From: Oikopleura dioica
Lineage: Eukaryota > Animalia > Chordata
Assembly (NCBI GenBank): GCA_907165135.1
Contig: OU015568.1
Span: forward strand, 15,201,208 to 15,265,207
Direction of reading: 5' to 3'
Length of the DNA stretch: 64,000 nucleotides
How positions within the stretch are numbered: the stretch's first letter is position 1; each line of letters opens with the position of its first letter. Position numbers and translations under genes: made by a program. Below the pieces are notes generated by a model. The model was not told where the DNA came from. It worked only from the letters and a program-made list of their open reading frames with translations, and did no database searches. Below, piece by piece: positions 1 to 64,000 of this stretch.

Positions 1-726
1 AATAATTGAAAAAACTGTTTCTGATATGTTTAACAAGAAATAGTAAAATAGCCATTTCTAGAAAAATTTTATCTGTCGAAAAAACTTCTCTCGTCGTTTT
101 GTGAGCAGCCGCCGCGCTGCCACGCAAAACGCTTCCCCTTGTCCGAGCGGAGGACTCATCTCACGCGAGAAATGGAAGAGCGCCAGATTGAAAACAATCT
201 TTTAACCTTCTCATCGGTTGAGTGGCTTGTAATTAAGTAAAATTATGATATCTCTTATCTTCATGGACGTTCATTCTGTCTAGTAGAAGCATTGAAATTT
301 GTTTATAATTAATGCAAGTACTTTCTCATCATTATGGTCAAGGTAGGATCCTTTTTCGATAATGCTTGTGATGGACGATTTGATGAACATCCAAAAAGAG
401 AATTAGCGAAATTTCATAAATGCGGCTGCTTTCAATTCCATAACCATACGGCCTTTTTTAATCATGATAATCGAGCATGCAGAAACATTGTCTCATTCTT
501 GATTGAAGTGCGTCTCTTGAATATTTAACTTTCCAAACCAACGGCCCTAAGGACACATATCGTCCGATGAGAACCCTTTTATAAAGAGATGAAGTCAGTG
601 AAGGAAACAGCCGGGTATTCAAAAATCAACCAAAATGACAACGAAAGGATTCGTATGAAGATTAAGTCGCTTCTAAGATCGTACCATTATCATTAATCCC
701 TCTTCTATGTCTTCCAAATTAAAACA

Positions 727-1155
727 TTGATTGACGCGGGTAGTCAAATTAGCCTCAGACTATTGAACACTGTAATATCTCCACTAAATCCACAAAATAG
801 AAAAGAGGTGCATTTCGGCCCGCAACGAAAAGCCGAGTTACCAGCAGTTAGCGAGATTTACAAGGCTTCCCTAAAAGCCGGCCTTGCCCCGCTACAGCTC
901 GCCGAGGCTCATGAGCTCTTGATGAAAATGCCCGAGAATGAAGAAGACGTCGACTCAGATATTGGCTTGGATCAGCCACAAGCAAGCCAATGCAAGGCCG
1001 TTGTTATCGCGATCATTGTCATTTGCATTGTTTTTGCAAGCATAGCTTTTAGCGCTTTCATTTCGCTTAGAACAGGTTTGGAAAATAATGTCTTCACTTC
1101 CACAGCCATTATTCAATTCAGGAATCGCGACTATGTCTTCCACATCGCCAACTGA
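727..1155 (+). CDS. Possible single-pass membrane protein (unresolved; start codon and exon structure unclear)
   Basis: 142-codon ORF with an acidic stretch (EEDVDSD) followed by a hydrophobic segment (AVVIAIIVICIVFASIAFSAFISL). No recognised family and no ATG at the ORF start. Confidence 0.25.
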   Translation: MIDAGSQISLRLLNTVISPLNPQNRKEVHFGPQRKAELPAVSEIYKASLKAGLAPLQLAEAHELLMKMPENEEDVDSDIGLDQPQASQCKAVVIAIIVICIVFASIAFSAFISLRTGLENNVFTSTAIIQFRNRDYVFHIAN

Positions 1156-2769
1156 AAATTGCACTGTAGTGTCTGAGAAAAACGAAACTATTTGCTGATG
1201 CCATGTTGCTGTCTAATAATAAATATGTTCCTTAATAAATAATAAGTTATCAGTGCAGCATAAATTATAATAAGCTCATTCCAATATTGTCCTTCCTGTC
1301 TAAAAGTTACTGTTAGAGAGCCATTTCCTTTTCGTAAGATAGAGAGCTTATTTGTTGTTTCTGTCCCTTTTTTGAGACTAGAGAAGAAATGTGAAAATAC
1401 TTGGTACCACTTTGAGTTTAATTATAGTAGACTTAGTACTATGTATTTTGACTTGTGTACCAGGAAGTTTATGCTACAAACTAATTTCATTGTCAGCTAA
1501 TTTTGTATAGGGAGCAAATATTTCTTTACAGGCCTCCGGCCAGAGGAATGCCTATTTTAATGCTTCGAAAATGCTCAAAAGAAAATTCAATTACGAGAGA
1601 AAAGGTTTACAGTTGATGCTGGGCTCGGAAGCCTGTGTTGAAAACCTAACTCAAAGTGAAAACAAAGTATTTCTTAACATTTCTGGATACAGCCCTTTTA
1701 CGAGAATAAAGATGAATCAACCAACTTTTCACATGGAGAATCGAAGAGAGAAGTTTTGTATCATCATAGGAACACTGCTCGAAAGAATCGCCAGTAGTTA
1801 CAGTAGCATTCATTAGAAGAGAGGAAGCTTTCAGAGCAGTTCTAGTCGTCATTCTCGTCATATTCATTTTCTACATTTTATACCTCGAACATGCAGATGC
1901 AGTCATGGGGAGAAAGCTGGAAGATGAAGGGCCAGGACTCAACTATGGTAAGAAGAAAAACGTCTGTGTTAATCGGTTTCAGGAAAATTCTCATCAAGGA
2001 GCTGGAAATCATCATCTAAAGAAGATTGAGATCTCGTATTCAGAGCACCAACGAATTCAAGGGAGGTTGCCTTATTTTGATGAACTTTTCAATTTTCAAT
2101 AATTGAATAACAAAGTCGATATTTACCGATGCGTTTAAAATTAAGGGCACCCGCTAAAGACCGCATCAACAATTTAAACATAAGCGAGACATGAAAATTG
2201 CGTTTGATTCAATCATTTCAATTACTGTTACTATGTATCAAATGACGAAAAATTCCGAGTGATACTTCTTACACAACTTGCTGCCTCTTACTGCTCATTT
2301 GATTTGGGAATAAATATAATTTGATGATTTATCTAATTCTAGTGCGTGGCGTCCCCTCCAAAGACAGAGACAAAAGGCCAAGTGTCCTAGCGATTCCCTG
2401 AGGGCTCTTTTCGATTGGTCGAATAGAACTTGTATAAAAATTTGACATGGAGGAGTTCTAGAGACATATAAAACTTGTGCAAATAGAAAATGAATGTGCG
2501 ACAACAAGTGAAACGTGATTTGGCACTAGAAAAAAATCGATGGCGATTTTTTACAGACTCGGCTCAAAGGGCCCACGCGAGTGAGCGAGCGCCCCGCTAC
2601 CACACCGCGTTTTTACCACACCGGGCGCCACATGAGTACCGCACCTACCGATCCGCCGCATCGAGACTTCGGCTCGAGATTGCTCCGGATTGGTTGGTTT
2701 TTATTTCCCTTTTTTCGAAGAGAAAATTTGTCAATTTTTTAATGTTCAAAGAAACTCGTTGAAATAATC

Positions 2770-5700
2770 ATGGATTCTGATGATGACACGCCCCTAGGAT
2801 TGGTCGAAAAGAAAAATGCTCAAAACGTGTGGGCACGAAATTTCTTGAATAGTAGATTTTTGATTGGCTCATCAATTTCTCAACACTCCCGATTTTCTAG
2901 TTTCACACCGAATTCTCATTGCGTGCCTAAGATTTACCCCCGGGCCAGATTTTTGTTTGCTCAAGAGAAAAAATAGCGATCGATGAATATCATTTCTGAC
3001 CAAAAAAAGATTCCCTCCTCAACCGAAAACCTAAAGCACAGTCACAGCCAAAGTCCCTTTTCACACGATGGCAATCAATCACCGACAAAGTTTACGCGAT
3101 CAAAGTTCAAAATACAACTCAATCCGAGCTTACCCCAGCTAATCGTGCTTTACTTGAAGGTATTTTCCTCTTTTTTGGTTTTCGCTAACTTTGTTTTTTT
3201 TTAGAAAATCTGGAGTATGACGAATCCAAATATTTTGTCAGTTTGACAAATGTCATCCTAGTCCAGCTCGTCGAAAAGCCAAAAGAAAAGAGTGAGTGCG
3301 ACGAAAACAAAGAGAATCAGCCAGTGGCCACCCAGAATGGCGAGAACAGTGAAGCTCCAGAAAACACCGTAGAAGAAAATGGAATTCATGAAAACGGAAT
3401 CCAGGAAATCGAAGATTCAGATGACGAAGAGAATAAGAAAGATTATGTTGAAGAATGCGACGATGATAGTGACGAAGACAACTTCGTTTTCGGCGAAATC
3501 GAAACAGTCACAACTGAAACTTTTAATAAATTCGTAAATGATTCTGAATTGACTGTCAAACGCGTTGTGGATGATACGAATGAAACGAGAAGTGTTGGAG
3601 GAAAATCAAAATCAGCTTCTGAGCGATCAACGCCAGTGATAACACACGAGGAAAACGGCATTACAACTATCGACAGCTCGGACGATGAAGACTCCAACCA
3701 AAAGAAGACCAACGAAGACAGGCCCGTGCTACTGAAAAGCGAGCACGACAGTAATGTTTCGAGCCCCTTGCTGTTGAGTGAGAAAGAAAACTCCGACCTC
3801 GTCGCCGCTTGCGAAAAAGTTGCTGGGAACAAAGAGAAACGAGCGGAAACACCATTCGATAGCAGTAAGCCAGATTCAGCACAAGAAGAAAGCGATGATG
3901 ATTTGATCGAAGTTGTTCAAACCAGGCAGCCGGAAATCGACACGTTTTGGTGCATCGAAAACGGGAAAATCTACGCGTCCAAAGCTGTTCCTCCTTCTTT
4001 CCAGCTAAAGTCGAGCCCTCCCAATCCCGATGTCGACCTAAGCGTTGGCGGTTTGTACTACAAGATCTACGCGGCCATCCAAGAGCGTCGCCAAGCCCAG
4101 GAATACAGAATCAAGCCAATTTACATCGCTCATCGACGGCTTTACCTCGCTGCTGATCAGAAAAACTACTCAACTACGATTGCCTTCATGGAGGCTGCGA
4201 AAGAAGCTTACCTTGACAAACTGGTTGATGAAGATATCGACCTGAGCGCCAATACTTTCTGTCGCGATTGTTTCCGTGTCTTTCCTACCGGCTTCGATCT
4301 TCAAGTCCACCGCGAACTCGTTCACAGTGTTCAGCACGCAGCTACTTGCCGCGTTTGCGAGTTCAACTTTGGCCAGCCCGCGACGTTACTAAAGCACATG
4401 GCCGCCGTTCACTCCAAGAAGCCGACCAGCCATCAGCCCGGACTGAGGGAAGTAATGGGAGCTTACAAATGTCACGTGTGCAAGTTCTGCTCCCCTTTGT
4501 ATTCTGAATTGATTCGCCACTTCAAGGAGTACCATTCTAAATCCGGCTGGCTTTTGTGTCCCTTCTGCATTCGCTGCTTCTCCAGCGACGTCCAGTATGA
4601 AAATCATCTACAAGTGCATATCAACAAGGCGAAGTTCTACAGATGTCAAAGTTGCCGGCTTGTCTTTGAATCAGAGCAAACTCGATCGCGGCACGAAATG
4701 GAAATGCATGGTAGAGAGAAGTGGATGCAGGTAGAGCCTAATCCACATGTTCCGATTGGAACAAAAGTTTGGGTTAGAGGAGAGCCCGATTGTCGATCAA
4801 AATTGGTTGATACGGAAGGTCTGGAAGATAACCAAGCTGTGCGGGCCTTGTGCCTTCGAGATTGCAGTAAAGAAAGCAGCAAGCAGAATATCTCTGGCGG
4901 AAAGAGAAAAGCACTTCCTAAGGGAGTCGAGAAACTCGTACCGAAACATCTCGTTGTGGCGAAAAAGGCATTCAGAGAAGAAGTCTTGTCGACGAAAAGA
5001 AGGTCGCAGGCTGTCTTAACGACGACGGAGAAGTCGGACGAAGAAATCGTCCGGAAAGAAATTGAGAAAAATGATAAAATAAAGTTGATCCCGGTTGAAG
5101 AAGGTGGACAGGGATGGAAAGTCCCCCAGCCCAACAGGAATAATTTCCCGCACATGATGAGCGAACTATTTTATTTCTGCTCTGAAGCAACTGATGAGAC
5201 ACCTGCATTTCCATTGATGCCTTCAATGGAAGAGACCAACGCGATCAAAGTAGAAATTCTGGCAGAAGAAGAGAAAATGGACGCGACAGGCGAATCGGAT
5301 GAATCTCCAGTCAATCAATTCGAGGGAAGCGGTTTCGCAGACGTCAAGACCGATCCGATGTTCTCGCTTTCAGATGTGAAGAAAGAAAAGTCGATTTTCG
5401 ACATTGAACAAGAAAACGAGATACTGAAGAAACAAGGCGTCAGAGATACAGCTCTCGAAGACATAAATATGGACGGAAAATATCACGAATGCGTTGAGTG
5501 CAAGACAAAATTCGCTTCCGGAGCAGAGCTGATAGCTCATTTTCTCCTCAAGCCGATAAAGACAGCCGCCGGTTCTTGGGATACGCACTGCCCTGTGCTC
5601 GGTGCTGATCGAAAAAGTGAGCAGTCTAAAGGTGTTTTCAAAGTCTTACTGAAACTTTTTCTAGGTTTGGAATTACGTGAAGACGCCCCCTCAATGCTAA

Positions 5701-7295
5701 AATACTTGACGGCGGCCTTGGAGCCAGTTTGGAACAACGAACCACGAAATGACATCAAGAAGAGTTACCCCGAAGGGATCCTCTGCTCGTGTGGTTTTCA
5801 CGACAAAGACTACACGGATGCAACAGCAGTAGTCAAGCACATCCAGCGCTATCCAAAACACACCTTGATCGTAAGCGACGATATCTTTCTCCGTCAATCA
5901 TTTGCCTATTTTTAGATCCCGGAAAGTCAGGCTCACAAGGATTCTATCTTTGAAAACCAGCAAAGAAAACGGCTGAAGCAAATGATCCAAGGTAAAAATC
6001 TGAATTTCCTTGACCAATTGTAAACTTTCTCTTTCAGCACATGCTACGAAAAATCAACTCGTTGCCGATCTTGATCTGTCTATAACAGACAAACTAACGA
6101 TGAAGCAGAAGTATCTCGAGGATCAAGACGACATGGAGGAGCTCATGGAAACTCTGCCTGAAGAAATGAAAAAACTTCAGGGAACGATTCAGTTCAAAAG
6201 GAGAGTTGACAAGTCGACTTTGGAAGACAGGCCGTTGCATAAAGAGGAGAGGAGTATTGTCCTTGCCGCGGACGGTCCTAACTTAGAGTCCGTCATTCAA
6301 TCGAGACTGGTAAATCTTCTTTTATTTACAATTTCATAAAATGCTTATTTTTCAAGGTATCATCCGTGAAAATTCCGAGAAAGCTCGACCGCTCTATCCA
6401 ATCTATTTTCAAGAAGAGAGTCTCGGACATCGAGACGCAGAAACAACTTGAGGCCCAGCAGAAAAAACTCGCTCAGAGCCAAAGCACCCAAAAACTCGCG
6501 CTCGGGTTGCAGAATCATGCTCCTATCAAGCCAAATTATCTGCCTGTCGGTAGGCCGGCGAAGACTGTTTCATACACGCCTGTTTCGCAGGAGTATATTC
6601 TGCAGCATAGTTCTAGCAGAAGCAATGCGGTAACGAATGTGACGCAAACCTACAGAACAGTGAACAGCTACCAAAACAGCACCACTTCAACGAATTCTGC
6701 TCAAAGGGTCGAGTTTACTCAACTCAACAGACCGCCGAGTCAACAGAAAAGCTACAACTACACTCCATCCAATTACAGTAGAAATCAGAGCCCAGTGAAT
6801 CAGAGATCCCCTATCAACCAGAATACAGGTCCCAAAGCAAGAGCGGAAACCCTCTGCGGCAGATTGCCAAGAAGTGCTACAACACATCGTGGCCCGGTAA
6901 CGCCAGCAGATTGTAAATTTCCCATGGTTTCTCATAAATGCATTCACGTCGAGATTATTCCTTCTGACGATGCCAAGAGTAAGGTCAAGCTTCTTATCCT
7001 ATATTTATGATTACTTTAGAATTTGCAAACATAGACCAGTACGAAATCATGTTCAAAGGAAAGAAGCAACCCAACATCTACAAAGTTCGGCCAAGCATCA
7101 AAGTCGTGAAGCTGATCGGTCTCCAGTCGGATACGCTGTATGAAATTAAAGTTTATGCCACTCGACATGGAGGTATCAAACTTCAAACTGTCTCTTGAAA
7201 TTACTTTGTATTTAGTTCGTTCGCCGCCGCTTATCAGAAACGTTCGAACGCCGAAAAAGCCCAGAGGTGATTACTTGCAAGCGCTAATTTCTTAA
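2770..7295 (+). CDS. POGZ-like: POGZ/ZNF280-like C2H2 zinc-finger cluster protein with an HPZ-like motif and a C-terminal fibronectin type III domain (6 exons)
   Basis: YKCHVCKFCSPLYSELIRHFKEYHSKSGWLLCPFC...CQSCRLVF and VPIGTKVWVRG resemble the POGZ/ZNF280 finger cluster. LCSCGF...AVVKHIQRYPKH resembles the HPZ motif. GT-AG introns near 5871-5915, 5992-6037, 6310-6356, 6977-7019 and 7172-7215 keep frame into an FN3 domain (…GLQSDTLYEIKVYATRHGVRSPP). The first intron, 2798-3204, is GA-AG. Confidence 0.8.
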
Positions 7296-7871
7296 TAATT
7301 TATTTATGATTCGTTTGTTATCCGATCTACCGATCGATAAAAGATTCTAAAAAGAGAGAAACTACCTCAATTCCTGTGGGAAGAAAAAATAACGCGTATT
7401 TTGAAGAGAAAATCATAACATTTGATATTTAGGTGTTGTTGCCTCGGGCGAAATCATCGAGCTGGATTAGGTTGTCATGAAAAGCCTTCAGTCTTTCCTA
7501 TTTAAATTCTGATACTCCCGTATTGCTTACTATACTCTTTTCTTGCCAATTTACAGAGAAATCTAAGAATAGTAGTATTTATCTACATTTAAACTAGTTG
7601 ATGGTCATTAAAATGGCCATCTAGCGCCTTGTTTCATTTTTGTCAATTCTGTATTTTAAATTATTCTTTCTTGTAAAAATTATTTAAAATTTAAACATTT
7701 AAGTTTATTCTAGTTATTTCACCATTTATCATTTACCACTGCCATGTTAATTAAAAACATTGCTCAAAATACAAAATCAGAAAGGATGTTTTGTCTATTG
7801 TTTTCTTCTTTTAGAGTGTTGAGAGAAAAAAAGCGCTATTCAAGAAGAGGTTTGTTCAAAATAAAAGAAAA

Positions 7872-8591
7872 ATGTCGACCTCACTTGAAGCGAGCAAAGT
7901 ATTCCTCCTCTCGCTGCCCCAAGAGCTGACGCAAATCCGCGAGAAACTTCAAGAGCAAGAGCGCGAGCTCAAACAAATTGTCGAAAACCTATCGCTGAAT
8001 ACTTCCCTGAACAACTCAAGTCCTAATCTATCGAAGAATGAAATTTCTCTCATCAAGGTTTCTTTCACTCCATCCATCTATTCCCACTCATGATCCTTTT
8101 TGCAGGAAAAATCCGAAAACTGCCGCGTGGTTGACATTGGTGCCCCCAAACTGCGCCCAATGAAGAAGCCAGAAGACATCAAGATATCCCCCAAGAAGAA
8201 GATCAATTCTCAAAGTACACAAAAGCCGAAGATGTATGAAACATCAACAAAGTCGCATCCCGCCCCACCTCCTCCATCCTCAGTAATGCGTGAGAACTCA
8301 GTGAAGAAATACTCAATTAAAAAGCGAAATGACGGAGGAGTCTATGTCGAAACCAAATATCTGCACAATGTACTGAGATCTTTCAAAAGTACCATCAAAA
8401 AATCAATTTCAGAACGGGTCCAGCGGATCCAACGAAAACTCGCCCCGAAACTTCCGTCCTCCCAATCGCGTACCTTCTTCGAAACTGTCGCAAGGCCAAG
8501 TGCAAAAAGAAGATATCACCGAGCGAAAATGCCCCGTGTGCTCTTACTACTTCCCAAACCTATCTGTTCAAGAGTTTCAAGAGCACGTTGA
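7872..8591 (+). CDS. Uncharacterised protein with an N-terminal coiled coil and a basic/Ser-Pro-rich C-terminus (2 exons)
   Basis: ORF 7872 (LTQIREKLQEQERELKQIVE) splices in frame (AAG|gtttct...ttttgcag|GAA) into ORF 8100..8591. Confidence 0.55.
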
Positions 8592-8763
8592 AACTCACTT
8601 CGAAGATGATCCCACCGATTTCTTCGAGTTGACACATGTTGAATGATTTTCCTTCCAATCTCTTCCATTTTCTTCTGTTTGATTCTCTTTGAAATTTCAA
8701 TTCCTTGAACAATTCTTAATTTCACGATTTGGAGCGTCTCGCTGATAGTTTATTTCGTAGAAG

Positions 8764-9588
8764 ATGAAATTGTTATCGTTGTTGTTCCCTCTTTCGATGG
8801 GAATGTATTTCCACATGCCTCCTGGCCACAAAAAGTGTATCAAGGAAGAGATTCACAAGGACGTCGTCGTTACTGGTGAATTTGAGGCGAAAGAATCCCC
8901 CGGCCACAGGGTTAGTTATCGCTAATTCGAACGCCTCCCCATTTATTTATTCGATTTTCAGGTCGACCTGAAAGTTACTGATTCGAAAGACCACATTCTC
9001 TACCAAAAAGAAAACGCCGAAAATGGCAAATTCGCCTTCACTACCGACGATCAAGATCTTTTCGAAGTCTGCTTCACTTCTGTTCGACTAGGCGGCTTCT
9101 CTAATGGTAAAAATACGATCGTTCATGCATCATTATCGACATTTTTTAGATCCCAAATCGCACGAAATCAAGCTTGTGATCAAGAAAGGCGTTGAAGCAA
9201 AAAGCTACGATGAACAGGTAATTCCGGCGGTTCCGTTTAATTACTGATTTTACGGAATTGTCTAGGCGAAGACTGAGAAATTGAAGCCACTCGAGGTCGA
9301 GCTGAGAAGACTTGAGGATCTGTCCGAGTCTATTGTCAACGGTAAGATTTCAGCCCAAGCTCCTTTTTGACATATGGGCTGCGTGAAAATCAATGTTGAT
9401 TACCGTTTTCGTCTTCAGATTTCCAGTACATGAAGACCCGGGAAGAGCAAATGCGAGACACCAACGAATCTACGAACTCACGAGTCCTCTACTTTTCCAT
9501 CTTTTCCATGTGCTGCCTCATCGGCCTCGCAACCTGGCAAGTTCTTTACCTTCGAAAGTTCTTCCAATCGAAGAAGCTCATCGATTAA
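8764..9588 (+). CDS. TMED10: p24-delta / TMP21 cargo receptor
   Basis: Signal peptide, GOLD domain ([18 protein letters not shown]; [16 protein letters not shown]), [40 protein letters not shown] and a dilysine tail [11 protein letters not shown]. Short GT-AG introns join these exons. Confidence 0.96.
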
Positions 9589-10016
9589 CCAACGAAAACC
9601 AACTCTGTCATGTCATCTCTACCCTGTGCTATTTTGGGCTGGTTAGAAAATTTTTAGAAAAAGAAACTACTGCTGCGAGTTCCAAAATCGTCATAACTCG
9701 TGCAAATATTGTGCAATACCGTATACTAAACAAAACTATTTCTGAATTATTGCTTATATAGGATATTATTTCTTGCATCAATAAATAGACGTCCGTTCAA
9801 AAGTTCTTTTTGTGAGAAGTTTTTGCTTTCCACAAATGTTTGTTTCGTATCTTTTTCTGTTGTTTTTTATTTATTTATCAATAGTGGTGTTTGAAAAAGA
9901 TGGCAGAAGGCATGAAGGTGTCTTTTTGAAGTACAAAGAGTAGCGTCTATAATCGGTTATTAAATAATCGTACATGTGAGTAAGCAAGTGAGGAAACGAG
10001 TCTCCGTGTGGATAAG

Positions 10017-11546
10017 CTAGGCTTGTGCTGGAATGAACTGGACCTCGGCAGAGTCATCGGCTTTGCAGAGAGTTTTCGGAGCAGTCCAGGGGGTGTAGCC
10101 GCTGAGGAAGGCTTCGGCGTATCGATCTTCCCAGTCAGGCAGTCCGTCGTCCTTATTTGGCATTGGAAAGCACTTCTTCCGCCTCAAGCTCCTTTCGATC
10201 AGCTCCCGGTCAACGCCAACAAGATTACCTAGAATCGATTGAAAACGGGAAATGGGCAAATCTGAATTACCTTGAACTTCAGCCGACCAGAGGGAACCGT
10301 TGTCGCGGAAAGGGTCTTTCCATTTGATCCAAATTCGCAGCTCAGATTCGGGCTTCAGGACCCACTTCTCTTTGATCACCACTCTTTCACCAACCCTTCT
10401 TCGGCTCTTGGTTTTCTCCCATTCGAGGCAGAGGCCACCGACGTGCTAAAAAAAGTTCGTTATCGTATACTTGTTTAATTGGCGTTAATTGTTATAATAA
10501 CAAAATTAGCGATAAGATTATCTCACCTCGACCTCCCATTCTCTATCGGGGTCGTTGTAGCTTTGATCTGAAGTAGACGCTTCCTCTTCCTGAATCGCCT
10601 TGGCAGCTTTTTCATTTCTTCTTCGCTTCGAGAGGATAGAAGGATCATTCATGAAGCCCTTGGTGGTAGTCTTTCCAGTCTTTTGCTTCTTTTTTGAAGG
10701 CTTCTGATCATCTTCGGCGGCGCGTTTCTTCTGCTGAGTTCGGCGATCCTTTGCTCTAGGATTGATGACCTCGACGGGTTGAGGTTCTGCTTGCATTCGG
10801 ACGGCTTTTATCGAATTACGCTTCGCGGATTTTGGTCGTTTGGCGGAGCGTGGCGCGTCCGAGGTGTTAAAAATAGGAGTAGCCGCTGATGTTGAAGGCT
10901 CATTGATTGATGCATTCCTTTCGGCTACCGGAGTTTCGTTCCCAGCGAATTTGACCGTCTTTTCTTCCTTCTCTCGAGATGTCTTATTCTTCTGAATTAT
11001 TCGTTATCTTTACTGGATGAATAGTCGACTTACCGTCAATTTTGGCTTCGGTAACACAGAAGCAGGTTTTGGAGAAGCGGACGTCCGTCTTGTCTCATCA
11101 GTTTTCTTGTCTGTCTTTGAAGATTTTGTAGCCTGAGAACAATCGTAACATTCGGTTTATTGACACAAATTATTACCTTTTTAGCTGCTGGAGTTGTTTC
11201 GGCGTCTTCTTGGAGAAGAGCTTGAGCCTTGAAAAAAAAATAAAAAGCTTGCTTTGGTAGACAAACTTACCATTCCATAGAGTCTCCTAGCGCCAGTTGC
11301 GAAAGAGACGTCATTAAGAACTCCATTCAGGGTGGAAGTTGTTGATTGCTCTCTTGGGATGGGGGTTGTTGAGCGAGAAGGTCCTGGAGAATCGTCGACG
11401 GTCAGATCAATGACTGGCTCCTTCTTGACAATGGGTGCTCGGTCGTATGTTGGTTTTAGCGGAGCATTGTCTTTCGGTGGTTCTGTGACTGCTTTACGAA
11501 GCATCTTCGTCACACATTTGTTCCCGGTTTTCCTCGCTTTTGGCAT
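10017..11546 (-). CDS. Basic low-complexity nuclear protein with a divergent C-terminal chromodomain-like region (multi-exon)
   Basis: ORFs 11181..11546, 10518..10796 and 10017..10382 are linked by GT-AG junctions. The spliced sequence reads REWEVE|HVGGLCLEW...ELRIWIKWKDPFRDNGSLWSAE, which follows the chromo pattern (W/Y)EVE...(W/Y)xxKW...W. Confidence 0.6.
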
Positions 11547-12586
11547 CTCTGAAGTTCTCTTATCAAAAACTATTTCCGTTTATGACAGATTATGTGGTAA
11601 TGATTCTGTCGAGCTGGAGCGGCTGCTTTTATAGTAGAATGGGTGCTCGCGAGCGCCATCCTTTGATTTCCGATGGCGCTGATTTTAAAATAACTAGTGT
11701 GGGCGTGATTATTCATCTCTGATTTCGAAATTTTAAAATTATGCCTCGACGAAAATTCGATCAAATTTGCTTACCTTCTCGATTTTTCTATTGCAAAATA
11801 TTCTAAAATTCTAAAAATAGTTCGTACCTGAGTCCTTGAATGAGTAGTCTGAGAATCGATAAATGCGATAGTGGGCAAGGTTGAGCGCACTGGCTCCCCC
11901 ATTTTCCCTTCTGACTTTCCCTTTCTCATGAACCTAGCTGCATGGAGCGAATAACAACCGTGCATACAAATGACTCATCCATTCCAAATGATTCATAGTG
12001 GCTATTCATCAAACCTTATGCATATTGATTGGGTATCAGTTACTGAATCTGCTCACGTGAGGTGTGAAACGAAATTCATAACCGGAAAAATCATAACCTG
12101 ATCTATCATTTATTGGTTCGTTATTAGTTTTCGGTCATTTTTATTGCAAAAGAGATGCAGGATCAGAGATGTGCCTCGATCAAGTCAAACAGAAACTGAT
12201 ACGATTCTTGACACCCTTGTTCAATCAGAAAGAATCGCGACCGGATAATGCTTCAATTAGTCTTGCTGGGATCTGTTTGCTGGCCAAACTTGTTATGAAA
12301 TCCGGTATTGTTTTTACTGTCAAAGTTTATTAATGACGTCAGTAAGATTCTATCAGTGGAATATTCAAATCTGCCCTTGGAAATAATGAGCAATAAATAC
12401 TTGGTGGTGCAGTCAGGATAGCCCGCGGCCGAGTCCACTCACTTTTTTCTCCACCAAAGCCACAAGCAGCTGAATTCGCATACACTGCACGAGAATCCTT
12501 CAAATCAACTATGCAAAAGTTAGATGAGATTTTTCCATTGTAATTGAAGTGTTTCTCGTACTCAGTAGAACTGAGCCAGTGAAATT

Positions 12587-15500
12587 ATGGCCGATGATTT
12601 TAAGAGCATTCCAGATGACCAACAGACAAACGATGATCAAGGTAAAATCATTACTTATTTTAGTAATAAATAGAAGCTTTTATAAGGGCCGATTATTCCT
12701 TACAACTACACGGAAATCCGACGCCAGAAAACAAAGAGAATCGCCCGATCTTTACGGACAATTCTTGTTATAACAAACATCGTCTTCTGGTTTGCTGGAT
12801 GTGGAATGCTCGGAGTTTCTATTTGGCTTCGATTTTCAAATGATTTTGTGCAACTTTTATCCAACTTCAACACGCTGAATATCATTCTTTTGGCGATGTT
12901 GGCGGTTGGTGTTTTGTTCTTGGTTATTGCTCTGATTGGAACTTGTGGTGCTAATATGAAGAATAAGATTTTACTCATAGGAAGGGATTTTTAATTTTGT
13001 AAAAAGTAAACTCATAAATTTTTAATTATGGTGAACGATCTCTAAATACCCAGGGAACACCGAGGGAACCAAATTTGGCTCTTCTCAGCGGGATATCAGC
13101 AGGATACCGGATGCACTCTTATCGAAGTTCTCGATCTACCTTGACTTTTCTTATCTTATGTAAAATCTCGCAAAGCCTATCTCTGCGCAACTTCAACCGC
13201 AGCCATGGTGGAAGTCATCGTTGTTCTAGTCTGGGCAAGTTTTCGCGAGAGTTTCAAAGACCACTTTGCCGACTGGTACGAATCTGTCTTTCATCTTTTC
13301 GGTACGGAAAGTGAAGCTAATAATCGTGATATCGTCGAGTCATTTCAAATTTACTTGAAATGCTGTGGATTGAACTCAAAAGAAGATTTCATGAACCTTG
13401 GCTTTGCTGTTCCAGCGAGTTGTTCCTGGAAGTCAAAGAATGAAGTGGGCGTAATTATAACGACCGACTTTGAGCAAGGATGCATCGAAGCTCTTTCTGA
13501 TCTGATTGGAGAATATCAAAATGTTCCGTACTACGTTCTTCCTTCTTTATGCGGATTACAGCTTATTGGAATTATTTCTGGAATAATCCTGCTTTTATTT
13601 TTGGTAAAACACGACGATTTAGCACAAGAAGATTCCGAACTCGACTCGGAGCTTGATGACCATGATAGAAATGCTCCCATTGAGCTCCCTAAACCAAAAC
13701 TTTACAGGATTCTAAAACGCTCAATCGACACATTCGGACTTGACATGGAATACGACGAAGAACGCAGAGGTCACGTGGTTCGAGGAATCAATGAGAAATC
13801 AAACACGCACTACTCGGGATTAACACTTGGTTCGCGAGTCATCGAAATCGGCGGGGTTATCGCTCAAAATGTGTCTATCGGCGAAATAAAAAATCACATG
13901 AAAGCAATTGGCAACGAATTGAAAATCCTGGTTGTTGAAGAAGCGGCTGATATGGTTTACAAAGAATACAAAGTTGCTGTTAATCTCAGAAACGTCGCTG
14001 GTGTAACGGCTGAAGAAGTTGATTACTTCCCAAAATATTGCACGCTAAAGAAATCGGGCAATTTTGGTCTTGGATTTCATTTGCTTTATTTGGAAGATCG
14101 AAAAGGCATTTTGATCCAAGAAGTTGCGCCACGTGGAGCAGCCGCCAAAGCCGGGCTCAAGATAGGCGATCGTATCGTAGAAGTCAACCATGAAAATATT
14201 GAGACTCTCAAGCCATCAGAAGTCATTAGCAAGATTCGGGACTCCGGAGACGAAGTCGCCCTCGTTTTAGTCGATCCAAGAACAGATGGCTACTTCCGAA
14301 AAAAGGCCGTTACAGTGACAGCTAGTCTGGCGGAAAACTATTTTGATGGAAGACCAGGGATAACCAAGCAGCGGCGAAAAAATACGGAAGCAGCCCAAAT
14401 CCGACCAAGGTACTGCAGATTGACAAAGGTGCCACAGGAAGATTACGGTCTCTACGTTGTTATTGATAACAACCGAATTGGCCAAGTCATTCGATGGGTG
14501 GATCCTGGAGGACCAGCTGATCGAGCAGGTCTGAGAATCGGTGACAGAATTATTGAAATCAACGGTCTCAATGTGGAGTACGAAACTCACAAGCGTCTTC
14601 TCGCCACAATCAAGGCCGGAAGAAATCTTGCCCATTTCATTGTCGTCGATGAAGATTACGACAAAAAATTCACAAGGAACAAACCAAGACTTATTCGAGT
14701 CACACGAGGTCAAGCGAACGGATTTGAAGGACTTGGGTTCAAAATAAGATTGGACGAAGAAAAGGATGGGCATTATATCGACCAAGTGTTTCCGAATGGA
14801 CCAGCAAGCGAGGCCAATCTGCAAGTTGGTGACCGTATCATTCAGTTGAATGGTCACACCACTGAAGGTATTGAATTCGAAGAAATCTATCAACGACTTG
14901 AGAATTTTTCATCATCGCAGTGTATTATGCTGGTCACTGATACTACGGCGAACGCGCATTACAAGTCTATTGTTGAGTTTAAAACTCAAGGAATTGAAGA
15001 GAACGACTGGGACTCCCAGTCGATCCCTGATCAGCCACTCTTCTTGCCGACTGATTTTGAGTCGTCTGATACCGAAACTGACTACACTGATGAAGATCAA
15101 AGTACTGTCCATGGTGGTGACACCTACTCCCTTTCAAATGCAGACACTCAAAGTTACTTGTCTGATAGTACTATCGCCAGCTCTAGAAGAATCGCACAAA
15201 AGCTAGGGGCTCCAAGAGTTTGCCACATTCAAAAGAGTGATTATGAAGAGCTCGGATTCTTCTTGGCCATTGACCGTGATCGAGATGGAAACATTATCCG
15301 ACGAATCGAGCGAAACGGTCCAGCTGACCGAGCTGGTCTTCGCGATGGAGACAGAATTCTCAAGATTGATGGAATAAATGCCGAAAAATGGTCCCACGAA
15401 AAGGTTGTCGAAACAATTGTCAGCGCGAGGAATGACTTTACTCTGACTGTAATCGATGAGCGATCTGATGATGCCAGACTAAAGAACCGTCCTTACATCT

Positions 15501-17623
15501 TCAAAATCATGAAGGGCAAGGGAGGTTATGGTTTCTGCATGTGGCACGATACTGATGGCCATTTTGTTGAAAGCGTTACTGCCAAATCGCCTGCTGACAA
15601 AGCTGGTCTGAGAACTGGCGATCGAATTATTGAAATCAACTCTGTCAACATCGAAAAAGAAAACGTAGAAGACGTCTTTTATCGAATCAAAGCCTGTCAT
15701 AATATGGTAACACTTCTCGCCGTGGACTCAAAGACGTTTGGTCTGATGAAGAAGAACAGGATTTCGCTCGACAAAATGAAAGCAGAACTCGGTTTTTCCG
15801 GATACAAGGACTGGGTCGGGCTCCGAAACAAGCGCCAAGCAGTTGACAAAGATGGCAAAAAGGTCAATGTTGTTTACAAAAAGCCGAAATTTACGTTGTC
15901 AAAAATGAGAAAATTGGCGATGAAAGTTGGGGCTTCCACATTGCGAATCAGTTCTCTTTCATGGGTAACGAAGATGAAGAGGGTGACAAGAGCAACGGAC
16001 ATGTTGTTCATTGGGTTGAAAAGGGAGGACCTGCTGATTATGCTGGCTTGAGAGATGGCGACAAAGTTCTTCAAATTAACGATACAGAAGTCGGCTCCCT
16101 TCCATACGAAGAAATGATGGAGATTTTCAAAAAGGTTGAAGGAGACGAACTCAAGCTTGAAATCGAGTACGAAGATATGGCAGACGAAGAGCAAGCACGC
16201 GACGTAGAGATCGTAAAAACAGATGCGGAAGAGCTCGGTTTCGTCCTTTGGTTCGATGAGAACGGACATTACATCGAAGACGTCACCATTGGCAGTCCTG
16301 CTTATAAAGCTGGTCTCAGAGGAGGTGACCGGCTGCTGGAAGTTAGCCATCATAATGTAGAGTTGGATGATCACGAGGCTGTTGTACAGCTCGTGAAAGA
16401 ATCTGGAAATATGGTCAGCCTCAACGTTCAGTCAGTCAAATCAAAAACGGCTGGTACAGGAAAGGTTTAAAACGCTCCGGAATTAATCTGAATTTCTACA
16501 AGAGTATTACAGTAAAAAATTTTATTGCATCTTAAAACCTTCCAAAGCTACTGTTGAGCGAATGGTTCACGTTCAAAAAGAAAACGGGTCTTTCGGCTTC
16601 AGTATCAATCACGACGAAATCAACGAAGGATATTACATCAAAATGATTGCTGAGGATGGCGCGGCTGCTAAAGAAGGCATCAACGTCGGAGATAGAGTTC
16701 TCGAAATCGACCGGGATCCCATCAATGAGCTTTCATTTGACGATGTCGTCGCAAAGATCAAGGGAGCAGAAGTGTTGACACTTACAATCTTGTCCCAGCA
16801 TAGAACTGATAAGACAACAGCGAGGCCAAAGGCGAAGGATGGCGATGCTAAAGATAAAGGTAAGAAAAATCTTTGATGACGATTTAACGGTGTACTGTAG
16901 TTGACAACAACATCATCAAAACTCTCATGGGCGAGGAGAAGATCGACTACGTCGTCAAGCCTCGATTCCTCCAGCAGAAGCGCGATGAAAAGCGCGGTAG
17001 TGACTTCAGAAAGAAGACGAAGATCAACGAAGATCTCAAGAAAGAATTGACCCCAGAAGAGATCGCCGAAAAGAAAGCGAAGAAAAAGAAATCTGTAAAG
17101 AAGGGGGTTGCTTTTGGAGGAACTGAAGTTGCTATTATCGGTAATTTTAGCTTTACCATTGACATCTTTTAATTGCTAATTCAAGGTGATGATGGAGGAG
17201 TGGAGAAACCAAAGACTGGTCTTCTCAAGCATAAAAAGAATAAAACTGCCCCTGAATCCGCAGAAATGAAAGCCAGGAAGCGTGAGCGAACTATGGCCGA
17301 CATGACCAAAGGTAACGGCTGATGAGAAGTCTTCATTGACCATGTTTTTTTCTAGCAATGCGAAAACGTACTCTTGAATCGCGAGAACGCGTGATTGAAA
17401 AGCAAGATGCGAAGGCTGAGCGTTCGGCAGAGAAGAAGTCGAAGCGCTCTGGCAAGAGTTCACGATCTTCGAGAGCTAAAGAAGGCGATTCCGAAAAGTG
17501 GGATTGGGAAGATGAAACTGCTGCTGCCATGAATTCCATCCCAGAAGGTTTGCTATTCCTTTTGCCTTAGAAATAACTGTATGTTTAGACGTCAATTCGG
17601 AAAATGCCTACATGGAGATGTAA
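12587..17623 (+). CDS. Tetraspanin fused to about 9 NHERF/PDZK1-type PDZ domains and a Lys/Glu-rich tail
   Basis: TM1 (ILVITNIVFWFAGCGMLGVSIW), TM2 (AVGVLFLVIALIGTCGA), TM3 (YLCATSTAAMVEVIVVLVW), EC2 with CCG...PASC...GC, and TM4, followed by repeated GF/GL...(GP)ADRAGLRxGDRIIEIN PDZ motifs. Exons start at 12587, 12687, 13176, ~16548, ~16901, ~17187, ~17357 and 17589. A frame break near 15885 is unresolved. Confidence 0.9.
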
Positions 17624-18849
17624 AACTAACAAAATTAAAAAATGTGCCCAAAAATGCTTTGCCAGTTTCAACGGTAGTACAAATGCACCAACAAAATGCT
17701 TCTTCTTCAGCGACTCAACAATTATACAAACTTCTGTTCAATACTTTCCATTATTCTTTAAAAATAACACTGATATAAGATGAATAAATGCAATACTAAT
17801 AAATAAATATAAATCCCTCCTCGTTATTTTATGGGAATAATCTTTTGCTTAGTCATCTGGTCGTCAAATAATGAAGACCAAAATGAATGCCCAAAATAAA
17901 AAGCAATTACTGAAAAGCCTTTTTAGAAATAGAAAATAGAGAAGATAAATGCCGTTCTATGGAATTTTGCTTCACTCGCGTAAGTTCGGCGGCGGAGATT
18001 CTAGATATGCGTGGGCTAGAGAGATCACCTGAATTGCAGGTTCTAACCCAATCAGTCCGATTGAAGACTAAGAGAGCTGATAATTTTTCGGCTAAATTGC
18101 CAGTGAGAGAGCTGGACTTTTAATAATTGATTAAAAATTAACAGGTATTGAAATGCTCAATTAAACATAAGGATAAACTCAATAAGAGTTCTAGTGAACT
18201 ACTATATGAGTGTGTTTCCTCAGAAAAATGCTCATCATTCGTTAGGATACTTTCGTAGGAGTGGCTTATCTAGTTAGATTATCATTTATGATGAAGAATA
18301 CGTTTTTTTGGTTACTCTTATGCATTCTTCTCCAAAAATGTTATTTTAACGGGATGGGCCACTCCTACGAAAGTCAAGTTGAGTCTGGTTCAAATTCTGA
18401 AAACTACTGATCGCGCGAGGCCAATTTTTAACCTACGCAGCGCATCCAAACTCGTCCAATCTTGCGCGCTGCTTCACCTTCCACAATATTCTCGTCAACT
18501 TCTCGTCGGATTTTCTTTTTCTATCGGACTTACAGTCAGTTACAGTACTAACGATGATTCTTGAGAGAGATTGTTTTTGAGAAGAAAAGCGCGGCTGCTT
18601 GAACGGAATTCGCGCCTCGAAATCGAGCCTTGAATTTTATGAGCTACTTGAGCGTTTTTGTTTGACACCGGCTCATTTTGAGATGTTTTTGATTGGATGT
18701 TAATTTGCAAGAGAAAAGTGATTTTATTTGGTCCTTTGACAGAAAAAACTCAATTATTTTTTCCACTTTTTTACTTTTGAAACCCATTTTATCCACCTTT
18801 TCGATGATCAAATTTGAAATTCATGAAATTTATCGACATCGTTTTAGAC

Positions 18850-21356
18850 ATGAAAGATGCATCTTCGAGCGGAAGTGCTGACGACGGAGCGATACTTGCA
18901 GATGGAAAGAAATTGGACGATTTGCGAAATGCGCTGGAAAGCGGAAAAGACCAGCAGCAAATTGATGCGATGAAAAAAGTCATCGGCTACATTGCAAAAG
19001 GTAAACTTAAATTTCCAGCGAAAGATATTTTTATTTATTTTTCAAGCAAAATTTAAATATTGATCCGCGCCTTCTCTTTTTGTATTGATCGCGTTTAGGC
19101 CGAAATGCGTCTGCCCTCTTTCCCAATATCGTCAAACTTGTCGCCTCCTCTCAGCCCGAACTCAAGAAGCTCGTCTATGTCTACCTCGAGCGCTATGCTG
19201 AGGAGCAGCAAGATCTTGCTCTTCTCAGTATTTCGACTTTTCAGCGAGGTCTCAAGGATCACAATCAGGTTAGAATCAACGCCAATGATCGAGTCCATTT
19301 ATTACTCTTTTCTAGTTGATTCGAGGCTGTGCCCTCCGAGTTATGTCATCGATTCGACTTCCCATCATTTCCCCCATCCTTCTCCAGGGAATATCCGAAG
19401 CATCAACGGACATGTCTCCTTACGTTCGAAAAACCGCGGCTCATGCGATCCCCAAGCTCGCCTCAATCGATCCAGCGACGCGGGAGCAACTGATCGAAAT
19501 CATCTCACGATTACTTGGTGATCGGGCGCCCTTGGTGGCCGGATCTGCTGTGCTAGCTTATCTCAGAGTGTGCCCAGATAGGGTCGATCTCTTGCACAAG
19601 AATTACCGCAAACTCTGCCAAATGCTCATCGATGTTGACGAATGGGGTCAACTCAGGTTCGCGAAAACCCGTAAATACGCGACAATAAAACAATGCCATT
19701 TAGGTTTCTCGAAGTACTCACTCGTTACGCGCGAACTCAGTTCACTGCGCCTAAAGCGGGCAAACTTGACTTCGACCATCAACTTCTTTTAACAGCCTGT
19801 CAGCCGTTGCTTCTGAGCAGAAACGCAGCGGTCGTTCTCAAAGTCGTCGCAACTTGCCAAGAGCTCGGAACTGACGAAGACATTGCAAAGACCATCGGCC
19901 CTCTGATGAATCTTGCGAGCGGTGATCGCCGAGAGACAAAGTTTCTAGCGCTTGAAGTCGTCTATCGACTGGCTTGTAGCTCTCCTCATCTGGTTTCTCC
20001 GTATCTCAAGAACTTTACGATCTTCTGGGCAGAGTCGGAGCAGATCGCGCTTTTGAAAATAAAGAGTAAGAAAAGTTTCTCGACTGAATATTTATTAACT
20101 CTATTCATCAATTAAGTCCTCACAAAACTCGCCGTTGGCTCCCCAGGCACCGCTCATCAAGTCAATCGCGAGCTGGAGACGATCTCATTTTGGGACAAAG
20201 AAAAACTTGCGACAGAAGCAGTCCGCTCGTTGGGCGAGATCGCTACCGTGCCTGAGTTAACTCAGACCACGCTCGTCAAGCTGATGACCTTAATCAACGA
20301 CAAGAGAGAAGTCGTCTCTGGGGAGGCCGTTGTGTCCATCCAAAAGTTAATTCAAATCAACCCGGAGCGAAACGAGCCCGTCATCAAAAAACTCGCCCGT
20401 CTTTATATAAGAGAAACTGTTGGAACCAGCAACGCCAAGTGTTCTATCCTCTGGCTCGTTGGTGAATACGCTCATTTCATCTCAAAGGTCGCTCCAGATG
20501 TTCTCCGCGTCGCCGCCAAAGCTTTCATCAAGGAAGTCGACGAGGTCAAAATGCACACGCTTACACTCGCTGCCAAGATGAGCGTCCAAAGTGAAATCCC
20601 AGAGCAAGTTGCGCTCGCCACGACTTATGTTTTCAACTTGGCCAGGTACGATCAGTCCTACGACTTGCGAGATAGAGCGCGCTTCCTCAAGAATCTCATC
20701 TTTGGCGAATTGGAGTTGTCCAAATTTTCGAAGGCGATTTTGACAGCTCCAAAGCCTGTTCCGACTAAAGTGGAGGTCGACGAGCGATTCCGTTGTGGAA
20801 CACTCTCTAGCAGCCTGGGAATCGAAGCGCGAATGTACTCAGCGTTACCAGACTTCGCTCTTGAAGCGTCACCCTCATCACTTCGAGAGCTTCCGAAGCC
20901 AATCAAGAAGGCCCCTGCCAAAACAACAGTTGCGAGAAAAGCGAGCAAATCAGTGAGCTCGAGTGAGTCTGAGAGCGAATCCGAAAGCGAGTCTGAATCC
21001 GAAGATTGTACGTCTGGACCAGATGCTGAGAGCCAATCTGAAAGTGAATCAGAGTCCGAAAGCGAATCGGAATCATCTGAAGGCGAACCAGAGTTGTCAG
21101 AAGAATCGGCGTTGGTAAAAACTGCGATCACGAATGCTGCAGAGGCTGTAGCTGCCGAGCGAGCTCCTTCCGAGTCCGGAGATCATGCTGTTGCAATCAT
21201 TGAAGACTCATCAGACCCAGAAGCGCCGCCTATCGCTGAAATTATCATTAATCCGGACAGACAAGCATCGAATGATTCCTCGCCCGAACCCAAGTCCACT
21301 GTATCGTCGTAGCGAAAAAGTTTCCACTGATACTTCATCTCTAGAACATATTCTAA
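18850..21356 (+). CDS. AP3B1: AP-3 complex beta subunit (trunk plus acidic hinge; no ear domain detected)
   Basis: [77 protein letters not shown] and an (SE)n hinge. It ends at 21312 unspliced, or at 21356 via intron 21301-21344. Confidence 0.95.
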
Positions 21357-22244
21357 GTCATTTGTTTCTTATCAAACTCATTTGTGCAATATTTACTACA
21401 GTGCATGTTTCTCCTACTTTTCTTTCCACTTATTATGTCTTCAACGTCGCCCTTTCTTCAGAAATTTAACTAAAATCAACCTTTTAGAGCCGGGATATGC
21501 GCGAAAAATGAGCGAATGTACTGCCTTCTGTTCTTGATACCGCTACTATTAGTTCCAAAGCCAGACAACGAGATTTTATCTTTTGAAATAGCTATTTTTC
21601 GATGTAAGTTTGATTATTATTGCAATTTGGAGAGCCTAGCAACGCTTGATCCTTTGGATCACGTGATAGAATTCGAGATTTTCTAGAACATGGGTTGGGA
21701 TGGGTGTTGTTTTCAAAATTTAGTCAGTTGCGAAAACAGCATCCAACAGGTAAGATGTCCGGATTTTCGTTCTTTTTACTCTATTTTTTCACGAAAAAGC
21801 TTGCTTGGGTTATTTATTAATTGTTTTTACAATAAGTCTCAAACTAAAGAAACTTCTAGCGCTGTGCCTATTATGCACATTCGTTGAGCTGCGCCCATGC
21901 TTCCTGTGCGCCCTCATCTTTCTGGCATTATTGAGCGGCTTTTGTATCAACAACCAGAAGGAATGTATTTTCTTGACCTAGTATTTGGATAAATTTTATT
22001 CAATAACCATTTTCGAAACTGTCTCTTTTTGTGATACAATCAGAAACTGCCATCAACTGCCGCGGGCTCACTTCGCCGTTCAAAACTTGTTCACTTGAGT
22101 TTTTGTTTTCGAGCGAAAGTGCCAGCCCCAGCGGTTTTCTCGATTTTCCTTGTAAATTGCTGTCCAGAGATCACCACTAGATGCCTTTAAAATGTCCCTG
22201 TTCAGAGAATAATCGTTGTTTTTATTTAGAAAAAGTCGAACAAC

Positions 22245-23282
22245 ATGGTTCACGCCGCTGATATCGGTAAGGCCTCCAAGGACTTTTTGAAGAAGGACTT
22301 CTTCAAGGGAAATGAGTTCAAGGTGACTCAGGTAATTTTTCAATCTTTTCTACCCTTCGTCAGCTGTATGTTTAGGGCTGCTGCAAGGGTACCAAGCAGA
22401 CCACCACCTTCAAGCTTGGTGATGCCGTCAACGCCACTCACAAGATCGAAGTTGGATCCGTAAGTTACAGTCTTTTTTCCTGGACTAAAACAGCTTTAGT
22501 GTACTTACACCAAGCTTCCAACGACGATCAACCTCGGCTCTACCACCGATGCTTCCACCGAGTGGACCATCAAGTCTGGCGCCACCAAGACCAAGTTGAC
22601 CCTCGGCACCAACTTAGCCTCTGCTTGCGATATCTCCAAGCTCTCCCTCAAGAAATCCTTTGAGTTCAACAAGTAAGCTCTTTTTCTCAGCCACAGATAC
22701 TAATTTATCATCTTCAGGGATATCTCCGGCATCCAGACCGCCTTGAAGTTGGAAACTTCCGCCAAGGGCACTGACTTTATCCAGCCAATCAACGTTGGCC
22801 TCGGCTTCGAAAAGAAGGGCTACCAGTTCGGTGTCACTGGAACTGTTCCCTCTATCACCGCTCCCGCCTTCAACGACGCCAAGTTCGCCGTTGCCTTCGC
22901 TGGCTGCCCCCACTTCCAGGTTAGAAGAAGCTTGAAAGACCTCGATTAAAAATGATCTCAGGTCTCTGGAACCACCACCAAGGGTACTGACTGGGCCCTG
23001 AACGCTCTCATCAAGCGAGACGGTCGAACTTACGCCGTTGATTTCGACACCACTTCCATGGCCGCCTCCATCGCTACTGAGGTAAATTCCTGAAGTAACC
23101 GACCGGTGCTAACTCCAATTTAGCTTCCCAACGGAAAGGTCAAGGTTGGCTGCGATGGCGTTCTTTCGTCCTACCAGAAGTTCCCAGTCTCCGAGACCGT
23201 CGCCGCCCGATTCGGTTCCTCTTTCAACCTCACCAACGGAAAGATCACCAACATCGGCATCGGTGTTGACTTCTCCCTCTAA
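22245..23282 (+). CDS. VDAC-like: VDAC/eukaryotic porin-like protein, copy 1 (multi-exon)
   Basis: N-terminal helix MVHAADIGKASKDFLKKDF resembles VDAC ADLGKSARDVF. It has an alternating beta-strand pattern, ends IGIGVDFSL* (beta-signal-like) and shows strong C-ending codon bias. Confidence 0.75.
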
Positions 23283-23573
23283 GAATTATTTATTATCGAA
23301 ATTAATATTAATTTATTAAATTGTCCCATTACATTCACTCTTTCCATCGAGTTCAATACAAGAATTTACATGTGCTTTCGTAGACAGTGAGAGGAGTCAG
23401 GTTATCATTCAAAATCCAGTACATTCCTCTTACTTTCAGACGTCGTACTCTAATCTATTCCTGTGACACAAATGCATGCTCTGAAAGAGGCGTGACCTTT
23501 CTGGATTATCGCCCCTTATAAGCCCATGCCCTGATGCTAACCTCCATACTATTCAGATTGAATATTTGAAAAC

Positions 23574-24609
23574 ATGGTCGTTGCATTCGCCGATGTTGCC
23601 AAGGCCCCCAAGGATCTTTTCAAGAAGGTAAGAGACTCAGAGATAATCATGCCTCTACTTCCCATGTTTAGCCCTTCAATGCTGGCAAGACCGATATTGA
23701 CATTAAATCGGGTATCTTCACCTTGAAGAACTCCGTTGCCGGCGACAAGCTCAAGAGCGAGCTTGAATTCAAAGCTGAAGATGCCCTCCTCGGACTTGGC
23801 AAGGGTTTCACTCTTCCTTTGACCAAGAAATACGACGGCAAGGTAAAGATAATTTATGACTTCGCCGATTTTTAAGGATTTTTTAGACTGTCAAGCTTGA
23901 GTTCAAGAAGGCCTTTGATAGCAATGGCAACAAGCTCAATGTGGACTTCAATACTAACATCGTCCCTGAGTCTGGTAAAGAGAACATTCTCTTTCTTTAA
24001 TTCAAAATATTTTAGCTGCCTACAGCCACACGCTCAAGACGAAGATCACTGGTGCCAACTTCGTCGCTGGTGTCGACCTCTCTGTCGACAACCCAGCCGG
24101 CGCTACCTTCCACGCTTGCACTGCATTGAAGAACAACACCATCGGTGTCTCTGGCTCCCTCTCCGACCCCACTGCGCTCAATTACATCTATAGCCCATGT
24201 GGAGGTCTTTTCTTCGAGACCAACTTGAAGAACCACACTCTTCACCTTTACAAGAAGGTATGCTTTGACACTCATTATCGTGCCAAATGATAATAATTAT
24301 TTAGAGCGGTGATACCGCTGTTGCCACCCGAGTCGGATTTGCCTGTGGTTCCGCTGACTCTTCTTTCGCCCTTGCCGTCAAGAAGTCCTTGGCTTCCGGC
24401 GCAGACCTCTCCATCAAGGCCGACCAGTCTGGTTCCATCGATGTCGCTCACGTTTCCGTAAGACCAAACAACGAAAATGTACCAACTTACTAACAAATTT
24501 CTTTCAGAACCTGAGCGATGGCGTTAAGATGACCCTTGGAGCGAACTTCAACTCGCTCAACCTCGCCGCTGCTCCCAAGTTCGGCGCTGGCTTCGAGTTC
24601 AACTTCTAA
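23574..24609 (+). CDS. VDAC-like: VDAC/eukaryotic porin-like protein, copy 2 (multi-exon)
   Basis: Starts MVVAFADVAKAPKDLFKK and ends LSDGVKMTLGANFNSLNLAAAPKFGAGFEFNF*, resembling the VDAC C-terminus (LRPGVKLTLSA...KLGLGLEFEA). Confidence 0.85.
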
Positions 24610-25344
24610 GTTGCCGTCTGTCCAACATGAAATACCCTTTGGGTTATTTTTGCGAGATTCGCTTAATGTTGGCACATTTACCTTCCGTTCTATTTCATGT
24701 TATTCCATAAACTACTGTTAATAAAACAAGTTAAAATTTGATGCTTTCCTTTATTTTCGATTATGAGAACATGAGATCTTATTCTTACCTACTACTAGCC
24801 ATTCACACCTGCAATCTGCAAAATTTCCCTCAAGTGCAACATCAACTCTATTTATTAAACCAAGCTCCAAATTCAACCAGTCTCTCGGACATCCTAAAAT
24901 CCTGTCAAACAGACTTGTTCTCAAATTCTGGCCAATAAACATAAGAAATTAGAGATTGAATATGTGTTGGACTACTTGCATTCATGATTCCGATTTCTGG
25001 GTCACGCAGGATTCCAAACATGCCTTTTCTGGCTGAGTATATTTATTTTGAGTCCAACCTTGCCGCCAGCAATCAACGGTTACGGTGTGTGGGAGGCCTG
25101 ATTTACTGTTTGAGCAAAAGGGATGGGGATTATTCTGCCTCCCGCTGTGATGGATGACTCCCACAGCTGACCTGAAATGTTAAAAAATCACCACAAAAGG
25201 CATCTCGCGGCGATAAAAATAGCGCCAAAGTGCGTCGTCACGCATTGTTGCCCCCTTGTTGTTTCATTCCGCCATCAGAAACACAAAAAGTCAATTCTCC
25301 GAATTTAGAAAAAACAAGAAAGGTAGCGATTGAAAGACTCGAGA

Positions 25345-26620
25345 ATGTCAGCCGCGGCAGGAAGTTCCACGGTAAGCAACAAGAAAGAAATTGTACGTAC
25401 TAACAAGTGTGAGTTGTGGTGTTTTCGAGGTGATTTTCTTGCTCTTTTCTTCGTGCTTATCCTTTCATAGTTCTGGTGATCCATATTTCTCTGAGATTTC
25501 TGGTAATTTCGGACGGCTTTTATGATCGAGGAATAGACAGATTTCTCCAAATTGCCAGAAATATCGACCTTGATTCAAACAGATTCCACGAAACTGTTGT
25601 TTTCCATCATCATTCTCATCTTGAAAGTAATCTTCAGCCAACATCAGTCGCCGCCCAGAAAGCATACGACTATCTCTTCAAACTGTTGCTAATTGGCGAT
25701 TCTGGCGTCGGGAAGACCTGCTTACTATTCCGTTTCGCAGAGAACTCGTTCAATCCGACATTCATTTCCACCATCGGGATTGATTTCAAAATTCAAACGG
25801 TTGAAATTGACGGGAAGGTACGTTTATCTTTATTGAGGCTGTAAAGTGGATTGAAAATTTTCATTTGCAATTTTAAAGAGGATAAAGCTGCAAGTTTGGG
25901 ACACTGCTGGACAGGAACGATTCCGAACAATCACTACTGCTTATTACCGAGGAGCAATGGGCATCCTCTTGGTGTACGATGTCACATCAAAGAAGACTTT
26001 TGACAATATAACGAATTGGCTCAAGAACATTGAAGAACATGCAGCTGAAGGTGTTGAGCAGCTTCTTGTTGCAAACAAGGTAGAAAAAAGAACACATCCA
26101 TCATCTGGTTGTTAAAAATGATCAATGATTGGTATAGTTAATCGTTAACCGGAAGGCAGTTAAAATCAGTGACTGTTGATCAAGAATTTAATGAGATCTT
26201 CAATGAGAAAGTCAGAGTTTTATTACAGACTAATCTTTGATCATAAAATCAATCCGTACTTTCACGATTTCCAGATGTTTATTGATGAATCCGATTTAAA
26301 AGGATATCAGGCTCTTTTAAAAAGAGGTTGCTTTCAGGGTCCCTAAAGTCTATTTTCAGTGTGACCAGGAAGATAAGCGCGTTATCAGCGAGGAGCAAGG
26401 GCAGCTGCTGGCGGTGCACCACGGTATCGATTTTATCGAATGCTCAGCGATGAGCGGGGAGAACGTTCGCGAGGCATTTTACCGAATGGCCCGACGCGTG
26501 AAAACGAAGCATGAGTCGAAAGAATCGGCGCAAAGGGCGGACGGCAGCAAATCGGTGAAGATCCTCTCTGATCCCGGATCGCCATCGCCCCTGGGCAAAA
26601 GCCTTGGCAATTGCTGCTGA
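25345..26620 (+). CDS. RAB8/RAB10-like: Rab8/Rab10/Rab13-subfamily small GTPase (4 exons)
   Basis: [54 protein letters not shown]|CD, ECSA and a terminal CC prenylation motif. Exon 1 (MSAAAGSST, 25345-25371) splices in frame to 25638. Confidence 0.95.
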
Positions 26621-27131
26621 CAATGATTTGGCGCTGCTTTCCAATCCTATCTCTGTGCGAACCAAAAACACACACACTCTCCTCCCGTGTAAAAATTATT
26701 TTCACCAAGAAAAATATACAGATAATTTCTTTTATTTCTTGAGATTAAGTTCGTATTTTCAAATACCTGCAACAAGTAACATGTGTAGAAACGTGCCTTT
26801 GCGAGAATATACAGTTTAAATGACCTGTTTTTTTATTTTCTTTGCTGTTTATTTATGCTAATGACCTAGAGTTTTATGTACTAAACTGATCTCAATACTA
26901 TAAATTCCTCATGACGGCAGCCTATCCAAGCATGCCTTTTTCCCTATCTTACCTTATCAAATCCCAAAGATCTGAAAATACAGTTACTCAACAGTTATAA
27001 AATTTATTTTCGATCTTAGCATGTCAAATTTACTATTTTTTCCTTCATCTAGTTCCATCCGTTTTTTCTTCTTTTGTAAAAGACCTGAATAGACAACAGC
27101 CCAACAGTTGGATTGCAAAGGTTTTGTAAGA

Positions 27132-28669
27132 ATGATTCTAAGGAGACTTTCAAGAATGGTACAGAAGAAGATAGGAACGCACAACGGTCATTTTCACGCT
27201 GATGAAGTTTTAGCTTGTGTTTTATTGGTGAGAAATCAAGAAGCAATGGGAGATATTAATTGTTGAATTCTAGCGTCAATTGCCAGAGTACAAGGATGCC
27301 GAAATCGTCCGTAGTCGTAACCCAGCCGATCTCGAGCCCTGCGACATCGTCGTCGACGTCGGAGCAGTATTTGACCCCGAAAGACAACGATTCGATCACC
27401 ATCAACGAGAATTCACCGAAACAATGAAGTCGTTGAAGATTCTCGACTACGAAACAAAGCTCAGTTCCGCCGGCCTCGTCTATGCTTACTACGGAAAGGC
27501 TGTGATAAGCGCCATCACTGGGATCCCGAAAGAATCGCAAGATATGGCCGTTTTGTACGAAAAGGTGAGAAGCGAAAGCTCAATAGTCGAGGTGATAGTT
27601 TTATTCCTTATTTTTGGGGCAAATACAGCCCGTCGTCGATTGAGGACAAAAACAACAGGTCATAAAACGTGATTTGCCTTATGCGAGTTTCATTTATGCT
27701 CCCCGATCTTAACGAGAGTAAATATTTACACCGGTTGAGGATTGTAGAGCAGAATTTCCTATCTCTATCCTTATCGTTTTAGATGTACGCCAAATTCGTT
27801 GAAGAGTACGACGGCATTGACAATGGTGTGAATCAATTTGACGGGGAACCGCGGTACCACATTACTTCTACCGTTAGTGCCCGGGTCGGGCGATGCAACC
27901 CTAGATGGAATGAAGATCAGGAAAGTGTTGCTCAATTATTTTTTATGAACAAACAATTTTGAACGAAAAATTTTCGAACTTAAAGTTCAGTTTGATAAAT
28001 TGAGAATAAAAATTGCAACACCGGGAAACAGTCGCCAGCGGCGGAGCGCGCGGGCTTCGGTTTGTCAAATATTTTGATTTCATCCCTTTTAAATCAAATA
28101 TCTCTTCAATAGAGAAGGCGATGCAAATAGTAGAGGGCGAGTTGCGCGACGCGCTGGACGGGTACGTCAAGTCGTGGATGCCTGCGCGGGCGATCGTCAA
28201 GGAAGCGATAGAAGAGCGTAAAAAGCACGACCCCGAGGGGAGATTGTTGAAATTCCCCAAGGGAGGACTCCCCTGGAAGTCACACTTGTTTGAGATGGAG
28301 AAAGGAAACGGGTCATTGTTTATTTCACCCTGAGAACAGCGAAAAAGGAAAGAGAAATTTAACAAAATTGGGAAGAAATGATTGTCTGGCAAAAATGACC
28401 TGTCCAAAGAAATGAAGATCGAAGGTCAAATTCTTTACGTAGTTTATCAAAGCAAGCCCGAGGACTGGCGAATCCAGTGCGTATCAGAATCAGAGGGTAG
28501 CTTCAAAAACCGAAAGACACTGCCCGAAGCCTGGCTTGGAGTGCGCGATCAAGCTCTAAATGAGCTCACCGGATTATCCGACTGTACATTTGTGCACGCA
28601 AACGGTTTCATTGGCGGTGCCAAATCCGAAGCTTCTGTTATGAAGATGGCCGAAATGGCTCTTCAGTGA
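27132..28669 (+). CDS. MYG1: MYG1 exonuclease (DHH family)
   Basis: IGTHNGHFHADEVLAC, DIVVDVGAVFD...RFDHHQREF, KLSSAGLVY, GGLPWKSHL and CTFVHANGFIGG. Confidence 0.97.
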
Positions 28670-28845
28670 AGACATATTTTTAGGTTAATTCTTTTTGTTC
28701 AGGACTGATAAAATACACTCAGATCACTGCCTGCAGGCGAGAAAGAGCAGCCAACTTAAATTGTAAATTTAGACTGTGCCAAAACATGGCCTATTTGTAA
28801 ATATATCGGTGAACACAATCGGATTGTAAATAAAAATTGGTCACC

Positions 28846-31386
28846 ATGGTGAGTGGTCCGCTTCAAGGACTAACGCAGCAGCTTGCATCAACCACACTCC
28901 AGGTAGAAAAAGAATTAGTAAAAATGAAAATTTATGAATGCTAATTTAGGATGAGAACGAAGAGACTCCGGGAGGAGGAGCGGCAGGCATCTGGAGCAGT
29001 AATGACGGAACAGGACCATCGGCGCCTGTTGGCATGAACAATACGCCACGATTGTCGATAGGTGGACGGGAGCACTGGCCTGCTCCTTCTGTCGACCCAT
29101 CGGCAATCGCGCCAGGCGGCAGTGCTTGGGCAACAGATCAGCCAACAACGTCCACTGGACCCTGGGCCACGCCGGGCGGTCAGATTGGGGCACTTGGAGA
29201 GGGGAGACTCAATCCAGACCTAGCTGCCGCTTGGAATACAAGTCTTAATCAGATCTCTGGTAATAAAAAATCCCCTACCCATTTCCTAAAAGAATTTAGG
29301 TTCTGACGATAAATTTGCCGATAATCAGAATCCACTTCCATCCACTCTAACGAGTACGCCGATGATTTCGACACCTCTCAGCGTCGCTGACCCTACTCTG
29401 CAGCTTCTTCAACAGCAGCAGATGCTACAGAATGGGATGAACGATCCATTGAGTGTAAATCAGATGGCTCTAGCGCAGCAAATGGCCAGTCTTCAGATGC
29501 AGCAACAACTTTTGCAGCAGCAGTTCACTTATCCGGTAAGACAAAAGGAAAGAAAACATCCGCTCAAAAGCAATTCTAGAATGCAGCCGGTCTTCAAGGA
29601 GGCATGAGCCTTCCGCAAATGCAAGTTCCACAGGGATTCCCGAACCTTGGCAATCAACTCAGTGGTCTTGCCGGCCAAAACAACCTCCTGGACGCGGGTA
29701 GAAGTGGTCTAGGTTCAGGCGATGACGATCTGCTAGCAAGATACAATGAAAAGCTGCGCGCACAAGCTCTCATGCAGACGCAAGCACTGCAAAATCAAGC
29801 GCTTATGGGTGCTGGAGGTAAGCTTTCAACAGAAAAGACATGTAATTACGTCTTTTGAAGGACTGTACAATCCGATGAGCGGTCTCGGTGCATTCACCAA
29901 CGATCTTGGTGGAGCACTCACGCGCCGCGACTCCCTCGCCTCTGACTACAAGAACATCCTTGGTCAACCGCTGCGTACGCCCGGCAATTATCAGGGAATG
30001 AACCCTCTTCAGGGTCTCAACAACGCTCTGGGCACTGTTTCCCCGCCAGGAATGGGAAACAACGGTCTTCTTGGCCCTTCATTTGGTCGAAACACATCAT
30101 TCAACTCGTCAGCCTCAAGTCTTGGTATGAACGCAAATGGTGCACTTGGTAAGATAAGCTAGAACTTGGCGTTAAAACTTTCCTTTAGCTGGCAACTTTG
30201 GACTTGGTGCATTCCAAAGCTCCTCGCGGATCTCGTTCGAATCAATGTCTGATCGCTCCAAGCTACTTGAAGACTTCCGAAACAATAAACTGCCCAATCC
30301 ACAGCTTCGCGACTTGGTCAACCACATGGTTGAGTTTTCTCAGGACCAGCATGGCTCGCGCTTCATTCAGCAGAAGCTAGAACGGTGCACACCAGCTGAT
30401 CGCGAGCTCGTTTTCAATGAAATCCTTTCCTCTTCCTATAACTTGATAATCGATGTGTTTGGCAATTATGTAATCCAAAAATTCTTGGAATTCGGCTCCG
30501 TCGAGCAGCGCGTGCAGCTCCTCAACTCGATAAAAGGACATGTTCTGCAGCTATCGTTGCAAATGTATGGCTGCAGAGTTATTCAGAAGGGATTAGAAGC
30601 GTTTTCGCATCTACCGGAACATCAGATCGAAATTGTAAAGGAGCTTGAAGGCCATGTTCTCAAGGTAAAGTGCAAGGAATTTTCTTGTTTTGAGAGTGTT
30701 TAGTGCGTGAAAGATCAAAATGGTAACCACGTCGTGCAAAAAGTGATTGAGTGTGTTCCTCCTGAGCATCTAAATTTCATTGTCGACGCGTTCGCTGGTC
30801 AAGTCTACCAGTTGAGCACCCACCCTTATGGCTGCAGAGTTATCCAAAGGATTTTGGAGCACTGTGATCAGGATCAAACCGCTCAGATTCTGGATGAAAT
30901 TCATCCACAAACGGAGCAACTAACGATGGATCAGTATGGAAACTACGTTGTCCAGCACATTCTTGAACATGGCCGCGTAGACGACAAGACGAAGATCACG
31001 TCAGAGATGCGAGGACGAGTGGTTCAGCTGGCGCAGCACAAATTTGCTTCAAATGTCATCGAGAAGTGCGTCACATCAAGCTCAAGAACGACTAGAGCGT
31101 TGATGATTGATGAAGTGTGCGGCTCTAGCGAGGCGTTGTTTACGATGATGAAGGACCAATACGCCAACTATGTCGTCCAGAAAATGCTTGACATTGCCGA
31201 TATGCCACAAAAACGCAAACTTATCAGGTAAATAAGACCAACTTTGATCCATATCTAACATTCAATAGCCAAATGAAGCCTCACATCAATAACCTGAAGC
31301 GATACACGTACGGCAAGCACATCATCACCAAGTTGGACAAGCTCGTCAACGAGCAAAACATGAAGAACATGAATGGGATGAACTAA
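28846..31386 (+). CDS. PUM1/PUM2: Pumilio (PUF) RNA-binding protein with a Q-rich N-terminus
   Basis: [90 protein letters not shown] and [11 protein letters not shown] give 8 PUF repeats. The start codon is uncertain. Confidence 0.97.
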
Positions 31387-31456
31387 CAGCTCCCTGGTAG
31401 TCGACAAGCAATGCCCGTCCTGCGCGAAAATATACAACTTTTGAATTCATTCCGAA

Positions 31457-31471
31457 TGTAAATTGTACATA
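31457..31471 (+). promoter_or_regulatory. Candidate Pumilio response element in the Pumilio 3' UTR
   Basis: TGTACATA (31464-71) matches UGUAHAUA and overlaps the near-match TGTAAATT (31457-64), about 70 nt after the stop codon. Confidence 0.4.
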
Positions 31472-32520
31472 CCATTATACATATGGTCATTTACCGCTAG
31501 TAATCTTCTTACCGCTGGCCACGTAAGGAATTCAAAAACGAACTACGTATCCGACCCAATCTCCCTTGAAAACATCACTGTTGTATATTTTTTGTCACTT
31601 AAATTTACACTAGTTCTATAAAGTACTAAAACGTTATTCCAACCCTGATAATCGACGTTCTTTTATATACTACCGAAATGTCATTTCAACTTGTATTTAT
31701 CAGATAGCCGAGAAAGTCCAGAACTGACCATAAAACACCAAACGGTTAATCTCTTTCCTTTCAATCCGTTTTGGCGGATCAATTCATATATCGCTCATTA
31801 TCGAACTCTTGACGTTCTTTTCAAGCAATGCACAGTTCGATTACTGTATTGCTATACTGATCTAAATCTCTTTTTCTAATCTCTTGATATATACGATACA
31901 TATATTATATCCATGCATATCAACTATGAATCTATAGTAGTCTGCTATTTGTACTCTAAAAGGGGGTGCAGTTTCCTCTCGATTTGCTGGACAGCGAACT
32001 TCTCTGTCCCATCCGGGATATGGTCCCATTTCCCGACCCTTTGTAAACTTGTAGAATTGAATCAGCTGGCAGCCACCTCACACGCTGTCCTGCAAAATTT
32101 CACCGAGGAAACGACACCCTTTCTGTTTCTGTTTTATTTTATTCATATTTTTGTTATTTACCAATCTTGTTTCTACAAAGTATATAAAACCCATCGGATT
32201 GATTCCTTCTTTAGTGCAATTTAAAATCGCGCCAAAAACAGGCAATCCCGCCAATCCCTTCCATGGTCGGAATAAATAATTCATGTCGAATCTATATCGC
32301 TGTGTTTAAATATCATACTCTTCCATATTTTTAAATATGACATTTGCTTAAAATTCATTTTGAAAAAAAAACAGTATTTACATTTTTTAAAGCAACTTCT
32401 TACAAATCCTTACTTACGAATACCTGTAGTCAATATCAGTATCACCCGACACGTTTAGGCACGCACCGCCAGGCTTTTTCTATCTTTTCACCTTTATCGC
32501 TTTTAATTTCACAGTTACAC

Positions 32521-33476
32521 CAGGGTTGCCCAATCGGACAAAAAATCTTGGTCTCGGCGATCCGATTCCGATCCGATCCGATTCGAACCTCGTCCGATCC
32601 GACCGATTTCCGATCCGATTTTTCGGATTCCGATTAAAGTTCAAGTCCGATCGGACAATTTTCCGATCGGAAAAATATTCGAAAATTTTCAAGTTAAAAT
32701 TTCAATTTAAACTATTGAGTATGAAGAAAAAACTCGAAAATATCAAGTTCTTTCGCTAAAAACGCCCCTCTAACCATTTAACGTCTTATTTCTATGAAAA
32801 TTTATGGATAATTTTGGGTTTTCGGGGGCGTGGATCGGCAACATGTGTACAAAACCTTTAAGGGTCCTGAAAGAGCTTTCATAATAGCCGCCTAGGCGCT
32901 AGAGTTTCCAAGAAACGAAGCAACAAATGGCTTTCGCAAAAATAACCATCTCAATGGTTGACATTCTCAATCTAACACTAAATCACTGTGACCAAGGTTT
33001 TATTTATAGATACTATTCAGAGATAATATTGAGTTTTCGCTGGCTTGGATCAGCAACCTAAGTTCATAACTTTTCAAATAGCCTTCGCAGAAATAACCAA
33101 TGGTAGTTTTGAGATGTCCCAATGATTGAGATTCTCAGTCAACGTGATGATTACCCGTGATGGAGGTTTTGGTCGCAGTTTGCCGGGCCCGGGGATCAAA
33201 GACGTAATTAAGTTCTTTTTGAGATAAAAATGCCTAAAAATTGGTGAATTTACAGAAATATTACTTTTTATAAGTATATATTAGTGGTTTTTGAATGAAT
33301 GGACCCGACTTTTTTACCTATTTTCCGATCGGATTATCGGATCCGATTTTACCGATCGAAACCGATTTTACCGATCGGACAAGACCAAATTTTCGTTGCC
33401 TCGTCCGACCGATTACCGATCCGATCCGATCGGAATCGGATTTCCGATCGGATTCCTATCCGTTTGGGCAACCCTG
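32521..33476. mobile_element. Non-autonomous hAT-like DNA transposon (956 bp) with CCGAT/ATCGG-rich subterminal regions
   Basis: 18-bp TIRs CAGGGTTGCCCAATCGGA / TCCGTTTGGGCAACCCTG (1 mismatch). A direct repeat GTTACAC flanks both ends (32514-32520 and 33477-33483). No transposase ORF. Confidence 0.85.
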
Positions 33477-34710
33477 GTTACACCTACATACATTCAGTAT
33501 ACTCCTTATCAAACTCCTGGCAACTAAGGATCTTCCTTGTTCATTTTAATTTCGCAGTTGAAGTTTAACTCGACAAGAAATGTCTTTTTGCCGCATTTAC
33601 TTAACTAAGACAGGAAACAGCACAATGTAAATTTCACACTTACAAATTATCTGCCAGGACATTACTGCCAATAACTGAAAAGAACTGCCCAAATGTATAA
33701 ATCACTATCAATTAATTAAAGTCGACAAAACTCGAATGCGCCCACCAACGACCTCGCGTATAATTCTTTGAACATTTCTCTCTGAACAATACTAGCACGA
33801 CTTTAGCGTCTCCTACACATACTGTAATGTTTCCTGTAAATTCTGGCCGTCGGATTTTCGCTTATATATACTTAACTGTAACATATTGAAAATCGTCGGC
33901 ATCACTTAATAGCACTTAACAAAGACCCCTAATTAGCAATAGGAAAGAGCCTCCTATTCGGCCTTTTGTATAACTGACGAGATTGGCAAGTTATTGATAA
34001 AACTTATTATTCAATAATAAGTTTTATTCCAATAACCCATTTTCTTCAGTAATTCTCATTTCAATTGTCGGCTGTAAATTTCAGTCCATTTTTGCTTTAC
34101 ATCTACTGCTATTTGTACGCATACAGTAGTATGGCAATACTACTGTATTAAGTTACGCTACCGTTACAAATAGCAAATGAGGTGTAAGAAAAAGCGGACT
34201 CCGACACACTACCACCCTCGCTTTGTAAACTTGTGGGACCCTGGGGAAAGATAAAATTTTGGTTAAATTCTTGCTACTTTAATATTAGCACCTGCGAGGC
34301 TCTCTTTTGTAAATTTTGTATTAAAATCATCTTCCAGCTGCTGCTCGATCGGAGAAATCTGTCGGAGCAGAACTCGCTGCGAGGAACTACTGTCCTTTAT
34401 CCCTCTTCTAACGCTGGTCGGTGCGTTTAAGCCAGCAAAGATCGGGAAAATCACCAAAAAAGTTACTTTTCTCCTATATAACCTTCCTTCGACGTCTATT
34501 CCTTTCATTATTTTCGTCATTGATTTCAACTCCTATTCAACTTACCTTACCCTCTCCATGACTTTAATACCTTTACGACGTCCACTTGTAAATCAAGCAG
34601 CCTTTTTATCATAAACGAATGGTGATGAAACCTATTAGAAATAAACTGTTGCAAAACAAACAAAAAAAAAGAATCAATTCGATTGTTAACAATGTTCCTT
34701 TTTGTTCAGC

Positions 34711-35458
34711 ATGTCGCAGCCGAATCATTCGAATCCGAATCCACAAGTGTCGCAGGGTAATATTCAGTACGTTTCACAAAATCAGGTACTAAAGATCACT
34801 CTTTCCATGCATGTGTTGATTAAATAATCAGGTGAACACGACAATCCGCAATGTGCAGCCGGTTACGTCGATGACAACTCCTAGCACTGGGCCGACACAA
34901 ATGGTGTACATGACGAATCCGACAAACGCGCGGCTAGTGCAGCCAGGCGGCCAAATGGTCCGAATCGTGCGCCCGAACTACCCGATGAGCCGCCCGATTC
35001 AACGCCCCTATACTTCACAAGGTTCGCACCATTCCCTAGCTAAATAAAAGTACGCGAATAATCAAAGGACAATCAATCGTCAACAGCGAGGAAACCACCA
35101 AGCTAATGCCCAAATCAAAGATGCAGGCGCTCGCACGCGACGTTGAGCAAAACTCAATCCTGGAAGACGACGTCATGGAGCTGCTCCATCGCCTGGCAGA
35201 AGACTTCGTCGAAAACGTCGTTTCCGGATCGTGCACTTTGGCCAAGCATAGACGCTGCACTACACTAGGTTCAATAATAAACAATCGAACTTCTTCTAAT
35301 GCCGATTTTCAGATGTTCAAGACGTAAAATTAGCTTTGTACAAAAACTGGCAAATGCAAATCCCAGGCTTCACAGTCGAGGATTCCAAAAATCGAAAGAG
35401 CACCGGCGAGGCGCACAAGCAACGCATGCAGCTCATCCGCAAGACTCTGAAAAGATGA
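34711..35458 (+). CDS. TAF12: TFIID subunit 12 (histone fold)
   Basis: KSKMQALARDVEQNSILEDDVMELLHRLAEDFVENVVSGSCTLAKHRRCTTL|DVQDVKLALYKNWQMQIPGF...EAHKQRMQLIRKTLKR*. Confidence 0.95.
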
Positions 35459-35743
35459 GAAGCTCTCCTGTCCATAATTAACTACTCTTCGCTTCACTAT
35501 CACATTGGCTAAAACTTCAATCTGGTAGTCCATTATTATTTCCTTATTTTCGCTGCCACTTTTTGTTCAATAAATTTTAAAAGCAAAATCACCTTTTACG
35601 AAAAGTTATTAGCGATTTAATCTGTCGCTAATGATTTTTCGTCCAAATAATACAAACAGCAGTCACTCGTTTTTTACTTGCAGGTTGCAAAAATTTGAAT
35701 GAATGGAAAGAACGATTCTGATATAAAAATGCGCGATTATAGA

Positions 35744-36366
35744 ATGCGTTTTACTTTGATAAATCGAGTTCGGTTTTCGCCAAGATTGCTCTCTGAAGGA
35801 ACTCAGAGGGTGTGGACGACGGCAGAGATGCATACGATTTTAGGCTCGTCGCCGAAAACGACGCCAGAAGAGTTGAGAGAATTGTACCTCGCTCGTGTTA
35901 GAGAAATTCACCCCGATACGGCTACAGAAACCCCTACTATTGCCCTGAATGAGCTTAGAGGTTCACTTTACTTGCGTTCTTTGTTGAATCAAAATTTATG
36001 TAGATATTTACGATAAACTCTTGGAAGCAAAAATCGAAGCGGACGAGAAATCGCCAACTTTGACCATTGAAGACTATCGCGCTGAAAAGCACTTGCAAAA
36101 GCCGACAATGCAGAAGTTTTTATATTCCAACGCCTTTCGCTTTATCATTTTCATCCCCTTGTTTGTGATTTTGACGGAGAATGCGTGGGACGTTGCTACA
36201 GGTAAATTTCTTGCGCTGTGAAATTCTAACTGGGAAAATAATAGATCGAGAAGGAAGAAATCAACGGGCAGTAGCCGAGCGTGAAAATATTCTTTATGCC
36301 AGAGCGCTTCAAGAGTATAAAACGGAGCTAGCTATGCGAGAAGCTGCGGAAACTCAAGCTGCGTAA
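35744..36366 (+). CDS. Small J-domain protein with a putative mitochondrial presequence and a TM segment (DNAJC4/DNAJC30-like)
   Basis: ILGSSPKTTPEELRELYLARVREIHPD contains the HPD motif. The N-terminus is Arg-rich and there is a hydrophobic segment FRFIIFIPLFVIL. Two in-frame GT-AG introns. Confidence 0.65.
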
Positions 36367-36426
36367 TTCTTATTTTGTGAACAATTCGATCTTTCAGATT
36401 TGAAAAGGAGAGATTTGATTTTCAGA

Positions 36427-36823
36427 ATGGGGCGGAAGAAAAAGGCTGAAAACGGGGAATTGAATGTTGGTACGAGTGGAAGTGCGGCTGTTGCTGAAGT
36501 TAAGCCGCTGTCGACTGACTCGGATGACGACCAAACTTATGAGGTTCATTCTATTTTCGAACTTGTCTTCAATAAATGAAAAACTAGGTGCACTCAATCA
36601 TTGCTTCGCGCATGACTGAAGCAGGTAGACTCTTTCTGGTGAAATGGGAGGGTTTTACAGACGAAGACAACTCATGGGAGCCCGAAGACAATCTTACTGG
36701 ATCGATTGACAAAGTAAAGGACTACATGGCCTTGCGCAAAAGTGACAACTTCAATCAAAATTATTACTAAACGGAAATTCAGGTTGGATGTCAAAAATGC
36801 CTGCATCGAAGAAGATTAGCTAA
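36427..36823 (+). CDS. Chromodomain-only protein (~100 aa, 3 exons)
   Basis: Spliced product DDQTYE|VHSIIASRMTEAGRLFLVKWEGFTDEDNSWEPEDNL is a canonical chromodomain. There is no chromoshadow domain. Confidence 0.85.
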
Positions 36824-37110
36824 AGCTTCAAGCTGATAAATGAACGAGAAAAACTGTTGAACATTGGATGAGCTTTGTTCCAGTTCAGTTATAATTTATC
36901 GTAATAACCTGCCATTTTGAAAATAAAGTCACTCAAAAAGCAAAGAGCCGAAGCGCGCCTTAGTTAAGCCACGTGGCCCTGACTTGCAAAGTGCTGGAAA
37001 AAAGGCGTTCCAAGAGTATGATGTCTGCCTGAGTCGAGACTTTTTAGAGCATGAACAATCGGCGATTCAATTTGCAAGATGAAGTTAATGGGGAGGAGAA
37101 TCGTGAAAGA

Positions 37111-38080
37111 ATGGGAGCTGGAGTTTTTATGCTGATTTTATTAGGAAAGGGTTTTTCATTTTTCAGACCTTTCTTCGTCAAATTTGATGAATTTTCCTTG
37201 TTTTGAAAGAATTTATAAGAAAATTTCTCAAAAACTGAAAGACCCTCAATTCGAAGCGATCCCACTACAATATCTTATGTCGGAAAATTATGGCGTTGCG
37301 GTGAATCAACGGAACATGCAATCGCTACAACTCGTCACGGGCGCGACGCATTTTGCCAAAACATGGCTAGATCCATCAAAATGGGAAAAGCGCTTCGCAG
37401 AGTTTCAAGATTACATTGACAAGCTGGCCGATGAGTTGGAGGAGAAACAGAAAAAGATCAAAAACGCAAAGAAGAGCTTTAGTAAAGGTTGTTTATAATC
37501 CTCTTTGAACAAAATTTTAAGGGGAATTTCAGAGGGGGAAACACCAGCACATGAAGTCATTTCATATCTTGGTCAGAATATGGGATACTATGCGCATTCC
37601 ACGAGAGTGAGAGAGAGAAAACAACTGATTCGATATCGAGTGGGGCAAACTTTCCAACACAAGAATCTGGGCTATTATGGCGTAATTGTCGGCTGGGATG
37701 AGACCTGCAGAGCGCCACCAACATGGCAGCAACAAATGCTTGGATCAAAGTAACGAGAAACTCTCCAAAACTTTCCTTTGTAATTAAATTTAGCTGGAAA
37801 GAAAAGTGCAAACAACCGTTTTACGCGGTGCTCACCAGCTCGGGTGACTCACGATATGTCATGGAAGAAAACATCAAATTGATTAGTGGTACGGCTCCCA
37901 TCCACTCGTAAAAATATTGATCACATTTCAGGCAACACAAAGATGACAAATTCACAGCAGTTGTTCGAGTTCCTAGTGGAGAGAAATAAAAGAATCGAAG
38001 ACTACATGGACGCGTATGATGTTGCTGGTAGCAGATTTATGCCAAGACCGGCAGTTGACGCGCTGTATCCTGACGACTAG
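37111..38080 (+). CDS. YccV/HspQ-like (hemimethylated-DNA-binding-like) domain protein, FBXO21-C-terminal-like, with an N-terminal hydrophobic segment
   Basis: YRVGQTFQHKNLGYYGVIVGWD, QPFYAVL...SRYVMEENI and a C-terminal LYPDD*. Confidence 0.8.
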
Positions 38081-38273
38081 ACCAAGTTACGAAGTTACTC
38101 TTCGTTTTTACTTTTATTACCTGCCGCGAGTTTAAAATTGGTTTTGTGCAATAATAGTGATCCCTATCATTTTCGAATGTCTTCTCTCCAACCGCAATGC
38201 TTCAATCTACAGTTCAACTATCTGTATTAAAGATTCCCTCTGACCTTATTCAAGTTCAACTTTTTCAGATGGG

Positions 38274-41200
38274 ATGTTACTATCGTTCTTCCTCACCTAC
38301 GTTTCGGCATCTCTAGCCGTGCGCAGTAACCACTGCTGCGAAATAAAAGGCATTGACTGCAATGATCCCGACTATTGTGAGATTCTATCCGACATGGCGC
38401 CGGAAAATCTCGAATCCTGTGCCCGCGAGTTTCATAAAAATGGATATATTCCTTACAACATGGATCTGAATAAGCACAGTCTCGTCATCGCTGAATCGCT
38501 CGTTCTGGCTAATGAACATTGTCTTAAACAGAGCTTCGCGAAAGTAAATTTACTCATCCAGCAAATTGGTATGGAAAATCATCAAAATGTTTATATTAAC
38601 CAACACTCAAAGAAACGAAGAAAGATTTCCGAGTAGAATATCGCGGAGCTCTTTGGACAAAAGGACGTGTCGCCGCTGCTCTTGCTCCAAAAGATGGGCG
38701 TTACTACGAAGCAGCTCTTGACGTTTATGCTACGATGGAGCGCTTAGACGGTGGTGATTTTGAACCTGGTCTTCGAATGTCTGAACTTTTGATTATGATG
38801 GGTCGATATAGCGAGGCACTTTATCCCATCAACAAAGCGATTAACAACGACCCCAAGTATGGAAGCGTGTGAAACCTTCGCTTACCCATGATTTTAGAAA
38901 TACAGAATGCTTGCGCGTTCGTGGAACCCTTCACTTTCTCGATAATAACTTCGACGAAGCAATAAAAGACTTCAAACTTGCTGTCGATACCGATCCGACC
39001 CCAGAACTCTACTACTACTACGCTCTTTCGCTCTATCACGAAGGGCATCTTGGTGCTGCTCTCCACGCAATCGGTTCTGCTCTAGAAGTGCGCGCTGATC
39101 AACCCGACGTACTCCGCCTCCAAGCCCAGCTCTTCAAAGAAACAGGCCAGTTCGACAAGGCGCTGAAATCTCTCAACGAAGCTCTAAGGTTCCAAAGAGA
39201 CCTTTTCGATTATAGCCCTGTACTTACTTCTGTATTTAAGTTTGGATTACAAAAGCGCAGAATCTATAATAGCAAAAGGAGAGTTGTACTTTGATGCAGG
39301 GCGGCCTCAACAGGCGAGTCGCTGGTTCCAAAATGCACAAAAGTTGAACCTTGGAATATCAAGTGTGAAGTTTATAAAGGTCTCTGTCTGGTGAATAGTG
39401 GCAAGTTTTACGACGGCATTAAAGAGTTAACTACCAGAGGTATTTTTGTTCGTTACGATTGATATTGACCTCGTTAACTAGTTCTGCGGAATTATCCTTT
39501 GCCCGGTCAAACGCCCACAAATGGACAAATTCGCTCGTTTTATATTCGAGAATGGGCTCGTTACCTTTCGATGGCTGCAGATAAAGCGCACCTTGGAACT
39601 TATCCGGAAAATGAGCTTCCTCGAAAATTTACCCTGTCTTGGTTGGCGAACGAAAACTGGCTTATAAACGATATCCCAGAGTTCAATGATGGGAAAGGTC
39701 TTTCTAATACGCTTGATGTTGAAACAACGCCGTGGGAAAATATGGACGAGGGAAAGAAGAAACTCGCCTGTCTGGCATTGAAGATCGGACAGCATCATCG
39801 TTCAATTACTGATCTTGAAAATCCGCGAAAAGAAATGGCAATCGGTCTTGCAGCCATCGAAATCTTCCAGCGCTTCAAAAACGAAGACAGAGATAGTCAA
39901 AAAGTAAGCGCAATGCAGCTTAGTTGGAAAGAAGCTGCGGCAGTAGCAAATAAATGGATTCGAATGGTTGATCTGAATGAGCCTTCTTTTTGGATCGACG
40001 ATCTTTACACGGGAAAGATCACTGGCATTCCGCCTGAAGTTCTCTATCACCAAGTCGGGACTGCGATACCATACCAGTACCAAAAATATCACGAATTCTT
40101 CTTCAAATATTGCAAAGCGGCAAAGCCCGATCTTCTTGGGAAAACTGGCGCCGACAATATGTCAGATTTGGTTGCAAGAGCAGTTGAACCAGGCGAGAAG
40201 GTGATGATCCCCCTTCTCGCTGGATCTGTTCATTATTCCACGGGAACTTTCAGGGCTTCGTCGATGCCGCCTCAAAGAGTTACTACAGAACAGGTTGATG
40301 CTTCTACAAAATTAAGTGTTAAGGGGGAGGTCGACGAGAATCGGGATTTTTTCAACCAAAATTCCGGAAAAACTAGCTTTGAATGAAAAATTCTGATTGG
40401 TCAGGTGAGTAGGAAAGGGTTTGAAAAATACAGCGGCGAAAACTAGAAAAAATTTTGTCCAGAAAAAATGGGCGTAATCGTGTCTCAAAGTGGACCCCAA
40501 ATCGCAATTTTGGCAATTTTGCGATTTTTTCGCTATTTTTTTTATGCCACATTTGGTAATGAAGTGCACGAAATTCCTGCAAAAACTCGTGAAACTCGTT
40601 GCCGCTGTCTTCTAAATACCCTTCTGTTCTCACCTGATAAGTCAAAATATGTTTACAGAATCGGGTTTTTCGGGAAAATTGGTTTAAAAATTCCGATTCT
40701 CGTCGACCCGCCCCTTAACAAACTTTTAGTTGCTACCGCGAAAATTGAGCGCAACAAAGCTCAATTCGAACAATTCAGGCAAGAACTTGACACTGTCTGG
40801 AGCAGGCTCTATCTTGACAAAGACGGCAACGACGACAGTTTGGAGTACGCCTGGCTGCTCTACTTCTACTTCACTCTTCTCGCTCCAACAAACGAAAATA
40901 CTTCTGAAATCGCTTTCGGTACGTATTACTCCTTTTAATCTTTCGCTTTAATATATTTAAGCTGTGACGTTTGGTACTTTATTGTCACTCAGACAACATG
41001 TCTTCCCGAATGGAGCCCATAGTCCTTTTCTTCCTCCTCAAATGATCCTGAAGCTTGAAGTCATGCAAGCTCAATCGTAAGAATTCGACTTGAAATCAAG
41101 GAAGATTCTAACTTCTAATGTTTAGTCCCGAAGAGTGGGTGCGCATGATGAAGCAATATTACAACTACAACGAGAATCGTTTCACTCACGACGAGTGGCA

Positions 41201-41339
41201 CAAATCCGTGTGGTTCCAAATTCCAGAAGTGAAAAACAAATTCAAACTTCTACGCGATATGACGGAAATCTTAAACATCGATACTTATCAATACTGCGAC
41301 AGTTCCAGCTCCGACAAAACTGATAGAATAAAATTGTGA
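38274..41339 (+). CDS. TTC13: Tetratricopeptide repeat protein 13
   Basis: Signal peptide, TPR repeats (VRGTLHFLDNNFDEAIKDF), PLPGQ...FYIREWARYL, MQLSWKEAAAVANKWIRMVD.NEPSFWID and a C-terminal LRDMTEILNID, all resembling TTC13. Confidence 0.85.
40323..40714. mobile_element. TTAA-flanked MITE (Kolobok-like termini GG...CC) inside a TTC13 intron
   Basis: TTAA at 40319-22 and 40715-18. ~50-bp imperfect TIRs GGGGGAGGTCGACGAGAATCGGGATTTTTTCAACC / GGTTTAAAAATTCCGATTCTCGTCGACCCGCCCC. Confidence 0.8.
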
Positions 41340-41674
41340 ATGGCTTCAAAATGGCTTGATCGTTGAACATTTATTGTCTTGAACCAGTCGCTTGAACAGG
41401 TTTTATGCTGGATTAGAAAAAAATATCACAATAATTAGAAAATCCGGTGTCAAAGTAGAATAGCTGAACAGAAAGAAAGCAGGGCTTCTTAGAATAAAAT
41501 TATTTATGGCAGGAAAGAAGGGTCAGTTCCGTATCGACTTGTTACTCATTCTTGGCGTCTTTTTCAGGCGGCGGAATGAGATACAGTTCCTCACTCATTG
41601 GATTTGCTGGTTTTGATGGCAATGTTAGAGGCGTTAGAGGAGCTGTTGCAAGACCCGGTTCTTTCGGTGGATAT

Positions 41675-42883
41675 CTAGCGAGAGGTTGATATGCTGTTGA
41701 TTCATAAAAAAATTCTTACCCATAGTTTGGCTGAGGGGGATGTCTTTGACACATTCGAGATACTCTTTTTGTTGCTTCAAATAAGAGCTCCGCTACTGTT
41801 AGGAAGATAGAGACGAGTTGAATTCCGAACATGTACTTGAAGATTGAGATTGTAGAAAAGTATGAGAGTATCAAAGCTTACCTTGACAGCAAGAGACTTT
41901 TCTCGAGGTCTAGCGATCCAACACGTTACAGTTTCATCTGCCCAGCATGGCGATAGTTTAGGATCATCGGCTTTACTTGCATGCTCGCAGACGAATCGCT
42001 CGGGAACTTCCCAAACATCCCAAAAATTTGTTTTTTGAGTTTGTTGCACCTTTTTGCGGGCTTTGATTCTGCGGAACGCGTTTCAAACTTTGGCAGTTTA
42101 AGCCTTTCCTGAATCCAATATGCGAATGCGATAAACAGTAATTCTAGTATCAGCCGAATAATGAGGTGGAAAATGTAACAAATTCTTTCTTCTCGCGTCC
42201 AGTAATAACTGTCTTCCTTGTAATCTTTGCCATCAAAATAACTTTTCTGAATTCGATGATTCTTATTTATTGATCATAGCTTGTCTACCTTTTGCTTGGC
42301 TCCAAATTGACTCTTCAGGTTGATCGCATATTCTTTGTCGTCCATGTCTTCAGGTTTTCCTTTCTTTCCAATTGCAGCTGTCAGCCTTGTGTTTGTGAAA
42401 CTAGCAAAACATAAAGAGACAAATTTCTAAAGAAACAACTTACGCAGCATATGCACCAAAGAATATGGTTGGCGAGCAGATAAATATGAATTCTATATTC
42501 CAAAATCTGTCCAGAACTTAAACACATCATGACGAGAAGTTCTTACGGACAATTTTTACCTATAGGGAGGAATAAATTATGGCAGACGTTTTCACAGCCC
42601 GGCATTCTTGTATCACACTATGAGTCTATTAATAAATTGACTACGTAGGAGACCGACCGTAAACTCTTTGAGCCCATCAGAATAGACATTTTTGGCAATT
42701 CCATTTACAGCTACCAAATGGCGAAAGACGAAATTAACGAAAAACCAAAGAGTTCCAATCGGAGTACAATATCTTCTTATCGCCCTTGCCGATTCTTTCA
42801 AGTGGTTATTTCACTGTTTTTCTCTTTGATAAAGTTTTCAGAGTAGTGTGGACCATTCCTTCAATAATTTTCCAATGTGTCAT
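41675..42883 (-). CDS. Connexin (gap-junction protein); C-terminal exon uncertain
   Basis: MTHWKIIE|ESARAIRRYCTPIGTLWFFVNFVFR, EL1 CDTRMPGCENVC (C-x6-C-x3-C), RFWNIEFIFICSPT, TM3 ICYIFHLIIRLILE and EL2 VTCWIARPREK. Confidence 0.9.
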
Positions 42884-44644
42884 GTTGTCTCGATTTCAGA
42901 CTTTCTCGTTTTTGAAATAGAGGTTGATGTTTATTTTGGTTGTTTCATTCAGGATCCGCTTCGTCAAGGATGTCTCGATTGTTGAGGAAATCAGCCTTTC
43001 CTTAGCCGATGAAAGAGCCTCGGGGCCAACGTCGGTATCGTCTTCCGTGCTCCTTTGATCTTAATCCGAGATTAAGTCTTGTTTAGCCGGACAAGGTTGC
43101 TAATTTTCTCTACAGGAAACTTGGCACTAAATTCTATAATTGCCAAAGTCGGGCCTGTGGATTCTCGGGGTCCGAGACTCGGAAAACTAAGAATGGGACC
43201 GAACAATTGACTTAAAATCATAGATCAAAAAATGGTTCCAGAAAAAGACATTTGTGAAAGGCCTAAGCCGGAGGTGGCATAAAATTGAATAATGAGAAAT
43301 GTGTGCTTCATAAATTTCTTTAATATCTAAATCATCATTTTTATGACTAGGTTTCTGTACCTCGTTTAGAAGAGCTTGACGCCCTTATGTTCAAACAAAA
43401 CGGCCAATTTTCTCTACAAGCAGCGCTCTGATGATTCCCGGCTCGTTTACTTTGAGCCAACCGGGTGGTTGAAAAACGATTTGAGGCGTCAATTGTTGAA
43501 AATTTTTAAAATTGACGACTCGAGTCGACTCCTATCTGAATCAACCCTACACCACCGCCGGACATACTATCTTGACGAATGAGCTAAACACCGAACGCTA
43601 TAATAGATAATAACAATTTCTCACAAATAAAGTTACGGTGTTTTTACAACTAAACAACGGCCTTTCATTTTGAGGTTCTGCCTGGGCTGGAGATGGTATG
43701 AATATTAAACTAATCATCTGGTGCAAAAACATAAGGCGCCAAAGACACGATACATTCTGGGCAGATAAACTTACGTAAAGAAATTCTTCTCTTGGGCGAC
43801 TTTAACGGCTCTAGCGTAAGGTCCAGTTAACAGGTGCAGCTCAGAGCACCTCACATAAAGTAATCAACAATAAAAAAATGCTATTTTAGTAATTATTTTA
43901 TTGTCCGTTGTTTAGCGGAGCAAACTTTTTCAATCAGTCAACTTTTATTTCGTCTAGCTCAGCGACTCGAGCCCACATGAATAACCGCAACAAACGGGGA
44001 TTGAGCAAACTGCTCAGCCGAAGATTTGGCCGGAAAACAAGGAGTTTTTACCTTTTTTAATATCTCTTGATGCCTCTAGCTTATGATAAAAAATCGTGAG
44101 CTGACGAATTTCGATCGCCAGGGTGTCTAAATCGAAACGAATAAAATCGATAGTTACGCTTTTCACCACAAGCATAACAATTTTACAAAATGTGTAATGG
44201 TAATATATGGAGATTTCGGAATGTGGAAATCATCTCAGGTAGATTCAAGGAAAGAAATCGGCGCATCGGCGATGAGATATTTATTGATCGTAACTGTCAG
44301 TCACTATCATTTTCCAGCGCTACTCGCTCTTAATTTGAGCCATGTACTTTATCTTCAAGTTTCGTTCATTATTGACCGTGAAAAACAGCGATTTCAGGCG
44401 ATCTTTTTAAGCCAACAATCTTCTGAAGCACTTGAAGCAATTTGACAACTGGAATCGTCGGCAATTTTACACTATTACCGATTTGTTTCAAAGACGGTTT
44501 TTGACATCTTATTTATTCAAGGCATTTTTTCTCGAAGATGATAATGAAAAAATATGATGATTTGAATGAGCATGTATTTATTTCTCTTCAACAAAGTATA
44601 AATAATACAAGTTATGTACAAATGTTTTATAAAAATATAAAATG

Positions 44645-45884
44645 TCAGTAATCATATGATGAAAAGTCGCTATTTAGATCGTAGTCAACGTTGCCATCGT
44701 CCGGCGCCAGCGTTGCAATTTCAACGTCGGCCGACTTGTAGTTTTCTTTGACGAGTCGGTTCGGCGGTCGACTCGTAGCGCCGCTTTCACGTCGTTTGCG
44801 GCCGATGTTGTCGTCGAACTTGCCCGCATCTTTATCCTCAGTCGGACACTGGTAGGCTAAGCCTTTGATGTCTCCGTTACAACACTGAAATCAACGATGA
44901 ACTAAGCTCATGAGAAGGATGATTTACCTGTCGAATATTTCTGTCGAATGGAAATCGTTGAGGAAATTCTCCACAGCAGCCAGTGTCACATCCTCCTCGC
45001 TCCTTGCATTTTGGCTTCACTTTTTCGCACTTGTCAAACCTCCAGCCGCCGTAAAAATGGTGATAGGTCTCGTTGTACGCAGTGATCAGCAAATTGTCAT
45101 TCTTACAGGAGTACTTAACTTGTATACAGGAAATTCTACTGTATCTAGGTTAAAGTACCCTTCTTGAGCTTGTTGACTTGCGCCTTGTCGCATTCGCAAA
45201 CAGCTCGTCGACAGCCGGGGACTTCGCCTGGTCCATATCCTTCAACCCAGGATGGATTGTCGGCTGGTGCTTCGAAATACGGATCTAAACGCAATATTGG
45301 ATATTCATTTTTAAAAATCTTCAAACCAAGGCAAGTTATTTCTCCCGTTCTTCGATCAACTTTGTAGGAGTATTTGGTGATTTCAGCAAGACATGTCGGT
45401 CCATAATCGTTCAAAACGCAACGATTGCATTTTGTCCACTGAAAACAAGTCCTTTCCAGTAAAATAAATGAATCTCTCAATGAAGCATTACTTGTCTATC
45501 AAGTCGGTCGGTTTAAATCCAGCAAGAATGCCCGTAAGTGGCCTATCGCCAAGATTCAAGCAGTAACAGCCATACGAGTAGAATTTAAGAAGAGTGTCTC
45601 GGTTATTATCAAAAGCAGAATTAAACAAGAACTCAAACTCTCAAAGCGCTAGAGAACCATCGAAATCAAGGAAGAGAACGCGGGAAAGCATCTGTTCAGC
45701 GCTACTGGTAATTAGTTTCTCTAACACTATCCTGAGCATATCTTCTTGAAGTCAATTTCTTTGCCGAAAGAAGCCTGTCCAATCTTGCAGATATTTCACT
45801 TCTCTGTTGCAAGCTCAGTGCCTGTGTTTCTTCAGCTTCTATACAAGGACGCAGAATGCTCAAGAAAATAAATATTTTATACAT
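44645..45884 (-). CDS. Secreted phospholipase-A2-like protein (catalytic His-Asp replaced) with a Cys-rich C-terminal module
   Basis: Signal peptide, FYSYGCYC, PTDLIDK|TCFQWTKCNRC, CRRAVCECD, then GCCGEFPQRFPF...QCC and a KRR cleavage-like site. Confidence 0.8.
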
Positions 45885-46378
45885 GATGAGTGCTAAACTT
45901 CGCTAATGGAGGAAAAATTACACTGATATTGATATTGATAAATTAATGTGTGCGTGACGGCTGATTATTGCTCACAGCGCCACCAATTTAGAGCTGAGCG
46001 GAGCATGAGCGCAGAACGTGCTGCTTACACCTGCATTTCCTGAATTTAAAAATCGGCCGACCTTTAATTAGATGGGGTTGACACGGAAATTCTTGAACTT
46101 TTGAAGACTCAGCAATATTTCGAATGAGTATTTATTACAGTAATTATACAGATAATGATGGATTCCCGTAACAAGGCTTGTTTTTATGAGTTTCTTTATT
46201 CATCAATCGGGACACGAACACTTCTGGATATTTTTGCAAGACATTCAAAATAATTACCTTGATCCACATTTGAAAAATGGAGCTGAGTATCTGAGAGAGT
46301 CAAAGCAGTTCTGAATGATGTTCTTCTGCTCAACCCGCAAATCTTGATTTTCGTAGAATTTATCGTCTTTAAAAAGGC

Positions 46379-46666
46379 TCAATTAGATCTACTCGAAAAG
46401 ATAATTGCATAATTTTGAGCATTCCCTTTGAGAATTTTGCTGAAAACACCAAGAGTCTGTGCCTGGGTTTCACAAATCTCTGCATACGTTCTCTGATAGT
46501 ACTCCTTATAAGCTGTCATTGACTGTGAATCAGGTAATCTTCTTTCGCTAGAATTGATTCTACGTCGCGTTTCGGACTCTAAAGCACTTCTTGCTGAATG
46601 ATTACATTCGATCAAATTCTCAAGTAAAATGTAAGAAAATTTTATGCTTTCGTCATTGTCGCTCAT
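46379..46666 (-). CDS. Possible exon of an uncharacterised helical protein
   Basis: 95-codon ORF with coding-like composition. Boundaries are unresolved and no family is recognised. Confidence 0.3.
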   Translation of the reverse strand: MSDNDESIKFSYILLENLIECNHSARSALESETRRRINSSERRLPDSQSMTAYKEYYQRTYAEICETQAQTLGVFSKILKGNAQNYAIIFSSRSN

Positions 46667-46859
46667 TTTACGATTGTGAAGCCATCTTTCCTACTCCTCT
46701 TGGTTAGAGGCTCTAGCCATTTTCCTTTTGGACGAGGTAAATATTTTGATCTTGACCTCATAAAAGGGAAAAGCCTCACTCATACAAAGATTTGCTAACG
46801 AACCTGCATCTTCAATAAGTTTTTCTGCAAAAAAAACAACTAAGACGGATTTCCTTTCT

Positions 46860-47660
46860 TTATTTTTTATCCCCTTTATAATGATGGTGGTGAACAATGG
46901 TAACTTTTCCAGCATTGACAGGCCCGTTGTTATTTACAGGTCCTGCAAAATTCTTCGAGCCTTTGTGAGTGCTGCATCCTCCTTGATTTTTCTGGTAGTT
47001 TTTGTTCCCATTGTTGTTTCCTCCCTTGCTGTTGTTCGACTGGGGCTTCGAGTTGTAGCCGCTGGAGCTAAAAATTTGAGATGTGAATGGCGGAACAAAT
47101 ATAGACTAACTGAATAAATTTCAAGCAAGCAGTATTTACCTGTTGGATTTTCCGCTTTTGGGTGGCTGGTTGATGCTCTTTTGTTGCGGCTTGTGATGAG
47201 TATTGTTGTTTTTCTGATTGTTGTTCTTGAGATTGTTCAGCTGGAAGTTTTGCTTCTGTGGTGGCTTGGAGTTGTTATTTTGCTTCTTTTGCTGGTTGTT
47301 CTGCTGGTTGTTTGGCTTCGAGTTTTGGTGGTTGGATTTAGGCGGTCCCTTTGGTCGACCCTGGCTCTGGTTAACATTCACGTTGAGAACTTGAGGGGCT
47401 TGTTGCTGTTGTTGCTGGACCTGAGACTGCATCACACCCTGCATCATTCCCGACATCATTCCTTGCATCATCTTCGCCATCATTTCAGTCTGATCAACCT
47501 GCGATTGCTTGTTGTTGTTTTGGCGATTTTGATTATTCTGGCGATTTTGGTTGTTTTGATTCTTGTTTCCGTGTTGGTTGTTGTTCTTGGACTGATTGGG
47601 CTTTCTCTGGTTGTTCCCTCGTTGATTGCTAGATGAAGTTTTACGGACAGGTTTTCTCAT
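46860..47660 (-). CDS. Asn/Gln-rich prion-like low-complexity protein (~240 aa, 2 exons)
   Basis: Minus-strand ORF MRKPVRKTSSSNQRGNNQ... splices in frame (intron 47068-47139, AG|gtaaat...ttttag|C) into SSGYNSKPQSNNSKGGNNNG...VHHHHYKGDKK*. Confidence 0.8.
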
Positions 47661-48457
47661 GATTATCGGTTAGGAAGGCATATTTTGATTGAATACGCTC
47701 ACACGGGAAGGGAAAAAATGACAAGTTAAATCCCAAAATGGACCTCAAGAATCGCCTTACCGCGGTCAAGTTTAGAATGAGCGTTTGAAGTGAATTCAAT
47801 TCAAAAGACCAATAAAAATTTATATAAAAGAGAGATCAGCTCAAATGAAAAAAAACATGCTTACTTGTTCATCTTCGATACAGATGTAAAATCCGAGTTT
47901 GACGCCCATTTTGTGTGTTCACTCGACATTGATGCGTTGTCAAAGTCCTGATTGTTCACCCAATTCGCCGCTCTCTCGTTCATGAATGAAGTGTTCTCTC
48001 AAACTTTTCGTGAGTTAGCCAGTTTGTTTGAGATGCAATGCAGTAATGTTTGTTTCATTAGTCCTCTGATGAAAGGGAAAATTACGCAAGTCCCCGAGAA
48101 ATCTAGGGATTCACTGCGGTCCCTCGTCTTCGCTAAATCTCAGAGAACTCTTTTTGAATCCTCTGAAACTCCGAACAACCGATAGGGAACGTTTAAGTCA
48201 CTTACGTAGAAGATTTGTTCTAACTCTTTCCTGCTGAAATGTGAAAAAATATACACGCGCCTATGCTTGCTCTCACTGAGATCCTTACAGCCGGTCCGTC
48301 AGCAAATCACTACACGATAAATGCTGCAATGAAGGCAAAATGAATGAGTAACGACTTCGATATTTGCTCGACTGACGGAGCATTCATCGAGTGCTTTAAA
48401 TGGGCAGTATGAGTTTTATATTTTGTTTGAATGGTGCAAAACAGTGAAAACATTAGC

Positions 48458-48882
48458 TCAGCGTGGAGTGTCAAGTCGAACCTGGTGCCACTGCGGTTCG
48501 TCAAGATCGAGGACTTCAAGTTGTTTGAGGTACTTTGGAGGTGGCCCTAAAGCTGTCAAGCAAGAGAGTTCGATCGGTAAATCGTGGTCAGGGCCGATCT
48601 AAAATGACGATGAATTTTTCAGCTAGAATTCAAATGACTAACCTCCCATGTCTTCTTTGGGCCCGGTAAAAGCCATCTAATGATCACTCCAGGCATTGAA
48701 AGTCGACTGAGAACAACGGCTCTAATCTGCGCGACGTATTCCTCATTGTCTTCAACCACCATCACTAAATCGCCTCGTTTCCAAAGAATGTCACGATGAT
48801 AAACTTGCGAAACAAGACGCAATCCAGGCGATGGAGATCGTAGCCGCTGTGGACTTGATTTTCTGGTCTTCGCACGTGGCAT
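48458..48882 (-). CDS. GATAD1-like: GATAD1-like protein (C-terminal BAH-like domain only)
   Basis: QVYHRDILWKRGDLVMVVEDNEEYVAQIRA...IIRWLLP...|IGPDHDLP resembles GATAD1 IFYKGVYYQIGDVVSV...YYAQIRG...LTWLIP...IGPEEDLP. Confidence 0.75.
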
Positions 48883-49243
48883 CGTACCGATTTATCTGTC
48901 TAAATATATCCAACTAGAACTGATCTGACCGACGGTAGTTGAGTGGTCGGACGAGAGACTCTCCCAGGTTTAAAATCATACCACTTGAGTTTACCACTGA
49001 AGTTTTTCCGATCGTGTTTTGCGGCTGGAATCACTCTTGACGTTGCAAATGCCAATTCTTGCTAGGCCAAGTACTAATTATGTCTGCTTTTTTCAAAGAT
49101 CTAACAAGAGCAACAGATGCATTTAATAAATAGTTTATATTTTTGAAATTTACAGAATAAGGAATCGTTGAAGACAGTGGTGAATTAATGCCGAGCGAAG
49201 GCAGATAGTACATTGAATTGAATTTTTAATTGCTACTTTTAAA

Positions 49244-51652
49244 TCAAGAAAATAAGCTTTCAATCAGTGGAGTTGTCACGTCAATAATTGAGAATAAGGC
49301 ACCATTAGCAGGAATAGTACGAATGAGCATTGGAGTTAAGCCGGCGTAGAATCCTCGGAGACCGGATATCCTTAATCATCGTTAACTGAGAATCTGGGTT
49401 AATTTCGGAGAATAATTTTCATTCAAAGTCGTAAAAACTCAAGGATAGAGAAACATAGTCTACCAGGGGTGTTCGCGCTTCAGAGCGATTCCATGATCAA
49501 ATAGACATTCAAGCTTTGTCGGTCTCGCAGCATTTTATTTAAAGACACATAAACGAAAAGTACAGACTAAATGAGCAACTGCATCGCTTTATTATCCTCA
49601 ACTGCATTCCTAGTATTTTTCATTTTATACGGAATCGCTCAAGAAGACATTGTTAAAAGAGAGTTTGGAGACAAAAGAGAAAAATGGAAATTCATGGTGA
49701 CCTTAACCTGGATTACATGCCTCACAAACTGCTTCATATCTATTGTTCTAATCGAATTTTTAACGAAGGTAAAGAAGAGAGATGCGAGTCCACTATCATG
49801 GAATCATTTATTCGCTGGCCTCATTAACTCCTTTGGCCTCATTCTGACGAACATTTCAATGGGTAATTGAGAATATTCAAATATTTTACAAGCAATAAAA
49901 TTTCAGAATACGTTTCATATCCTGCCAAAGTTTTAAGCAAATCTTGTAAGCCAATATCTGTTATTATCTTCACTACTATTTTCACGTCGATGTCGTATTC
50001 AATTACCAGATGGATTTCCGTGATTCTTATAACCATTGGAATCTTGGGATTCTCGATTGATGAGGTCGAGCATAACGAAACATTTGGGAAGAGCAAAAGC
50101 ATGATATTAATTGGCGATCTGATGCTTCTGATTTCGATATTTTGTGATGGACTAACGTCAACATTTCAAGAAAAACTCCGCAAATCGGGTGAAAAACCAA
50201 ACTTCACCGATTGTATTCAGTTGATGTTCGTTATGAACTCTGTGGGAATGGTTGTTAGCTTTTCAATATCGTATTTGACCGGAGAGTTTAATGATTCAAT
50301 GAACTTTGTCTTTGCGAATCCGTCAATGCTCAAATTACTGCTTGCAATCGCCATTCTACAGGGGATCGGTCAAATATTTTTATTCTTCATTATTATCAGC
50401 TACGGAACTTTGTCTGCCTCTATTCTCCAGACGTTGCGCAAGCTTGTTACTATTTTTGGCGCGATTCTGATTTTTAATGACCAATTTGACGTTTTCAAGG
50501 TAAATATGAAAGCTGACCAAAAGACTTATTACGTAAATTGATTGACCATAACATAAACGTTAGATTATTGGCTCTGCTTTGGTTTTTCTTGGAGTCGCAC
50601 TACATATCAGTGGAAAAGAAGAAGTGAAGAAAACGGCGGTCATGGATGCAGAAAACACGATAGAGCTAAATGAAAACAAATGCATGAAATCATTGACTGA
50701 ATCCAGCCCAATACCCGTTTAAAATGGTTCATCTAAAATGTGCTAAATTAATCCGATAAATCTACCTTCACCAAATGCAAACTCTTCAAGCTCAAACAGA
50801 TAATTCGAAATAATATATCAAAAACCTAAAATGATGCCTACCTTTTGATGTCTTTAACACAGTCGACAAAGCGTATTGGATCCTTCGACCCAATAGACAG
50901 AACTTGTTGTCTCGACTTTACCACGTCGATAGGAAGCATGCATAGCCAGTAAGCTCCTCCAGCAAGTCCGCCACTGAGCGCAGCATTGAATCCTGATGAA
51001 AGACTAGTTTGTTGAGCGATAAGATTTTGGCAAAAAGCGAAGCTGTAGAAGAGAACCAAATATCCAGGCATTTCTCGGCCCCAGGTTCCGACCAAGCCAC
51101 GGAAAGGCGCTGTATATCCTTCTGATAAAATCTGGCGCACTGTTGATGTGACGGAAATGCGGCCCTGGAAGTCGAATTTTCCGGATTTTTGCAGCTCGGC
51201 AGTTGCTTGCATTCTGTTTTTAATCATTTCCGTTGGACAGACGGCGATTGACGAGAAAAACGCTGCGCCGGAGCCAGCAATTGCCATCTCAACATTTGAC
51301 AGATCATTTTTGTTCTTTTTCTGGAGAAACGCGACTCCTGCAATCGTCGAGTTGCGGGCTGAGAAGAGAATCGAGTTTTCGGCGCAGTTTGTCAAAAGTG
51401 CTCCAACAGATCCTGCGTAGAGTCCTCTTAGACCTTCTGTTTTGTAAATAGAAACCATGCACCGAGCAAAACCTCCTTTCTGATACAATTCCGGAAAGGT
51501 CTGCATTTTCGTCTTGACTGAATTAGGAAATTTTAGTCTTTGTTGATTTCAGTCTTGCAAAAACCTGTATCAAACGGCTGACCACACGCAACACAGCCAG
51601 CTCCACCAAGAGCACCGGCTATGAATGTACTGGCAAACTCCGTAGCAGACAT
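49244..51652 (-). CDS. SLC25A15: Mitochondrial ornithine carrier (SLC25A15/ORNT-like), 3 exons
   Basis: GQPFDT|VKTKMQTFP, GLRGLYAG...NCAENSILF, CPTEMIKNRMQ, REMPGY and PIDVVKSRQQ. The last exon, 49244-49370, reads R|ISGLRGFYAGLTPMLIRTIPANGALF and is joined across GT-AG intron 49371-50841. Confidence 0.92.
49571..50722 (+). CDS. SLC35B1: SLC35B1-like nucleotide-sugar/ATP-ADP transporter nested in the SLC25A15 intron
   Basis: FFILYGIAQEDI, YVSYPAKVLSKSCKPISV, CDGLTSTFQEKLR, IGQIFLF and LRKLVTIFGAILIF, with multiple TM helices and two short introns. Confidence 0.88.
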
Positions 51653-51703
51653 ATCTAAATGAAAAAAATATAAAGAAGTCATTGTCAGCAGTAGCAGCAT
51701 CTA

Positions 51704-52413
51704 TAGGCTTACCGGACTAAATTTCAGCCATTTTTTCTAGCTTAATTTAGCAGTAATATGGCCTATCTTTGGAAAGCCCAAGACCTGGGCTTTCATTTGG
51801 TACCCATATCGAGGGGGTTAGGTTATGCCCGCAAGGCAATTTTTGAGGCTGGAAGTACAAAAATAGGCACTAGAACTCTTGCATCAAATTTTTCGATGCA
51901 TTTAGGCGATCTAGAACATTCGACAGTCGGTTTGTTAGAAAGCTCAAACTCTGAGCTTTCTATAGAGCCCAAGAAATCTAGCTGCCAACGGGTTTATGAA
52001 AATCAATAATCAATTTTAATACCTATTTCCCCCCATTTTTGCCACTTTTTTGTGGAATTGTCTCTAATTTTAGCGAAATTTTGGCAACAAAATTGGACGT
52101 CTAGCGCTCGCTGGAGGCCACAGACCGACTGGCAGCTAGATTTTTTGGGCTCTATAGAAAGCTCAGAGTATGAGCTTTCTTATTATTTGACTGTCGAATG
52201 CTCTTGATCTCCTAAATGCATCGAAAAATTTGATGCAAGAGTTCTAGTGCCTATTTTTGTACTTCCAGCCTCAAAAATTGCCTTGCGGGCATAACCTAAC
52301 CCCCTCGATATGGGTACCAAATGAAAGCCCAGGTCTTGGGCTTTCCAAAAATAGGCCATATTACTGCTAAATTAAGCTAGAAAAAATGGCTGAAATTTAG
52401 TCCGGTAAGCCTA
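51704..52413. mobile_element. Foldback hAT-type MITE (710 bp; 284-bp inverted arms, 142-bp spacer)
   Basis: 51704-51987 is a near-perfect reverse complement of 52130-52413, with termini TAGGCTTACCGG...CCGGTAAGCCTA. A perfect 8-bp TSD, AGCATCTA, sits at 51696-51703 and 52414-52421. Confidence 0.95.
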
Positions 52414-52515
52414 AGCATCTATCTTTTGAGTGATAATTTGAAGACGGAAAAGACAGGAGCGAATAGTTTAAGGTTGATCAGCACAATTTTGTTTCTACAA
52501 ATTGAAGAGCGAATT

Positions 52516-54026
52516 CTAGGAGGTAAGGTGACTTCTTATGTGAAGGAATTTTTCAAGAGGCTGAAATTTCAATGAAAAAATGATAAAAAAGAAGGATAAC
52601 TCACTTTGTCTGGTGGAAAAATTTGAGGACAATGGGCGCACATGTCGAAACTTCTGCCGGCGCAGGAAACTGCGTGAAGAAGGAGGGCGCTTTCGTCCTT
52701 GAAGGTTGCACTGCATTTCATGCAATTGTACTCTGGATAACAATGTTCTATTTCGTAGTGATCTACTAATTGTCCTAAAAAACGGTTGATCCATCAATAG
52801 AAATAGTTTCGAAAACCTTTAGCTGGAAATCGTTTTATACAAATACCACACTGGTAAGGGTTAGCATTGAGCGATAATGAAATTTCTCTCAATTTTTGAA
52901 GTTGAAAGGCGCTAATTTGTTTCAAGTACTCTTCGACCTAAAGACGCAAGATTGTTTCAACGAAGATAAACAAAATGTTTTATTTACAATGTCGCTTTGT
53001 AAATTTGATTTTGCTCGCTTTTCATCTGGCGAATTCGATCGAGAGCTACTTGAATAGGGTCGTTTCATTGAATTTGTATCTGGCGTTGAGCAGCCTGATC
53101 CGATGCTTGTTCTGCTATCGTTTACCTAGCGAGCTAATAAGAATAGAGATTGCGGAAGAGTTGCTTACAGATTCGTCTAGCGGCTCCTTTTTGATCTTTT
53201 CTTCCGTTGATTTGAAGGCGTTGGAGACTTCGAAATTGAACTCGTGGCGACGCTCGTAATGCTCCGAGTTTATATGTTTCCGATAAGAAGATGGATGGAC
53301 GTAGACTTTCTAAAGTAAAAAGCTCTTTGATGAAAGAGAAAAGAAAATTTATTAATAAAGATATTTATCGAACCTGGCAGTTCTCTACAGGACAGTGAAA
53401 GGTGCCGATATTATGCGCATGAGCGTGCTTCTTTCTATCGGACGAGTTCGTGAAGCGCTTGCCACAACCGTTGTATTTGCACAAGAACGGTTTGTCGCCC
53501 GTGTGGATGCGCGTGTGAATTCGCATGTTCTCAACGCGCGCAAATCGCTTTCTACAGTCGCCGATTTCGCAGCGAAAGGGCCGCTCGCCAGTGTGCGTTC
53601 TGTAATGATTGACGAGCTTGTAGCCGGCGCCGAAGCCGCTTTTGAAGCGAGAGCATCCGGCCCAGGAGCAATTGTTCGTTTCAGTTGCATCTCTTCAAAG
53701 GCGGTCAATAAATCAGGACGGGAAAAAGGAGCTTACCTTTCCAAATGTGATTTGCTGTGTTCCACGAACGCAGACATCAGGGAATGCTCTTCGTTACAAA
53801 TAAGATCTTCCGGAACATTCTTATGATCAACAACAGCCGATCTATCCTTTACCCACTTGCACACAAAGTATCCATGTTCATAATCATGCTCTTCTTTTGC
53901 CCAGTCGATAAAGTCTTCTTCAGTTATTTCTTCGCCAGCGTCGTATTCCGTTTTTTCGGTAGCCGATTTGGAATTTTCATTTTGAAAGAAATCGCTGTTT
54001 GTCAATTGCTGCGGCACGCTTTCCAT
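52516..54026 (-). CDS. ZIC-like: Zic-family zinc-finger transcription factor with three additional C-terminal zinc fingers
   Basis: CKWV...C...H, CSWAGC...[36 protein letters not shown] and [10 protein letters not shown] give the 5 Zic-type fingers. In-frame splicing then continues to [10 protein letters not shown]...[15 protein letters not shown]...HAVSC and CAHC...FLHIRSH. Confidence 0.88.
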
Positions 54027-54248
54027 CTTTCCGTTATTCTTTACTACGATTCAGAATTTCATTTCTGCAGATTCAAAATCGACCGTTCACTTTCTCTGAA
54101 AAAGAAAGGCATGTCAACTTCTTTTGAAAAATAGAAAAAATTCTTTACAAAGAATAATAATAAAATAAAAAGTAAGAAAAGATTGAGAGATTCGATTTTT
54201 TTTGCTTGCATGAGGTAAGAGGCAGTTGGACAATTACAAAAACAGAGG

Positions 54249-57200
54249 TTATTTGATGCCGAAAATGGCGGCGAGACGCCGGGTTTGGGTTGAATTCAGT
54301 GGCTTCGTCATCGTTCTTGGTGGTCTATCGATAGCGCGTTCGTACGAAAGAGCTTCGATTTCTTCTTGCGCAGTTGCCAGGGCTCGTTCAGCAATAGAAG
54401 GCATTCCTGAAAACGATTTAGTCAAGGGTTTCTCTAAAAATATACCTGAAGCCGTTGGAATAACGTCAGAATCGCCACTTCTCCCACTCAACGGTTGTGT
54501 TAAAGGATCCGACTGCGTTTGCGATTTTTGCGACAGGTTGGAAATATTTCCAAGATTTTCCACAAAAGTGTCTTCGATGTCCGTATCTTGAAGATGTGTT
54601 GGATCCAGTTCGATTCTGGAATCAACGCAGTCTTCTGAAGTCGACTTCGGCTCAGTGGTTTCATCCTGCGAGTGGTTGAAATTTATCGAACTGTTCTTTG
54701 ATGAATCCAGTGAGCGGGAATCACTATCTCGTCGCTTGGAATCTTCTCTTGGCGAATCTTCAAGATCCTTTGACTTTCGTAGCCATTTGATATCCAGGGG
54801 AGCATCCAAATCGTCGATTTCGTCCACCTCTTCAACACTTTTAACAGATTGAGAATCGAACGTGATCTTTTCCGCCTGAGAATTTCGACTTTGGCTCAAC
54901 TCTCCATCGACTGTCGTTAGACTACGTTCTTCATCCTCGTTTTCACTGGCGGACCAGATCGAAGTCTGGTCAGGATTCTTGCCCATGGACTCGTTCAGTT
55001 CTGAACGGAGCTTTCTCGATGCATCGATATTCTCTTGCACGGAGGTCATAGAAGCGGAGAATTCGCGAACCATAGCTTCGATCTTTGCATCAGACTCTCC
55101 ATCATCGTCTCCAAGAGTTGAAACATCGTCAATCGGTGAGTTTTCATCTTCATCGTCGATTCTCGTCGAGCTACAAAATTTTTGACATAGAATTTTTGAA
55201 CGCTAAACCTGAGTGGATTCGATGTTGATTTTGACGCCTCTGAAATCTCTTTCGCCGAGTTGAGAATAAGCGGCTCGACGAAATTCTCCTCGTCGGAACA
55301 ATCCAAGTCCGAAAGTTTTTCCGAGGAACTAGCTTCTTCATTAACATGTTGATCCAATGCTAAGCTGACTTTTCTGACTGAGATGTCGATCTGTTGACTT
55401 TTGAATTCTGCAATTCTGAGCATATGATCCTGATCGTGAGCTTGTTCATTGTCAAATGCGCTCGCGGTCGGGGTTATTTGCGTGCCGACATTTTCTGTCA
55501 CAGTTTGTGCTGTTTGAGATCTCAAAGTACTGAACAGTTTGATTTTAGATTTATTTATTCAATTTTGCAGTGATCTAAACCTTTGTTTAGATTTTACAGT
55601 ATTGACGAGGTCTTCAAGGGCTTTGAGCTGGTCTTGGAGCGCTTTGGAAGTTGATGACATTTTTTCAGGAGCACATTGAAGCTTTTGTTCGAGGGAGATC
55701 GACTTTTTGGGTTGCACGAAAACTCGCGGACTAGTAGCAGGAGCAATACCGAGCTTCATTTGGCCGATCGACTCCCCTGATACAGAGCGAACAGTGTACC
55801 AACCATTGACGCATGGAAAACCGCATTTCAAAGTGTGCATATGGACTTCGATCCATCCAAATTCTCGGCTCTTTAGAAGAATATTAACCCCTTCGAAAGC
55901 AAAGAAAATTACCTGGATATCCTTCAAATCGGTACTTTCAGTAATACTGGCTGCGCAGCTGTAAAGCTTGAACATTATCGATTCCGGAAGATTTTCATCC
56001 AAATAGCAAGCTTGTTGAAAATTCCAGACCCCATCACTCGACCATTCTGTTGTCAGATTTCCCTCGACAGTGTCCACTGAGACGCTCAATAATCGATCTC
56101 CACCGATTGCAAGATTAGTGACTTTTTCAATAGAAATAAGGCACTGAAGACCTGGAATTGGCCGCTGAAAAGCCTGACTCTCCGAAGGTTGTGGCTCGAT
56201 CGGTGGTGGAGGGAGCTCTTCTTGCTCTTGCTCTGCTGATTCTGATGAGATACTTTCAGCTATCAGTGTCTGGTGAAAACTCTCTTGCTTGGCGATTTCC
56301 GATTTCAAATCTGATCGCACATTTTTTAGTTGGTCAAGCTGGACAGAAGTTCCCGCAGCAAGAAGAACCGACAAGTAGCCTCGTATTTGTTCGGATGAAA
56401 TGTCACGTAAAGGGATCTTTCCATCGGCCATTATCATTGGATATTTTGGAGAACAGAGTTGAGCATAGCCTCCAGTTAGAATGCTAGACAATCCACTTGT
56501 TGTTATCCGGCCAAGACCGAGGAATTTATCACCCTAAAAAGAAATCCTAACAAATATCCAAAGAGAAAAACTACCTGTTCAGCTGTAGCACACCAGCACT
56601 CAAATGCAAACATAGAGGACTGCAGTAGCTGAAGTTCAGAGCCAAGAACGGGCCGTGTCCACTCAGCCAAGTGATTAAATTGAGGATTATTTGTGCGCTC
56701 GCCAACGCGGCAGCTGATCTGTTCTTCAAGCAATGGAGAGCGAACGCGGATTTCTGGCAAAGGAGCAGTCGGCTCCCCAGGTCCTTCGCGAACATCGGGA
56801 ATACTGTCGGCAAATTTGACCCAAAGAAGGAATGAAATAGGGAAGGAAGTTTCGATGGAATGTGATTGAACGCTAGGCGCAGGGTCGGAGTACAGCTGAA
56901 GTGGCTCTGTAGGCTGGCCAAAGTCTTGAGAAGATCTAAAATCAACGTCAAAAACTGGATACTTCGAAAAACCGACCGATGAGAAATAGGGCCAGCGGAA
57001 ACAGAGGGAACCGACTGCTGATGATTAATTTGGCGTCCAGTTGTATTCATTGATCTAGGAGTGTTTTCTGGCGCGACCATTGAAGAGATATCACGGGTTG
57101 ATTGAGCTTCCTCTCGTTTGACAATCATGACAGCGAGGCGGAGAATATAGCCTTGAATTTCAACCTCGATATAATCCAGCTCATTTGTGAATCCAGACGT

Positions 57201-58931
57201 ATCAATAAGAACCGTTTCAATTTTACTGAATTTTTGTCGATATTTCGAGCGCTAAAATATTTTATTGAACATGTTGCTTCAAAACAAGCTTACTTGGTAA
57301 ATTGAAATTTCAACGGGAGCAGTAACATTCATCGTTGACTTGTATTTTCGCTTCGTTTTGAAAAGAATCTTTCCGGAACGCGTCTTATTTGAAATGAACC
57401 GACATTTTTCAAGCTGTTCTGTTTTGTCCCGCGCTTCTGTCCAGTTGAAGCCGAGCTCAACGCAGTAATGATCTTCGATTTCACGAAGACTATTCGACGG
57501 AGGGGGCCTTCCCTTCTTCCTTGGGAGGACTAGCTCTACCACTTCAAGCTCAAGCGATTCTCCTTTTTTCAGCCAAATATCTTCATCGACAGCTTTTGGT
57601 GGCGAAACATCAGGTGGGAGCTCTTCCATGCTTTTGCTTTTCGGCCGATTGATTCGATAAATTTGGTCGAGGATTTCCTCGTCGAGGAGTGAGCCACACT
57701 CGCTGGGAACATAATCAACGGACACTTCCAAATCTTCAAGTTGATTTCCCAGGACGAGTTCGGTCAATTTCTTGGACTGATAATTTTGAGTATTTGCGCA
57801 AGAAGTTGTAACTTGGCGATTGAGCTGGGGAACATTGTGCGTTGCTTGGTTTGATCTGTAATTGACATTTGGAATGTGAAAGTTTTCTTTATTCTGAGAA
57901 AAGTAAGTAGCGTTATTTTGCTCGAGTCGAAGTGGCTGCATAATATCAGCAATATCAGGGAGTGGAGGAATGTACAATTTAACTTCAGGAAGGTGCTTTG
58001 CCTGTCCGAGATTTGAAGGAATTTGCATTTTGGGACACTCTTGCGTTGGGGCTTCGAATTGAACAGTTTGCACTTCGATGGGTTGTGTTTTTTGGCTTGA
58101 TTCGGGAGTGAGATTGATTTCGTTTGTCGGTAGGATTGTTTGAGTTTTGTCGGAGAAATTAACGGCGAATTTCGAAGATGCATCGTAAGTTGAAGCGACG
58201 TTTTGATGCATCTGAGTTTGAACGCTTTCTGTTCTTTCTAGCAGTCGATCGATCGACGCTGCGATCTCTTTGATATTCGGAGCGCCCGGATCGTCTTTTT
58301 TCCCCTTCTTTTTGTTCTGTTTTGGGGACTTGCCTCTTGGAGAAGCTCTTTTCTTTGACCCTGATCGCGAGCGAGGGCATGATCTGGACCTGGATCTGCT
58401 GGACCCAGATGAAGACCTTGCCCTTCGTCGCAGTCCAACAAGTTCCAAGGACACGGGGAGTCGTCCAAGTCGATATCCTTCGACGGCATCGCGAATTTGG
58501 ACAGTTTCCTTTACTGGATTGTTTTCGGATAGCCTTTTTATCCCTGGAAGTGCAGCTGCGCCGATGATATCTCCGTGTTTGTCATAGAGACTCAACGTCA
58601 TCGTGCCCATATCAGTAAGGTAGCATTGGAGCTAAAGGAGAGAATAAAAATTAAGTTTAATAAAGTGCAAATTTACCGCTTTCTGAGGCCGCCTGATAGC
58701 ATAACTGGTGGTAGTCTTCCTCGTCGTCGATAGAGGCAAATCGACGCCGTCGTTTTTCTCACCCCACCATTGAACCGTCACTGCATGTCTATCCTCATTG
58801 TGCGGTTTGTACGAATGCAGGGGGTTCCATTCAACCGGTCCAAGAGTCAATTGCAAGTTGTTCCTTGTCCTGCCGGGGCACTGCGGCGGAAGTGACAAAT
58901 TCGATTTTATTTTTATCACTGGAAGAGGCAT
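54249..58931 (-). CDS. C2CD3: C2 domain-containing protein 3 (distal centriole protein), multi-exon
   Basis: The N-terminus SLPPQCPG...VTVQWWGEKNDG...TTTSYAIRRPQK|FSSYLTDMGTMTL...LGRLPVSLEL resembles the C2CD3 N-terminal C2 domain. Further C2-like segments follow (NGWYTVRSVSGESIGQMKLGIAP), then an acidic/coiled-coil tail. Confidence 0.85.
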
Positions 58932-59026
58932 TTGCACATTTCTGAAGAGGTAAAAATTCAAGATTCTTTTTTCGAATTCGAAGGGGCGAATGAAAGACAG
59001 ACAGAATCAAGTTGGCAGTTGTTAAA

Positions 59027-60560
59027 TTAGTCTAAAACGATAGGTTCTCCTTCTTTCGTGGCGGCGACTTTTTCGGCGATTTCTGCTTTTTCCCGTTCAG
59101 CTTGGATTTTCGCTTCTGCAGCTTTTACTGCAGCACTGTTTATGTGATCTCGATACCAAGTAGGGAGGAAAAAGGTTTCTTCAAAGAAGTTAAAGAAGAA
59201 TTGTGACCGAAAATGGAACCTTTTTGCTGATCAGGGTCAAATGTGAAACAAACACCTTCCCATTCTGGATTCCATTCAAAAACGTAAGTGCAGTCGTCGA
59301 CTTTAGCCATCACATCTCTTACGAACGTCAAAAAGCGCTCAAGAAAACCGAGCATAGTCTAGAATAATTCATAAGAAAACAGGAAAATGGCCATTTCTTA
59401 CGCTTGGTTTCCAAGAATACGCTTCAAGAGCAGCTTGACGGGGCATAGATTGCGTTTCGATAATGTCCAAATTAGTCACAAATCCTCTATCGTCACGGAA
59501 AGCGGTCATGACCCGAGGGATGCCGGCGAGGAAGGACTGCGCCCACCATTTGCTCAATTTGTATTTTCTAAAGACTTCTTTTCTTTGTTTGTCTTTCAGC
59601 TCGCGTTGTGTTTTGATTTCGATGAAGTTCGACGGCGACGCGAATTTCTTATTTCAATTGTCAAAGTCTTCGTTCAAGATTCTAGACTATAATTTCTAGT
59701 ACTCCTAACCTGAGGATCAAGAGTGTGATCGACGCAGTCAACTTCAGCTCCATACATAAGTTGAATCTGCCCAAGCTGACTTCTGAAGACGCTGACGTAC
59801 TCACTATTTTCATTCACCGGTTCTTCAGGTCTTGGCGGACCGCCGGGTGTATTAGCTGTTAGAAATGTCTCAACCTTGCGTCCCCAGTAAATCGTCTTTT
59901 TGACCCAGTGTGGAAGCGATTCCAGGTCGGCGTGCTGCTCTTCTGTCTTGTACTCGCATAAGTAAATGGTCCCTTTGTGTTTGATGGCGAGGATGTTCCA
60001 TTGCGTTTTGTTGTCGAAAGGAGCATTCATGATTTTCGTCAGCACCCCTCTCCAAGTCACTACATGCGGCTGCGGAACTCCTTCGCCCGAAACTACGAAA
60101 CTTCTGCTCATAAAACTCCCTCAAGTGCAAATAGTAAACCTTTATCCCAATGAAGCGTCGCCCATCTGAGCAAATTATCGAGTCCCTCGAAATGTTTCTC
60201 GTCCTTTTTGACGTTATTCGGGTCATGCATTCCGTTGTTCAAGTTAAAATTTGGCCTTCTCATTTTTTGATTGAATTTATTCACAGGAGGTGCAAAATAT
60301 TTCAGCTCGGAATCGTCGTCTTTGAATTTGCGCTCCCCATCGATCGAGAAATGACCAACTTTTCTCGGCCGGTTGAACTTTCCAAGGGCTGAAATCAAGG
60401 AGGAATAATCATTTGATTGCTTGAAAGAAAAACCTTTATTCTGGCCTTTGGAAATGGAGTAGACTTCTTGCATACAGTTGAAGGAGTGCGGAAAGTACTG
60501 AGTGTTGGTAATCGGGGACGTCCCTTGTGGAATCTTCGCTGGGCCAGGTTCTAGCGACAT
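59027..60560 (-). CDS. DXO: DXO/Dom3Z/Rai1 decapping exoribonuclease
   Basis: VGHFSID, LDNLLRW, VVTWRGVLTKIM, YWGRKVE, LMYGAEVDC, KWWAQSFLAGIPRVMTAFRD and FFLPTWY. Confidence 0.93.
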
Positions 60561-62180
60561 TCTAGCAAAATCTAATAGAGAGAAAGGTGGCAAATACGAG
60601 AGCTTTCGTCAGATAAGGTCGCCAAGGTTTGAGGAAATTTCCATCCGGCGTCGTGATTTCTAAGGCCACGTGTCTATTGAATATCCACAAGTCTAGTCAG
60701 AGATTTTCAAAACCAATACTCCAAAAAGTGAACAAATAATCTTGCCAGTGGCAATTCTAATCTAATTTCTAGCGCGCCACAACTGTAAGTAGAATTGATA
60801 TATCCTGAGTGTTGTGACTACGCAAAAAAATTCAAAGGGCACCCATCACGAGGACGAAAATTTGACCCAAGGCCAATAAGGGGATAATAAAAAACAAACG
60901 CCGGGTTCAGCACAATCAAACATCATCAAGATCGACGATTATTCTAGCGCGGCACTAGAATTATACACACACATTTTGATTTTTTTCTCGCTTTGGTGGA
61001 GTTGGTAAACTCATTTCTAAGGAAATTTGGGATCTTCAGGGAGCAGAAAAGAATTGCTAATTAGCTTATAATAACAGTAAGTGTGAGCACAGTCCCAATT
61101 CTTATGAATTTTTTGATAAAAAGAAAACAAACTGGGTTCTGCACTCTGTGTAGAAAATCTGATTCAGGTTCTGAAAGAGTTTAAAACAAAGTCGCGAAAC
61201 GGATTTTAACTTATGCACTTTCGAACCTGACTCAGGTTTTCGACACAGGTTGCCGGGTCTAGACCGGAAACATTTTGGCCTTAGAGATTTTTCAAAGAAT
61301 TTTATTCGAAAATAAAAAGAATTTTCCGGGTCATGAACTTTCCGACTAAATTTTTCGTGTCGAATTAATTTAGGGTCTAAATATTTTATCAAAATAAAAG
61401 TAAGTTCACCAAATTCCCCCGTGACGTCATAACCGCCAACGAGGCAGGTCTCGCGAATTTGAATCTGGCTGGTGGGGCCAATCTGTGCACGCTACTGTGT
61501 TCTCTTTCTTTCATCTTGATGAGTGCAAAGAGCGTCGCCAAATTCGCGCCCAGATTGGCCCCTCCGCGCTGATTCATCGTCCGTTGATTTTCCAACGAGC
61601 GCCTTTTCAAACTCGCCCCATTCGAAAATCGATAGTCTTTGAAGAGACCCACCTTTCGAATTTTTCAGAACCCGAAAATCAGCGCTAGAAAAACTGTAAG
61701 TATCGAAACAAGGAAGGAATTTGTGGCTCATCCGCCCACGCTGGATGGAAAAGTCTGCACACGGCGGCGGGGCAAGCTTCTTTCTTTCATTCACTAAAAG
61801 CGCCAAATCAAGAGAACACGCAAATAATTTTTTTTATTTTTTGTGAAAAAGAGAAGCTTCCTTTCAATTTATTATCAATTTTGATTTATGTTTTTAAGTA
61901 TTTTTAACTAATTAGAGAAATTAATGATCAATCTTAATCACTGGTTATCATAAAATTTACCGGTCATATTATTGAAAAACATTTTTGTAGAAAATGTAGT
62001 AGCCGCATGCGGCTTTGAGCGACAAACGAAGAAAATCGCGCTTCTCGATAATTATCATTTTCTAGCGCGCTAAAAATTCCCTTTTTCCCTCTTTCTACTT
62101 TCCCTCTTCTCCATTTCTTCAGATTCTCATCATCTGACTATTCCCTTTTCAGATTTTAATTTCTGTCCGTTTCACATTGA

Positions 62181-63433
62181 ATGACAAACGCGATCACATC
62201 TGGACGAGTTAACTTCAAATCGAGAGAAGGTACTTTTGGAATGATGAATTCGACACAGTACACGCCCATCCAGCCCAGAATACCGACATTTGTCGCAGAG
62301 GCTGTTACAGAGACCCAAGAATCAGAAGGTAATCTCGATCTTGGCCTCAATCAGGATTTTGTCAATGAAAACCTGGACGACCTTTTTGGTTTCCAAGGCC
62401 ACACGATGGGCGAGCAATACGTCCAAGACACAGCGACAGAAATCGCCGCCCACCCGCTAGTGGAAACTCCGCCTCCTGAACAACTTCAGAGCACGCTCGA
62501 TTTTGTAAGTCTCTAACCCTCTTTTCTTCTTTCAAATACTCTTTTCAGAGCGGCGTTGCCAAGACAGAGCAAGGAATAGACGCCAACAAGATCGAGCTCA
62601 CATTTCCCCAGCATCCGCTCAAAGCGAATGGGATCTCGTACTTCAACGACAAGGGAGTTCTCTACGCCACGCATCGACTGAAAGATCAGAAACAGGTGCC
62701 GTTTGGAATCAGCGGGATCTCCGAACGAACCCATCCGGCTTTTATCGCCTTCATGTACGCCTCCATCCCTGGCAATCACCGAGAAATCACTGTCTGCCAG
62801 AAACACGCCACTGAATACATGTTGCAGAACGACTTCTTCATGAATATCAACTTCCAAGGCCAACAACTTACGGTCGATGAAAACGTCATCGTCGACGGTA
62901 AATACGTCCGTGCCCGTCGCCTCCCAATCGTCCACGAAATCGGCCGAGACAACGATAGGACTTATCATGTCATGTTCAACTGCACCAACTCCTGCTTGTC
63001 AAATCGCGAAGAGCGAAAGAAGCTGACCCTGAATGTCGTCATTTTGAACAAATACGACCGAAGCATCTTCAAGCATCTAACTCAGCGCGTGATCATCTCC
63101 GCCAATGCTGGCCGAGATGCCGGTGTCTTCAAAGGGGCAACTAAAAGGAAGAGTGAAATCGCCTCGACCTTCGACCCAAGCTACAAGAAAGAGCGACTCG
63201 AGGCAATTCCTTCGACACAGATCAAAGTAAAGACTCCCGATGGGGATTACCGCCCAGCAAACATCGGAGAGCGAATATCTGCCAGAGTCGGTGCTTACAG
63301 GAACTCCCTACCGGACTCAATGTCCGAGCCGATGAAGGACCTGAAACAGAAGGAAATGGAGAAGAGGATAGATGCAATGGTCCGCTGCCAGATCGAGACG
63401 CAGCAGCAAATAGACCAGGCATTGGAGACATAA
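62181..63433 (+). CDS. TP53-like: Highly divergent p53/p63/p73-family protein (2 exons)
   Basis: Acidic N-terminus, in-frame intron 62505-62548, ITVCQKH (~VRRCPHH), FNCTNSC (~YMCNSSC), QRVIISANAGRD (~VRVCACPGRD), a basic KRK segment and a helical C-terminus. Confidence 0.65.
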
Positions 63434-64000
63434 AAGCAGCAGACAAACTTCGAACCCGATTGGTTATATGAAAAAGTATTGACTCTATTCACTGTATCTT
63501 CCTTATTTTTATTCAAGTTGGAACCCGGCCGGCTTGCCGTCAAACAACAATGGACATAAACGAATGGAACGATAAACGATTGCTGCAAAAACGAACGATA
63601 TCTGATACAACCGATGGCCCTGGTAGGAACGAAACTGAAAAAAACATGCAATTATATATGTATTATCTTAATTACTGGGCCCTTTTTACACCGCATTTTT
63701 TACGATACAAAAACACAGAAAACACTATCACATAAAAAAGACAAAACTCTTTAGAAAAAAAAACCAGCTAAAAATTTCAAAACTAGAAAAATTCAAAAAC
63801 TAGCCTATGAAAAAATTGCTTTACTTTTGTATAAGTTTGTCGCTTACTAATTTATTCGATTGAGTTGTGCCTTTTTTGCGACCTCGGGTCTCCTCTACTC
63901 AAGCAGGTCCGAGGTCAAACGAATATATCCTGTGTATATTACTATCTTGCGCCCGTGTATTTTATTTACTACAGTTTCACCGACCTTACTTTGACTCAAA

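What the first reader, a model, noticed from the sequence alone, without database searches (positions are those of the whole stretch)
12587..17623. Tetraspanin fused to about nine NHERF/PDZK1-type PDZ domains: a self-anchored membrane scaffold
Seen: a complete 4-TM tetraspanin (TM1-TM2, short inner loop, TM3, EC2 with CCG and a 4-Cys pattern, TM4) continues into PDZ repeats. TM3, EC2, TM4 and PDZ1-6 lie in one uninterrupted exon (13176 to ~15885), so the fusion cannot be a gene-merging artefact. I count 9 PDZs: 1 degenerate, then ones starting FPKYCTLKK, RPRYCRLTK, KPRLIRVTR, APRVCHIQK, RPYIFKIMK, IYVVKNEK, RDVEIVK and ERMVHVQK. VDPRTDGYF after PDZ2 resembles the NHERF post-PDZ helix. An acidic Ser/Thr/Asp spacer splits PDZ4 from PDZ5, and the tail is Lys/Glu-rich. 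Known: tetraspanins normally have very short cytoplasmic tails and recruit PDZ proteins in trans, NHERF1/2 have 2 PDZs and PDZK1 has 4, and the post-TM4 tail is cytoplasmic, so the topology fits. Inference: this protein hard-wires a tetraspanin microdomain to a multivalent scaffold for channels or transporters. I know of no described protein with this architecture.
Basis: partly seen in the sequence, partly recalled or inferred. Interest (0 to 1): 0.92.

Follow-up and report, generated by a model that had tools for sequence, protein, structure and literature searches.

The report
Tetraspanin fused to nine PDZ domains
A real, conserved Oikopleura dioica gene joins a four-pass tetraspanin membrane protein to nine PDZK1/NHERF-type PDZ domains in one chain, so a scaffold that other animals tether to the membrane through separate partner proteins here carries its own anchor.

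Summary
One ORF (13205-16051) carries tetraspanin TM3-EC2-TM4 and five Pfam-significant PDZ domains. With exons 1-2 (TM1, TM2) and the downstream exons, the gene (12587-17623, 8 exons) encodes about 1510 aa: a complete 4-TM tetraspanin, an acidic linker, nine PDZ domains and a Lys/Glu-rich tail.

One detail was missed. The "exon end" near 15885 is not an intron. It is a 1-nt shortfall in an A-run (15878-15882). A DNA contig of the same lineage and the Norwegian reference both have six A's and read straight through, so PDZ7-8 lie in the same exon.

Against the Norwegian O. dioica genome, synonymous sites are saturated (pS 0.74) and pN is 0.038 along the whole length. An O. dioica paralogue has the same 4-TM plus nine-PDZ layout. 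At least six environmental relatives carry tetraspanin plus PDZ; one is a single intron-free genomic ORF.

The PDZ domains sit in one clade with PDZK1/NHERF3 and a Ciona four-PDZ protein. Ciona PDZ1-4 match PDZ2, 4, 5 and 7 here.

No paper describes this architecture. The public gene model lacks TM1-2. The function, a self-anchored scaffold for membrane-protein C-termini, is inferred and not shown.

Earlier notes of this scan did not cover it.

The parts
12587..12641 (+). Exon 1: start codon and cytoplasmic N-terminus
   Evidence: ATG and exon conserved in the Norwegian genome. Joint 12641/12687 seen in RNA runs X13 and X8.
12642..12686 (+). Intron 1 (45 nt, GT..AG)
   Evidence: Spliced reads and contig.
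12687..12980 (+). Exon 2: basic pre-TM1 stretch, TM1 (12758-12826), EC1, TM2 (12878-12946), inner loop, start of TM3
   Evidence: Pfam Tetraspanin profile 20-77. Aligns without gaps to intron-free orthologues. pN 0.037 against pS 0.67 versus Norway.
12981..13175 (+). Intron 2 (195 nt, GA..AG, phase 1)
   Evidence: The only in-frame join that reproduces the orthologues' TM2-TM3 sequence. Donor ATAG|GAA conserved in Norway while the intron body is 39% identical. GA-AG introns are frequent in O. dioica (PMC7072748). Not seen in reads.
13176..13603 (+). Start of exon 3: TM3, EC2 (CCG, PxSC, GC) and TM4 (13526-13603)
   Evidence: Pfam Tetraspanin 39.7 bits, hydropathy and Cys positions. The family profile hits TSPAN7, CD9, CD81 and TSPAN15 in PDB.
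13604..13684 (+). Acidic linker after TM4 (net charge -9), same ORF
   Evidence: RNA contig of X8 runs unspliced over 13447-13662. The equivalent stretch is disordered in the orthologue model.
13685..13972 (+). PDZ1 (divergent)
   Evidence: Family HMM 2e-31. Pfam PDZ 14.9 bits, below threshold. The orthologue's PDZ1 models as a PDZ and matches NHERF1/2/3 PDZ structures.
14021..14296 (+). PDZ2 with VDPRTDGYF extension; counterpart of Ciona PDZ1
   Evidence: (clade support 100/97).
14396..14662 (+). PDZ3 (His at alphaB1); best PDB match NHERF1 PDZ1
14675..14950 (+). PDZ4
   Evidence: PDZ4 of the orthologues and the paralogue groups with Ciona PDZ2 (80/88).
14951..15202 (+). Acidic Ser/Thr/Asp spacer (net charge -12)
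   Evidence: 95% amino-acid identity to Norway.
15203..15472 (+). PDZ5 (His at alphaB1); best PDB match PDZK1 PDZ1; groups with Ciona PDZ3
   Evidence: (98/90).
15479..15742 (+). PDZ6
15878..15882 (+). A-run one base short: frame change inside the exon (assembly error or private allele)
   Evidence: X1 DNA contig has an extra A behind 15877 (depth 128 of 128). Norway has six A's. P0001 reads through this point in frame. No RNA splice here: X8 contig 15615-15833 is unspliced.
15883..16179 (+). PDZ7 (with an insert in the beta2-beta3 loop); groups with Ciona PDZ4
   Evidence: 97/91.
16189..16443 (+). PDZ8 (His at alphaB1)
16465..16558 (+). Intron 3 (94 nt, GT..AG in my model; the public model uses a neighbouring in-frame pair of sites)
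   Evidence: Not covered by RNA contigs.
16559..16859 (+). Exon 4: PDZ9 (to 16801) and start of the tail
   Evidence: Pfam PDZ 58.9 bits. Joint 16859/16901 in RNA.
16901..17140 (+). Exon 5: Lys/Glu-rich tail
   Evidence: Identical order in P0001.
17186..17311 (+). Exon 6: tail
   Evidence: joint 17311/17356.
17356..17547 (+). Exon 7: tail with conserved KWDWE motif
   Evidence: (joint 17547/17589 in X14 and X8).
17589..17623 (+). Exon 8: C-terminus ...AYMEM and stop codon
   Evidence: An orthologue in a TARA scaffold ends ...PLVEL, so a hydrophobic-Glu-hydrophobic end is shared.

Best explanation
This is a functional Oikopleura dioica gene for a protein of about 1510 aa. Its N-terminal 260 residues form a complete four-pass tetraspanin. 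Its cytoplasmic C-terminal tail, instead of the usual few residues, is an acidic linker, nine PDZ domains of the PDZK1/NHERF3 type and a 216-aa Lys/Glu-rich tail.

Shown here: the architecture, its conservation in a paralogue and in other plankton species, purifying selection along its whole length, transcription and splicing, and the kinship of the PDZ domains.

Inferred origin: a tunicate four-PDZ PDZK1-like gene (the state kept in Ciona H2XRV4) was joined downstream of a tetraspanin gene and gained five more PDZ domains. This happened before the duplication that gave the two O. dioica paralogues.

Inferred mechanism: the tetraspanin places the protein in the membrane, probably in tetraspanin-organised patches. 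The nine PDZ domains, all with an intact hydrophobic-Gly-hydrophobic carboxylate-binding loop, hang in the cytoplasm and capture C-terminal tails of membrane proteins, much as PDZK1 clusters transporters and channels. Three PDZ domains carry the class-I His at alphaB1 and six carry a non-His residue there (five hydrophobic, one Pro). The covalent anchor would do the job that MAP17 or NHERF-ezrin does for PDZK1/NHERF in vertebrates. The conserved hydrophobic-Glu-hydrophobic C-terminus may bind one of the protein's own PDZ domains, giving autoinhibition or chaining.
For: - Single ORF with Tetraspanin plus PDZ.
- Full gene model of 1510 aa, with four introns confirmed by spliced RNA.
- An RNA contig crosses TM4 into the linker unspliced.
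- Four TM segments, the CCG/PxSC/GC cysteines and positive-inside flanks.
- Nine PDZ domains.
- The orthologue in the Norwegian genome is 94% identical in protein and 79% in DNA. pS is 0.74 and pN 0.038 in every segment, including those downstream of the frame change.
- The paralogue P0007/P0009 has a tetraspanin plus nine PDZ domains, and each PDZn pairs with PDZn of this gene. Its TM1 lies in frame upstream of the annotated start.
- Environmental relatives carry both domains. P0011 is one 608-aa ORF in three TARA or Logan DNA contigs. P0006, P0008, P0010 and P0012 also carry both. L007 and L010 carry introns that splice in frame.
- PDZ kinship: PDB best hits are PDZK1 and NHERF1/2. NHERF3 proteins and Ciona H2XRV4 align over 94-95% of PDZ2-4. 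All these PDZ domains form one clade at 100/99 against Scribble, GRIP and PTPN13 PDZ domains. The fold matches too.
- C-terminal motif.
Against: - No experiment or expression pattern bears on function. Bulk RNA runs of the species gave only a few 3'-end reads.
- No single read or contig spans the tetraspanin and the PDZ array end to end, and the exon 2-3 junction was not seen in RNA.
- The window as assembled has a frame change at 15878-15882 that would truncate the protein after PDZ6.
- The Norwegian assembly has its own 1-nt insertion in the tail of PDZ2, so a decaying gene cannot be dismissed on the assemblies alone.
- Six of the nine PDZ domains lack the alphaB1 His typical of NHERF/PDZK1 domains, so their ligands may differ from PDZK1's.
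- The Ciona comparator lacks a start Met, so when the fusion arose is uncertain.
Confidence: 0.8

Rival explanations
1. Two neighbouring genes (a tetraspanin and a multi-PDZ gene) were merged by misassembly or by reading through.
For: The public model P0001 starts inside the tetraspanin. In some metagenome contigs the ORF caller lists the tetraspanin and the PDZ array as separate ORFs (L007, L010).
Against: TM3-EC2-TM4 and PDZ1-6 share one stop-free ORF here. The Norwegian genome is collinear and in frame across the junction. P0011 and P0006 are single ORFs across the junction in independent contigs. The L007 gap is a GT..AG intron that restores exactly the junction sequence of P0006. An Illumina contig and an RNA contig cover the junction.
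Confidence: 0.02
2. The gene is a recently inactivated pseudogene: the 1-nt deletion at 15878-15882 is real and truncates the protein after PDZ6.
For: The window sequence has five A's. No contig of run X1 identical to the window was laid over 15513-16079. The Norwegian assembly also has a frame-breaking indel elsewhere.
Against: pN is 0.02-0.05 against saturated pS in PDZ7, PDZ8, PDZ9 and the tail, which lie downstream of the break. An intact six-A version exists in the same lineage (X1) and in Norway. The break sits in a homopolymer, the typical site of long-read assembly errors. Spliced RNA from downstream exons exists.
Confidence: 0.07
3. The locus mainly yields separate products: a plain tetraspanin and/or a soluble PDZ scaffold, made through internal polyadenylation, an internal promoter or SL trans-splicing. 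The fusion would then be a minor isoform.
For: No read or contig spans the whole transcript. O. dioica uses trans-splicing widely (general knowledge, not tested here).
Against: The open frame, the linker (96% identical to Norway) and the in-frame introns at the junction in other species are all conserved. That is not expected if the join were unimportant. An RNA contig runs from EC2 through TM4 into the linker.
Confidence: 0.12
4. The fusion is real, but the PDZ array serves the tetraspanin's own trafficking or a cell-junction or secretory role, in the manner of syntenin-CD63 in endosomal sorting, rather than clustering transporters or channels.
For: Tetraspanins are known to use PDZ partners for sorting (established knowledge). 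Six of the nine PDZ domains lack the class-I His. The tail is highly charged and of unknown role.
Against: The nearest relatives of the PDZ domains are PDZK1/NHERF, not syntenin. Syntenin matches at only about 1e-7, against 1e-20 for PDZK1.
Confidence: 0.2

Closest known systems
PDZK1 / NHERF3 (vertebrates) and the Ciona intestinalis four-PDZ protein H2XRV4
   Same: The PDZ domains are closest to these in sequence, tree and fold. Tandem PDZ array. The post-PDZ motif VDPxTDG(F/Y) is shared with Ciona, and a looser form occurs in bird and turtle PDZK1. The chain ends in Leu or Met, as PDZK1 does.
   Different: Nine PDZ domains instead of four. Covalently joined to a 4-TM tetraspanin. C-terminus Met/Val-Glu-Met/Leu rather than Thr-x-Leu/Met. 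Long charged tail. Six PDZ domains without the alphaB1 His.
Tetraspanins of the CD9/CD81/TSPAN7 kind
   Same: Four TM segments, short EC1, EC2 with CCG, PxSC and a further Cys, and polar Asn/Glu/Gln in TM1/TM3/TM4. The family profile hits TSPAN7, CD9, CD81, TSPAN15 and CD53. The model matches CD53, CD9 and TSPAN15.
   Different: The C-terminal cytoplasmic tail is about 1250 aa instead of a few residues. No one-to-one orthologue was identified: the nearest named relatives are 'tetraspanin-18-like', 'CD9/CD81-like' and 'CD151-like' from other phyla.
Membrane tethering of PDZ scaffolds in trans: MAP17 (PDZK1IP1)-PDZK1, NHERF1-ezrin, CD63-syntenin-1 (from established knowledge, not tested here)
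   Same: A small membrane protein or a tetraspanin holds a PDZ scaffold at a membrane. This is the same logic as proposed here.
   Different: There the link is a reversible PDZ-ligand or ERM contact between two gene products. Here it is a peptide bond, with fixed 1:1 stoichiometry.
O. dioica paralogue (P0007, OKI2018_I69 XSR g14144; P0009)
   Same: Tetraspanin plus nine PDZ domains in the same order.
   Different: Only 34-36% identical. The CCG motif has become CC-Phe. The tail differs.

Membership tests
Tetraspanin (PF00335) | Four transmembrane helices, short EC1, large EC2, both termini cytoplasmic | tested here: met
   Four hydrophobic segments and none later. Basic residues lie before TM1, in the TM2-TM3 loop and after TM4. 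The orthologue model has four long helices plus an EC2 head.
Tetraspanin (PF00335) | EC2 with a CCG motif and at least two further conserved Cys (PxSC and a Cys near TM4) | tested here: met
   C179-C180-G181, C199 in PASC, C219 in QGC. These columns are nearly invariant across the family.
Tetraspanin (PF00335) | Pfam profile match over the full domain | tested here: met
   The two exon pieces score 29.5 bits (profile 20-77) and 39.7 bits (profile 89-222) against a cut-off of 32.1. The intron-free orthologue P0011 scores 114.6 bits over profile 6-222.
Tetraspanin (PF00335) | Short cytoplasmic C-terminal tail (typical of the family, not formally defining) | tested here: not met
   The tail after TM4 is about 1250 aa.
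NHERF family / PDZK1 (NHERF3) | PDZ domains of the NHERF type (closest to NHERF1-4 among all PDZ domains) | tested here: met
   PDB best hits at 1e-20 to 1e-18 are PDZK1 and NHERF1/2. Clade support 100/99 with PDZK1 and Ciona against Scribble, GRIP and PTPN13. Fold matches.
NHERF family / PDZK1 (NHERF3) | Soluble adaptor with two (NHERF1/2) or four (PDZK1, PDZD3) PDZ domains and no membrane span | tested here: not met
   Nine PDZ domains behind four TM segments.
NHERF family / PDZK1 (NHERF3) | C-terminal ERM-binding domain (NHERF1/2) or class-I C-terminal PDZ ligand Thr-x-Leu/Met (PDZK1) | tested here: not met
   No EBP50_C hit in Pfam. The C-terminus is Tyr-Met-Glu-Met, while bird, turtle and ray NHERF3 end in Asp-Thr-Lys/Gln-Leu/Met.
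NHERF family / PDZK1 (NHERF3) | Binds C-termini of transporters, channels or receptors | not testable with these tools
   Needs peptide-binding or pulldown experiments.

The most novel reading that the evidence does not exclude
In appendicularians the PDZK1-type scaffold may no longer exist as a soluble protein. It would have been captured by a tetraspanin and expanded to nine PDZ domains. Through a conserved class-II-like C-terminus (Met/Val-Glu-Met/Leu) that fits its own non-His PDZ domains, it would chain head-to-tail into a two-dimensional, membrane-embedded lattice. That would be a tetraspanin web and a PDZ scaffold made of one polypeptide. This reading also predicts that no free PDZK1/NHERF gene is left in Oikopleura.
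Probability: 0.2. Interest if true: 0.78.

Novelty: new variant of a known kind. Interest (0 to 1): 0.62.

Why it matters
Tetraspanin microdomains and PDZ scaffolds are two of the main ways in which animal cells organise membrane proteins. So far they are known to meet only through weak, reversible contacts between short tetraspanin tails and separate PDZ proteins.

This gene is a natural covalent fusion of the two. It has been conserved and selected through an old gene duplication and across several plankton species. That argues the coupling is useful in itself, and it offers a ready-made model for what fixed 1:1 tethering of a multivalent scaffold to a tetraspanin does.

It also corrects the public record. 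The deposited O. dioica models miss TM1-2 in one paralogue and TM1 in the other, so the proteins are filed merely as "PDZ domain-containing".

Tried and rejected
- I first looked for an intron to explain the frame change near 15880 and enumerated G[TCA]..AG candidates. The 92-nt GT..AG candidate 15792-15883 looked plausible. It was rejected because the X8 RNA contig is unspliced over 15615-15833, because X1 and X8 carry T>A at 15793, which would destroy that donor, and because X1 and Norway simply have one more A.
- A word-based search for long proteins sharing the tetraspanin part (P0006 residues 1-245) returned only the query itself, so it says nothing.
- The ESM Atlas look-up gave tetraspanin-only and PDZ-only clusters and none with both. 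All scores were about 0.65, so this is only a lead.
- P0076 looked like a stand-alone tetraspanin relative, but its contig has PDZ1 exons downstream.
- I tried to fetch the Ciona locus of H2XRV4 to see whether a tetraspanin lies upstream. It is not on record.
- An exact-pattern scan of JGI metagenomes for the 5-A or 6-A version of 15869-15900 found nothing.
- Bulk RNA runs X13 and X14 of the species gave only 8 and 17 reads, nearly all at the 3' end and 90-95% alike (another lineage). They could not test the internal junctions.
- Two look-ups of the scan's earlier notes returned nothing relevant.


Full report
**What is in the sequence**

The + strand between 12587 and 17623 holds one gene of eight exons.
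- The longest ORF (13205-16051, 948 aa) gives both Pfam Tetraspanin (profile 89-222 of 225) and five significant PDZ stretches in a single frame.
- Upstream, exon 1 (12587-12641) and exon 2 (12687-12980) encode a basic N-terminus, TM1, EC1, TM2 and the inner loop. The exon-2 piece matches Tetraspanin profile 20-77.
- Downstream ORFs add two PDZ domains (15961-16470) and one more (16562-16876).
- The spliced model is 1510 aa.
- A hydropathy scan finds exactly four membrane segments (43-65, 83-105, 113-139, 234-259) and nothing hydrophobic after residue 270.
- EC2 carries CCG, PxSC and GC. Basic residues flank the cytoplasmic sides.
- A family HMM finds nine PDZ domains.
- PDZ1 is below Pfam's threshold (14.9 bits). 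In an orthologue it is modelled with pLDDT about 90 as a PDZ fold, and it superposes on NHERF1, NHERF2 and PDZK1 PDZ structures at 1.3-2.0 A. The N-terminal part of the same model matches CD53, CD9 and TSPAN15.
- A 27-aa acidic linker follows TM4. An 84-aa acidic Ser/Thr/Asp spacer separates PDZ4 from PDZ5. The last 216 residues are Lys/Glu-rich.

**Gene model and read evidence**

I laid two RNA runs of the species, a DNA-like run (X1) and a plankton metatranscriptome (X8) on 12300-17950.
- Four introns are confirmed as GT..AG joints: 12641/12687, 16859/16901, 17311/17356 and 17547/17589.
- X8 contigs at 90-99% likeness cover many exon stretches. One of them, 13447-13662, runs from EC2 through TM4 into the linker without a splice.
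- Intron 2 (12981-13175) has a GA donor and was not covered by RNA. Three things support it. Intron-free orthologues fix the junction to the residue. The donor ATAG|GAA is conserved in the Norwegian genome while the intron body is only 39% identical. GA-AG introns are known to be frequent in O. dioica (PMC7072748).
- Intron 3 (16465-16558) is unverified. The public model uses a neighbouring in-frame pair of sites.

PDZ7 starts in a different frame from PDZ6, and there is no room for an intron.
- I enumerated possible introns, but the data point elsewhere.
- The window has five A's at 15878-15882. The only X1 contig over this stretch has an extra A (depth 128 of 128), the Norwegian reference has six A's, and the public protein reads straight through.
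- With six A's, the exon runs from 13176 to 16464 and holds TM3 to PDZ8.
- The break is therefore a homopolymer assembly error or a private allele.
- The Norwegian assembly has its own 1-nt insertion in the extension of PDZ2. The public model hides it with an invented intron, losing 14 residues.

**Is the gene alive?**

The window is O. dioica, but from a lineage far from the Norwegian reference: 79% DNA identity and 94% protein identity.
- Codon by codon, synonymous sites are saturated (pS 0.74) while pN is 0.038.
- Every segment has pN between 0.007 and 0.097. That includes exons 1-2, the linker, the spacer, PDZ7-9 and the tail, which lie downstream of the break.
- Introns are 39-60% identical.
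- This is strong purifying selection on the whole chain.

**Is the fusion conserved?**

Yes.
- A second O. dioica gene (P0007 in the Okinawa assembly, P0009 in the Norwegian one; 34-36% identical) also has a tetraspanin followed by nine PDZ domains. Its TM1 lies in frame just upstream of the annotated start.
- In the PDZ tree, each PDZn of this gene pairs with PDZn of the paralogue (n = 1, 3, 5, 6, 7, 8, 9, mostly with high support). The nine-PDZ array therefore predates the duplication.
- Environmental relatives at 42-57% identity (P0006, P0008, P0010, P0011, P0012) carry both domains.
- P0011 is one uninterrupted 608-aa ORF, with Tetraspanin at 114.6 bits plus three PDZ domains, in three independent TARA or Logan DNA contigs.
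- In scaffold L007 the two parts are separated by a GT..AG intron. Its removal recreates exactly the junction sequence of P0006.
- In L010, PDZ1 exons follow the tetraspanin ORF.
- A tetraspanin-only profile was run against 1.84 billion representative proteins. Of the 148 best hits screened with the family PDZ HMM, only three fragments carry a PDZ domain. Two known full-length members, P0008 and P0009, are also on the list. The other long hits have no PDZ.
- The organisms behind the environmental contigs are unknown. Other appendicularians are the likely source, but this is an inference.

**Where the parts come from**

- The PDZ domains match PDZK1 PDZ1 and NHERF1/2 PDZ1 best among solved structures (1e-20 to 1e-18).
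- PDZ2-4 align over 94-95% of their length with the Ciona protein H2XRV4 (35% identity) and with NHERF3 of birds, a turtle and a ray.
- In the tree, all PDZ domains of this family, of Ciona and of PDZK1 form one clade (100/99) against Scribble, GRIP and PTPN13 PDZ domains.
- Ciona PDZ1, 3 and 4 sit with PDZ2 (100/97), PDZ5 (98/90) and PDZ7 (97/91). Ciona PDZ2 sits with PDZ4 of the orthologues and the paralogue (80/88).
- This fits a four-PDZ ancestor that gained PDZ1, 3, 6, 8 and 9.
- The Ciona entry lacks a start Met and its locus could not be fetched. Whether ascidians have a tetraspanin upstream is therefore open. Its PDZ spacing equals that of vertebrate PDZK1.
- The tetraspanin part matches TSPAN7, CD9, CD81, TSPAN15 and CD53. 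It has no clear one-to-one orthologue.

**How it probably works (inference)**

- The topology puts the whole PDZ array in the cytoplasm.
- All nine PDZ domains keep the hydrophobic-Gly-hydrophobic carboxylate-binding loop.
- PDZ3, 5 and 8 have the alphaB1 His of class-I domains. The other six have Ile, Pro, Phe, Val, Tyr and Phe at that position, so a mix of ligand classes is likely.
- By analogy with PDZK1, the array would collect C-terminal tails of transporters, channels or receptors. The tetraspanin supplies a permanent membrane anchor and, as tetraspanins do, lateral association in the membrane.
- The chain ends in Tyr-Met-Glu-Met in both O. dioica lineages and in Leu-Val-Glu-Leu in the L007 species. 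PDZK1 proteins end in Thr-x-Leu/Met. A self-ligand for autoinhibition or chaining is possible but untested.

**Comparison and novelty**

- The protein is not a member of the NHERF family as defined: it has nine PDZ domains, is membrane-embedded, and has no ERM-binding domain or class-I tail.
- It is a tetraspanin by every structural criterion tested, apart from its tail of about 1250 aa.
- Full-text searches found no paper that combines tetraspanin and PDZ with Oikopleura, or Oikopleura with PDZK1. The only hit for a fused tetraspanin-PDZ architecture was an unrelated review.
- The sequences are public but unnamed and mis-modelled.
- I rate it a new variant of a known kind: a new, lineage-restricted architecture built from two well-known modules. 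It is real and selected, with its function still to be shown.

Noticed in passing
window 15878-15882: The A-run is one base shorter than in a same-lineage DNA contig and in the Norwegian reference. It breaks the ORF in the assembly and is probably a homopolymer assembly error.
   Followed up: yes
L005:5084-5120 (Norwegian reference FN653030.1): The reference assembly has its own 1-nt insertion (an extra G) in the extension of PDZ2. The public model P0001 skips it with an invented intron, losing 14 residues. P0001 also starts at an ATG inside intron 2, so it lacks TM1-TM2.
   Followed up: yes
L011:3830-4000 (Okinawa assembly, paralogue g14144): The annotated start of the paralogue misses an in-frame upstream stretch that encodes a tetraspanin-like TM1 (...HIFNWLLGGIAIVSGML...).
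   Followed up: partly
window 17623-17722: Reads of RNA runs X13 and X14 (another lineage, 90-95% alike) skip 98 nt right after the stop codon, with AA..AA ends. This is more likely a 3'-UTR indel between lineages than an intron.
   Followed up: no
window 19105-21470 (+): The downstream neighbour is an adaptin large-subunit gene (Pfam Adaptin_N in two ORF pieces).
   Followed up: partly
L007:16066-22289: In the TARA scaffold that carries an orthologue, the downstream region holds a run of ORF pieces of Na/sulfate-type SLC13 symporters, and a 7TM receptor lies upstream. This differs from the neighbourhood in O. dioica.
   Followed up: no
P0077 / L006:702-2423: One environmental family member has about 245 extra N-terminal residues, rich in Arg, Asp and Glu, before TM1.
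   Followed up: no
window 13640-13662 and X8 contig: The acidic linker contains a short direct repeat (Asp-Ser-Glu-Leu twice). One metatranscriptome contig has a 23-nt loose end that resembles this repeat, probably an assembly loop.
   Followed up: no
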